NCBI GenBank assembly: GCA_041480025.1
Contig: JBGOZA010000001.1
Span: 1 to 49,199 of the forward strand
Reading direction: 5' to 3'
DNA length: 49,199 nucleotides
DNA from: Candidatus Bathyarchaeia archaeon
GTDB taxonomy: Archaea; Thermoproteota; Bathyarchaeia; RBG-16-48-13; GCA-020355125
How positions within the stretch are numbered: the first letter of the stretch is position 1; every line of letters starts with the position of its first letter. The notes under the pieces were generated by a model. That model worked only from the letters and a program-made list of their open reading frames with translations. It was not told the DNA's origin and made no database searches. Positions 1 through 49,199 of the stretch are shown here, in pieces. A program made the position numbers and the translations under genes.

Positions 1-80
1 ACCTGGCTGAGAGGACAACTAAATCGTTGTCGACCCAATGAACCTGACCCAGGTAATACTGGCGGAGGGAAAAGTAACGA
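1..80 (+). promoter_or_regulatory. TPP (THI-box) riboswitch aptamer, 5-prime part cut off by the window edge
   Basis: THI-box core is directly readable: GG-CTGAGA (5-12), optional hairpin GACAAC/GTTGTC (14-31), ACCC (33-36), GAACCTGA (40-47), P5 hairpin CCAG-GTAATA-CTGG (49-62), CG-GAGGGAA (63-71). It lies immediately upstream of, and overlaps, a ThiT thiamine transporter gene. Confidence 0.75.
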
Positions 81-616
81 GCGAGATAGGCCAAAATACT
101 AAAAAACCGTTTTACACAACTCGAGTTCTAGCCGAAGTAATAGTACTAGTGGCTTTGGCGGGAGCATTAAGTCTCATAAGTCACAGCTTCTTCGGGTTGC
201 CTCAAGGAGGATCAATTAACCTAGGCATGGTCCCCATTCTCTGGCTGGCGTTGAGAAGAGGGCCCGCAATAGGGATCTTCGCAGGAGCGGTATTCGGCAT
301 AGTTGATCTCGCAATCGAACCCTTCGTCGTCCATCCGGTTCAATTCATCCTTGACTACCCATTGCCATTCGCCTGTCTCGGACTAGCAGGTTTCTTCAAG
401 AAAAATGCGGTCATCGGTGTGGTTGTTGGCACTACGGGTCGGTTCATAAGTCACTTCATTTCCGGCATAGTCTACTTTGGAGAATACGCAGGAGCGCTCG
501 GCCCAGTAGCCTACTCAGCAATCTACAATGCAACCTATCTCATACCAAGCGCCATCATCTGCGCCATAATTCTTGGAATACTGCAGAAAAGCAAGACCCT
601 CAACATCTACCTCTAA
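38..616 (+). CDS. thiT: ECF-type thiamine transporter S component ThiT (YuaJ family)
   Basis: 192 aa polytopic membrane protein. VPILWLALRRGPAIGIFAGAVFGIV, ILDYPLPFACLGLAGFF and YSAIYNATY blocks match the ThiT family pattern. The only canonical in-frame start (ATG 38) lies inside the riboswitch core. Confidence 0.8.
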   Translation: MNLTQVILAEGKVTSEIGQNTKKPFYTTRVLAEVIVLVALAGALSLISHSFFGLPQGGSINLGMVPILWLALRRGPAIGIFAGAVFGIVDLAIEPFVVHPVQFILDYPLPFACLGLAGFFKKNAVIGVVVGTTGRFISHFISGIVYFGEYAGALGPVAYSAIYNATYLIPSAIICAIILGILQKSKTLNIYL

Positions 617-630
617 GGTCCTGCAATAGA

Positions 631-1623
631 ATGGGAAAACTGACCGACCGCGAACTCAAGCAATTATTGTCCTGTATCCGAAAGAATGAACAAGTCATAG
701 TTCCGCCCAAGTCAGGTTACGATTCAGGAGTACACAAAATAGGCGACAAATACCTCGTAGTCTCCACCGATCCATGCTCAGGGGTTCCTTCCAGATGGTT
801 TGGATTTCTACTAATCAACTATGCGGCTTCAGATGTAGCACTATTTGGAGCACGACCCGAATACTGTACCATCAACCTTCTTGGCCCTCCTGGAACCAGA
901 TCGGAGATTTTTCAGGAAATAATGGAGCAAGCGTGCGAAGCTGCAAATGAGCTTGGCACACTCATTATTACGGGCCACACAGGCAGATATGATAGTCTAA
1001 ACAACACTATTGGAGTCTGCACTGCATATGGCACAGTTGAACCAGAGAATCTGAAGACCCCTGGCAGCGCACAATCAAAGGACCTAATCCTATGCACGAA
1101 ACCCATAGGATTGGAGACAGCAGTGAACTTCTCACTCACACATACGGCACAGGCAGTCGACCTCTTCAGCAAACAATCGACTACACGATTGTCCAAGCAG
1201 GTTCGGATGCAAAGCTGTGTAAAGGAAGCTCTACAACTAGCAGAGTTGAAGAGTGTTCATGCAATGCATGATGCGACTGAAGGAGGCTTGATCGCTGCAC
1301 TAAATGAGGTGGCAAGCGCCTCCAATCTTGGCTTCAAGATCAATTACGAGAGAATACCATTGACAAGAGAGGTTCGAATACTGCAGGAAGCCTTCGGATT
1401 GTCAGACAATCAGGTTCTGGCCATGTCGTCCACTGGCACCATTCTGGCAGCTGTAAGCTCCGAAGGCGAAAACGAAGTTAGAGAGATCCTCAACAGAATG
1501 GGGTTAGAGGCACGTTTTCTAGGCGAATTCATGGAGGACAAGAAGAAGCTGCTTATACAGAATAATCAGGAACAGAGTTTTCCCAAGGTCGCTGATGACC
1601 CCTATACCAGAATTCTATCCTGA
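631..1623 (+). CDS. AIR synthase-related protein (PurM/ThiL/HypE superfamily)
   Basis: 330 aa. VVSTDPC...FGFLLINYAASDVALFGARPEY and HAMHDATEGGL motifs are typical of the PurM-like ATP-binding fold. Starts 14 nt downstream of thiT on the same strand. Confidence 0.65.
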   Translation: MGKLTDRELKQLLSCIRKNEQVIVPPKSGYDSGVHKIGDKYLVVSTDPCSGVPSRWFGFLLINYAASDVALFGARPEYCTINLLGPPGTRSEIFQEIMEQACEAANELGTLIITGHTGRYDSLNNTIGVCTAYGTVEPENLKTPGSAQSKDLILCTKPIGLETAVNFSLTHTAQAVDLFSKQSTTRLSKQVRMQSCVKEALQLAELKSVHAMHDATEGGLIAALNEVASASNLGFKINYERIPLTREVRILQEAFGLSDNQVLAMSSTGTILAAVSSEGENEVREILNRMGLEARFLGEFMEDKKKLLIQNNQEQSFPKVADDPYTRILS

Positions 1624-1795
1624 GATGATGATGATTTCAACTGTGACTGAGAAGATGCATATTCATTGATATTTGCCAAAGCATTTCTACAACTATTCTC
1701 TCCGACGCCACTCAGAACATCAAAGAGACGCAAAGGATTAATAACGCGGTTTTTCTATGGCTGAAGGTGAATCTCCCTACAAGTAGTGAACGATA

Positions 1796-2197
1796 ATGAG
1801 CAGACCTGTTGAAGTTGGAGCTCTCAAGATTGGAGGGAACCTCCTGATTGAAGGCGAACCTTGCCGAATTGTGGCATATGAAAAGTCAAAGCCGGGAAAA
1901 CATGGTTCAGCCAAGGCCAGAATAGTCGGCATAGGCGTTCTTGACAGCGTCAAACGAACTATTGTCAGCCCAGTTGATGCACGAGTAGATGTTCCCCTCA
2001 TTGAGAAGAAAACCGGACAAATCATCTCCTTATCAGGAGACCAAGTTCAATTGATGGACATGGAAACATTCGAAATATTCTATGCTCCATCACCGAAAGA
2101 TGAGGATGTCAGAGGCAAACTCGCTTCAGGTCACGAAGTAGAATATTGGAAGGTCATGGACCGAATCATGATCATGAGGGTTAAAGGCACGGCATAG
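1796..2197 (+). CDS. eif5a: translation initiation factor 5A (aIF5A)
   Basis: 133 aa. Hypusination loop KSKPGKHGSAKARIVG followed by an OB-fold C-terminal half. Confidence 0.9.
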   Translation: MSRPVEVGALKIGGNLLIEGEPCRIVAYEKSKPGKHGSAKARIVGIGVLDSVKRTIVSPVDARVDVPLIEKKTGQIISLSGDQVQLMDMETFEIFYAPSPKDEDVRGKLASGHEVEYWKVMDRIMIMRVKGTA

Positions 2198-2216
2198 AAT
2201 CTCTAAAAAACCTTAT

Positions 2217-2486
2217 ATGGGATGCCTCAAAAGTATTCGCCTCATTAGCGGATGGACCTTTATGGACGTTCAATGCGCCGTTTGTGGAAAGAAATTTGAT
2301 ACTAAGAAAGAAGAAATCACAGTTACAACAGACTGGATCTTGGAAGAAGCCGCAAAGATGAATAATGTGAGCCACTCTGGCTCATTCCCCAGAGTTGCTA
2401 TGGTTTGCTCCAACTGCTGGAATTCTGTCCTCAAGAACAAGCCTGGGGACAAAAGCTGCTACTGGGTTTACAATAGCGAAATCTAG
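2217..2486 (+). CDS. small zinc-ribbon protein (hypothetical)
   Basis: CAVCGKK ... CSNCWNS cysteine pairs. The likely real start is ATG 2262 (MDVQC...). Confidence 0.45.
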   Translation: MGCLKSIRLISGWTFMDVQCAVCGKKFDTKKEEITVTTDWILEEAAKMNNVSHSGSFPRVAMVCSNCWNSVLKNKPGDKSCYWVYNSEI

Positions 2487-2494
2487 CAAGAGAT

Positions 2495-2530
2495 GCGTGG
2501 AAAAGCCACGCTGATTCTATTTCTTTTTCC
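2495..2530 (+). terminator. hairpin plus T-rich tract
   Basis: GCGTGG (2495-2500) pairs with CCACGC (2506-2511), followed by tctatttctttttcc, 9 nt after the stop of the zinc-ribbon ORF. Confidence 0.35.
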
Positions 2531-2541
2531 CAGGCGGTTTT

Positions 2542-2814
2542 TTGAAGGTAAGAGTCCATGTCTATATTAGCGGAGAAGTCCAAGGCGTTTTCTTCAGAGA
2601 CACAACTACGAATGAAGCATCTCGTAGACGAGTCAGAGGATGGGTAAGAAACCTTCGAGACGGACGCGTAGAGGCTCTGTTCGAAGGTGAGAAAGAGAAT
2701 GTCCAAGCCATGATTGAATTCTGTTGGCGTGGACCTGGACTCGCTAAGGTAAAGAATGTTGATGTAGAATGGGAACCGTATGTTGGAGACGAAGAACTGT
2801 TTGAAACAAGATAG
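2542..2814 (+). CDS. acyP: acylphosphatase
   Basis: 90 aa. VxGxVQGVFFR and GWVRNLRDGRVE motifs. TTG start. Confidence 0.85.
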   Translation: MKVRVHVYISGEVQGVFFRDTTTNEASRRRVRGWVRNLRDGRVEALFEGEKENVQAMIEFCWRGPGLAKVKNVDVEWEPYVGDEELFETR

Positions 2815-2827
2815 TCTTGATCTTCTG

Positions 2828-3565
2828 TCAGACGTGTCTTAGATTGAATAAGCGAATGGCGTTTCTAGTTGTTGTTGACGCCACCTCTTCCTGGCTAAGT
2901 CCTTTGAGTTCGGCTAAGAATCGTAGCGTTTTGACAACATCCGAGGGTTCAGATTTCTTTCCATGATAGTTGACTGGACTATCAGTCTCAATAATCAAAG
3001 CTTCGAGAGGAGTCTCCTTTATGGAGGCTCTGTGAGCCTTACTATACTCCAGAGCGGGAGACGCTGATACATAGTAACCCGAATCCAGAACCTGCTTCAA
3101 GATTTCCACAGGACCACTGAACCAGTGGAAGACCGCCTTACTGATCTGCCTGCTCAGCACAGATTCGTAACATTCTTTCCATGCGCCTCTGGAGTGAATA
3201 GAGAGAGGGAGACTTGATGATTCTGCATAGCTTAGCATTTTCGAGAACACCTCATTTTGGAGACCCTTGTCAATCTTGGACCAGTAGTCCAGACCTACTT
3301 CACCCACTGCCACGCATTCATGCAGATGTTCCTCAATGAAGAGGAGAGTGTCAGCGAGATCTTTGCCTATCTCTTGAGGATGAACACCTATGGCAGGATA
3401 TATGAGATCAGCATGTTCTCTGGATAGTTCAAGTGTTCTTTTGCAGGAATCGAGATTTGTGCCAACGCCAATAATGGCATCGACACCTACAGCACGCGCA
3501 TTTCTAATCATAGAATGAACATCTAGGACTTCTTCAAGATGTGCGTGAGTATCAATGAGCTTCAA
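2828..3565 (-). CDS. TatD-family metal-dependent hydrolase
   Basis: 245 aa. Begins MKLIDTHAHL; contains AIGVHP, EVGLDY and ETDSP motifs. Confidence 0.8.
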   Translation of the reverse strand: MKLIDTHAHLEEVLDVHSMIRNARAVGVDAIIGVGTNLDSCKRTLELSREHADLIYPAIGVHPQEIGKDLADTLLFIEEHLHECVAVGEVGLDYWSKIDKGLQNEVFSKMLSYAESSSLPLSIHSRGAWKECYESVLSRQISKAVFHWFSGPVEILKQVLDSGYYVSASPALEYSKAHRASIKETPLEALIIETDSPVNYHGKKSEPSDVVKTLRFLAELKGLSQEEVASTTTRNAIRLFNLRHV

Positions 3566-3677
3566 TTTTCAGTTTCCCATTTCATGAATAGAGCATGATG
3601 TTATGAAGGCACTTTTCTGGAATGTTCTAAGAGCCCTTTAAGATATTGGTTGGGTACGGGTGAGTTGCAATGAACAA

Positions 3678-4709
3678 TCATCCCATTGAAAGAGCGTTTC
3701 TGGCCTCATCTACGTCAATATCAAGTTCATGTTCGTCTGCGACTCCGATAGACAATGCGTCTACATGTGCCTTTTCTAGAACAAAATGAAAAGCTTTGGC
3801 GGGTGTGATTCTTCCCCCTGCCATTGTTTTAATTGCCACAACGGGCCGCTTCGAGGAAGTTACTGCTTCCAAAGCTTGATGCATTGAAGGCAGCATCAGG
3901 GCTCCAAGCTTATTGACAGGTGTCAAGTAACCTTCTATTCCAATTCGTTGCTCCTCTAGTATCGGTATAGTTGTTCCAGCGTGATGTATTCCTACGATGG
4001 CTGAACATCCTAGAGAGTCTTTGGCGTATTCTATGACTTCTTTGAGAAGGTCTAATCGCCCTGTCATAGCGAGGAAATCAGTCTCTGAACCAGGCTCAAC
4101 TAGGAGCACTTTGCATCCTTTCAGTGAGTCAAGATTCTCCTGAAGCCTACCCCTGTCAAGTGACATACGTCGTATATCATGCTCATCATATGGGTGAGGG
4201 TCTGCTATGGCTTCTGAGAACTTTTCAGTCCAGCCTTGTCTGCATTGAAGTATCGGGTCCTCAAGGTATTTCTTGGCAATTCCAGAGTCACTCTTAGCCT
4301 CTATATGATAGTAGGTGGTCCACCGTCGATAGTCATCTAATGGTTTAGAATCGATTGTCAGAGGAATCGTGAAGCAAGCAATCAATCCTGCCTCTATGCC
4401 GGTATTACTTTCAGCACGTGTTAGAGCTTGAAAGAAGAGATTTGACAGATGGTTCATTGGTGGCATGACACTGATCGCTGTCAGGTTATGTCGGCCAATA
4501 GCTCTCTCAAGAAGCCTGGTCGTGTATTCCAAGTGGGAGAAGCGTTCGAGGTAGACATTGTTTGTTTCTAAGCCTTGGTATGATTCACCTAGGAATGGCA
4601 AATTACCTAGTATAAGACGTGGAACCCAAATGCCACCTATCTCGAATAATGGAATAGGAACATTTGAGAAAGAGCTCAGAGTCTTTTCCTCCGTGGTTGT
4701 GCATAGCAT
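3678..4709 (-). CDS. hypothetical protein (343 aa)
   Basis: Long uninterrupted ORF with no family recognised by eye. A GCGCGCGC tract sits 3 nt upstream of its ATG. Confidence 0.5.
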   Translation of the reverse strand: MLCTTTEEKTLSSFSNVPIPLFEIGGIWVPRLILGNLPFLGESYQGLETNNVYLERFSHLEYTTRLLERAIGRHNLTAISVMPPMNHLSNLFFQALTRAESNTGIEAGLIACFTIPLTIDSKPLDDYRRWTTYYHIEAKSDSGIAKKYLEDPILQCRQGWTEKFSEAIADPHPYDEHDIRRMSLDRGRLQENLDSLKGCKVLLVEPGSETDFLAMTGRLDLLKEVIEYAKDSLGCSAIVGIHHAGTTIPILEEQRIGIEGYLTPVNKLGALMLPSMHQALEAVTSSKRPVVAIKTMAGGRITPAKAFHFVLEKAHVDALSIGVADEHELDIDVDEARNALSMG

Positions 4710-4712
4710 TCT

Positions 4713-4720
4713 GCGCGCGC
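4713..4720. repeat. alternating GC tract GCGCGCGC (non-coding)
   Basis: Read directly. Located in the 60-nt spacer between two minus-strand genes. Confidence 0.9.
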
Positions 4721-4769
4721 TGTGAGAACGTCTTCGTTTGTTTGATCAGGCTTGAAAGCACGTATGCTT

Positions 4770-5417
4770 CTACGTCTCGCTATCGCCCGCAAGATGCCCA
4801 TACTCAACGCCTTCAACCCTGACAGTAGAGGAAAGGAAGTTCTCAAGTTTACCTTCTGCTTCAAGCTTAGCTATCCAGTCAATCTTACCTGATGCTGGTT
4901 CTCTCTTTCCATTCAAGACTTCGAGGATTTCGTTTACAACCGTCCCAACATCAGAGTGAGTAACATCTATCTCATGGAGACGATCTTTTCCGAGTCTTCT
5001 TATCGCACCTATGAGACAAACATCAAGCACTTCAGCAGCAATGTTTTCTGAAATCTTCCTGTCATCGTAACCTCTTCTCCTGAGTTTCTGTTCCAAATCA
5101 TCAGGGTCCCTTCTAAGCACAAATGTCATAATATTCGCTGACTTAGGCACAACATCATATGCGTAATGTCCTTCTATGACAATGCTGTCCTTAGTCTTGG
5201 CAAGGATGCCTCTCACGCGTGTCCTCAGCTTCTTCATATCAGCGATGAGTGTTTCTCTACGGTCATCAGACATTGAGACAAGATTCTCTTTCTGCACTAG
5301 TTCGCTGACGTCCAGAACATTGGATGACAGACTCTTGGCGAGTTCTTTGGCTACAGTAGTCTTTCCGACACCAGGGGTACCAGTTATAATTATTACTCTG
5401 ATGGTTGTGTCCTCCAT
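4770..5417 (-). CDS. putative adenylate kinase / Fap7-like NTPase
   Basis: P-loop ITGTPGVGKTTVAKELA at the N-terminus; VIEGHYAYD and VLRRDPDDLEQKLRRRGY resemble Fap7/AK6. About 40 aa C-terminal extension. Confidence 0.65.
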   Translation of the reverse strand: MEDTTIRVIIITGTPGVGKTTVAKELAKSLSSNVLDVSELVQKENLVSMSDDRRETLIADMKKLRTRVRGILAKTKDSIVIEGHYAYDVVPKSANIMTFVLRRDPDDLEQKLRRRGYDDRKISENIAAEVLDVCLIGAIRRLGKDRLHEIDVTHSDVGTVVNEILEVLNGKREPASGKIDWIAKLEAEGKLENFLSSTVRVEGVEYGHLAGDSET

Positions 5418-5558
5418 ATGAGAATAGACTCGTGGACCTCTTCTTAAGAAGTGGGGTCATCAAACATGGTTGAGTGCCAGCTACGAAGAAGCGAAAGCTG
5501 AGGCCAAGTCTCTTGCACGAAACGCTAGTAGGAAATGGATTATGCCCATTTCTCGGGG

Positions 5559-6041
5559 CTATATGTTGTATGTGTTGTTAGTGTTGAGATAATTTACCAA
5601 ACCGCCGGCTCGATGTATGTCAAGTACGAGTTTGGGTGTTGGCATAAGCTGGTAAGTCATACCTTTGGAGTCAATTAGCAGGTTGTTGTCCAAGTCTACG
5701 TTAACATCTTCTCCGTCTTTGATTTTGATCACGTCGCGGGATTGAAGAGGTAGAACGCCCAGATTGACGCAATTTCTCCTGAAAATCCATCCATATGATT
5801 TTGCCACAAGGTAGACTCCGGCTTCACGCATAACTATTGCAGCATGCTCACGACTTGAACCACAGCCGAAATTGTTGGCTCCTATCACAATATCTCCGGC
5901 CTTGACCTGTTCAGCAAACTCTGGTCGAAGGTATTTGAAAGTGTGTTTACGCAGTTCCTTTGGGTCACTAGTGATATTGTATCTTCCAGGAATAATGTAG
6001 TCCGTGCTTATGTTGTCTCCAAAGACCCAAGCTCTTGCCAT
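5559..6041 (-). CDS. leuD: 3-isopropylmalate/homoaconitate dehydratase small subunit (LeuD/HacB type)
   Basis: 160 aa. VFGDNISTDYIIPGRY and GCGSSREHA motifs. Directly abuts the large subunit gene. Confidence 0.8.
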   Translation of the reverse strand: MARAWVFGDNISTDYIIPGRYNITSDPKELRKHTFKYLRPEFAEQVKAGDIVIGANNFGCGSSREHAAIVMREAGVYLVAKSYGWIFRRNCVNLGVLPLQSRDVIKIKDGEDVNVDLDNNLLIDSKGMTYQLMPTPKLVLDIHRAGGLVNYLNTNNTYNI

Positions 6042-7238
6042 CTACAGATACCTCCTTGGGTCCGTTATTCTGCCTTCTAAAGCCGTTGCTGCCGCTGTAG
6101 CTGGTGAAGCTATGTATACTTCTCCTTTCGGACTGCCCATCCTTCCCTGATAATTCCTATTACTCGTTGATACACACACATCTAGGTCGCCTAGTACACC
6201 CAGGTGTCTTCCTAAGCAAGGACCACATCCGGGTGGTAGACAAACCATTGCTCCACTCCTCTGGATAGCATCTATTAGACCCTCATTCAAAGCTTGACGG
6301 TAGATTTCTAATGTGGCTGGAGCAACTATGGTTCGCACATATGGGTTGACTGTCTTCCCCTTCAATAGTCTTGCAGCTATCCTCAAGTCATGGATTGTAC
6401 CGTTGGTGCAGCTACCAATGAAGACTTGATTGACTTCTTTCCCAACGACTTCGCTTACGGTTTTGATGTTGTCTGGGCTATGCGGGCAAGCAATCAATGG
6501 CTCCAACTTGTCTGTCTCAATATGAATCTCGTCTGAATATTTAGCATCATTGTCTGGCACAAGTTTGAGATTCTCGTCCTGAAAGACCTCTGTGACTGCT
6601 GTGCACTCAGTGGCCATTATTCCAATAGGCATTCGCTCGTACACATCCATCTTGGCCAGAGTATCTCCACAGAATTCTAACGCTTTCTCCTGTCCCCCGC
6701 TCAGAGTCAATTCTTTCACAAACGCTAAAGCAACATCCTTGGAAGTCACTCCCTTCTGCATCTCTCCCGTGACCTCGATCTTGATTGACTCAGGGATTTC
6801 AAGCCATGTCTGTCCAGTCTTCCAACAAGCAGCTACGTCTGTTGAACCGACCCCTAGTCCGACTGCACCTGCTACTCCATAGACAGGAGTATGTGAATCA
6901 CCTCCGATAATTACGTTCCATGGCTGAACGTAACCCTTCTCAATCATCAATGTGTGACAAATTCCTTGACCTTCAAAGAAGGGAATACTGTATTTCCTGC
7001 AGAAATCTTTCATGCTTCGCTGGTTTAGCGCAGCTTCAGGATATGATGGCGGAACAATATGGTCAAAGACTATGACTATCTTGTCTTTTTGAATAGTCTT
7101 CTCTGAGAACTTCTCGAATGCTTCGATAGCTAGTGGTGTGGTTGTGTCATGGGACATGATTCTATCCACATCAACCACAATGTGATTGGCTTGAGTCTTT
7201 CCTTTCCTCTTCAGTATTTTCTCAACAACTGTGCTCAT
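6042..7238 (-). CDS. leuC: 3-isopropylmalate/homoaconitate dehydratase large subunit (LeuC/HacA type)
   Basis: 398 aa aconitase-family protein. GGDSHT, GSCTNG and GCGPCLG cluster-ligand motifs. Confidence 0.8.
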   Translation of the reverse strand: MSTVVEKILKRKGKTQANHIVVDVDRIMSHDTTTPLAIEAFEKFSEKTIQKDKIVIVFDHIVPPSYPEAALNQRSMKDFCRKYSIPFFEGQGICHTLMIEKGYVQPWNVIIGGDSHTPVYGVAGAVGLGVGSTDVAACWKTGQTWLEIPESIKIEVTGEMQKGVTSKDVALAFVKELTLSGGQEKALEFCGDTLAKMDVYERMPIGIMATECTAVTEVFQDENLKLVPDNDAKYSDEIHIETDKLEPLIACPHSPDNIKTVSEVVGKEVNQVFIGSCTNGTIHDLRIAARLLKGKTVNPYVRTIVAPATLEIYRQALNEGLIDAIQRSGAMVCLPPGCGPCLGRHLGVLGDLDVCVSTSNRNYQGRMGSPKGEVYIASPATAAATALEGRITDPRRYL

Positions 7239-7256
7239 TTAGACCGCTCCAATATT

Positions 7257-8747
7257 CTACTCGACTGGCAAGGTCTCAGTGTTTACTATGGCGTCCTTAA
7301 ATCTGTTCCGAATTCTATCAAGGATTTCTACGCCGTTTGAATCAATTCTTCGTGTTAGAAGAATCACATCAACGTCTCCATAAACCTCGTCTGCGTGTTC
7401 CACCTCACTCCACCCACTGACTTCTTCAACTAGCTGATCTGAAGGAAACTGTGGACGAAGCTTGAGCAAGACGTACACTCGATCATCTCCATGAATCAGA
7501 TGCCTAATCTTGTCAACGGGTATACTCAGTCCAGTTTTGGAGAGAATAATGTCCTGAACCTCATAGGGGGATACCTCTCGATGCTTCAGAGCTGATCTGC
7601 CCACTATTGCATCCGTTACTTCTGTGACGATTTTCTCTTGTGGTTCAAACTCTGCATCATCTGCAAGATCGAGGAGACGTTCAACCACATGTTTGCTCAT
7701 CAAGCTACCAGCTTCGAATTTGGCCACGTTTTGGGCATCATGAAGTAGTTTTAGTTTGGGCATATATCCAGATGGGTCGTGTACTACCTGTGATTGGTGT
7801 GTTCCAGCTTTTTCGACGAAGCATTGCGGTGCAAGTGGATGAGTCCACGGCAGTTGAATACCAGTGGTTTCAGTGAAAGCGTTGTAGAGCCACCTCATCT
7901 TTCCTCTGTCTTGGCCGCTTTGCCTGTGGAGTAGATCCTCATAATTGGATACGAATTCATAGTGGTCTGTTATGCCGTTGCGTGTCCCAAGGCCCATGAT
8001 GCTTACCTGAATCTCTTCAACCTGTGGATGTGTAACGGCCTGAAGAGCGTTTGCCAGAGCGTTTCCATAGTCGTTGTGGAAATGGCATGCTAGAGGTTGC
8101 TCTGTTAATTTGGAGACAGTCTCGATGAATGGCAAACATCTGTGCTGTGGTAAGATGCCACTTGTGTCAGGTATACTAACAACAGTGGCTCCGCAGTCTT
8201 TCACAGTGCTGAGCAGACGGGAAAGAAAATCCAAGGTGTCCTCAGAATCTTCTGACTGGGGCAAATCAAAGCGGGAAACATCCTCCAGAGTCGCGCGACG
8301 ATACTTGAAGCCCATACTTCTAGCCAATTCAAGGGTTTCCGCAAATGTATCGATTACCCTGTCCTGTTCCATTCCCTTGAATTTGCCTTGCCTATGGAGA
8401 CTAGTTGGCGCCATGTAAAGGGCGACCCCGTCCGCATCATAGCTTTGGGCCAACTCAACATCAGGTTTGTAGGCACGGAACTGCAACACTGCCATCTTCG
8501 AAAAGTTCTTCTGTACTCGATCCACGGCTGCTTTGACATCCTCGATCTTTCCTCCTCTATTTGGATATACAAGAGGAAACTCTATTCTGGGAGTTCCTAT
8601 TTCAGCCAAGGCTTCTGCAATTCGTATTCTGCTTTCTTTTGTGAAATAGACTCCTGGCTGAAGCTCTCCTTCCCTAAGTGTTGTGTCAAGTATTGTAACC
8701 AATAGTTTTATCCTCTTAGAAACTGCACGTCTGGTTGTACTATGCAT
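7257..8747 (-). CDS. homocitrate/2-isopropylmalate/citramalate synthase family enzyme with C-terminal RAM (Lrp-type ligand-binding) domain
   Basis: HMGL-like barrel motifs ILDTTLREGELQ and CHFHNDYGNALANAL. The last ~75 aa (RVYVLLKL...EVYGDVDVILLTRRIDSNGVEILDRI) have the beta-alpha-beta-beta-alpha-beta pattern of AsnC/Lrp C-terminal domains. Confidence 0.7.
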   Translation of the reverse strand: MHSTTRRAVSKRIKLLVTILDTTLREGELQPGVYFTKESRIRIAEALAEIGTPRIEFPLVYPNRGGKIEDVKAAVDRVQKNFSKMAVLQFRAYKPDVELAQSYDADGVALYMAPTSLHRQGKFKGMEQDRVIDTFAETLELARSMGFKYRRATLEDVSRFDLPQSEDSEDTLDFLSRLLSTVKDCGATVVSIPDTSGILPQHRCLPFIETVSKLTEQPLACHFHNDYGNALANALQAVTHPQVEEIQVSIMGLGTRNGITDHYEFVSNYEDLLHRQSGQDRGKMRWLYNAFTETTGIQLPWTHPLAPQCFVEKAGTHQSQVVHDPSGYMPKLKLLHDAQNVAKFEAGSLMSKHVVERLLDLADDAEFEPQEKIVTEVTDAIVGRSALKHREVSPYEVQDIILSKTGLSIPVDKIRHLIHGDDRVYVLLKLRPQFPSDQLVEEVSGWSEVEHADEVYGDVDVILLTRRIDSNGVEILDRIRNRFKDAIVNTETLPVE

Positions 8748-8802
8748 ATCGTATAATATTAACTATTTACGAACCAAGCTCAAGAGAGCTTCTACGATTT
8801 AT

Positions 8803-9228
8803 CTATTTCCATTTGCGAAGTACGAATAAGGTGTTGGTTGTTTGAACACCCTCAACCTCGCGCATCAAATCGATGCATCCATTCACCGAAGATACATCTT
8901 GCCCTGAGACTACAACACCTATGTCGAATTGACCAGCAACTTCCATGACTGAATCAACCCCGTCCAAGGCAGCGATATTCTTTGCAATAGTGGGAACCGG
9001 AACTCTCGGCGATGTCGAAATGAAGACTAACGCTCTTGGGTGATTCTCGGCAGTTTCCACTGTAAACTTCTTAATAATGCCTGATTCCGTCAGATTCTTC
9101 ACACGCTGCCTCACAGCGCCCTCCGAGAGATCAAGCTTCTTAGCAATCTCGGTGAACGGAATCCTAGCGTCTTCTTTCATAATTGAAAGAATCTTAGCGT
9201 CAAGAGCATCCAGTTCGATCACCCACAT
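8803..9228 (-). CDS. Lrp/AsnC family transcriptional regulator
   Basis: 141 aa. wHTH LDAKILSIMKEDARIPFTEIAKKLDLSEGAVRQRVKNLTESGII followed by a RAM domain. Confidence 0.85.
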   Translation of the reverse strand: MWVIELDALDAKILSIMKEDARIPFTEIAKKLDLSEGAVRQRVKNLTESGIIKKFTVETAENHPRALVFISTSPRVPVPTIAKNIAALDGVDSVMEVAGQFDIGVVVSGQDVSSVNGCIDLMREVEGVQTTNTLFVLRKWK

Positions 9229-9270
9229 TATTCAGATCGGAAAAATGGATCATCACATAAACATGATCCT

Positions 9271-9399
9271 CTAGTGATCTGGTTTAGTCAACAATACCTG
9301 AGATTTCTTCTTTCTTCTCTTGGAGGCTTTTCTTACTGCGCGTCGCTTCCAGTCATGGATCTCCGCGTATTGCTGAATGTAGGCCAGTGCCGCTTCCAT
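9271..9399 (-). CDS. 42-aa small ORF with Lys/Arg-rich tail (hypothetical)
   Basis: Below the 60-aa track cutoff. AGGTGG lies 7 nt upstream of the ATG, which is 12 nt after the stop of the 81-aa ORF. Translation: MEAALAYIQQYAEIHDWKRRAVRKASKRRKKKSQVLLTKPDH. Confidence 0.35.
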   Translation of the reverse strand: MEAALAYIQQYAEIHDWKRRAVRKASKRRKKKSQVLLTKPDH

Positions 9400-9411
9400 T
9401 CTAAACCACCT

Positions 9412-9657
9412 CTATTTCACGACGTCAAGCGTACTTGATTCTGGACTATTGACATATCGCGTGCAGTCTCGATGCGTGAATGGATTTAGCTCGACTACTT
9501 TCTCCATCAGTCCTCTATTGCGCGTAACTATATACCGGTATTCCAAGTCTTCTTTGCCAAGCAAACGTTTCAGTTCTGGTAAATAACCATAATATCTTCC
9601 ATCATCCGAGTCAGACAGGAATATTGAGCAGAACGCGCCGTCGGCACAGTGAACCAT
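9412..9657 (-). CDS. hypothetical 81-aa protein, second gene of the AbrB-led module
   Basis: Its ATG immediately follows the TAG of the upstream AbrB-like ORF (TAGATG). No family recognised. Confidence 0.5.
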   Translation of the reverse strand: MVHCADGAFCSIFLSDSDDGRYYGYLPELKRLLGKEDLEYRYIVTRNRGLMEKVVELNPFTHRDCTRYVNSPESSTLDVVK

Positions 9658-9822
9658 CTATGCAGCCTTCTCGATTACTATTTGATGACTATCGTTTATG
9701 CTGAGAGTCACATTGTCACCTATCTGAAGCCCCGTAGCTTTGAGGAGTTCATCTGGGATTGTTACTCCTGCTGAACCGCCGCTTTGGCGTATTTTTCTCT
9801 CAAACTTTACTACTGCACACAT
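9658..9822 (-). CDS. AbrB/MazE/SpoVT-family DNA-binding protein (54 aa)
   Basis: Hand-translated, below track cutoff: MCAVVKFERKIRQSGGSAGVTIPDELLKATGLQIGDNVTLSINDSHQIVIEKAA. Shows the typical swapped-hairpin SpoVT-AbrB signature (GGS..VTIP...gl..GD.v). Confidence 0.6.
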   Translation of the reverse strand: MCAVVKFERKIRQSGGSAGVTIPDELLKATGLQIGDNVTLSINDSHQIVIEKAA

Positions 9823-9881
9823 GCTTCTTATCTACTCCAGAAATATCTCTTAAGTTGCATATATATATTACGGGTGTGCTA

Positions 9882-9890
9882 GCGCGCGCG
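9882..9890. repeat. alternating GC tract GCGCGCGCG (non-coding)
   Basis: Read directly. In a divergent spacer, 13 nt after an (AT)5 run at 9859-9868. Confidence 0.9.
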
Positions 9891-9910
9891 AGTCTGCCGA
9901 TTCAAAGCCT

Positions 9911-10397
9911 GTGGCCTTGATAACTGAAGGAACTAACATGATAGGAGCTGAGATTTCTTCAGAGCGAGAAGTTGAAAGAAGGATATGCAATCTAGTCAAG
10001 CAGACGCCGGGACTTGTTTTGGCGGACTTTGCTGGAGCAGATATAGATCGGCTAAACTCCTTCTATAAGGCCAGCAAGAAATGCGACAGAAAACTAGCAC
10101 TAAGCATGCGTCAAGCTCATCTTGTGAACAAGCTCAGAGGAGACCCGCAGCAAGAAATCCCAAACATTCATGACAGCGATATCATGGTCTTTCAGAAATC
10201 GAAGAAGCGCTACAACAACTGGGAAAAAGAAATCCTACAATCAGCAAACATTGCAGACGCATCAAAGATTGGGACAACGCAGGACAACGCGCGCGTTTCC
10301 AGTACATTGTGAATATCCTGGTCTCTTCGAACGGTTCATAGGAAACACTGGTAGCAAGATAGTTCTTCCAGAGAAGGGAAAAGAATACTCTCTATGA
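9911..10397 (+). pseudogene. remnant of an MBL-fold (beta-CASP/RNase J-like) hydrolase gene
   Basis: Frame 9911-10312 (ITEGTN...ADFAGADIDRLNSFYKASKKCDRKLAL...) resembles the middle of archaeal MBL-fold hydrolases but lacks the HxHxDH N-terminal part. After the GC tract a second frame ends ...GSKIVLPEKGKEYSL, resembling the family C-terminus. Family call is from memory only. Confidence 0.4.
10288..10295. repeat. alternating GC tract CGCGCGCG inside palindrome AACGCGCGCGTT (10286-10297)
   Basis: Read directly. Sits at the frame break of the MBL-like remnant, preceded by tandem GGACAACGC(a)GGACAACGC (10272-10290). Confidence 0.9.
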
Positions 10398-10464
10398 TTC
10401 TCAGGAGCGAAGGGTATTTAAAGGAGATATGAGTCCTTCGCTGAAATCTTTAGAGGAACAATCA

Positions 10465-10542
10465 ATGGGAAAAGACAAGAAGAACAACATGGAAAGCAAG
10501 AAACAGAAGAAACAGAAGCTTGGAAAACCAAACAAGCGCTAG
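10465..10542 (+). CDS. Lys-rich micro-ORF (25 aa; 37 aa if started at ATG 10429)
   Basis: MGKDKKNNMESKKQKKQKLGKPNKR. GAGGA lies 7 nt upstream of ATG 10465, and the TATA-like TATTTAAA sits at 10414-10421. Coding status unproven. Confidence 0.25.
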   Translation: MGKDKKNNMESKKQKKQKLGKPNKR

Positions 10543-10692
10543 TATTCTCCTACAATAACCTTCTCAGTTTTAGACTGTTTCTTTAGCAGTCTAAGCTTAA
10601 CAGCTTGAGACCGGGTATGGTTTTGGCATTCATAAGTACTAAATCAGAAGTTTCTCTGATTCGCATTCTAGAAGAGATGTGACGGTGTACCG

Positions 10693-11430
10693 ATGACGTC
10701 GAACAGAGCCATCTCCTCCTTCGAGGACAACGAAGACGAAGGAAACAATTTTTATAGGATTGGCAATCTGGAAGGAAACGTGGACACTGCAATTTCGAGA
10801 GGCGCACAGCCGAAGAAGAGGGCGAAACAGAAAGCATTCGATGTCGACCTTAGTGGACTCCAGGGAGAAGGCGAATTTCCATGCCCAAAATGTGGCACTC
10901 TGATCTCGCCCGAAGATGAAAGCGAAGAGACCTACACTGTTGTCGAAACAAATGGAGACGACGAATCGATCGAAGAAGTCATAATCCAATGCAAGAAGTG
11001 CGACAGTGTAATACGACTCAAAGGTTTTGATGAACTTGAGGAAGCTGCAGAACCAAGCAGTGTTCAAATCTCAGAATCGTTAGAAGATTCAAAACCCGGA
11101 TTCAGAACCACTCATTCCATCTCAATTGAAGGAAAAGTTGTGGGCAAAGTAGCAATAGAGTATCTTCAGGAAGAGGATTTGAAAGCCTTCGCAAAAATCA
11201 GCAAAAGCATCAAGGCTGGCGACGCATTTCAAGCTAGAATATTCATAGACTCCTCAACCGGAACCTCAGTCGCTAGTCTTGGAAGCGGTGGGCTGGCTGA
11301 GATGGTCAAAGTTCTGAAGAAGCGGGGTAAGGGCATAAGAGAAAGAGACATCTTCGTTGTATCGATTGAGGGGGGCAAAGAGAAGCTCGTAGGTAGAGCA
11401 GATGCCTTGACTCAAGACCAAGCCGGATGA
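10693..11430 (+). CDS. hypothetical zinc-ribbon protein (245 aa)
   Basis: Acidic N-terminal region with CPKC...CKKC ribbon, then an uncharacterised C-terminal domain. Confidence 0.5.
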   Translation: MTSNRAISSFEDNEDEGNNFYRIGNLEGNVDTAISRGAQPKKRAKQKAFDVDLSGLQGEGEFPCPKCGTLISPEDESEETYTVVETNGDDESIEEVIIQCKKCDSVIRLKGFDELEEAAEPSSVQISESLEDSKPGFRTTHSISIEGKVVGKVAIEYLQEEDLKAFAKISKSIKAGDAFQARIFIDSSTGTSVASLGSGGLAEMVKVLKKRGKGIRERDIFVVSIEGGKEKLVGRADALTQDQAG

Positions 11431-11512
11431 CACTGAAGCGGCCTAGCCAACTTTGAGTGAACACTTACAGTCATAAGCTTCGAATACTTGTTCAGGAACC
11501 ATTGATTCCTAT

Positions 11513-12181
11513 GTGCAATTGCTGACAGAGACACGTCGGACTCTTGATTATTCTCAACTATCACACAATCTAAAAATACTGAGGGATAGAATTAGGATGG
11601 ATGGAGGAAGAAGTCTGTTGATCAAAGGCTTCGTTTTTGTTGCGGCCAAAACAGGAATGGAGAAAGATTTGGCCGATGCCCTGTTCAAGATTCCGGAAAT
11701 TCTCGAAACACACATGATAGTCGGAGACTATGATGTATTGGCAGTTCTCGGAGTGGAAGATGACGTGCCTACACGTTTCCCTGCTGAGAAGGTGATCAGC
11801 ATTCTTACAGAGAAGATTAGGACCATGGACTACGTGAAAGATACCAGTACAATAATGTCTGTCCAGTCCCAAGTTAAGAGGAGCAGGATAACAGATTTGG
11901 ATGCTTGGGCGAAGGGATTTGTTTTTGTGAAGGTAAAGACCGGCAGAGAGAGAAGCGCCATGCAAGACCTCTACAAGGTAGCTGATGTATCTGAAGTTCA
12001 CATGGTTGCTGGGAATTATGACTTGTTGGCAGTCTTAGAAGTTCGTAAGACTCTTCTACCACCAAGATATCCTCAGATAATAGCGGATATTGTTGTAGAC
12101 AAGATTCGAAAAATCAATGGCGTTGAAGACACACAGACATTCATACCTGATTCATCGCAAATAAGAAGCATGAAGAAATGA
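11513..12181 (+). CDS. tandem RAM (Lrp/AsnC ligand-binding) domain protein without DNA-binding domain
   Basis: Two repeats of the pattern KGFVFV.xKTG.E....DL.K...v.E.HM..G.YD.LAVL.V. Confidence 0.7.
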   Translation: MQLLTETRRTLDYSQLSHNLKILRDRIRMDGGRSLLIKGFVFVAAKTGMEKDLADALFKIPEILETHMIVGDYDVLAVLGVEDDVPTRFPAEKVISILTEKIRTMDYVKDTSTIMSVQSQVKRSRITDLDAWAKGFVFVKVKTGRERSAMQDLYKVADVSEVHMVAGNYDLLAVLEVRKTLLPPRYPQIIADIVVDKIRKINGVEDTQTFIPDSSQIRSMKK

Positions 12182-12237
12182 AAAGACGCTGACAAATCCT
12201 AGGCAAATCAATAGCTAGCGCACACTTTCTATGAGGA

Positions 12238-13062
12238 CTATATCAAGAGCCCTCCGCTCACATTGATGACAATGCCCGTAATATAGGATGACCGATCGGA
12301 AACGAGGAAAAGAACCACCTCAGCTACTTCTTCAGGTGTTCCGATTCTCAATACTGGAACTGCTTTTTTGTACTCATTTGCCTTCTCCATACCAACTGTC
12401 TCCCGCACCATATCGGTATCAATGATTCCTGGACACACAGCATTCACTCGGATTCCAAAAGGTCCTGCTTCTTTTGCCAATGCCTTGGTAAGTCCCATCA
12501 CCCCATGCTTTGAGGCTGTGTAGTGTGCTCCTCCGAAATTGCTGACACCCAACCCCGCCGTGGATGAGAAGCTCACTATGCGGCCATAGCCTTTCTTCTT
12601 CATCAGAGGATAGACCTCGTGCATGAATAGAAATGTTCCACGAAGATTCACGCCCATGACTCTGTCCCATTCCTCAACCGTCAATTCATGGAAACGGGTT
12701 GTCATGTGAATGCCAGCACAGTTTACAAGAAGATCAATGCTTCCGAGTTCCTCAGCAGTATCTTCAATGATTCGGTGGACTTGTTCTGAGTCAGAGACAT
12801 CACACGGTTTGACATATGCTTCTACACCTTCTCTCTTCAACCTCGTAGCGACAGCATTTAGCTTGTCAACTTTGATGTCAACCAGAACCACTATAGCTTT
12901 CTCTTCCCCAAATCTCGAGGCAACAGCCTCCCCTAATCCTTGAGCTGCACCAGTAATGACTGCAACTTTTCCAGCCAGTTCGCCTTCATACACCATGAAA
13001 GACACTCCCTCTCTTCTGATTCTTGAAAGAATACCAATCCACGATAACATCAGCCTCTCCAA
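12238..13062 (-). CDS. short-chain dehydrogenase/reductase (FabG-like)
   Basis: GKVAVITGAAQGLGEA Rossmann motif, NCAG, and YTASKHGVMGLTK catalytic YxxxK. The likely start is the internal ATG at 12996 (MVYEGEL...). Confidence 0.8.
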   Translation of the reverse strand: MERLMLSWIGILSRIRREGVSFMVYEGELAGKVAVITGAAQGLGEAVASRFGEEKAIVVLVDIKVDKLNAVATRLKREGVEAYVKPCDVSDSEQVHRIIEDTAEELGSIDLLVNCAGIHMTTRFHELTVEEWDRVMGVNLRGTFLFMHEVYPLMKKKGYGRIVSFSSTAGLGVSNFGGAHYTASKHGVMGLTKALAKEAGPFGIRVNAVCPGIIDTDMVRETVGMEKANEYKKAVPVLRIGTPEEVAEVVLFLVSDRSSYITGIVINVSGGLLI

Positions 13063-13141
13063 GCATAAGAATTGTTCTCCAGCAACACAAATGCTCCATG
13101 ACCTCCCGGATCTACAGCCGATCAGATTCGTTGGCGCTTAG

Positions 13142-13588
13142 CTAGATTCGGTTTGTTCCAGAAGCTCTCAGAATTTCATTCTCGTCTTCTATCTCTCGCA
13201 GCAATCTTTCTTGCGCTTTCTTGATATTCTCAAGGCGCACCATGTTTGTGACGCGTTTTCGATAAGCATAGAAGAACCCTCCCAGGACAGCGATTGTATC
13301 GAACGCGTATATGCCAAGCAGAAGCTCATAGTCGTCGGACAACGGCCCATGAACAATAAAGATATAGGCACCCGCAAAAGCGAAACACAGAATCAGGGCT
13401 GCAGCCATCATAACGGCGCTATCAGAAGCCCAAATCTCCTCCTTGACACCTTCCATCAGGGCTTGAAGAGCCACCAATAGATTGCGATCATCAAACCCAG
13501 CTTGGAGACGCTCCTGAAGCTTAGGCGGCAACTCTTCCCATTTGAAGGCAACTCCCAGCCGCTGCTCCAGTATCTCTTTATCACTCAA
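13142..13588 (-). CDS. hypothetical membrane protein (2 predicted TM helices)
   Basis: 148 aa. Hydrophobic stretches AVMMAAALILCFAFAGAYIFIV and IYAFDTIAVLGGFFYAY. Confidence 0.45.
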   Translation of the reverse strand: MSDKEILEQRLGVAFKWEELPPKLQERLQAGFDDRNLLVALQALMEGVKEEIWASDSAVMMAAALILCFAFAGAYIFIVHGPLSDDYELLLGIYAFDTIAVLGGFFYAYRKRVTNMVRLENIKKAQERLLREIEDENEILRASGTNRI

Positions 13589-13768
13589 AACAAGTCATTT
13601 CTAGAATGGCAGTGCCAAATATTTAAGGCAACGTAGACGTAGTCACATGATTCAGATTCTCTCGACACACACGCGCTTGAACATAACGGTATGCGCTTTG
13701 AATACCGCGCTCTAATAGTACCCTGAATCCCCAAAAAGACTATGTGGAACTAATGCGAGTTTTCACGT

Positions 13769-14641
13769 ATGGTCGATGCTTCACGTAGTGACAGAAGATT
13801 CCAGAAAATAGCTATTGGACTAGCTGTAGAGAACGGACTCCAAAATGGATATGATGACAGAACTATAGACGAGCTTCATGAGAACCCAAGCTCGGACAAA
13901 ATAGCCAAGACATATCGACGCATGATTAGTTCAAATATCCAACAAGAAAGGGAAATAGCCCTATGGCTGGAATTGGGGCTGTATCAGGAACCCACAACCT
14001 TCCCAGACATAACTGAGCTTCTTAGAAGAATAAGGGAAATCGAGGCTATCCTCTATGCTCTGCTTGGACACGCAGGGTTGAGCATAACTCAACCTCTCAA
14101 CAATTGGTTGAACTACGTTGCCAATGCAGGCGAAAGTATCAACACAGGTTTCTGGATAGATGCCAAGGCCTACATGGATAGGGCTGTTGAAGCAGCGGAT
14201 GAAACCCTAACCAAAGTGGGTTCAGCAGATCCCAAGATGTTGTATGATCTTGACATCTTAAGGTCAGAGACTAGGAGAGATCATGAAGAATTGCTCAAAG
14301 CATCTTTCCGTTTGAAACTTCCTGAAGACGCGTTGAATCAGATCCTAGTTGTCCAGGATCTCCTGATAAGAATCTTGAGAAGACGGGTAGCTGAGGCCGA
14401 CCACAAGAGTGCAGAACTGCTTCTGTTTATCTCAGACAGACTGACAATCGCTGAAAGGTCCCTCCTACAGGAGAAGCCTGATATGCAAAACGCTGTGGAA
14501 TCAGTGACTCAGGCAATAAGCCAGATTGAGAATCAGATTCCTACACTCCAGGATGAGACAGTACGAAGAGGATTCGAGCGAACGTTACAGGAGCTTAAAG
14601 AGATTCAAGAAGACCTCAAGACTCCTCTTAAACAACCATAG
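13769..14641 (+). CDS. hypothetical alpha-helical protein (290 aa)
   Basis: Long ORF with helix-rich composition. No family recognised. Confidence 0.45.
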   Translation: MVDASRSDRRFQKIAIGLAVENGLQNGYDDRTIDELHENPSSDKIAKTYRRMISSNIQQEREIALWLELGLYQEPTTFPDITELLRRIREIEAILYALLGHAGLSITQPLNNWLNYVANAGESINTGFWIDAKAYMDRAVEAADETLTKVGSADPKMLYDLDILRSETRRDHEELLKASFRLKLPEDALNQILVVQDLLIRILRRRVAEADHKSAELLLFISDRLTIAERSLLQEKPDMQNAVESVTQAISQIENQIPTLQDETVRRGFERTLQELKEIQEDLKTPLKQP

Positions 14642-14648
14642 CACTGTA

Positions 14649-14655
14649 CGCGCGC
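14649..14655. repeat. alternating GC tract CGCGCGC (non-coding)
   Basis: Read directly. Located in a convergent spacer. Confidence 0.9.
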
Positions 14656-14697
14656 ACGGTTGACAGAAGAACACATCAGCAAGGCCTAGGTTAGATA

Positions 14698-15147
14698 CTA
14701 CAGTTCAGCTTCCTGAGTCAAGTCAACCTGCAGTATGTTACAGTTCTGGCAACGATATGCCTTGAGATTGGGGAGTCTTCCCATCCCTCTTAGCAAAGGC
14801 GAAGTCAAAGGTTCTGCTCCGAGCGGGGCGCCGAACCCAAACGGCAGGCGCGTAGCACCCATCACATTGAACAGAGGCGCTTCACTGCTCCAAAATAGGC
14901 CTCCTGGCCCAAGAACATAACCCTCATCCATCTTCCTACCACATTTCGGACAATCAATTGATTCGTCTGACGAAGATTTCTTTGCACGAAGCGGTTCATT
15001 TGAGTCTTCCTTCGGAACTGGCACGGGTCTATATCTCTGGCGCAGTGTAGATCCAGACCAGTAGTAGTAGAGAACTGCTGCTGCTACGATTACTACTAGA
15101 AGAATTGCAAGTGGGTCCGCGAAAAGAGACATGAGAATCCCTATCAC
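14698..15147 (-). CDS. membrane-anchored zinc-ribbon protein (hypothetical)
   Basis: N-terminal TM helix, then CPKCGRKMDEGYV ... CQNCNILQV. Confidence 0.5.
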   Translation of the reverse strand: MIGILMSLFADPLAILLVVIVAAAVLYYYWSGSTLRQRYRPVPVPKEDSNEPLRAKKSSSDESIDCPKCGRKMDEGYVLGPGGLFWSSEAPLFNVMGATRLPFGFGAPLGAEPLTSPLLRGMGRLPNLKAYRCQNCNILQVDLTQEAEL

Positions 15148-15251
15148 TCATTCTATGTATAAGGTTTACACGATCAACGATAGCCGCCTAGGATCGATGC
15201 AGAGGTATCTCTATAATTATCCCCTCTACCGACTATTAATCAGGGTTACAA

Positions 15252-15737
15252 ATGGAAACGAGTATCGTTCACGTTGAGGTGCCAGAAGGCTGCAATGTCA
15301 TACTCGGAATGGCTCATTTCATCAAGACAGTCGAAGACCTGTACGAGACGTTAGTAACATCTATGCCAAACATACGATTTGGTCTTGCTTTCTGCGAAGG
15401 ATCTGGACCCCGTTTGGTACGTTCTGAAGGAACAGACGAAGAATTGGTAGATACCGCTAAGAGGAATGCTCTGGCCATCGGTTGCGGACACTCTTTCATA
15501 ATATATCTAAGAGGATCATATCCAATCAACGTCCTGAACAGGATAAAAATGGTTCAAGAGGTATGTCACATCTCAGCCGCGACTGCAAATCCTCTTCAAG
15601 CAATAGTCATAGAAACGGATCAGGGAAGAGGATTAATCGGGGTCGTTGATGGTGAGAAGAGCCTTGGAATCGAGACTGAAGAAGACAAGAAGAAGAGGAG
15701 AGATTTCCTAAGAGACATAGGGTACAAAATGGGCTGA
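15252..15737 (+). CDS. adenosine-specific kinase family protein (PF04008-like)
   Basis: 161 aa. The AHFIKTVEDLYE...FCEGSGPRLVR...INVLNRIK...ATANPL pattern recalls the conserved archaeal family. Confidence 0.55.
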   Translation: METSIVHVEVPEGCNVILGMAHFIKTVEDLYETLVTSMPNIRFGLAFCEGSGPRLVRSEGTDEELVDTAKRNALAIGCGHSFIIYLRGSYPINVLNRIKMVQEVCHISAATANPLQAIVIETDQGRGLIGVVDGEKSLGIETEEDKKKRRDFLRDIGYKMG

Positions 15738-16670
15738 TTACTCTGCCTCTCCCAAGGTCAACTCCATGCGCAGATGTCGAGCACTCCTAGCGACCGATAC
15801 TTCAATACTATCACCGATCTTCCTAATCTTCAAGGCGTTCTGAAGGTCATCCATGTTGTCTATCTTGTCATCATCTATTCCAACAATGACATCACCAACA
15901 ATGATGCCAGCGTAGCTCGCAGGACTGTAAGAACCTACCCGCATAACGAGGACTCCGCGTCGCGGGAGACTGTAGTATTCAGCTATCTCATCAGTGATAG
16001 TAACACCTGATATTCCCATCCAAGGACGCACAACACGACCGAACTTCAAGAGGTCTTGAGCTGCCTGCTTGGCCACGTTAATAGGTATAGCGAATCCAAT
16101 ACCTTGCGCAAAAGGAATCATAGCATTGTTTATTCCTATGACTCTTCCATATTCGTCAACCAAGGCACCGCCACTGTTCCCAGGATTGATTGCTGCATCT
16201 GTCTGGATTAGATTTTCGAACACCTTCGACTCTGCCCTAATGTGTCTGTTTAAGGCACTTATCACGCCAGCCGTTACAGTGGGCCCGCCAAGGAGAAAAC
16301 CAAAAGGATTTCCAATTGCGATGACTAGTTGACCAACCCGCAGAGCGTCCGAATCTCCTAGCTCAACACTCCTAAGACCCGCAGAGTCTGATCGTATGAC
16401 CGCGATATCAGTAATCTGATCTGTTCCAACAATACTTCCAGAGAGTCTTTTTCCGCTATTCAATGTGACAGCAACTCTGGAAGCGCCAGCAATAATATGA
16501 TGATTCGTCAGTATTGTTCCTTCACCATCGATAACGATCCCAGAACCCATTCCTTGCACAGGAACGCTATTAAAGAACGAGTCATGCGCCAGATGAACAG
16601 TACTGATGTTAACAACAGCATCTTTTGCTTTCTCAACAGCTCCAATGACTATTTCGCTGTAAGATGGCAT
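15738..16670 (-). CDS. HtrA/DegP-like trypsin-fold serine protease with PDZ domain
   Basis: TNHHI, DIAVI and GNSGGALVD catalytic-triad contexts with a C-terminal PDZ-like region. Confidence 0.85.
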   Translation of the reverse strand: MPSYSEIVIGAVEKAKDAVVNISTVHLAHDSFFNSVPVQGMGSGIVIDGEGTILTNHHIIAGASRVAVTLNSGKRLSGSIVGTDQITDIAVIRSDSAGLRSVELGDSDALRVGQLVIAIGNPFGFLLGGPTVTAGVISALNRHIRAESKVFENLIQTDAAINPGNSGGALVDEYGRVIGINNAMIPFAQGIGFAIPINVAKQAAQDLLKFGRVVRPWMGISGVTITDEIAEYYSLPRRGVLVMRVGSYSPASYAGIIVGDVIVGIDDDKIDNMDDLQNALKIRKIGDSIEVSVARSARHLRMELTLGEAE

Positions 16671-16740
16671 ATCATCCTCTCTTGATTAGTCAAGACTCGA
16701 GTATTGCGGTTTATAAGCGTACTTCTTGATCCAATATTAG

Positions 16741-16748
16741 CGCGCGCT
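16741..16748. repeat. alternating GC tract GCGCGCGC (non-coding)
   Basis: Read directly. Located in the 258-nt divergent spacer between htrA and ssb. Confidence 0.9.
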
Positions 16749-16928
16749 CTCAATACATCATTTCAAAGCATAGTCTAAAACCTAATTCAAACCTGACTTT
16801 TCCAATGAAATCATGTTAGAAATTCCAAAAAACTATCTAATTCTCACTCCATACACCGAAAAACTGAAATAGTATTCAAAGAGTCTAAATCGGTCAGACA
16901 AATACGAACTAAAAAGGCGTAGATTTCC

Positions 16929-17447
16929 ATGTCATTTAGCGACCAACCATCAGAAAGAGTCAAGGTAGAAAACCTGACCCCACGATCAAGAAGAGTGAGC
17001 CTAACGGCCAAGATAGTCTCCGTGAATCCTGTGAGGGAAGTAGCCTCCAGAAGAGATGGAAGCACCCACAAGGTCGGAGAATTCCTGATAGGAGATGAGA
17101 CAGGAGTTGTTCTCCTAACTCTTTGGGATGCAGATATTGAGAAAGTGAAAGAAGGCGATACAGTAGAGATAGGTAACGGTTACATCACCCTTTTCAGAGG
17201 ACAAATGCGCCTCAACATAGGGAAGTTTGGAACCCTTGAGATATCCAAAACCGCTATCGAAAATGCAAACCAAGGAAACAACATGTCTGAGAAGACTTAT
17301 GAGGAAGAACGCAGCAGCTACGGCGGCTACGGTCGAGGAGGAGGCGGCTTTGGAGGCGGCTACGGCGGAAGCCGAGGCGGCTACGGCGGAAGCCGAGGCG
17401 GCTACGGCGGAAGCCGAGGCGGTCGTGGATACGGTTCCAGAGACTGA
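16929..17447 (+). CDS. ssb: single-OB-fold ssDNA-binding protein with Gly/Arg-rich (RGG) tail
   Basis: The OB core (VSLTAKIVSV...GDETGVVLLTLWD...GDTVEIGNGYITLFRGQMRLNIGKFG) resembles crenarchaeal-type SSB. The tail is GGYGRGGGGFGGGYGGSRGGYGGSRGGYGGSRGGRGYG. Confidence 0.7.
   Translation: MSFSDQPSERVKVENLTPRSRRVSLTAKIVSVNPVREVASRRDGSTHKVGEFLIGDETGVVLLTLWDADIEKVKEGDTVEIGNGYITLFRGQMRLNIGKFGTLEISKTAIENANQGNNMSEKTYEEERSSYGGYGRGGGGFGGGYGGSRGGYGGSRGGYGGSRGGRGYGSRD
17358..17420 (+). repeat. perfect 3 x 21-bp tandem repeat (GGCTACGGCGGAAGCCGAGGC) encoding GYGGSRG units
   Basis: Units at 17358-17378, 17379-17399 and 17400-17420 are identical. Confidence 0.95.
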
Positions 17448-17533
17448 TCCACAAAACCTCTCCATCTATTCATATTTCCCCACTTCTGTTTTTTTGGGAA
17501 GTCTTACTCCTATTTCTGCAGGAAGATACAGTA

Positions 17534-19081
17534 ATGGCTGAACGCAGAGCAAAACACTGGTCAGAAACTCTATCTGAGGAAATCATAGCCGCCAAAAAGG
17601 AACCTTTTGTCATCGCTGCAGGGATTACAACCAGTGGACCAACACATATGGGAACCGTTTGCGAGTTCCTATATCCATATGCTCTAGCAAAGTATTTACT
17701 CGATGCGGGAAAGAAGGTTGAATTCATATTTATCGGAGACATAATGGATGCTTTCGACAAGATCCCTAAGCCCCTCGAAGAATATACCTCGCTTAAAGAG
17801 CATCTAGGCAAGCCTCTTTGCACAGTCCCTGATCCATTTGATTGCTGCGAATCATATGGTGACCACTTCCTAAGCAATCTATGTCAACTTATGACGGACT
17901 TGGAAGTTAACGCCAAGATTGTCAGGGCAAGCGATCTGATTCAAGAAGGAAGATACGACCCTTACGCAATCCTATACCAGAGGAAGCGGGAGAAGGTCGT
18001 CGAGATAGCGAGACGTGTAGCCGAACTCAGTGGTGTAAAAGGACTACCTGAATGGGTTGACGTCCTCATGCCAGTCTGCATAAACTGTGGCAAGATATCC
18101 ACAACGAGAGTCACAAGTTTTGACGGAGACATTATCGAATATTCCTGTGACAAAGATGTGAAATATACCCGAGGATGCGGTCATGAAGGAAGAATGCGCC
18201 TCAAGGACCACAAGTACAAACTCTATTGGCGTCTAGACTGGCCGAGTCGTCAAACATTCCTGAACGTCTCCGCTGAACTGGCAGGGATAGACCATCACAC
18301 CAGGGGTGGAAGTTGGGAAACCTGCATGATGATTCACAGAGAAGTACTCGAGAGAGAGCCTCCTGTAGCTCACAGATTTGGATTCGTTCTTCTTCAAGGA
18401 AGAAAATACTCCAAATCAAAGGGGATAGGACTCAGCGTCCAAGACTTGCTCCAGCTAGTTCCTCCACCACTGATAAAATACAGACTCTTTAAGCCTGATT
18501 TGGAGGAGAATAAGGAATTTGACCCATCGGGCAACAAACTTCTGTCCCTCTACGCAGAGTACAACAGAGCAGCAGACATTTGCGAGAAAGGTGGAACTCT
18601 TCAGCGAGCTGATGAAAAAGCGGTACTAGCATATAGACTCTCAACAAATGAACGACGTTGGTCAGTCGACTTTGCCGATCTAGTAACAGCTTACCAAATA
18701 TATGAAGACTGGAACAAAGTGGCAGAAAGACTAGGAGATGCTGAAGGAGTCAAGTACTTGCAGAAGTATGCTGAGAACTGGGTTAAGCAACAGTATCTTC
18801 CAGAGGAATACGTGTTCAGACTCGGTGGTTACAAAGTCGAGGATATCAGAGAGACAATCATAGACTTCGCAAATCGACTTGACGATACCATGACAGCTCA
18901 GGAAGTCCACGATCTAGTATACTCCATTGCAGAAGATCATAAAACAGCACCAACGAAGATCTTTGAAGGACTTTACCAGTCGCTCATATCTAAAGACCAC
19001 GGACCTCGCTTCGGAAAACTTGTTCAGACCCTAGGAGTCAGAAGCATAAGAGAAATGCTCCTCAAACTATACGAGAGCTAA
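17534..19081 (+). CDS. lysK: class I lysyl-tRNA synthetase
   Basis: 515 aa. ITTSGPTHMGTVCEF (HIGH-type) and KYSKSKG (KMSKS-type) motifs. N-terminal HW...IA pattern typical of archaeal LysK. Confidence 0.8.
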   Translation: MAERRAKHWSETLSEEIIAAKKEPFVIAAGITTSGPTHMGTVCEFLYPYALAKYLLDAGKKVEFIFIGDIMDAFDKIPKPLEEYTSLKEHLGKPLCTVPDPFDCCESYGDHFLSNLCQLMTDLEVNAKIVRASDLIQEGRYDPYAILYQRKREKVVEIARRVAELSGVKGLPEWVDVLMPVCINCGKISTTRVTSFDGDIIEYSCDKDVKYTRGCGHEGRMRLKDHKYKLYWRLDWPSRQTFLNVSAELAGIDHHTRGGSWETCMMIHREVLEREPPVAHRFGFVLLQGRKYSKSKGIGLSVQDLLQLVPPPLIKYRLFKPDLEENKEFDPSGNKLLSLYAEYNRAADICEKGGTLQRADEKAVLAYRLSTNERRWSVDFADLVTAYQIYEDWNKVAERLGDAEGVKYLQKYAENWVKQQYLPEEYVFRLGGYKVEDIRETIIDFANRLDDTMTAQEVHDLVYSIAEDHKTAPTKIFEGLYQSLISKDHGPRFGKLVQTLGVRSIREMLLKLYES

Positions 19082-19191
19082 CTGTCTGAGAACTAGCCTC
19101 TTGTTCCACACGGTAGCTTTAAACGTCTTAGAATGATACCTCCGAAATCAAACCTCCCCAGTTACGAACATCAGAAAAAGGAGATGAGCGT

Positions 19192-20361
19192 TTGAGCAAT
19201 CACAAGGATGTTGAAAACATCCTATCAGAATATGATTCGAAGAACCTCACAGTTGGCGTTCTGGGCTCACACTCCGCTGAGGAAGTCGGCATAGCAGCTA
19301 AATCAATGGGACTTCCATCAGTGGTTGTATGCCAGAAAGGAAGAGACGAACTCTACACAAAATACAACCACAGTCTCTTCGACCACGTAATTCTCATCGA
19401 AAAATTCGCAGATATCACTCAGCCCGAAATCGTTGGAAAACTGAGAGACCTCAACACAGTGTTCATACCAAACCGAAGCTTCTCTGTCTATGTCGGATAT
19501 GATGCAATCGAAGGAAAGTTCCCAATACCTCTCTATGGCAACCGATCATTGTTAAGAGCGGAGGAGAGGACTGAAGAAAAGAACCAGTACTGGCTCCTAC
19601 AGAAAGCAGGCATCAAGACTCCCAAGAAATTCGATACTCCAGACAAGATAGACCGTCTAGCAATAGTGAAGGTTCAACAGAAAGTTCGACCACTTGAAAG
19701 AGCCTTCTTCTACGCTTCGTCCAGACAGCAATATGAGGAGAGAGCAGAAGAACTTCTTAGAAAAGGAGTAATAGATGAAGCGGGTCTTAAGAAGGCAAGA
19801 ATCGAGGAATATGTTCTCGGCCAGAAGTTCAACGCCAACTATCAGGGTTGGTCACTCACAGACTTATTTGACGATTTTGATTTCGTAGGTTTTGACGATA
19901 GAAAACAGACAAACCTTCATGGCCTACTAGGACTTCCAGCCAAAGACCAACTAAACATCGATGTACCCATAAAGAATGAAGAAATCGGTCACTATGGGTT
20001 GACGATGCGAGAATCTCAGAAACCTCTCATCTATCGAGCAGCTGAAGCCTTCAGGAAGACAAGTCATGAAGAGTTTCCACCCGGTATGAATGGCCTGTTT
20101 GCTCTACAGGGAGCTGTTGCATATGACGCAGATGACCCCGAAAACAGATCTCTCGCATTCTATGTTTTCGATGTAAGTCCTCGAATACCTGGTTGTCCGT
20201 GTGTAGGTCCTACCTCACCAGAAATGCGTAGACTCACATTGAAGTATGCTCATCACCTGAAGAAACATGGCTTCGACAGAATTGAAACCCCTATGGACTT
20301 GCCTATGTTAGAAATCATAACCGCCGCCGAATCAGACCGATTAGTGGAGATCGTTACATGA
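19192..20361 (+). CDS. purP: 5-formaminoimidazole-4-carboxamide ribonucleotide (FAICAR) synthetase PurP, paralog 1
   Basis: 389 aa ATP-grasp protein. LTVGVLGSHSAEEV, FIPNRSF and YGNR blocks are PurP-like but more divergent than paralog 2. TTG start with GGAG 8 nt upstream. Confidence 0.7.
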   Translation: MSNHKDVENILSEYDSKNLTVGVLGSHSAEEVGIAAKSMGLPSVVVCQKGRDELYTKYNHSLFDHVILIEKFADITQPEIVGKLRDLNTVFIPNRSFSVYVGYDAIEGKFPIPLYGNRSLLRAEERTEEKNQYWLLQKAGIKTPKKFDTPDKIDRLAIVKVQQKVRPLERAFFYASSRQQYEERAEELLRKGVIDEAGLKKARIEEYVLGQKFNANYQGWSLTDLFDDFDFVGFDDRKQTNLHGLLGLPAKDQLNIDVPIKNEEIGHYGLTMRESQKPLIYRAAEAFRKTSHEEFPPGMNGLFALQGAVAYDADDPENRSLAFYVFDVSPRIPGCPCVGPTSPEMRRLTLKYAHHLKKHGFDRIETPMDLPMLEIITAAESDRLVEIVT

Positions 20362-21461
20362 TTACCAGGAAGAAGATAACAGAGATACTTGAGACATACG
20401 ACCCCCGCAAACTGACGATTGCCACAATAGGTTCTCATTCAGCACTGCAGATTTTTCACGGCGCACGCCTTGAAGGCTTTCGTTCGCTGAACATCTGTAC
20501 AAGAGACAGACAATCCACCTATGAAGCCTTCCCTTTGTCCAGAGCAGAGAAATTCATTGTAGTGGATAGCTTCAAGGACATACTAAGACCTGACATACAA
20601 TCAAAGCTGATCGAAGAGAATGCTGTGGTTGTCCCTCACGGTAGCTTCGTTGAGTATGTAGGTACACAAGATATTCTGGACAGATTTGAGGTCCCAATGT
20701 TTGGAAATAGAGAAAGCCTAGCATGGGAAACAGATCGAAAGAAACAAAGGAAATGGTTAGAATCAGCCGGTCTTAGGATGCCGCGAGAATACAAGGACCC
20801 CCTCGATATAGATCGGCGCGTCTTCGTCAAGTTCTCAGGTGCTCGCGGGGGACGCGGCTTCTTCATAGCGGAGAACAATGTTGATTTTCACGAAAAGCTT
20901 GAAGACCGTATCAAGAAAGGATTAGTAAAAGCAGAAGATGTCAAAGACGTTGCCATACAGGAATTCGTGGCAGGAGTAAGATATTACCCTCACTATTTCG
21001 CATCACCTCTGGAGAAATGTGGACTACCCCTTAAGACGGGTAGCCTAGAGCTTCTTAGCATGGATAAGAGAATTGAGCCAATAGATGAGAGCTACAGAGG
21101 ACTCCCTGAGATACCAGAAGAGTTCTTTGACTACACGGTCACAGGCAACCAATCCGTTATTGTTAGAGAAAGCCTACTCCCAGAAGTACTAGCAATGGGT
21201 GCCAGAACTGTAGAGAAATCGGTTGAGATTTTCTCACCTGGGATGATCGGACCTTTCTCTCTTGAAGCAGTATTTAGCCCAGCCAAGGGTTTCACTGTCT
21301 TCGAAATCTCAGCGAGAATTGTTGCTGGTACAAATCTCTTCCCCACGGGCTCACCATATTCTTCCTTCCTCTATGAAGAGCCCATGTCTACAGGACGTAG
21401 AATAGCTCGAGAACTAAGAAGTGCTTCTGAGAGAAATATGCTTGATAGAATAGTCTTCTAG
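20358..21461 (+). CDS. purP: FAICAR synthetase PurP, paralog 2
   Basis: 367 aa. LTIATIGSHSALQI, VVPHGSFVEYVG, FGNR, KFSGARGGRGFFIA, VIVRESLLPEV and PGMIGPFSLE closely follow the methanogen PurP pattern. Overlaps paralog 1 by ATGA. Confidence 0.9.
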   Translation: MITRKKITEILETYDPRKLTIATIGSHSALQIFHGARLEGFRSLNICTRDRQSTYEAFPLSRAEKFIVVDSFKDILRPDIQSKLIEENAVVVPHGSFVEYVGTQDILDRFEVPMFGNRESLAWETDRKKQRKWLESAGLRMPREYKDPLDIDRRVFVKFSGARGGRGFFIAENNVDFHEKLEDRIKKGLVKAEDVKDVAIQEFVAGVRYYPHYFASPLEKCGLPLKTGSLELLSMDKRIEPIDESYRGLPEIPEEFFDYTVTGNQSVIVRESLLPEVLAMGARTVEKSVEIFSPGMIGPFSLEAVFSPAKGFTVFEISARIVAGTNLFPTGSPYSSFLYEEPMSTGRRIARELRSASERNMLDRIVF

Positions 21462-21504
21462 GCAGAATCTGAAGAAACACTGGATTGCAAAGTATTAGTG
21501 GGCT

Positions 21505-22305
21505 TTAGGCCCATCTTCCAGATCCGTCTGGTCTGTCGAAAACCCATTCCTTTTTTCCGTATTTTTCTTTTATCAGATGTTCTGCCAACTCTTTCTCATC
21601 TTCCGAGAGGCTTCCAGGCAAGGCTTCTACACCAAGAGCTGCGGGCAAGGATTTTTTCAAAGCTTCTGTGACTTCTTCAAAGCTCATTTTCTTTCCTGTC
21701 TCTCTTCGAATCGTTGTGACCCTATCTTCCGCAGATTTGATCAGTTTATCACTAATCTTTTCCTGCGAGACTTTGAGGACTGTGAACATTGTTCTGGTAT
21801 CTGTGTCCAATAGGATTGTTCCATGTTGAAGCACAACTCCCCAGCGTCTTGTCTGTGCGTTGCCAGATATTTTTCTTCCACGAACATCAATATCGTTCAC
21901 AGGTTTGAATTCAGCGTCCATCCCCAAGGATTCCAACCCATTTACTATGCCTCCACAAATGAGCTCATACGATTTGATTATGTCTTTTGGGATCTTTTGA
22001 TGATCTTCGTTCACGATTACGCTATAGGTTACTTCTCCTTCAAAGGCGTGATAGACCGCTCCTCCTCCAGTCATTCTCCTAATTACGTCAACGCCAAGTC
22101 TAGCACATTCGTCAAGATTGACCTCTTGAGTAACAAGCTGGAAGTATCCTATGGATACAGCTGAAGGCTTCCATCTGTAGAAACGAATCGTGTTTGGAGA
22201 CTTGCCTTGTGATCTGAGTCTGCAAATCGCCTCGTCAATTGCCATATTAGTGTAAGCATCATACGTGTCCAGTCCAAGGAGGCGCCAAGTTTCCACCAAT
22301 TTCAC
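21505..22305 (-). CDS. lplA: lipoate-protein ligase A family protein
   Basis: 266 aa. RRMTGGGAVYH and KISGNAQ motifs of the BPL/LPL catalytic domain. Confidence 0.8.
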   Translation of the reverse strand: MKLVETWRLLGLDTYDAYTNMAIDEAICRLRSQGKSPNTIRFYRWKPSAVSIGYFQLVTQEVNLDECARLGVDVIRRMTGGGAVYHAFEGEVTYSVIVNEDHQKIPKDIIKSYELICGGIVNGLESLGMDAEFKPVNDIDVRGRKISGNAQTRRWGVVLQHGTILLDTDTRTMFTVLKVSQEKISDKLIKSAEDRVTTIRRETGKKMSFEEVTEALKKSLPAALGVEALPGSLSEDEKELAEHLIKEKYGKKEWVFDRPDGSGRWA

Positions 22306-22306
22306 A

Positions 22307-23314
22307 TCACTTCAAGATTTCATTCAGAATATTCGTTGTTTCTTGGGACTTAGGTTTCTCAGGATAGTTGTAAAGTTTTCCACCTGGGCGTTCATTGTAG
22401 TAAGGACGATTACAATCTGGGCAGCCAGATGTAACAAATGGAACCCCGCTGAGAACCTCGCTCTTGAGAAGTACTTCACTGACCCCGAATGATGATAGAT
22501 TACCTTCGAAGTCAAACGTCATCGCCTTGAAACTGGAGATTTCTTTCGTCAACAGGTGATGAGCCAGTTGCAATCTATGATATCGCATGAGATCTGGTTG
22601 AGAAGTTTTCTCGAGCTTACTCCCAGGTACTGGGGTGAAGGCGAAAAGCCCCGGATAGACTCCCATTTCAACCATTTCTTGAACTGTATTCAGAAGCTCC
22701 CAATCAGTCTCTCCAAGCCCCACAATTAGATGGGTACTGACCTCACCTTTGCCAAAAATCTTTACAGCACTCTGTAAAGCGTCGAAATGGCTTTCCCATT
22801 GATACAATCCACCTGCAGAGCCGCCTTTCAACCTATCGAATAACTCTTTTGTAGACGCATCCAGAGGTATCCCTATGCGGTTAACTCCTGCCTCCTTGAG
22901 CTGTTTCATCTCACTCTTCTTGAAAGGCATACATGAAACAGATATGGGGATTGAAGCAGCCCTTCTTATTGCGATGACTGTAGATATTGTTTCTTCAAAA
23001 GATCTGTCGTGATTGACTGTTTGCAGACAGACTCTGTGTAGCTCGTCTTTCTTCCAAGAGTATCCAATTGCTTGTACAACTCTCTCAGTATTGAATATTG
23101 GCCAAGTCACTCTTGAAAGAATGTCTACTCTACTGGAACTCTCTCTTGCCTGAGAGCAGAAAGCGCAATTGGAGGAACACCTTCCCTCAACATAACTCAG
23201 CAGGTATGCTGTTGTCGGTTCAGCATCAAGAAAACCCTTGACCAAACCCAGTTTTATGGCCGAGCCTATTGATACTCTTATGTTTAGAGGCTGATAGCTC
23301 TCCGAGAAATTCAC
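22307..23314 (-). CDS. radical SAM protein (BioB/LipS-like)
   Basis: CSSNCAFCSQ (CxxxCxxC) motif, HLIVGLGET block, extra C-terminal CPDC pair. Its stop abuts the lplA start. Confidence 0.7.
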   Translation of the reverse strand: MNFSESYQPLNIRVSIGSAIKLGLVKGFLDAEPTTAYLLSYVEGRCSSNCAFCSQARESSSRVDILSRVTWPIFNTERVVQAIGYSWKKDELHRVCLQTVNHDRSFEETISTVIAIRRAASIPISVSCMPFKKSEMKQLKEAGVNRIGIPLDASTKELFDRLKGGSAGGLYQWESHFDALQSAVKIFGKGEVSTHLIVGLGETDWELLNTVQEMVEMGVYPGLFAFTPVPGSKLEKTSQPDLMRYHRLQLAHHLLTKEISSFKAMTFDFEGNLSSFGVSEVLLKSEVLSGVPFVTSGCPDCNRPYYNERPGGKLYNYPEKPKSQETTNILNEILK

Positions 23315-23359
23315 GCCTTCTCAACGCCTTTGTTTTCAATGATAATCGCGAGATTCTTC

Positions 23360-24085
23360 CTATCCTACATCACTGGTTAAGGAGCTATTCGATAGTCCTA
23401 TCATTCTTTCGTATTCATATATGACCCTTGCCACGACAATCCATGCATCCAATGTCTCGGGGTAGATTGAGAACACGTCGTCTGCCAGCCTCATGGTCTT
23501 AGAATCAAATTCTCCCGCAGGGAACCCACCAATAAGGAATAGGGGGTTAGGTTCCTTCGCCACCGTCTCGACAACTTTTTCAATTGTTGATTTCACTCCT
23601 GCTCTGCTCAAAGCCACGATTCTTGATGCGTTGATATCACCAATATGGTTTGACAATGTTTCGCTTCTAATCTCCAGCAGAGTCTTCCCTTCTGCAGGAA
23701 CTCTTCCTAGACTATACAACTGCTCGATCAAACCAACGAAGCGATCATAGTTTCTTGGGAGACGTGTCTCAGAGTTAACCAATATGAGCTTATCCTCCCG
23801 TGTATGAACACTAGTTCTAAGCCCGCCTTCCAAGTTGAGAGGCGTCCCTAGAGCGTTTAGAAGACAGAAATGGGCTATGTCGGGTCGGCCTCTTTTTCGT
23901 CCATCCTCGATTTTGAGCATAGCAGCATGATGATATGAACGGTCAAGAAGCATTTCTCCCGGATTCTTTCTGAGGAGTCTTGAACGTTTCAAGACAGATG
24001 GATGATTCCACAAATTGCTCGGAATAGGCTCAATGGCTGATTCTGCCAGCACTAGATTCAACATATGATGAACTAGACTCGTCAT
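23360..24085 (-). CDS. nep1: rRNA small-subunit pseudouridine methyltransferase Nep1/Emg1
   Basis: LNLVLAESAIEPIP...GRPDIAHFCLLNALGTPLN is the SPOUT-class Nep1 signature. The track ORF extends to 24193, but Met37 (24085) or Met44 (24064) avoids overlapping the divergent rpp21 gene. Confidence 0.75.
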   Translation of the reverse strand: MTSLVHHMLNLVLAESAIEPIPSNLWNHPSVLKRSRLLRKNPGEMLLDRSYHHAAMLKIEDGRKRGRPDIAHFCLLNALGTPLNLEGGLRTSVHTREDKLILVNSETRLPRNYDRFVGLIEQLYSLGRVPAEGKTLLEIRSETLSNHIGDINASRIVALSRAGVKSTIEKVVETVAKEPNPLFLIGGFPAGEFDSKTMRLADDVFSIYPETLDAWIVVARVIYEYERMIGLSNSSLTSDVG

Positions 24086-24135
24086 GGGAAAAGCTTTATC
24101 ACAACAATCAGTAATCGAGAGACTCTGAGGAAAGA

Positions 24136-24504
24136 ATGCAGGGTTTGAAACCGACAAATCGCCACGCCAAGGCAAGAAGAAGAAACAGAACAATAGCTTG
24201 TGAACGCATGAACATTCTCTTGAATCTCTCTGTTGATATGTTAAAGACGAATCCGATGAGAGCTCAGCACTATTTCAAACGGGCTCGAGAGCTTGGCATG
24301 AGATACAAGATTAGATTTCCTCTCCAGTTCAGACAATTGATTTGCAGGAGCTGCAAACAGTTAATTGTTCCAGGAATAAACTCGCGCATTCGTCTACAGC
24401 GACGCCCAGAACCTCATAAGGCGATAACCTGCCTCGAATGTGGAGGCATTAGAAGAATACCTCTGAGAAGTGGCCGAAAAGATGTCGACAAAACGAGCAC
24501 ATAG
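24136..24504 (+). CDS. rnp4: RNase P protein component 4 (Rpp21/Rnp4)
   Basis: 122 aa. Basic helical N-terminus plus zinc ribbon CRSC...CLECG, with the RIRLQ pattern. Confidence 0.7.
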   Translation: MQGLKPTNRHAKARRRNRTIACERMNILLNLSVDMLKTNPMRAQHYFKRARELGMRYKIRFPLQFRQLICRSCKQLIVPGINSRIRLQRRPEPHKAITCLECGGIRRIPLRSGRKDVDKTST

Positions 24505-24787
24505 ACGACTGAAGAAGGAACTGAATCCAGAGAAACCGACTCTCTGGATAGGTAAGAACGGAATAGCATCAGATTTGGTGGAAGAAGCAAATAGACAATT
24601 ACAGGACAGAGAAGTTGTGAAGATCAGAGTTCACAGGATAGTAACTCTACCGGTAAAAGAAGTAGCTGATACTGTAGCCTCCAAGACTGAGAGCACGGTG
24701 ATTGAAGTGAAAGGAAGGACGCTCATAATATACAAGCCTAACAGAGGAGAAGACAAAAAGCAGACGAGCACTGAGGAGAAGTCTTAA
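24470..24787 (+). CDS. CRS1/YhbY (CRM) RNA-binding domain protein
   Basis: PTLWIGKNGIASDLVEEANRQLQDREVVKIRV is the YhbY signature. Start is either GTG 24470 or ATG 24482. Confidence 0.7.
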   Translation: MAEKMSTKRAHRRLKKELNPEKPTLWIGKNGIASDLVEEANRQLQDREVVKIRVHRIVTLPVKEVADTVASKTESTVIEVKGRTLIIYKPNRGEDKKQTSTEEKS

Positions 24788-24794
24788 AAGATAG

Positions 24795-24802
24795 TTTATA
24801 TT
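24795..24802 (+). promoter_or_regulatory. candidate TATA box (TTTATATT) for the S19e operon
   Basis: Located 45-52 nt upstream of the TTG start at 24847, preceded by the A-rich aaaagatag. Confidence 0.3.
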
Positions 24803-24846
24803 GGTCCTAGCGGATTTAAGACGCACATTAGAAAGAGAGTGAACTC

Positions 24847-25296
24847 TTGCCAACCGCTTACGACGTACCGGCTAACCTGCTAATTGATTTGACAGCAAAA
24901 CGCCTTAGAGAGAACTTTCAAGAGATCGAAGCACCCGTTACCATGACCTACGCAAAAACAGGCTCCCACAGGGAGGATATGCCAAAGAACGCTGACTTCT
25001 GGTACACCCGATGTGCTTCTCTACTCCGAAAAGTGTACTTCCACGGCCCAATAGGAGTGCCTCATCTCAGAGAACAATACGGCGGTTTATCGAAAAAAGG
25101 AGACGTTGGAAAACACAAGAGAGAGGCAGGAGGATTCTCTATTCGAAGACCATTAGAACAACTTGAGAAAGCAGGCCTAGTCAAGACCATTGATAAGAAG
25201 GGGCGCGTGGTCACAGGCAAGGGAGCTAGTCTCCTCGACGGTCTTGCGGGTGAAATCCTAAAGACCATGGCAAAAAGTTCAGCAGGCCCTCAATGA
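24847..25296 (+). CDS. rps19e: 30S ribosomal protein S19e (eS19)
   Basis: 149 aa. YDVPANLLI...WYTRCASLLRKVY...GG pattern. Confidence 0.85.
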   Translation: MPTAYDVPANLLIDLTAKRLRENFQEIEAPVTMTYAKTGSHREDMPKNADFWYTRCASLLRKVYFHGPIGVPHLREQYGGLSKKGDVGKHKREAGGFSIRRPLEQLEKAGLVKTIDKKGRVVTGKGASLLDGLAGEILKTMAKSSAGPQ

Positions 25297-25311
25297 TGAA
25301 AGACTGCCTAG

Positions 25312-25650
25312 GTGAATACCTTGAGTTCAGACTCGGAACTGGATGACATCAGGAAAAGAAGAATGCAAGAACTGCGTCGACAACTTGCTGATGAACAGTC
25401 TCAGAGCCAACGCATAGCTGAAGTCGAGGGAAAGAAGCAGTCTCTGCTCAGACAGATTCTCACTCCCGAGGCGCGAGAGAGATTAGGGAGAATAAGACTA
25501 GTAAGACCAGAATTCGTTGAGCAACTTGAACTACAGCTTATTCAAGCAGCTCAAAGTGGAAGGATACAGCTTCCCATAGCTGACACACAGTTGAAGGAGC
25601 TTCTAACGAAGCTTCAGACACAAAAGAGTAACACTAGTTCGAGAGGATAA
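25312..25650 (+). CDS. PDCD5/TFAR19-like DNA-binding protein
   Basis: ILTPEARERLGRIRLVRPEFVEQLELQLIQAAQSGRI matches the dsDNA-binding PDCD5 family. Confidence 0.7.
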   Translation: MNTLSSDSELDDIRKRRMQELRRQLADEQSQSQRIAEVEGKKQSLLRQILTPEARERLGRIRLVRPEFVEQLELQLIQAAQSGRIQLPIADTQLKELLTKLQTQKSNTSSRG

Positions 25651-25655
25651 CGAGT

Positions 25656-25811
25656 ATGGCGAGATTCAAACAACCAGCAAAGAAGAAAAGGCTCGCGAAA
25701 GCAAATAGGCTAAGCCGCCCTGTACCCGCGTGGGTCATAGCCAAAACAAAAGGAAAAGTAAGGACAACTCGCCACAGACGGAACTGGCGTCAGTCCAGAA
25801 TCAAAGTCTAG
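25656..25811 (+). CDS. rpl39e: 50S ribosomal protein L39e (eL39)
   Basis: Hand-translated 51 aa, below track cutoff: MARFKQPAKKKRLAKANRLSRPVPAWVIAKTKGKVRTTRHRRNWRQSRIKV. Sits in the canonical position before L31e. Confidence 0.85.
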   Translation: MARFKQPAKKKRLAKANRLSRPVPAWVIAKTKGKVRTTRHRRNWRQSRIKV

Positions 25812-25827
25812 AGGATGGTGCTAGAAT

Positions 25828-26121
25828 TTGTCTGAAAAGAAGAAGGACTCTAAAAAGAAAGATGTTCTTGAAGAGAGAGTCTTCAACATACCGCTTAGCT
25901 CCGCTTGGAGGATGCCCATCAAGAAGAGAACGCCCAGGGCGATGCGCGACCTCAAAGCCTATATCAGCAAATCTATGAAGACAGATGAAATATCCATAAG
26001 CAGTGAAGTCAATGAGATATTCTGGAAACACGGGACAGAAGGAGCTCCTAGACATCTTCGCGTCAGAGCAGAAAAAGGAAAAGACAACAGGGTTACGGTC
26101 TATCTAGTCAACGAAGAGTAA
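25828..26121 (+). CDS. rpl31e: 50S ribosomal protein L31e (eL31)
   Basis: 97 aa. ERVFNIPL...KRTPRAMRDLKAYI pattern. TTG start. Confidence 0.85.
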   Translation: MSEKKKDSKKKDVLEERVFNIPLSSAWRMPIKKRTPRAMRDLKAYISKSMKTDEISISSEVNEIFWKHGTEGAPRHLRVRAEKGKDNRVTVYLVNEE

Positions 26122-26130
26122 GGGTTCTTT

Positions 26131-26799
26131 TTGACTTTCTCCCGCTTGAACATTCAAGGGAGTCCTAATGTAGGAATCTATGCTTTAGCAACAAACAGTT
26201 TTGTATTGGCGCCTCCGAAGACCTCCGATTCCAGAGTTAGGATTCTCAAAGAGACGCTCAAAGCTCCAGTGTACAGGATGAATTTGGCAGGTACTATCCT
26301 ACTGGGAGTATATGCAGCAGCAAATTCAAACGGCATAGTCGTGCCAGATCTCGTATCAGAACAAGAAATTGAGACACTAACTAACGTGACGACCAATATA
26401 GTTCAGCTCAAGAGCAGGAGAAACGCCTTCGGAAATCTGATTCTGGTTAATGATCACGGTGCAATAATGTCAGAGACCCTCTCTCATGAAAAAGAAGTTG
26501 TACAAAAGATAAGAGATGCCCTTGATGTAGAAATCGTTGTTGGCAGTATCGCGCGCCTCCCCTATGTCGGTTCTCTCGCCTCGGTAAACAACAATGCAGC
26601 GTTTGTACACCCAGAATGTACGGAAGAGGAAGCCGAACTTATTTCAAGTGTCTTGAAGGTGAAAGTTGATTCTGGAACAGTAAATAGAGGAAGCCCAGTT
26701 GTGGGAGCCGGAATGCTTACCAACGATTTTGGTGTTGTAGTTGGTGATCTAACCGTCGGTCCTGAACTAATGATTATGACGAATCTCTTCGGAGTCTAG
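26131..26799 (+). CDS. eif6: translation initiation factor 6 (aIF6)
   Basis: 222 aa pentein repeats. Begins RLNIQGSPNVGIYALATNSFVLAP. Confidence 0.9.
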   Translation: MTFSRLNIQGSPNVGIYALATNSFVLAPPKTSDSRVRILKETLKAPVYRMNLAGTILLGVYAAANSNGIVVPDLVSEQEIETLTNVTTNIVQLKSRRNAFGNLILVNDHGAIMSETLSHEKEVVQKIRDALDVEIVVGSIARLPYVGSLASVNNNAAFVHPECTEEEAELISSVLKVKVDSGTVNRGSPVVGAGMLTNDFGVVVGDLTVGPELMIMTNLFGV

Positions 26800-26848
26800 A
26801 CAAATAGACAGGCGAAGAAAATAGGATTCGTTGGGGCACGTCAGAATC

Positions 26849-28012
26849 TCATGGCAAAGATTCCAGTATATTCTGCGCAGCTCTTAGACCGTCACCGTAC
26901 TCAAAGTGGTGCCCAAGCTTTCTCATCCCCCGCTCAACAGCTCCTATCGTGGCGATTATGTCATTGGCTGTCACGTTTCCCATATGTCCGATTCTGAATA
27001 TTCTCCCTTGGAATTCACCCACGCCTCTGGCCACAGTAACATGATTCTTCGAAACTTCCTCGCGGAAAGCTACGTCATCAACCCCTTCAGGATAGTAGAC
27101 TCCTGTAACTGTGTCTGCTTCATAGCCTTCTTCAGCCACAAGTTGAAGTCCCATCCCAACCATCGCTGCTCGACAGGCTTTGGCGATTATGGAATGTCTC
27201 TTGAACCTTCTTTCTAGTCCTTCCTTCAGAATCATATCAAGCGATGCTTCCAACGCGTAGATGAGGTTGACTGGTTGGGTAGAATAGTAAGAGGTTGATG
27301 TATTCCTTAGGAGCCTTAACCACCCTTTGAGATCACCGTAGACGCTTCCAACAGACTCCTTCCGCTCCTCCACTGCTTTCAAACCATCCTTTGATAGACC
27401 AATTATGGCCAGGCCTGGAGGAACAGCCAGACACTTCTGAGAACACGTACAGTTCGCATCTATCCCCCATTCGTCTGTTCTGACATCCATTCCACCAAAA
27501 GAAGCAACCGTGTCAACAATGAAGCGGGCGCCCGAAGCCTTAACTGCCGGACCTATGTCGTTGACAGGTAGTGCAACACCCGTAGCTGTCTCAACTTGAG
27601 CACAGGTAACAGCACTGAAGCTTTCTCTAGCCAACTCTCGTCTAACGTCGTCGAGTTTTATGGCTCTGCCTCCCTCAACCACAAGAGGATGCGACTCGCG
27701 CCCTAGAGCCTTGGTCATCTCAACGAATCGGCTGCTGAAGTAACCTGTTACAAGATTCAGCACCTTATCTTCCGGTTGCGTCATGTTGACCAGAGAAATC
27801 TCCTGAGCCAATGTACCACTACCAGAAATCGCGAACGCCTCACCTTGTGTCATGAATACTTCTTTGAGCTTGTCTAGGGTTCGTCGATACGTAGTCCCAA
27901 ATGGTTCTCCCATGTGAGACTCAGTAGTCTTCATCATGGCTCTCATAACGCTTGGATCTATGTTGGTTGGTCCCGGAATCATCAAGAGTTCACGTTCAGA
28001 CATATATGCCAC
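26849..28012 (-). CDS. class V aminotransferase (serine-pyruvate / alanine-glyoxylate type)
   Basis: 387 aa. LMIPGPTNIDPSVMRAM N-terminus; CSQKCLAVPPGLA carries the PLP lysine context. Confidence 0.75.
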   Translation of the reverse strand: MAYMSERELLMIPGPTNIDPSVMRAMMKTTESHMGEPFGTTYRRTLDKLKEVFMTQGEAFAISGSGTLAQEISLVNMTQPEDKVLNLVTGYFSSRFVEMTKALGRESHPLVVEGGRAIKLDDVRRELARESFSAVTCAQVETATGVALPVNDIGPAVKASGARFIVDTVASFGGMDVRTDEWGIDANCTCSQKCLAVPPGLAIIGLSKDGLKAVEERKESVGSVYGDLKGWLRLLRNTSTSYYSTQPVNLIYALEASLDMILKEGLERRFKRHSIIAKACRAAMVGMGLQLVAEEGYEADTVTGVYYPEGVDDVAFREEVSKNHVTVARGVGEFQGRIFRIGHMGNVTANDIIATIGAVERGMRKLGHHFEYGDGLRAAQNILESLP

Positions 28013-28351
28013 CTTCAGCCCGATTCATGTGCAGTCAGACTGTTCTTTGAAAGAATATGATAATATGATTCAGCCTTAACTATTAAGGAGCCGCATAACT
28101 TATAGTATTGAAGTAAACTCAGATGAAGAATTGTGAGCACACTAGGCTGGCCGCACAATCACCAGACTTCACGATCCCATATGACCTCTGTGACAGCTAT
28201 ACTTAATTATGGAGACATCTTTTCCACTAGAGCCAAGGTTCCAGTAACGAGCGATCACAATACTGTGGGATTGCTCGGGACATGAGAACTCAATGGAGAA
28301 TCATGACATCAGCTCATGCTGAGTCTAACATGAATGGTAGAGATGAGTTGA

Positions 28352-28600
28352 ATGAGCGAAGTAAAGATATTCAGAATAACGGGAAGAATAGTCAGGCATA
28401 ACTATAGCACTGATTTTTCTAAAGATCTGCTGTCTACCAGTAAAGAGGCAGCACTTGAAAAAGTCTTTGCAGATTTGGGAAGCCAACACAAAGTCATGCG
28501 AGTTCACATTAAGATATCATCCAATGAAGAAATAAAGCCTGAAGAAAGCTCAAACATGTTGATTAAACAATTGAATGAGGAATTGAATGAGGCTCAATGA
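28352..28600 (+). CDS. rplX: 50S ribosomal protein LX (L18Ae/eL20)
   Basis: 82 aa. MSEVKIFRITGRI... sits in the conserved LX-pfdA-ftsY arrangement. Confidence 0.75.
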   Translation: MSEVKIFRITGRIVRHNYSTDFSKDLLSTSKEAALEKVFADLGSQHKVMRVHIKISSNEEIKPEESSNMLIKQLNEELNEAQ

Positions 28601-29028
28601 AGATGTCTACAGCCTCTGACCCCTTAACCAATGTGATTATGCAAGTCCAATATTTCGAGAATGTTGCTCAATCACTTCAACAGCGTTTCAATTATGTTGA
28701 AGCCGCAATAGCAGAACTACAGGTTGCCTTGAACACTATCAGTGAGATTAGCAAGGAGAGTGGAGGCGCAGACATTCTTGTCCCAGTTGGAGCGGGCTCA
28801 TACCTGCGAGCCAAGGCTGCCGATGTGGAGAAGCTGATTGTTGGAATCGGGGCAGATGTTGCTGTTGAAAAAACTGTTAAAGAAGCAACAGATGCTTATC
28901 AGATTCGCATAGATGAGTTGCGCAAAGTTCGAGAGTCATTGGGACAAGATATCGAAAAAGTAGCTATGAGCTTGTCAAAAGCGCGACAGGAACTAGAGAC
29001 ACTAACTAGGAAATCTGAAGGAAAGTGA
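28597..29028 (+). CDS. pfdA: prefoldin alpha subunit
   Basis: 143 aa. Coiled coil - beta hairpins (ILVPVGAGSYLRAK...IVGIGADVAVEK) - coiled coil. Confidence 0.8.
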   Translation: MKMSTASDPLTNVIMQVQYFENVAQSLQQRFNYVEAAIAELQVALNTISEISKESGGADILVPVGAGSYLRAKAADVEKLIVGIGADVAVEKTVKEATDAYQIRIDELRKVRESLGQDIEKVAMSLSKARQELETLTRKSEGK

Positions 29029-29029
29029 A

Positions 29030-29935
29030 ATGTTCGAGGGCCTGAGAAACAGCCTCGGCAAGCTCAAGGATGTGATTCAGAAGACTGAGCTCAAAGAGGA
29101 AAACCTTGAGCCTATTCTATGGGATTTTAAGATTACTCTGCTCTCCAACGATGTTGGACTAGACGTAGCAGAGGAAATATGCGCTGATGTCAAACGGGAA
29201 CTCTTGGGGACACAAGTCAGCCGAACAGATGACAAAAAGGAAATAGTTGACAAAGTTCTAAGGAAAGTGCTTCTTAAGATTCTGAAGCCTGAAAGAGGAG
29301 TCAACCTATTAGAACTGGCATCTGAAAAACGCGGCCAAAAAGAACCATTTGTAGTTGCCTTCGTAGGCGTCAATGGGACAGGAAAGACAACGACTATTGG
29401 AAAAGTAGCCAGTCTCTTGCTTAAGAAAGGGTTTTCAGTTGTCCTAGCTGCAGGAGACACCTATAGGGCAGGGTCTATTGAGCAGTTAGAAGGCCATGCT
29501 AGACGTCTAGGCGTTCGACTGATACGCCATGAATATGGTTCAGATGCAGCAGCCGTTGCTTTTGACGCAATAAATCATGCAAAGACGCACGGAATCAACG
29601 TAGTCCTAATAGATACTGCTGGAAGAATGCAGACCAATAGGAACCTCATGGACGAAATGCAGAAAATTGTTAGGGTCGCGAAGCCTGACCTAGTCATATA
29701 TGTTGGGGACGCACTAACTGGAAATGATGCAGTCACTCAAGCGGAGCAGTTCAGTAAGCTTGTAAGAGTTGATGCCTCAATTCTCACAAAAGTGGATGCT
29801 GATGCCAAAGGAGGCTCAGCAATCTCCGTCTCCTACGTAACAAAGCGTCCAACAATATTCTTGGGAGTAGGTCAGACATATGATGATCTGATGCCTTTTG
29901 ACCCTAATTACCTAGTCAAACGAATCCTGGACTAG
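29030..29935 (+). CDS. ftsY: signal recognition particle receptor FtsY
   Basis: GVNGTGKTTTIGK, DTAGR and TKVDADAKGG GTPase motifs. Confidence 0.9.
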   Translation: MFEGLRNSLGKLKDVIQKTELKEENLEPILWDFKITLLSNDVGLDVAEEICADVKRELLGTQVSRTDDKKEIVDKVLRKVLLKILKPERGVNLLELASEKRGQKEPFVVAFVGVNGTGKTTTIGKVASLLLKKGFSVVLAAGDTYRAGSIEQLEGHARRLGVRLIRHEYGSDAAAVAFDAINHAKTHGINVVLIDTAGRMQTNRNLMDEMQKIVRVAKPDLVIYVGDALTGNDAVTQAEQFSKLVRVDASILTKVDADAKGGSAISVSYVTKRPTIFLGVGQTYDDLMPFDPNYLVKRILD

Positions 29936-29984
29936 ATCTGCATCTGTAGACTAGGGTGCACGTTTGTATGACGACTTGAAATAT

Positions 29985-30863
29985 TCAACCCAGTAATTCT
30001 AGGAGTAATGCTTTCGCGGTGTGTAATCGATTCTCCGCTTCTTGGAAGATGCAACTGTTTGGAGAATCCATTATCTCCGAGGTTATTTCGTATCCTCTAG
30101 TTGCTGGCAAACAGTGTAGGATGATGCAGTCTTCTCTTGCGTACTTCATGAGATCCATATTCAATTGATAAGGCTTGAATACTCTTAATCGTGTCTCTTT
30201 CTCTTTCTCGAGCCCAAGAGAGACCCAAGTATCAGTTACTAACACATCAGCGAGCCGTGCTGCTTCTCTTGGTTCGCGCGTTACAACCGCTTCTCCCTTT
30301 ATCTTTGGCTCATATCCTTCTGGAGTTGCAACTGACATATTCATGCCCAAGAGCTGAGCCGCCTGAATGAGAGAGTTGCAGACGTTAGTGCCATCACCTA
30401 TCCATGCAATCCTCAAGCCTTCAAGCCTGCCCTTATCTTCCAGAATCGTCATCAAGTCAGCAAGGATTTGACACGGATGATGAAGGTCATCCATACCATT
30501 TATCACTGGTTTATCGCAAGCCTTTGCCAAGTCAATATTCTGTTGATGAGTAGCTATTCGGGTTAGAACTGCATCAGCGTAAAGGCCGAGAACCCTTGAT
30601 TCGTCTACCAAGTCACCTTTGACAAAATTGGTGTCATTCCAGTTCATGTTTATAGCATGACCTCCAAGCTGGGTCATTGCCACCTCAAATGACACTCTCG
30701 TTCGAGTGCTCGTTTTTGAGAAGAGCATCGCCAACGTCTTTCCTTCAAGTTCCTTCGAGAATCTGTTCTTCTTAATACTCAGAGCCAGATCAAGAATGCT
30801 AATGAGCTCTTCTTTCGTCAAATCCACCAAAGTAAGGAAGTCTCTGCCCTTCATGGATAACAT
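29985..30863 (-). CDS. argF: ornithine carbamoyltransferase
   Basis: STRTRVSFE, HPCQILADL, DTWVSLG and HCLPATRG motifs. Confidence 0.8.
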   Translation of the reverse strand: MLSMKGRDFLTLVDLTKEELISILDLALSIKKNRFSKELEGKTLAMLFSKTSTRTRVSFEVAMTQLGGHAINMNWNDTNFVKGDLVDESRVLGLYADAVLTRIATHQQNIDLAKACDKPVINGMDDLHHPCQILADLMTILEDKGRLEGLRIAWIGDGTNVCNSLIQAAQLLGMNMSVATPEGYEPKIKGEAVVTREPREAARLADVLVTDTWVSLGLEKEKETRLRVFKPYQLNMDLMKYAREDCIILHCLPATRGYEITSEIMDSPNSCIFQEAENRLHTAKALLLELLG

Positions 30864-30939
30864 GAGCTAACCTCTGCCTGAGAGGGTATTGTGTTGGCAA
30901 ACTGTTTGAAAAGCTTTGCTAGATACAGCCATTCACCAC

Positions 30940-31755
30940 TCAATATTCAGCTAACCGTCGAAACGGAATATCCAGTTGTTTCAGCAGCTCCATTAGGCCT
31001 TCGCGTTGCTTACCATCTATTCCTTTCCAGTCCAAGATGAGTGTTGGGTTGCTTTCTAAGGTTCTGTCTATGCAGTGCTTGACTATGTTGGCATTCAATC
31101 TGCTGAAAGCATACGAGGGAATTATATGTCCAAATGCTATAGGAGAATCCAAGCTGTGGTTTGTTAGCCTGCTATTGCAGTGGCTTCCACCAAGAGCAAC
31201 AGCTGCCTCAGCTTCTTCTTCGCAAGTTGCTGCTGCCATTGCGGCGTGTGCTACAGCTTCAGCTGCCTTGGGGGAGGACCATTCCTCTTGAGTGCTCCCA
31301 ATCTCTACGAATAAAGCTGGGACATCCAAAGAAGGCCCGTGGTGAGTCCCTTCATAGGAGACCTGAAATTGTTCTAGGTTTAGACGCTTCTTTGCTCTCC
31401 TCATCTCAATCAGAGCGGCTCTAACAGCGTTAGCCGGTGCTATGGAGACTTTTCCAGCTATTCCGCCAAAACTGGCTTCAAAAAGATTTCCCGGGACGTG
31501 TGCGGTTAGGAGCGGTGCACCATTTCTGCTTTCATGTCTACTGAGGAATATAACAAGATCAGACGATGAGAATGCAGAAAGATGCTGAATATAGACTAGC
31601 TCGCCTTCAACAACAACTAGCTTTATTTCCCTTCGCTCGAAGGTCGCGCTGTACGTTTGTCCGTCCGTCGAACTGGCTGTCTCTGAGAACCCAAAATCAG
31701 AGATAAGCCTATTGGCAATGTTTTGGCTTGCAGCATCGTCTTTGGTAGCTACCAT
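30940..31755 (-). CDS. dtdA: D-aminoacyl-tRNA deacylase, archaeal type (DtdA)
   Basis: 271 aa. SRHESRNGAPLLTAHVPGN and YEGTHHGPS match the PF04414-like pattern. Confidence 0.7.
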   Translation of the reverse strand: MVATKDDAASQNIANRLISDFGFSETASSTDGQTYSATFERREIKLVVVEGELVYIQHLSAFSSSDLVIFLSRHESRNGAPLLTAHVPGNLFEASFGGIAGKVSIAPANAVRAALIEMRRAKKRLNLEQFQVSYEGTHHGPSLDVPALFVEIGSTQEEWSSPKAAEAVAHAAMAAATCEEEAEAAVALGGSHCNSRLTNHSLDSPIAFGHIIPSYAFSRLNANIVKHCIDRTLESNPTLILDWKGIDGKQREGLMELLKQLDIPFRRLAEY

Positions 31756-31949
31756 TGTTATCAGGAGAATTCGCCTTCAAACTAGCAAGGAATATAATGC
31801 CGAAAAAAGGTTTCTGAAGAAGAGCGAAAACCTACTCGAGAGAGAATGCCAATGAAACAACAGTGCCTGAAGAGAGACGTATTTACCACAAACTTAAAAG
31901 AGCGCCGTGTCCAGTGATGTCAGTTGCTTGCAGATAGGAGACTGAAGAT

Positions 31950-32132
31950 TTGTCCCTCAAAGGCTTTGTTGGCTCTATAGGTCGACTCATAAAGCTGATT
32001 AGAAAGCCTACAAGGGATGATTTTGCCATGTCCATAAAGATTACAATCTTGGGAGTAGGTATCTTAGGCATCATAGGTTTCCTAATAAAATTCATGAGTT
32101 CAATTCTGCTGGCGGCAAAAACCACAGCTTGA
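31950..32132 (+). CDS. secE: preprotein translocase SecE / Sec61 gamma
   Basis: 60 aa. KPTRDDF then a single TM helix. Canonical position before spt5-L11. Confidence 0.8.
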   Translation: MSLKGFVGSIGRLIKLIRKPTRDDFAMSIKITILGVGILGIIGFLIKFMSSILLAAKTTA

Positions 32133-32145
32133 GGGCGGAGGTACT

Positions 32146-32634
32146 ATGACAGAGAAACCTCGAGAAGCATCCATTTTCACTGTTCGAACTACCGCTGGCC
32201 AAGAGAGGAATGCAGCGGAGCTAATATCAACAAAATCCCAGATCAACAAGCACCAGATCCTTTCCATACTTGTCCCCGAGAACTTGAGAGGCTACGTTTT
32301 CATAGAGGCGCCGGGCGCACATATCATAGATGAAGCGATTACTGGAATCAAACATGTCCGTTCCAGAGTTCCAGGAAGGGTCAGCTACTCGGATATCGAG
32401 AAGTACTTGGTTTCAAAACCGATAATCGAGGAACTGAATGTAGGAAATATAGTTGAGGTAACTGGAGGCCCCTTCAAAGGAATGAGGGCCAAGATCACCA
32501 AAGTGAATAAAGCGAAGCGGGAAGCAACATTGGAACTCCTTGAAGCGACCTTTACATTGCCTATAACGGTAAGTGCAGATTATCTGAAACTGGTTGAAAA
32601 AGGCGATGCTTCGACTGAAGCTTCTGAGGAATAG
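32146..32634 (+). CDS. spt5: transcription elongation factor Spt5 (NusG)
   Basis: NGN domain (IFTVRTTAGQERNAA...GYVFIEA) plus KOW (GNIVEVTGGPFKGMRAKI). Confidence 0.9.
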   Translation: MTEKPREASIFTVRTTAGQERNAAELISTKSQINKHQILSILVPENLRGYVFIEAPGAHIIDEAITGIKHVRSRVPGRVSYSDIEKYLVSKPIIEELNVGNIVEVTGGPFKGMRAKITKVNKAKREATLELLEATFTLPITVSADYLKLVEKGDASTEASEE

Positions 32635-32637
32635 AAG

Positions 32638-33123
32638 ATGGTAGAAAAGAAAAAAATAGACGCCCTCGTTAGCGGAGGACAAGCAACGGCGGGACCTCCT
32701 TTAGGTCCTGCACTAGGTCCATTGGGTCTCAATGTCCTTGCTGTAGTTAAGAAGATCAACGAACTAACCGCGCCATACGCTGGAATGAAAGTTCCTGTGA
32801 AGGTGACCGTTGATACAGATACCAAAGAGTTCGATGTCGAGGTAGGTACCCCCACGGTTTCAGCTCTTATTGTGAAGGAACTAGGCATCCCAAAAGGCTC
32901 AGGGACACCTAATAGTCAGAAGGTAGGTAACCTTTCATTTGAGCAACTTGTCCACGTCGCAAAACTAAAACAAGCTCAGACACTGGCCAAATCCTTCAAA
33001 GATGCAGTCAAAGAAGTTGCAGGCAGTTGCGTCAGCGTCGGAATTACCATAGAAGGAAAAGACCCCAAAGAAGTCCAGAAAGATATTGATGAAGGAATCT
33101 ACGATAAGTTTTTGAACCCCTAG
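32638..33123 (+). CDS. rpl11: 50S ribosomal protein L11 (uL11)
   Basis: GGQATAGPPLGPALGPLGLN signature. Confidence 0.9.
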   Translation: MVEKKKIDALVSGGQATAGPPLGPALGPLGLNVLAVVKKINELTAPYAGMKVPVKVTVDTDTKEFDVEVGTPTVSALIVKELGIPKGSGTPNSQKVGNLSFEQLVHVAKLKQAQTLAKSFKDAVKEVAGSCVSVGITIEGKDPKEVQKDIDEGIYDKFLNP

Positions 33124-33179
33124 CGTACCCAAAGGGGTAATCCCAATCATAAGTCCACAATTCAGGTAAGGGAAAAAGG

Positions 33180-33827
33180 TTGCCAGTAGAAAAAGATGCA
33201 GTGCTCAAAGCATTGGACGAAGTTAGGAAAGCGAAAAAGAAGAATTTCGCCCAATCAGTAGATCTAGTATTCAATCTAACTGATATTGATCTCAAGAAAC
33301 CAGAGAATAGACTAAACGAGACTGTTGATCTTCCTTATCCTCCGAAGAAAGAAACAAAGATAGTAGTATTTGCCACGGGAGACCTAGCTACACGAGCTAA
33401 GACCTCAGGGGCAGATCAGGTCTTGGGCAGAGAAGATCTTGACCGATACGGAGGAAACAAGAAGGAAGTCAAGAAGCTCGCTGATTCAGCTGACTTCTTC
33501 ATCGCTGAGACCACGATGATGGCCGCCGTTGGAAAAGTTCTTGGTCCAGTCCTAGGCCCCAGAGGAAAAATGCCTACTCCAGTACCACCTAACGCGCCAA
33601 TAGAAAATGTAGTGGCTCGCCATAACAAGATTGTTAGGGTAAGAATCAGAGATCAACTGAATACTCAATGCAGAATAGGTTCAGAAGACATGTCCAACGA
33701 TGAGTTGGCGGGCAATATTCAGGCCGTGATTTCTAGACTTGAAACTAGGCTTCCGAAGGGACTGAGGAATATCCATGAAATCGGTGTTAAGACGACCATG
33801 AGTTCACTCGTTAAAATCAAAATGTAG
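33180..33827 (+). CDS. rpl1: 50S ribosomal protein L1 (uL1)
   Basis: 215 aa. NFAQSVDLVFNL...GKVLGPVLGPRGKMP pattern. TTG start. Confidence 0.9.
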   Translation: MPVEKDAVLKALDEVRKAKKKNFAQSVDLVFNLTDIDLKKPENRLNETVDLPYPPKKETKIVVFATGDLATRAKTSGADQVLGREDLDRYGGNKKEVKKLADSADFFIAETTMMAAVGKVLGPVLGPRGKMPTPVPPNAPIENVVARHNKIVRVRIRDQLNTQCRIGSEDMSNDELAGNIQAVISRLETRLPKGLRNIHEIGVKTTMSSLVKIKM

Positions 33828-34709
33828 GTGAGATACTTGACTTCAAATCTAGAAAGAGCCACTATTGCAAAGAAAGCCCAAGAAGCAAAGGAACTCGCGG
33901 AACTAATAGACAAGTATAGTACGGTTCTGATAGCTAGTCTGCACAAGGTTCGTGCGATACAACTTCAAGAACTATCGAAGAAATTCAGAGAAGATGTCAA
34001 AATGAAAGTCGCTAAAAGCAGTACCCTTCAGAGGGCGCTTGAAGCGAGTTCAAAACCAACAATCAAAGAACTAGAAAGTGCTTCTACTGGCTCTAATGTT
34101 CTTCTTCTAACAAATCTTAACCCTTTCAAGCTTTCAATTCAGCTTGATAGAAGCAAGTCGAAAATGGCTGCTAAAGCCGGAGACATTGCGCCAAGCGATA
34201 TAACTGTTCCAGCTGGCAACACAGGTCTGCCGCCTGGCCCTGCTATATCGGAATTGAATGAAGCAGGCATAAGGACTCGGATTGAATCAGGCAGCGTCTA
34301 CGTATTACGGGACACTGTTGTCGCCAAGAAGGGCGAACACATTCAACCCAGAGTCGCCAGCGTTCTCCAAAAACTAGGCATAAAGCCGTTAGAGGTGGGT
34401 CTAAACATCAAAGCAGCCTATGATTCAGGCGTCTTCATAAAAGGTGAGGATATCCACGTCGATTTGGATCAAATCAAGAAAGAGTTTGAGGAAGGATTCA
34501 GTCATGCCTTTGCTCTGTCCATTAATGCGTCTTTCCTGATCCCTGAGAACGCGGCCTCAATACTAAGCAATGCACAAAGGAATGGTCTAAGCCTAGCCTT
34601 GAATTCCAACTATCCTGTAGCAGAGACGATATCTACTCTTCTAGGAAAAGCCCAATCGAATGCCACAATTCTTTCCAACATAGTCACAGATACTGGTCCA
34701 GCAGCCTGA
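33828..34709 (+). CDS. rpl10: 50S ribosomal stalk protein P0 (uL10)
   Basis: 293 aa. Canonical position between L1 and P1. GTG start abutting the L1 stop. Confidence 0.85.
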   Translation: MRYLTSNLERATIAKKAQEAKELAELIDKYSTVLIASLHKVRAIQLQELSKKFREDVKMKVAKSSTLQRALEASSKPTIKELESASTGSNVLLLTNLNPFKLSIQLDRSKSKMAAKAGDIAPSDITVPAGNTGLPPGPAISELNEAGIRTRIESGSVYVLRDTVVAKKGEHIQPRVASVLQKLGIKPLEVGLNIKAAYDSGVFIKGEDIHVDLDQIKKEFEEGFSHAFALSINASFLIPENAASILSNAQRNGLSLALNSNYPVAETISTLLGKAQSNATILSNIVTDTGPAA

Positions 34710-34788
34710 TTATGAGCTCACAAGGAAAAAAGTTGAAAAGGAAGGCTTTTAACATAGCATCCGCCGAAGCTTGGAGGTGAAAGAAGAA

Positions 34789-35091
34789 ATGAAATACGTT
34801 TACGCAGCACTACTACTCCACTCCTCTGGTCAAAACATAGATGAGGAATCCCTCAAGAAGATTATCAGCGCAACAGGTGGGGAAGTTGATGAAGCACGAG
34901 TAAAGGCTCTGGTAGCTTCATTGGCTGAAGTCAATATTGATGAAGCACTGAAAGCGGGACAAACTGTTATAGCAGCGCCCGCCGCAACGAAGGAGACTGC
35001 GCCAGCACCAGAAGCAAAGAAAGAAGAGAAGAAAGAGGAAGGAAAGAAGGAAGAAGAAGCAGTCGCAGGCTTAGGCGCCCTGTTCGGCTAA
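34789..35091 (+). CDS. rpl12: 50S ribosomal stalk protein P1 (L12e)
   Basis: [14 protein letters not shown]..., an Ala/Pro/Lys/Glu hinge, and a GLGALFG C-terminus. GGAGGTGA lies just upstream of ATG 34789; the track ORF starts earlier, at 34771. Confidence 0.9.
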
Positions 35092-35122
35092 CCTCTTCCC
35101 TTATTCTTAAACTTCATCTTGA

Positions 35123-35128
35123 GCGCGC
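35123..35128. repeat. alternating GC tract GCGCGC inside palindrome AGCGCGCT (non-coding)
   Basis: Read directly. Located 32 nt after the P1 stop. Confidence 0.9.
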
Positions 35129-35143
35129 TATCAGCCTACGCAT

Positions 35144-35164
35144 ATTTCTTTTCTTGATTTTTGT
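35144..35164 (+). terminator. T-rich tract after the ribosomal stalk operon
   Basis: The sequence atttcttttcttgatttttgt follows the P1 stop. Archaeal termination typically uses oligo-T. Confidence 0.35.
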
Positions 35165-35278
35165 ATGAAGATAGGGTTATTACTTAATTCTCTGTACATC
35201 AAGAGAAGAAAAACGCCTGGAGTCTGAAGACTCCTAGCATAACAATGAACGACTTGGCCTATGACCGTAGGAGGATAT

Positions 35279-38050
35279 ATGATGCAGTTCGATGAAAAAG
35301 AGTATCAGATCGATTTCTTCAAAGAACAGGGCTTCGTGAGAAAGAAGTGCAGAATCTGTGGATCATATTTCTGGACCCAAAGAGGAGACAGGGACACCTG
35401 TGGTGACTCTCCTTGTGAAGAATACACATTCATCGGGAACCCTCCTACCCGTAGAAGTTATTCTGTAGATGAGACACGAGAACAATTCCTGAGTTTCTTT
35501 GAGAAGAACGGTCACACAAGAATCAAACCTTACCCAGTAATAGCCAGATGGAGAGAAGACCTGTTCCTCACAATCGCCAGTATAGCAGATTTTCAACCCT
35601 ATGTCACTGAAGGAATCATACCTCCACCTGCAAATCCATTAGTGATAAGCCAACCGTGTCTGCGTTTCTCAGATGTTGACAACGTTGGGCTCACTGCTGG
35701 TCGACATTTCGTAATATTCGAAATGGGAGGTGCACATGCCTTCAACTATCCTGACAAAAACGTCTATTGGAAAGACGAAACGGTCAGATTCCACCATCGC
35801 TTCATAACTGAAGCACTAGGAATAGAGTCTGAAGCTGCAACATACAAGGAAGGAGTCTGGTCAGGAGGAGGTAACGCCGGACCATGCCTCGAAGGAATAG
35901 TCTCTGGTCTTGAAGTCTGCACTCTTGTCTTCATGCAATATAGAGTCGTGAACGATAACTACATCGATATGCCCCTTAAGATTGTTGACACGGGCTATGG
36001 TATTGAGAGATACACTTGGTTGTCGCAGGGAACACCTAGTGGTTTCCACGCAGTCTACGGACCTATACTTGAGAAAGTTTTCTCACTTGCAGGACTTACG
36101 AACATCGACGAGCGCTTTCTGATTGAGAGCGCCAAGTTTTCCGCTCTAATGAATATTGAGAGTACAACTGACAAAATGGTTCTTAGACGCAAGGTTGCGC
36201 AACGATTGGAAATTGATCCCCAAGAACTCGCCAGAGTGATGTCTCCCATCGAAAACGCATATGCAGTAACCGATCATACAAAGGCGCTTGCATTCATGCT
36301 CGCCGAGGGCGTTGTCCCCTCCAACGTTAAGGCCGGGTATCTGACTAGACTGCTTGTGAGACGCACCCATCGGCTGCTCAGAAGCCTAGGGCTAGAAGAC
36401 AGATTATCCGACATAGTACAATGGCAGATTGACCGATGGTCCCCGAGCTATCCGAACCTCAAAGAAATGGAGAAAGAGATTCATGAAGCATTAGGTGCTG
36501 AGGAGCGAAAATACCAAGCAACTTTGAGACGAGGTCAAGAATTAACAAGGAGAATTGCTCGAGAACTTAAGTCAAGAGGACAGAAAGAGCTTTCTGAAGA
36601 AACGCTTGTCGAACTCTACGACTCTCATGGTGTACCTCCTGAGATAGTTGAGGAAGCCGCTAAGGCAGAAGAGATGACGGTAATTGTCCCCGACAATTTC
36701 TATAGCAGAGTCGCAGCAAGCCACAATTCTCCTGTTGTAGTCGAAGAGGAAGATTCCCTTGACCTTAGGGCAGAAGTGGAGGATCTTTCCCCTACGAGAA
36801 TGCTGTATTATGATGACCCTTACATACAGGTCTTCAAAGCAAAGGTCCTAAGGGTCTTGGACAACAACGTGATTCTTGACGAGACTGCTTTCTATCCCAA
36901 AGGTGGGGGGCAAGACTACGATACAGGAACTCTCACATTCGGGGGGAATGAAAGCAGAGTCACAGAAGCCCAGAAGATAGGTAACATAATTCTGCATACA
37001 ATTGAAGGACCCGTCCCTTCAGTCGGTCAAGAAGTCGTGGGAAAAATAAAATGGGATCGCCGCATAAGTCTTATGCGTCATCACACCTCAACTCACATTA
37101 TCTTGGGGGCTGTACGACGAGTTCTAGGACAACATTCTTGGCAAGCTGGGGCCGAAAAAGAAGAGGAGCATTCACGACTTGATGTTTCCCACTGGGACAG
37201 AATAACACCTGAGCAGATTATTGAAATTGAGAGACTCGCTAACCAACGTGTAATGGAGGATATCCCTGTAGATATCACCTGGCTTCAACGCGACGTGGCT
37301 GAGAGAACGTATGGTTTCCGCTTGTACCAAGGAGGAGTAGTCCCAGGAAGACAAATTCGAGTCGTTAGGATAGGCGACTGGGATGTTGAAGCTTGTGGTG
37401 GTACCCACCTCCGCTCCACCGGTGAAGTAGGAATAATAAAAATCCTGCACACAGAAAGAATACAGGACGGAGTAGAACGCATCGTATTCGTAAGTGGCCA
37501 TCCCGCCCTCAAGTACATTCAGGACATAGAGAAGCAGGCGAAAGAATGCTCTGAATCCCTGAATGTGCAAGTTGAAAATCTTACCGAAACAGTCAAGGCT
37601 CTATCTGATAAGGCTCGTTCACTCCAAAAAGAACTTGAGCGATTCAAGAAGGATGAGATTCGTCTTAACCTACAAGAACAACTGGACAAACACGCCACAA
37701 GGACCAACTCTGTGAGAATAGCTACAAGAGATTTCAGAGAGGTACAAACAGAGTCCTTGATAGAAGCAGGAAGCACCTTGACTAGGCAGAATCCAGATGC
37801 TGTAATCATCGCACTCTCCCGTTCAGAAACCAATGTGTCAATAGTCATCACCGCCGGAGAAACCGCAGTTGCAGAAGGCGTGAATTCAGGTGCAATAGCA
37901 GCATCTGCAGCGCAGATCTTGGGAGGAAGCGGTGGAGGTCGCCGGAACTTTGGGCAAGGAGGAGGACCCAAGACGGACAAGATTGGGGACGCCCTCAAAG
38001 TGGCCGAAGAAACACTCGTGCGTCAAGTAAAGGAGCTGAAACAGAAATGA
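35279..38050 (+). CDS. alaS: alanyl-tRNA synthetase
   Basis: About 920 aa archaeal-type AlaRS (FFKEQGF, class II core, HTSTH...CGGTH editing-domain zinc motif, C-terminal DHHA1-like GGGGG region). GGAGG precedes ATG 35279. Confidence 0.9.
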   Translation: MMQFDEKEYQIDFFKEQGFVRKKCRICGSYFWTQRGDRDTCGDSPCEEYTFIGNPPTRRSYSVDETREQFLSFFEKNGHTRIKPYPVIARWREDLFLTIASIADFQPYVTEGIIPPPANPLVISQPCLRFSDVDNVGLTAGRHFVIFEMGGAHAFNYPDKNVYWKDETVRFHHRFITEALGIESEAATYKEGVWSGGGNAGPCLEGIVSGLEVCTLVFMQYRVVNDNYIDMPLKIVDTGYGIERYTWLSQGTPSGFHAVYGPILEKVFSLAGLTNIDERFLIESAKFSALMNIESTTDKMVLRRKVAQRLEIDPQELARVMSPIENAYAVTDHTKALAFMLAEGVVPSNVKAGYLTRLLVRRTHRLLRSLGLEDRLSDIVQWQIDRWSPSYPNLKEMEKEIHEALGAEERKYQATLRRGQELTRRIARELKSRGQKELSEETLVELYDSHGVPPEIVEEAAKAEEMTVIVPDNFYSRVAASHNSPVVVEEEDSLDLRAEVEDLSPTRMLYYDDPYIQVFKAKVLRVLDNNVILDETAFYPKGGGQDYDTGTLTFGGNESRVTEAQKIGNIILHTIEGPVPSVGQEVVGKIKWDRRISLMRHHTSTHIILGAVRRVLGQHSWQAGAEKEEEHSRLDVSHWDRITPEQIIEIERLANQRVMEDIPVDITWLQRDVAERTYGFRLYQGGVVPGRQIRVVRIGDWDVEACGGTHLRSTGEVGIIKILHTERIQDGVERIVFVSGHPALKYIQDIEKQAKECSESLNVQVENLTETVKALSDKARSLQKELERFKKDEIRLNLQEQLDKHATRTNSVRIATRDFREVQTESLIEAGSTLTRQNPDAVIIALSRSETNVSIVITAGETAVAEGVNSGAIAASAAQILGGSGGGRRNFGQGGGPKTDKIGDALKVAEETLVRQVKELKQK

Positions 38051-40944
38051 GTCTCGACTGGAAGGCTCTTGAGGCAAAATGGCAGAAAAAATGGGATGAA
38101 AGCCACATTTTTGAATCTGACCCCAAAGAAGGAAAGAAGAAATTCTTCACAACGATAGCATTTCCCTATCCCAACATGCCTTTTCACGTGGGACATGGTC
38201 GACCCTATACTCTCACCGACGTGTATGCCAGATATATGAGAATGAGGGGATACAATGTTCTATTTCCGATGGCATTCCACTATACTGGAACACCTGTCCT
38301 AGCAATCGCGAAACGCGTGGCTGCAGGAGACGCAAGTCTAATTGAAGAAATGTCTTCACTCTACAAGGTTCCTCAGTCACAAATCTCCACGTTCAGTGAG
38401 CCACTAAACATTGCCAACTATTTCAGAAAAGATGAAAAAGAAACAATGAAGGCAATGGGCTACAGCATAGACTGGCGACGCGAGTTCACAACAATTGACC
38501 CACAGTTCAGCAAATTCATAGAGTGGCAGTTTAGGGCACTTAAGAACAGAAATCTAATCAGGCAAGGAAGTCATCCTGTCGGTTGGTGCACGAACGACAG
38601 CAACCCTATGGGTCAGCATGATACGAAAGACGATGTAGAACCTGAGATAGGCGAGATGACCCTAGTAAAATTCGGCTTTGGAGACTCATTCCTACCCACG
38701 GGAACGTTGAGGGCTGAGACAGTATTTGGCGTAACAAACATCTGGGTTAGACCCGACATAGACTACGTTCGCGCCAAAGTCGATGGAGAAAATTGGATCA
38801 TAAGTCAGAGATGCACGGAGAAACTTGTCCTACTCGGACGAAAAGTAAACATATTGGAACACGTTCCTGGCAAATCATTGGTTGGAAAAGAAGCCACCAA
38901 TCCAATCACAGGAAAGAAGATTCCAGTATTGCCAGCCTCATTTGTAGATCCTGGAAACGCCACTGGCGTAGTTATGTCTGTTCCAGGTCACGCACCCTTT
39001 GACTGGATTGCATTAGAAGAATTGAAGAAAGATCCACACCTGCTTCTATCGTATAATGTTGAATCTGAATTGGTTGAGAGCATTCAACCAGTCTCCGTTA
39101 TCTCGCTAGAAGCATATTCAGAATTCCCTGCCCTGGATGTTCTGAAACGTTTTGGAGCCGTGAATCAGAAAGACGAGAAGGTCGAGAATGCCACAAGGGA
39201 AGTTTACAGCCAGGAATTTCATCTCGGAACAATGAAGCAAATAGCTGGCAAATATGCAGGTATGAAAGTTTCTGAAGCTAGGCCTAAGGTCGAAGCAGAG
39301 CTTCTTGCTGAAGGAAAAGCTGAACGGATGTATGAGCTGCTGAATCGCCCTGTCTTCTGCAGATGCGGGAATGAAATCCTTGTGAAAGTTCTTGAAGATC
39401 AATGGTTCATAGATTACGGTAACGAAGACTGGAAGAAACTCGCACGAGAATGCCTTGATCTAATCAAGATTGCTCCAGAGGATCTCCGCGCTGAGTTTGA
39501 TAACGTCATAGGATGGCTGAAAGAAAAGGCCTGTGCACGAAGGCAGGGATTGGGAACCAAGCTTCCGTGGGACTCTCAATGGACAATAGAAAGCCTAAGC
39601 GACTCCACCATCTATATGGCATACTATATTCTCGCCAAATACATGAATCTGAAGAACATACAGGCTGAACACCTGACTGACGATGTCTTCAACTACGTTT
39701 TTCTTGGTGAAGGTAAAGCGACAACAGTCTCTGAAAAATCAGGTTTAGAAACTAACACTCTTCTCGAGATGCGAGAGGAGTTTCTATACTTCTATCCTTT
39801 GGACAGCAGAAACTCAGGACGTGATCTTGTCCCCAATCATCTCTCTTTCTTCATATTCAATCACGCTGTCCTCTTCCCCAAGCAACTGTGGCCCAAACAA
39901 ATAGTCGTTACTGGAAGTGTTCTTATGGAGGGGAAGAAGATGAGCAAATCTCTTGGCAACATAATTCCTTTGAAAGGAGCAATAAAGGACTTCGGGGCGG
40001 ACCCCTTTAGACTCACCATTCTCTCTTCAGCAGAACTTCTTCAAGACGCTGATTTCAGTCCCGCACTCGCCAGAGCAATGAAGGAAAGGCTGGAACGATT
40101 CTACACTTCCGCTCTTGAAGCCGCAAAGGACAGGACTGTCTACACCGAATCGATCCCAGATCGCTGGCTTCTCAGCCGTCTCCAAGAATATATTCATTCC
40201 ACGACAAAGGCTATGGATAGTCTAAGGTTTCGCGAAGCCATACAGAACGCTATCTACCTCCTAGACCAAGATATACAATGGTATATGAAGAGAACAGAGG
40301 CTCAGGGAAGAAGTGGACTATCATCAGTACTGAACAGGGTCTTGAAGACTAGAATTCTCTTCCTGGCCCCGTTTGCTCCACACCTTTGCGAAGAGCTCTG
40401 GGAGGTTATTGGTGGAGAAGGCTTTGTTTCAGACTCGAAGTGGCCTGAATACGACGAATCAAAGATAGATAGCAGAATTCTCCTCGGTGAGGACTTGATA
40501 GTGTCCGTGAAGAATGACTCTATCAACATTCTCAACGCCACCAACCTGGAGCCTAAGAGAATAGTCTTCTATGTTGCCTCAAGATGGAAATGGGAGATCT
40601 ACCTGAAAGCATTGAAGCTTGCAGAAGAGGGAGATCTGAAGATATCAGCAATTATGAAAGAAGCAATGAAAGATGACAATCTTAGAGGAGAAGGAAAACG
40701 AGTAGCATCTTTTGTTCAAGAAGTCGTAAGAGATCTCACAAGGACATCTGAAGAAACCGTCAAGAGGCGTCTAGCTTCTGGAGCGCAGCAAGAGTTCAAG
40801 ACCTTAATGGATGCAAAAGCCTTCCTAGCGAAGGAGTTGAAGGCAGAAATTGAAGTCTATGAGGAAGATTCGCCAACGAGGATAGACCCTAAGGACCGAG
40901 CACGGTTGGCGGAACCATATCGACCAGCGATATATGTGGAGTGA
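38047..40944 (+). CDS. leuS: leucyl-tRNA synthetase (archaeal type)
   Basis: 965 aa. PYPNMPFHVGHGRPY (HIGH) and KMSKSLGN motifs. Overlaps the alaS stop by ATGA. Confidence 0.9.
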   Translation: MSLDWKALEAKWQKKWDESHIFESDPKEGKKKFFTTIAFPYPNMPFHVGHGRPYTLTDVYARYMRMRGYNVLFPMAFHYTGTPVLAIAKRVAAGDASLIEEMSSLYKVPQSQISTFSEPLNIANYFRKDEKETMKAMGYSIDWRREFTTIDPQFSKFIEWQFRALKNRNLIRQGSHPVGWCTNDSNPMGQHDTKDDVEPEIGEMTLVKFGFGDSFLPTGTLRAETVFGVTNIWVRPDIDYVRAKVDGENWIISQRCTEKLVLLGRKVNILEHVPGKSLVGKEATNPITGKKIPVLPASFVDPGNATGVVMSVPGHAPFDWIALEELKKDPHLLLSYNVESELVESIQPVSVISLEAYSEFPALDVLKRFGAVNQKDEKVENATREVYSQEFHLGTMKQIAGKYAGMKVSEARPKVEAELLAEGKAERMYELLNRPVFCRCGNEILVKVLEDQWFIDYGNEDWKKLARECLDLIKIAPEDLRAEFDNVIGWLKEKACARRQGLGTKLPWDSQWTIESLSDSTIYMAYYILAKYMNLKNIQAEHLTDDVFNYVFLGEGKATTVSEKSGLETNTLLEMREEFLYFYPLDSRNSGRDLVPNHLSFFIFNHAVLFPKQLWPKQIVVTGSVLMEGKKMSKSLGNIIPLKGAIKDFGADPFRLTILSSAELLQDADFSPALARAMKERLERFYTSALEAAKDRTVYTESIPDRWLLSRLQEYIHSTTKAMDSLRFREAIQNAIYLLDQDIQWYMKRTEAQGRSGLSSVLNRVLKTRILFLAPFAPHLCEELWEVIGGEGFVSDSKWPEYDESKIDSRILLGEDLIVSVKNDSINILNATNLEPKRIVFYVASRWKWEIYLKALKLAEEGDLKISAIMKEAMKDDNLRGEGKRVASFVQEVVRDLTRTSEETVKRRLASGAQQEFKTLMDAKAFLAKELKAEIEVYEEDSPTRIDPKDRARLAEPYRPAIYVE

Positions 40945-41021
40945 AACAACGGTCCTACTCAGACTATGTTTCTCACGGAACGGACATTTCAGCACACCAC
41001 ATTGCGTGCGATCAAAGATTT

Positions 41022-41028
41022 CGCGCGC
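41022..41028. repeat. alternating GC tract CGCGCGC (non-coding)
   Basis: Read directly. Preceded by a segment homologous to 10241-10270. Confidence 0.9.
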
Positions 41029-41129
41029 TACAAACTAGCAGTCAACAAAAGGACCGATACACAAACAAGCATCACCAAGGCCTACCATTGGATAATCATT
41101 AATTACGATACAGATATTTGTATCCAATA

Positions 41130-41137
41130 GCGCGCGC
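41130..41137. repeat. alternating GC tract GCGCGCGC inside perfect palindrome TAGCGCGCGCTA (41128-41139)
   Basis: Read directly. Located in the leuS-HD spacer. Confidence 0.9.
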
Positions 41138-41201
41138 TAATAACGCACCACAACATCGCATCTGGAGATGTTGATACTAATTACGGCAAGGCAGTGTAGA
41201 A

Positions 41202-41918
41202 ATGGCAAACAACAAGGAAGTGGACAAGAAACTCCTAAAGTTTGTTAACGAAATCAAGGATAAGGAGCTCAGAAACAAAGTCAGAGATGTTCTAGAAGAC
41301 CCCTCAATCATCATTGCCGGGAACAAAATCACAGGACTCCCACTGCGGACTTCGCCTGCCTCTAAGAAGCACCATCATTCCTATCCAAAGGGGTTACTTC
41401 AACACATAGCAACCGTAAGCGCCCTTGGCACTACACTAAGCGATTTAGTGGAGCAGACTTATGGAACACCGGTGAACCGCGACGTAGTTCTAGCCTCAAC
41501 TCTCCTTCACGATATCATGAAGCCATTGACATATACACAAGAAGACGCGGGTTATGGTACATCCCCGTTAGGAGAACGGCTAGACCACCTAAGTCTTGCC
41601 GTAGCCGAGCTTGTCCGAAGAGGTTTCCCATTGGAGATCATTCATGCAGTAGCCGCTCATCATGGAAAAAGCGGACCATCTAGTCCTAAGACTATTGAAG
41701 CATTGATCTGCAGTCTATCTGATGAACTCGACGCATCACTGAACGGTGAAGTTCTGGACGCTGCCAGATATCTGATCCATGATTGTGTAGGTGCCGATGT
41801 GAAAGGACTCTCAGCAGAGGAAGCCTTCAGAATAGTTCGCGCGAAGCAGGAGAAAGGTTGTTCCGCTGTGACTGAGTTGTTCAGGAAGATTATGTCAGAT
41901 CGATCTGAGAAAGCATAA
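41202..41918 (+). CDS. HD-domain phosphohydrolase family protein
   Basis: HHHSYPKGLLQH...LLHDIMK...AAHHG metal-binding pattern. Confidence 0.6.
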   Translation: MANNKEVDKKLLKFVNEIKDKELRNKVRDVLEDPSIIIAGNKITGLPLRTSPASKKHHHSYPKGLLQHIATVSALGTTLSDLVEQTYGTPVNRDVVLASTLLHDIMKPLTYTQEDAGYGTSPLGERLDHLSLAVAELVRRGFPLEIIHAVAAHHGKSGPSSPKTIEALICSLSDELDASLNGEVLDAARYLIHDCVGADVKGLSAEEAFRIVRAKQEKGCSAVTELFRKIMSDRSEKA

Positions 41919-41977
41919 GCATTTAAGAATCTCAAAGTAGTCATAGTTGGCTCGTTCTTAGTTAGGATGATAATAAA

Positions 41978-43354
41978 TTGGTTTGTGACGTCTTAATCGT
42001 AGGCGCTGGCCCTGCTGGCCTTTTCGCTGCCAGAGAAATTGCTCTAAACTCAAAGATGAAAATAACCGTCGTGGACATGGGACGCGACGTAGAAAACCGA
42101 AAATGCGTTGCAAGTGACTACAAGGCTTGTACGAAATGCAATCCTTGTTCGATAATGTGCGGCGTTGGTGGCGCTGGAACATTATCCAGCGGACTGTTGA
42201 ACCTCAGACCTGATATAGGAGGAAACCTAACCCAGCTTCTTAACGACGAGAAAGCCGCTTGGGACCTTGTAAAATACGTTGATGACGCTTTTGTTGAGGC
42301 CGGGGCGCCAACCAAGCTGTATAGCCCTAATGAGGAAGACGCCATTGATCTTGAGAGGCGCTCTGCTTCAGTCGGAGTCAAATTCATTCCAATTGTTCAG
42401 AGACATATTGGAAGCGACAATGCTCCACGGGTCATTAACAACTTAGCCAATGATCTGAGAAAACGCGGAGTCGATATTCTACTCTTAAGGAAGGTTGTTA
42501 GGCTTGAGCAAGGTGCAGTGGTTCTGGATAATGGCGAGAGGATAGAGGCCAAATACATTCTTGCTGCTCCTGGCAGATCCGGTGCGAATTGGTTGGCAAC
42601 TGAGGCCCGTCGCCTCAACATCCCAAGCCGCTATCAACCGATTGATGTGGGCGTTAGGGTGGAGGTCCCAGCGACAGTCATGAGTCCTGTTATCGCAGTT
42701 AATCGTGACCCGAAGTTCCACATCTCTCCTGTAACATACGACGATTTTGTGAGAACGTTCTGTGTCAACCACCGAGGCTTCGTGGTTCAAGAAGTATATG
42801 ATGATTTTATTGGCGTCAACGGTCACGCAATGACTGAAAAGCTTTCAGATAACACGAACTTCGCATTCCTCGTTAGAGTTTCTCTGACAGAACCTTTGGA
42901 AGACACGACTGCCTACGGAAGAACAATAGCGATGCAGACAACAACTCTTGGTGGAGGGAAGCCTTTGCTTCAGAGTCTCCGAGACCTGACCAGAGGCCGC
43001 AGATCAACTTGGGACCGCATAAGACGCGGAACCGTAACACCTACATTGAACAATGTTACACCAGGAGACATAGCTATGGGCCTACCCCACAGAATAGTGA
43101 CCGACCTGCTGGAAGGCCTTGATAAGCTCGATCAAGTAATTCCCGGCGTTGCACAGGATTCCACTCTTCTTTATGCTCCCGAAGTGAAGTTCTCAGCTAA
43201 TCGAATCAGCACGAATTCTGACTTAGAATCTCCTATGAGAAACTTGTTTATGGCAGGAGATGGCGCCGGTCTGTCTGGCGGGCTGCTTACAGCCGCGGCC
43301 ACAGGGGTCATAGCTGCCAGAGGCATTCTGAGAAAAAGTGGAAAACTCCCTTAG
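41978..43354 (+). CDS. FAD-dependent oxidoreductase (COG2509-like)
   Basis: DVLIVGAGPAGLFAA dinucleotide-binding motif and a C-terminal GDGAGLSGG motif. TTG start. Confidence 0.7.
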   Translation: MVCDVLIVGAGPAGLFAAREIALNSKMKITVVDMGRDVENRKCVASDYKACTKCNPCSIMCGVGGAGTLSSGLLNLRPDIGGNLTQLLNDEKAAWDLVKYVDDAFVEAGAPTKLYSPNEEDAIDLERRSASVGVKFIPIVQRHIGSDNAPRVINNLANDLRKRGVDILLLRKVVRLEQGAVVLDNGERIEAKYILAAPGRSGANWLATEARRLNIPSRYQPIDVGVRVEVPATVMSPVIAVNRDPKFHISPVTYDDFVRTFCVNHRGFVVQEVYDDFIGVNGHAMTEKLSDNTNFAFLVRVSLTEPLEDTTAYGRTIAMQTTTLGGGKPLLQSLRDLTRGRRSTWDRIRRGTVTPTLNNVTPGDIAMGLPHRIVTDLLEGLDKLDQVIPGVAQDSTLLYAPEVKFSANRISTNSDLESPMRNLFMAGDGAGLSGGLLTAAATGVIAARGILRKSGKLP

Positions 43355-43419
43355 ACTCATGACACAACAGCGGAAATGCTTAAATTGCGAATGCAAGATG
43401 CTTAGCCAAAGTGTTCTTA

Positions 43420-44430
43420 ATGCCTAGTCTTGTTCTCGTCGGCGGATTTTATGGCGATGAGGGTAAAGGCAAGATAGTATCTTACCTCGCGAAGAAAGAC
43501 AACTGCACAATTGCAGTCAGAGGAGGAGTTGGTCCAAATGCGGGACATAGTATCGTATGGCAAGGAAAGACCTACGGACTCCGTATGCTTCCCAGCGCCT
43601 TTGTCAATCCGAAAACCCGTCTAATGATAGGACCCGGCGTTCTCGTGAATCCTGAAATCTTTTTGAAAGAGGTTACGGAACTTGGAGCTGAAAGGCGGAG
43701 TTCTCTTGACCCTCTATGCGCAATAATTGAACAGAAGCATATAGACCTGGATAGGGGTTCTGAGCACCTAAGCGGTAAGATCGGGACCACTGGAACCGGA
43801 ACCGGTCCATGCAACGTTGACCGAGTAAATCGCATAGTTAAGCTGGCACGAGATGTACCCGAGCTGAATGGTTATCTAGCTGATATTCCAGCAGCTGTGA
43901 ACCTAGCATTGGCAAAAGGTGAAAATGTGCTAGTAGAAGGAACTCAGGGAACTTTTCTAAGTCTTTTCCACGGTAGCTATCCATATGTAACATCAAAAGA
44001 CGTCACAGCAAGCTCAATAGCTGCAGATGTAGGGCTGGGACCAACGAACGTTGACGACGTCTTGGTCACCTTCAAAGCATATGTAACGCGGGTCGGAGCA
44101 GGCTTCCTGAAGGATGAGCTTTCCGCAGAGGAAACCTCCAAGAGAGGGTGGGCAGAATTCGGCACAGTCACGAAAAGACAAAGGAGAGCTGCTCCATTCG
44201 ACTATGATTTGGCTCGTCGGGCAGTGATGCTTAACGGAGCTACTCAGATCGCGATCACAAAGCTAGACGTCGTATTCCCTGACGCTAAGGGAGTAAACAC
44301 TTACAAGAACCTTCCAGCTGAAGCAAAAGATTTCATCAAAAGAATCGAAGATGAAGTAAGCGTCCCTGTAACGATAATAGGGACTGGACCGAGTGTCGAA
44401 GAAGTCGTAGATAGACGAGACGAAATTTGA
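43420..44430 (+). CDS. purA: adenylosuccinate synthetase (short archaeal form)
   Basis: GGFYGDEGKGKIV, GPNAGH, GTTGTGTGP and TKLD motifs. ATG 43420 is preferred over GTG 43411. Confidence 0.85.
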   Translation: MPSLVLVGGFYGDEGKGKIVSYLAKKDNCTIAVRGGVGPNAGHSIVWQGKTYGLRMLPSAFVNPKTRLMIGPGVLVNPEIFLKEVTELGAERRSSLDPLCAIIEQKHIDLDRGSEHLSGKIGTTGTGTGPCNVDRVNRIVKLARDVPELNGYLADIPAAVNLALAKGENVLVEGTQGTFLSLFHGSYPYVTSKDVTASSIAADVGLGPTNVDDVLVTFKAYVTRVGAGFLKDELSAEETSKRGWAEFGTVTKRQRRAAPFDYDLARRAVMLNGATQIAITKLDVVFPDAKGVNTYKNLPAEAKDFIKRIEDEVSVPVTIIGTGPSVEEVVDRRDEI

Positions 44431-44507
44431 GATCGGAAGTAGTGGAAAATCCGAAACTCCTAGTCCCGTCCTGGAAGGAAATCGGGACTCTACTCAACAG
44501 AATCGTA

Positions 44508-44515
44508 GCGCGCGC
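44508..44515. repeat. alternating GC tract GCGCGCGC inside palindrome AGCGCGCGCT (non-coding)
   Basis: Read directly. Located in the purA-cgi121 spacer. Confidence 0.9.
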
Positions 44516-44551
44516 TGGCATCCACAGGACTAAGCGCAGAATTAGCCAGTC

Positions 44552-45142
44552 TTGCTTAAGCACCAGCTGCGGAGAGAACAACTATTGAGGATTGACGAAT
44601 ATGACAAAGTTGTGGAAATCCGTTGCTACCGGTTGAAGAAGACCATTGATCCTAAGACTCTGATAGAAGATACTAGAATAGTCTGCAGCCCTGTCACAGT
44701 TCAACTCTTTGATGCTGAGACTGTAGCAGGCAAGAGACACCTCTTCTTTGCAGCTCTTAACGCCATAAAGAAATTCATTCAGGGGAGAGGTCTTTCCCAG
44801 TCATTGGATATTGAAATCCTTCTCTGCGTCTCCGCTCAGAAACAAATCGGAGAAGCAATTCGAATCAACGGCATTCAGAGACTAACCAAGAAAATCGCTG
44901 TAGTTCTTGTGGCTGACAGTGCTGAGGCTGCGCTAAATGCAGCCCAGAAACTAGAATTGTTGATTCCCGGCGTTAGAGACCAAACTCTCTTGAACAAGAT
45001 GGGCAAGAAGAAAAGAGACTATCTCATCAAGTCCTATGGCATAAGCTCCGCTGAGCTTGAAGTATTGCCAGGAATAAGCAACGAGGACGCAGTTGAGTGG
45101 CTGATAGTTGAGCGCACCGCTGTATTAGATACCAAGAGATGA
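44552..45142 (+). CDS. cgi121: KEOPS complex subunit Cgi121
   Basis: AGKRHLFFAALNAIKKF...SLDIEILLCVSAQKQIGEAIRINGI is the Cgi121 signature. The real start may be TTG 44585, with GGAGAG 8 nt upstream. Confidence 0.65.
   Translation: MLKHQLRREQLLRIDEYDKVVEIRCYRLKKTIDPKTLIEDTRIVCSPVTVQLFDAETVAGKRHLFFAALNAIKKFIQGRGLSQSLDIEILLCVSAQKQIGEAIRINGIQRLTKKIAVVLVADSAEAALNAAQKLELLIPGVRDQTLLNKMGKKKRDYLIKSYGISSAELEVLPGISNEDAVEWLIVERTAVLDTKR

Positions 45143-49199: not shown

Follow-up and report, generated by a model that had tools for sequence, protein, structure and literature searches.

Deletions in a decayed RNase-J-like hydrolase gene of a Bathyarchaeia archaeon are sealed by newly written alternating GC tracts

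Introduction

Does a run of alternating G and C at each break of a decayed gene mark a place where DNA was lost and rejoined, or is it passive spacer? The question is raised by positions 9882 to 10397 of the window, by which we mean the whole stretch of 49,199 nucleotides analysed here (assembly GCA_041480025.1, contig JBGOZA010000001.1), taken from the metagenome-assembled genome (MAG) of a Candidatus Bathyarchaeia archaeon. A sequence-only reading had seen at this locus the central part and the C-terminal strand of a beta-CASP/RNase J-like MBL-fold hydrolase lacking its HxHxDH half, with a GC tract at each of two discontinuities, and had proposed that the tracts are deletion or rearrangement junctions or hotspots. 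The window holds 8 alternating-GC runs of at least 8 nt, and the chance of both breakpoints falling on such tracts is ~1e-5.

Results

Identity and anatomy of the remnant

By inspection, the window carries GCGCGCGCG at 9882-9890, ORF 9911-10312, and a second frame ending ...LPEKGKEYSL-stop at 10397. The locus is made up of the following segments.

9882..9891, no strand: GC tract 1, junction filler GCGCGCGCGA in place of 859 bp
9892..10287, plus strand: remnant segment A, running from the last part of the MBL domain into the opening part of the beta-CASP domain, residues ~210-341 of a 454-aa homologue, read by ORF 9911-10312
10288..10295, no strand: GC tract 2, CGCGCGCG, junction of an internal 237-bp deletion and source of the frameshift
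10296..10397, plus strand: remnant segment B, which holds the last ~33 residues of the protein (FPVHCEYPGLFERFIGNTGSKIVLPEKGKEYSL) and the stop, in a frame that differs from that of segment A

Window 9892-10287 corresponds to about residues 210-340 of an RNase-J-like beta-CASP MBL hydrolase of ~450 aa, and 10296-10394, in the other frame, to the last ~34 residues of the same protein. When two of the homologues from relatives were searched against the MAG by tblastn, residues 210-340 of an intact 454-aa homologue matched 9893-10285 with 53% identity (E 4e-41), and the C-terminal ~35-47 residues matched ~10290-10394 in a different frame (E 9e-8). A six-frame search detected homologues in 41 of 61 related genomes, the best being 50-54% identical and occupying open frames of ~430-480 aa. 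Intact homologues match Lactamase_B_2; they score 88-114 bits against the RNase J family TIGR00649, whose curated cut-off is 400, and in the PDB they match best the uncharacterised EF2904 (2az4), together with RNase J structures. The fragment by itself gave only weak RNase J matches (NCBIfam, PDB), nothing useful in a Pfam search, and no match when used as query in a scan of the genome contigs; an Rfam search over window 9000-11000 also gave no match. Since TIGR00649 scores lie far below the cut-off and the best PDB match is uncharacterised, we name the protein RNase-J-like and not a proven RNase J. Homology thus shows that the decayed gene encoded an RNase-J-like beta-CASP MBL hydrolase, without establishing RNase J function.

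What the window has lost comprises residues 1-209, which include the HxHxDH motif (HSHSDH / HSHTDH), the HVSGH region, and ~80 internal residues. None of the MBL metal-binding motifs (HxHxDH and others) is present at the locus, which is a pseudogene rather than a functional family member. An intact paralogue was sought in the same MAG (1.41 Mb, 85% complete) by tblastn; no second copy of the orthologue was found, the lost N-terminal and internal residues were nowhere in the MAG, and only distant beta-CASP paralogues were present, on contigs C10, C11 and C198.

Intact strain alleles define the two losses

Strain contigs were gathered through an exact match of the neighbouring Lrp protein and by scanning metagenome contigs; further exact-protein matching returned nothing. 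All strain data are short-read metagenome assemblies, without read-level support. Two close relatives, L098 and L099 (95-97% nucleotide identity to the window), are intact at the locus, with a full-length ORF and all motifs present, and define the 859-bp and 237-bp losses. Their frame has no ATG, GTG or TTG ahead of the conserved LTFYGG strand, so the gene may already have been failing before the deletions occurred.

L098 4619-6192 aligns with window 9881-8306 and L098 3364-3759 with window 10287-9892, leaving window 9882-9891 unaligned. Segment A shares 95% protein identity with L098 (alignment A2) and 94.7% nucleotide identity with L098 3364-3759; segment B shares 89% identity with the L098 protein (alignment A2). 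In the first deletion, L098 3760-4618 (859 bp) was lost and replaced by the filler at 9882-9891; the ancestral flanks read gtgtgcta/caatac and atcgaagc/gtctgcc, a slash marking the break. This event removed the N-terminal MBL half, the upstream spacer and an 81-aa ORF, and the same junction is present in the independent assemblies L013, L101, L102 and L107. In the second, L098 3127-3363 (237 bp), with ancestral flanks caggaca/aaacta and agaaacgt/gtttcc, was lost, and the tract at 10288-10295 stands in its place. No breakpoint is marked by a tract in the ancestral sequence, which has merely 1-3 nt of G/C there; this shows the tracts to be new filler and not old motifs. Both gaps in the gene are filled by 4-10 nt of (GC)n written de novo.

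A native TA lies directly 5' of the tract at 2 of the 4 deletion junctions of the locus. In the DNA removed by the 859-bp deletion and by a 1324-bp deletion described below, the only tract-like sequence is a GCGCGC hexamer, and none is present in the 237-bp region or in the 231-bp region lost from a second gene.

Most of what had been proposed from sequence alone thus held. The family assignment, without the HxHxDH half, was supported by tblastn and by the L098 alignment; the GC tracts at 9882-9890 and 10288-10295 and both frames were confirmed; the coincidence of breaks and tracts is exact against the intact alleles of L098 and L099; and the tracts are indeed deletion junctions, as de novo filler missing from the ancestral breakpoints. 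Their proposed role as hotspots held for tracts already present, as indicated by the L101 intermediate for the 237-bp loss and by a second-generation deletion at 44485-44532 (both below). What failed was the view of a 9-nt tandem duplication, GGACAACGC(a)GGACAACGC (10272-10290), as a slippage footprint. The intact allele reads GGAACAACGCAGGACAAAAC there; copy 1 and the GGACAA of copy 2 belong to the native coding sequence (G-T-T-Q-D-K), so that tract filler accounts for no more than the final CGC.

A probable two-tract intermediate for the 237-bp loss

One strain, L101, retains the 237-bp segment, with a GCGCGCGC patch at each end. At patch 1, the 22 nt between caggaca and ctacg are replaced by 7, giving caggacaGCGCGCGCtacg; at patch 2, the 17 nt between gcggaca and gtttcc are replaced by 8, giving gcggacaGCGCGCGCgtttcc. 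Both patches keep the reading frame, and both begin after an identical native GGACA(A), which suggests copying from a nearby tract over untemplated synthesis. The window junction caggacaACGCGCGCGtttcc and the L013 junction caggacaGCGCGCGCAtttcc each differ by one G-to-A change from the recombinant expected of the L101 tracts. From this intermediate allele we infer that the 237-bp deletion probably arose by recombination between two L101-type tracts, and such a recombinant explains the atypical C-starting tract of the window. In another strain, L100, 1324 bp are lost with CGCGCGCGG in their place, and the boundary of L100 coincides with one of the L101 tracts.

Tract-sealed events elsewhere in the window and in relatives

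Events involving tracts were also found at the following features of the window.

9412..9822, minus strand: MazE/AbrB-like gene (9658-9822; PF04014, E 2.8e-6) and its 81-aa partner ORF (9412-9657)
16740..16747, no strand: intergenic GCGCGCGC, a near-pure insertion of ~+7 nt after TTA, absent from a related species
44485..44532, no strand: 48-bp segment with the tract 44508-44515, replaced by a new CGCGCGC junction in other strains
48896..49142, minus strand: remnant of a response-regulator receiver, interrupted internally at (GC)5 (49051-49060)

In L013, L101, L102 and L107, 179 bp of the partner ORF (window 9477-9655) are replaced by CGCGCT, giving atGCGCGCGCta; the window allele keeps the partner ORF and has no tract at this site. 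All four combinations of the 179-bp and 237-bp losses occur among strains, pointing to strain recombination or to recurrent tract-to-tract deletion. At 44485-44532, L115-L117, L125 and L126 read aaatCGCGCGC(c/t)aGCGCagaatt, and the loss of the segment is a second-generation deletion at a tract site. L125 (99.4% identity) also carries an intact 137-aa receiver (PF00072, E 1e-24) at the locus of the response-regulator remnant; comparison shows that 231 bp were exchanged for the 7 nt CGCGCGC, the ancestral flanks caacagg/ttt and ctata/gctt being tract-free.

A related species, L128 (87% identity), gave a wider comparison. At 16740 it reads caatatta/ctttaaat against caatatta/GCGCGCG/ctctcaat in the window; the spacer is otherwise conserved in L128, and no target-site duplication is present at 16740. 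L128 has independently deleted most of the hydrolase gene, with the junction gcagtaAGCGCGCGCagcttcta, and has lost the short-chain dehydrogenase (SDR) gene, at whose joint it carries a decayed tract, GCACGCT. It also carries one tract that is missing from the window. All 4 indels of at least 5 nt between L128 and the window involve a tract, and among strains at least 99% identical the sole non-tract indel of at least 4 nt is a 15-bp in-frame tandem duplication.

A tract-free ancestor is known for the events of 859 bp, 179 bp, 22 nt, 17 nt, 1324 bp and 231 bp. The combination of a deletion, a short filler and terminal microhomology, judged against a known ancestor, is met by at least 6 events. 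At ~7 of the 12 joint sides there is an overlap with 1-3 native G/C bases, compared with an expectation of ~0.23 per side. In the 179-bp event the filler includes the T, and in others it contains 1-2 extra non-GC bases (GA, GG), a hint of a defined unit or template. These comparisons show deletions, or near-pure insertions, sealed by (GC)4 written de novo.

Tracts across the genome and the family

The window contains 7 copies of GCGCGCGC, where 0.11 would be expected. In the MAG as a whole it occurs 746 times (both strands) against 9.2 expected, an excess of ~80-fold that makes it the top over-represented octamer. There are 334 alternating-GC runs of at least 8 nt, and run lengths peak at 8 nt (6 nt, 224; 7 nt, 101; 8 nt, 231; 9 nt, 54; 10 nt, 44). 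The base at -1 is A on 76% of sides, with T at +1; TA is found on 48% and TTA on 39%, beyond which there is no conservation, and T occupies -2 in 42-48% of tracts. Tracts are clustered, 51 neighbouring pairs lying no more than 60 nt apart. They are found near contig ends at twice the expected frequency, in many cases roughly one k-mer away, a pattern that polymorphic junctions would produce.

Open frames of at least 120 aa cover 84% of the genome but contain only 13% of the tracts; the other 87% of tracts lie outside them. Purifying selection probably restricts them to non-coding, dispensable DNA. The tracts themselves are unselected, since they are polymorphic, decaying, and located in pseudogenes.

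Among related genomes compared, enrichment of AGCGCGCGCT is seen in some genera of the family (94 occurrences in a 2.0-Mb genome assembled as a single contig, and 65 and 42 in two further genomes), and the word is absent from other genera of that family. The trait is thus real, lineage-specific and patchy. Tract sealing is the likely process by which (T)AGCGCGCGCT(A) became the most over-represented word of the genome.

Candidate enzymes

Pfam domains of candidate writers were sought in 26 genomes. Ku (PF02735) was found only in G005, a tract-rich genome; RVT_1 (PF00078) in G007 and G017 only; the Y1 transposase / RAYT domain (PF01797) in G013, G017 and G018 only; and C5 methylase (PF00145) and Prim-Pol (PF09250) in none of the 26 genomes. 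In the tract-rich G000, G002 and G009, none of Ku, RVT_1, C5 methylase, Y1 transposase and Prim-Pol was detected.

Several candidate processes were set aside. Restriction-site fill-in (AGCGCT to AGCGCGCGCT), or deletion between two such sites, was rejected because no AGCGCT is present at ancestral breakpoints. Conversion in the style of HIP or Dcm-Vsr was rejected for want of a C5-methylase (PF00145) in the 26 genomes, and Ku/LigD end joining (NHEJ), reverse-transcriptase-templated addition, RAYT/IS200 and Prim-Pol because they were undetected in the tract-rich G000, G002 and G009. Long flanks are not copied along with the tracts, homology over 60-nt flanks being at control level. The resemblance suggested for the leuS-HD spacer and the flank of the MBL gene scored 16, which is chance level (70 tract pairs against 57 control pairs reach at least that score).

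Discussion

A stepwise reading of the locus

We favour, on balance and with reservations, a reading in which successive deletions took the gene apart, each of them closed with a new alternating GC tract that was written by Ku-independent microhomology-mediated end joining (MMEJ). The primary lesion would be a short patch in which ~0-25 nt are swapped for GCGCGCGC. Two such patches would then act as 8-bp repeats, recombination between them removing the DNA that they enclose, and existing tract sites may be re-cut or re-deleted. The identity of the writer is the least certain step and is inferred only; it would be a Ku-independent MMEJ activity among the core proteins of replication and repair. 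By analogy with Saccharolobus, the best candidate may be MMEJ of the type carried out by the archaeal replicative primase PriSL, which anneals ends through as few as two GC pairs, has terminal transfer activity and polymerises across discontinuous templates (PMC12019639, PMC3333859). PriSL-type joining in this lineage is predicted to yield a self-complementary (GC)4 bridge; a role for PriSL itself is inferred.

Several points weigh against the MMEJ reading. No enzyme has been linked to the tracts, joining by GC microhomology alone does not account for their narrow length (7-10 nt, mode 8), and the flank preference (A at -1 on 76% of sides, T at +1) is likewise left unaccounted for. The T within the filler of the 179-bp event and the GGACA(A) ahead of both L101 patches are further weaknesses of this reading.

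Alternative explanations

The rival that survives best, and which remains possible, is that a dedicated or selfish system inserts one fixed unit, approximately AGCGCGCGCT, at breaks. In one version the unit is a self-complementary, purine-initiated oligonucleotide of primer length, self-templating and captured at breaks; in another, tracts are copied from existing tracts by microhomology-primed template switching, as a self-propagating repair scar. A fixed unit is supported by the tight length distribution with its peak at 8 nt, by A/T flanks that are occasionally part of the filler, by a flank consensus that decays outward (A 76%, TA 48%, TTA 39%), by the GGACA(A) that precedes both L101 patches, by 3-6-nt flanks shared slightly more than in column shuffles, and by the lineage-specific, patchy distribution of the trait. 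However, homology over 60-nt flanks among tract sides does not exceed that of controls, and the search for a candidate gene gave none (tract-rich G000, G002 and G009 lack reverse transcriptase and Prim-Pol). A natural bias in k-mers could also account for the excess of shared flanks, and the GGACA coincidence is one case.

We consider it unlikely that the tracts are footprints left by imprecise excision of an unseen cut-and-paste element with ends (A)GCGC...GCGC(T), the flanks being chewed back. In its favour, the same palindromic filler appears next to any flank, several deletions have one side anchored at a native TA, dispensable DNA is where tracts cluster, and repeated elements are often missing from MAGs. 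Yet the MAG contains no repeated sequence starting with AGCGC, and in ~45 strain contigs over ~21 kb every tract-free allele is intact, without any element. Target-site duplications are missing both at 16740 and from the L101 patches, and no Y1/RAYT transposase was detected in tract-rich G000, G002 and G009, in a screen that did not extend to DDE transposases. T occupies -2 in just 42-48% of tracts, the joints use G/C microhomology, and nothing is conserved past +/-2 nt around the tracts, which do not qualify as a transposon footprint, MITE or REP element.

Much less plausible is the view that the tracts are older functional intergenic motifs (a regulator site, an uptake or terminator signal, or a Z-DNA element) that attract recombination. 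They are indeed intergenic, palindromic and very abundant, and further deletions do occur at tract sites. Against this, no breakpoint of the intact alleles carries a tract; tracts are polymorphic between 99% identical strains; they are found within pseudogenes and are eroded by point mutations (the L128 SDR junction reads GCACGCT); and the 16740 tract is missing from a related species whose spacer is otherwise conserved.

Sequencing or assembly artefacts, suggested by the reliance on short-read metagenome assemblies and by the enrichment of tracts near contig ends, are all but ruled out by identical junctions from different samples, assemblers and archives (JGI, ENA, NCBI, Logan), by alleles that form a coherent nested series, and by enrichment of the motif in the single-contig 2.0-Mb genome of another genus.

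Comparison with known systems

The tract-sealed deletions resemble PriSL(X) MMEJ of Saccharolobus (PMC12019639, PMC3333859), which is Ku-independent, uses very short G:C microhomology and belongs to Thermoproteota, and which combines terminal transferase and discontinuous-template polymerisation with error-prone insertions and deletions. They differ from it in that it is reported to yield mainly indels of 1-2 bp, without any constant filler, whereas the tracts here are a fixed 8-nt palindrome with A/T flanks, at deletions of 0 to >1000 bp. Excision of P elements and of Tc1/mariner leaves a constant, often palindromic scar of a few nt, sometimes with loss of flanking DNA and often with one fixed flank. 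Unlike these footprints, the tracts come with no element, transposase or target-site duplication that we could find, and their joints use G/C microhomology.

HIP1 (GCGATCGC) is a highly iterated, GC-rich 8-nt palindrome of cyanobacteria and by far their most over-represented word; it is abundant inside genes and linked to methyltransferases, and a palindrome of its type would be expected to arise by substitution bias. The tracts are likewise a GC-rich 8-nt palindrome topping the over-represented words of their lineage, but they are excluded from genes, arise as insertions at deletion joints, and come without a detected C5-methylase. The GC clusters of yeast mitochondrial DNA are elements of 30-50 nt that fall into distinct families by sequence, the 42-nt GC42 being one example (PMC4478555). 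Like the tracts, they are short GC-rich palindromes in AT-richer non-coding DNA, recombinogenic and with fast turnover between strains; the unit here, in contrast, is 8-10 nt long and seals deletions in a cellular archaeal chromosome. Finally, Z-DNA-forming (CG)n tracts are known to promote nearby breaks and deletions, which fits the second-generation events described here but not de novo tracts at tract-free breakpoints.

Implications

A pseudogene is ordinary; what stands out is a constant palindromic scar, kin to the scars of MMEJ and filler DNA. The literature that we searched contains no description of a (GC)n scar in archaea, in Bathyarchaeia or at deletions.

A bolder reading, to which we give rather less credence than to its negation, is that some Bathyarchaeia possess an undescribed DNA-rejoining process that writes a fixed self-complementary unit, approximately AGCGCGCGCT, at breaks. 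If that is true, every joint can pair with every other, so that the scars would drive further deletions and rearrangements, and most structural change and gene loss in these genomes would stem from this process. In its boldest form, the unit would be a self-templating, primer-length palindromic oligonucleotide made by primase, or by another dedicated writer, and thereby a minimal selfish replicator spreading through break repair.

At this locus the alleles form a series, from intact gene through small patches and a two-tract intermediate to large deletions, in which a mutational process is caught in progress in an uncultured archaeal lineage. Tract sealing accounts for the dominance of one octamer in these genomes, and the tract provides a simple sequence marker by which recent deletions, pseudogenes and insertion seams can be recognised in MAGs of Bathyarchaeia. 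Tract-sealed deletion is a built-in engine of gene loss and genome reduction, and the scar, if confirmed, would show how Ku-less archaea rejoin broken chromosomes.

The full-length MBL allele and its neighbours

The full-length allele of the MBL-fold hydrolase gene in the related strain contig L098 (L098:3021-4390) encodes all conserved motifs within a single open frame. From the upstream stop to the conserved LTFYGGVGEIGG strand, no ATG, GTG or TTG is present in this allele, and for this reason the gene caller places the start at Met48. Possible readings are that the gene uses an odd start codon, or that it was inactivated before the deletions occurred.

The MBL gene lies beside a MazE/AbrB-like module:

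Window 9271-9822, (-) strand: MazE/AbrB-like gene, 81-aa partner and 42-aa ORF
L098:4392-4637, intact strain: extra 81-aa ORF between the MazE/AbrB-like module and the MBL gene

The small partner ORFs had no match in Pfam. In several strains, a deletion sealed by an alternating GC tract destroys the 81-aa partner, while the MazE-like gene is retained.

Possible tract decay and other indels

At the MBL junction at window 10288 and at the same junction in another strain (L013:1365-1373), the expected GCGCGCGCG is altered by a single G-to-A change, which lies at one end in the window and at the other in L013; the two versions do not otherwise differ. Tracts may decay via transitions at their ends; a C5-methylase that could account for these G-to-A changes was not found.

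Two further genes carry indels between strains or species:

Window 12184-13141: short-chain dehydrogenase (SDR) gene, shared by the window and L098, missing from L128
Window 15738-16670: HtrA-like protease gene

In L128, a contig of a related species, the joint at the site of the lost SDR gene is ccgcGCACGCTcattgg, which resembles a (GC)4 tract after one G-to-A decay change. The HtrA-like gene contains an in-frame 15-bp tandem duplication at window 15880 (ccaacaatgacatca/ccaacaatgatgcca) that strain L110 lacks. This duplication was the sole indel of ≥4 nt without a link to a GC tract when near-identical strains were compared.

The leuS-HD spacer was considered as a possible degenerate duplicate of the MBL segment next to the tract. 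Local alignment of window 40989-41034 with 10241-10295 gave a score of 16, and equally good matches were obtained for 70 tract pairs and 57 control pairs; control flanks match as commonly, and the proposed copy is indistinguishable from chance.

Tracts across the MAG

Across the whole MAG, 67 tracts lie ≤300 bp from a contig end, compared to ∼31 expected, with many of the contig-end tracts located ∼85-146 nt inward. Many contig pairs share overlapping stretches of 200-600 bp that are 93-99% identical. Breaks in the MAG assembly appear to fall at strain-polymorphic tract junctions.

Tracts are also frequently paired MAG-wide, 8-60 nt apart, with 51 neighbouring pairs separated by ≤60 nt. Examples, by MAG contig, are:

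C34:9440-9500: tract pair
C125:171-220: tract pair
C50:5463-5520: tract pair

Short DNA pieces may be flanked by a tract at either side, in the manner of small fragments re-joined or captured with two seals.
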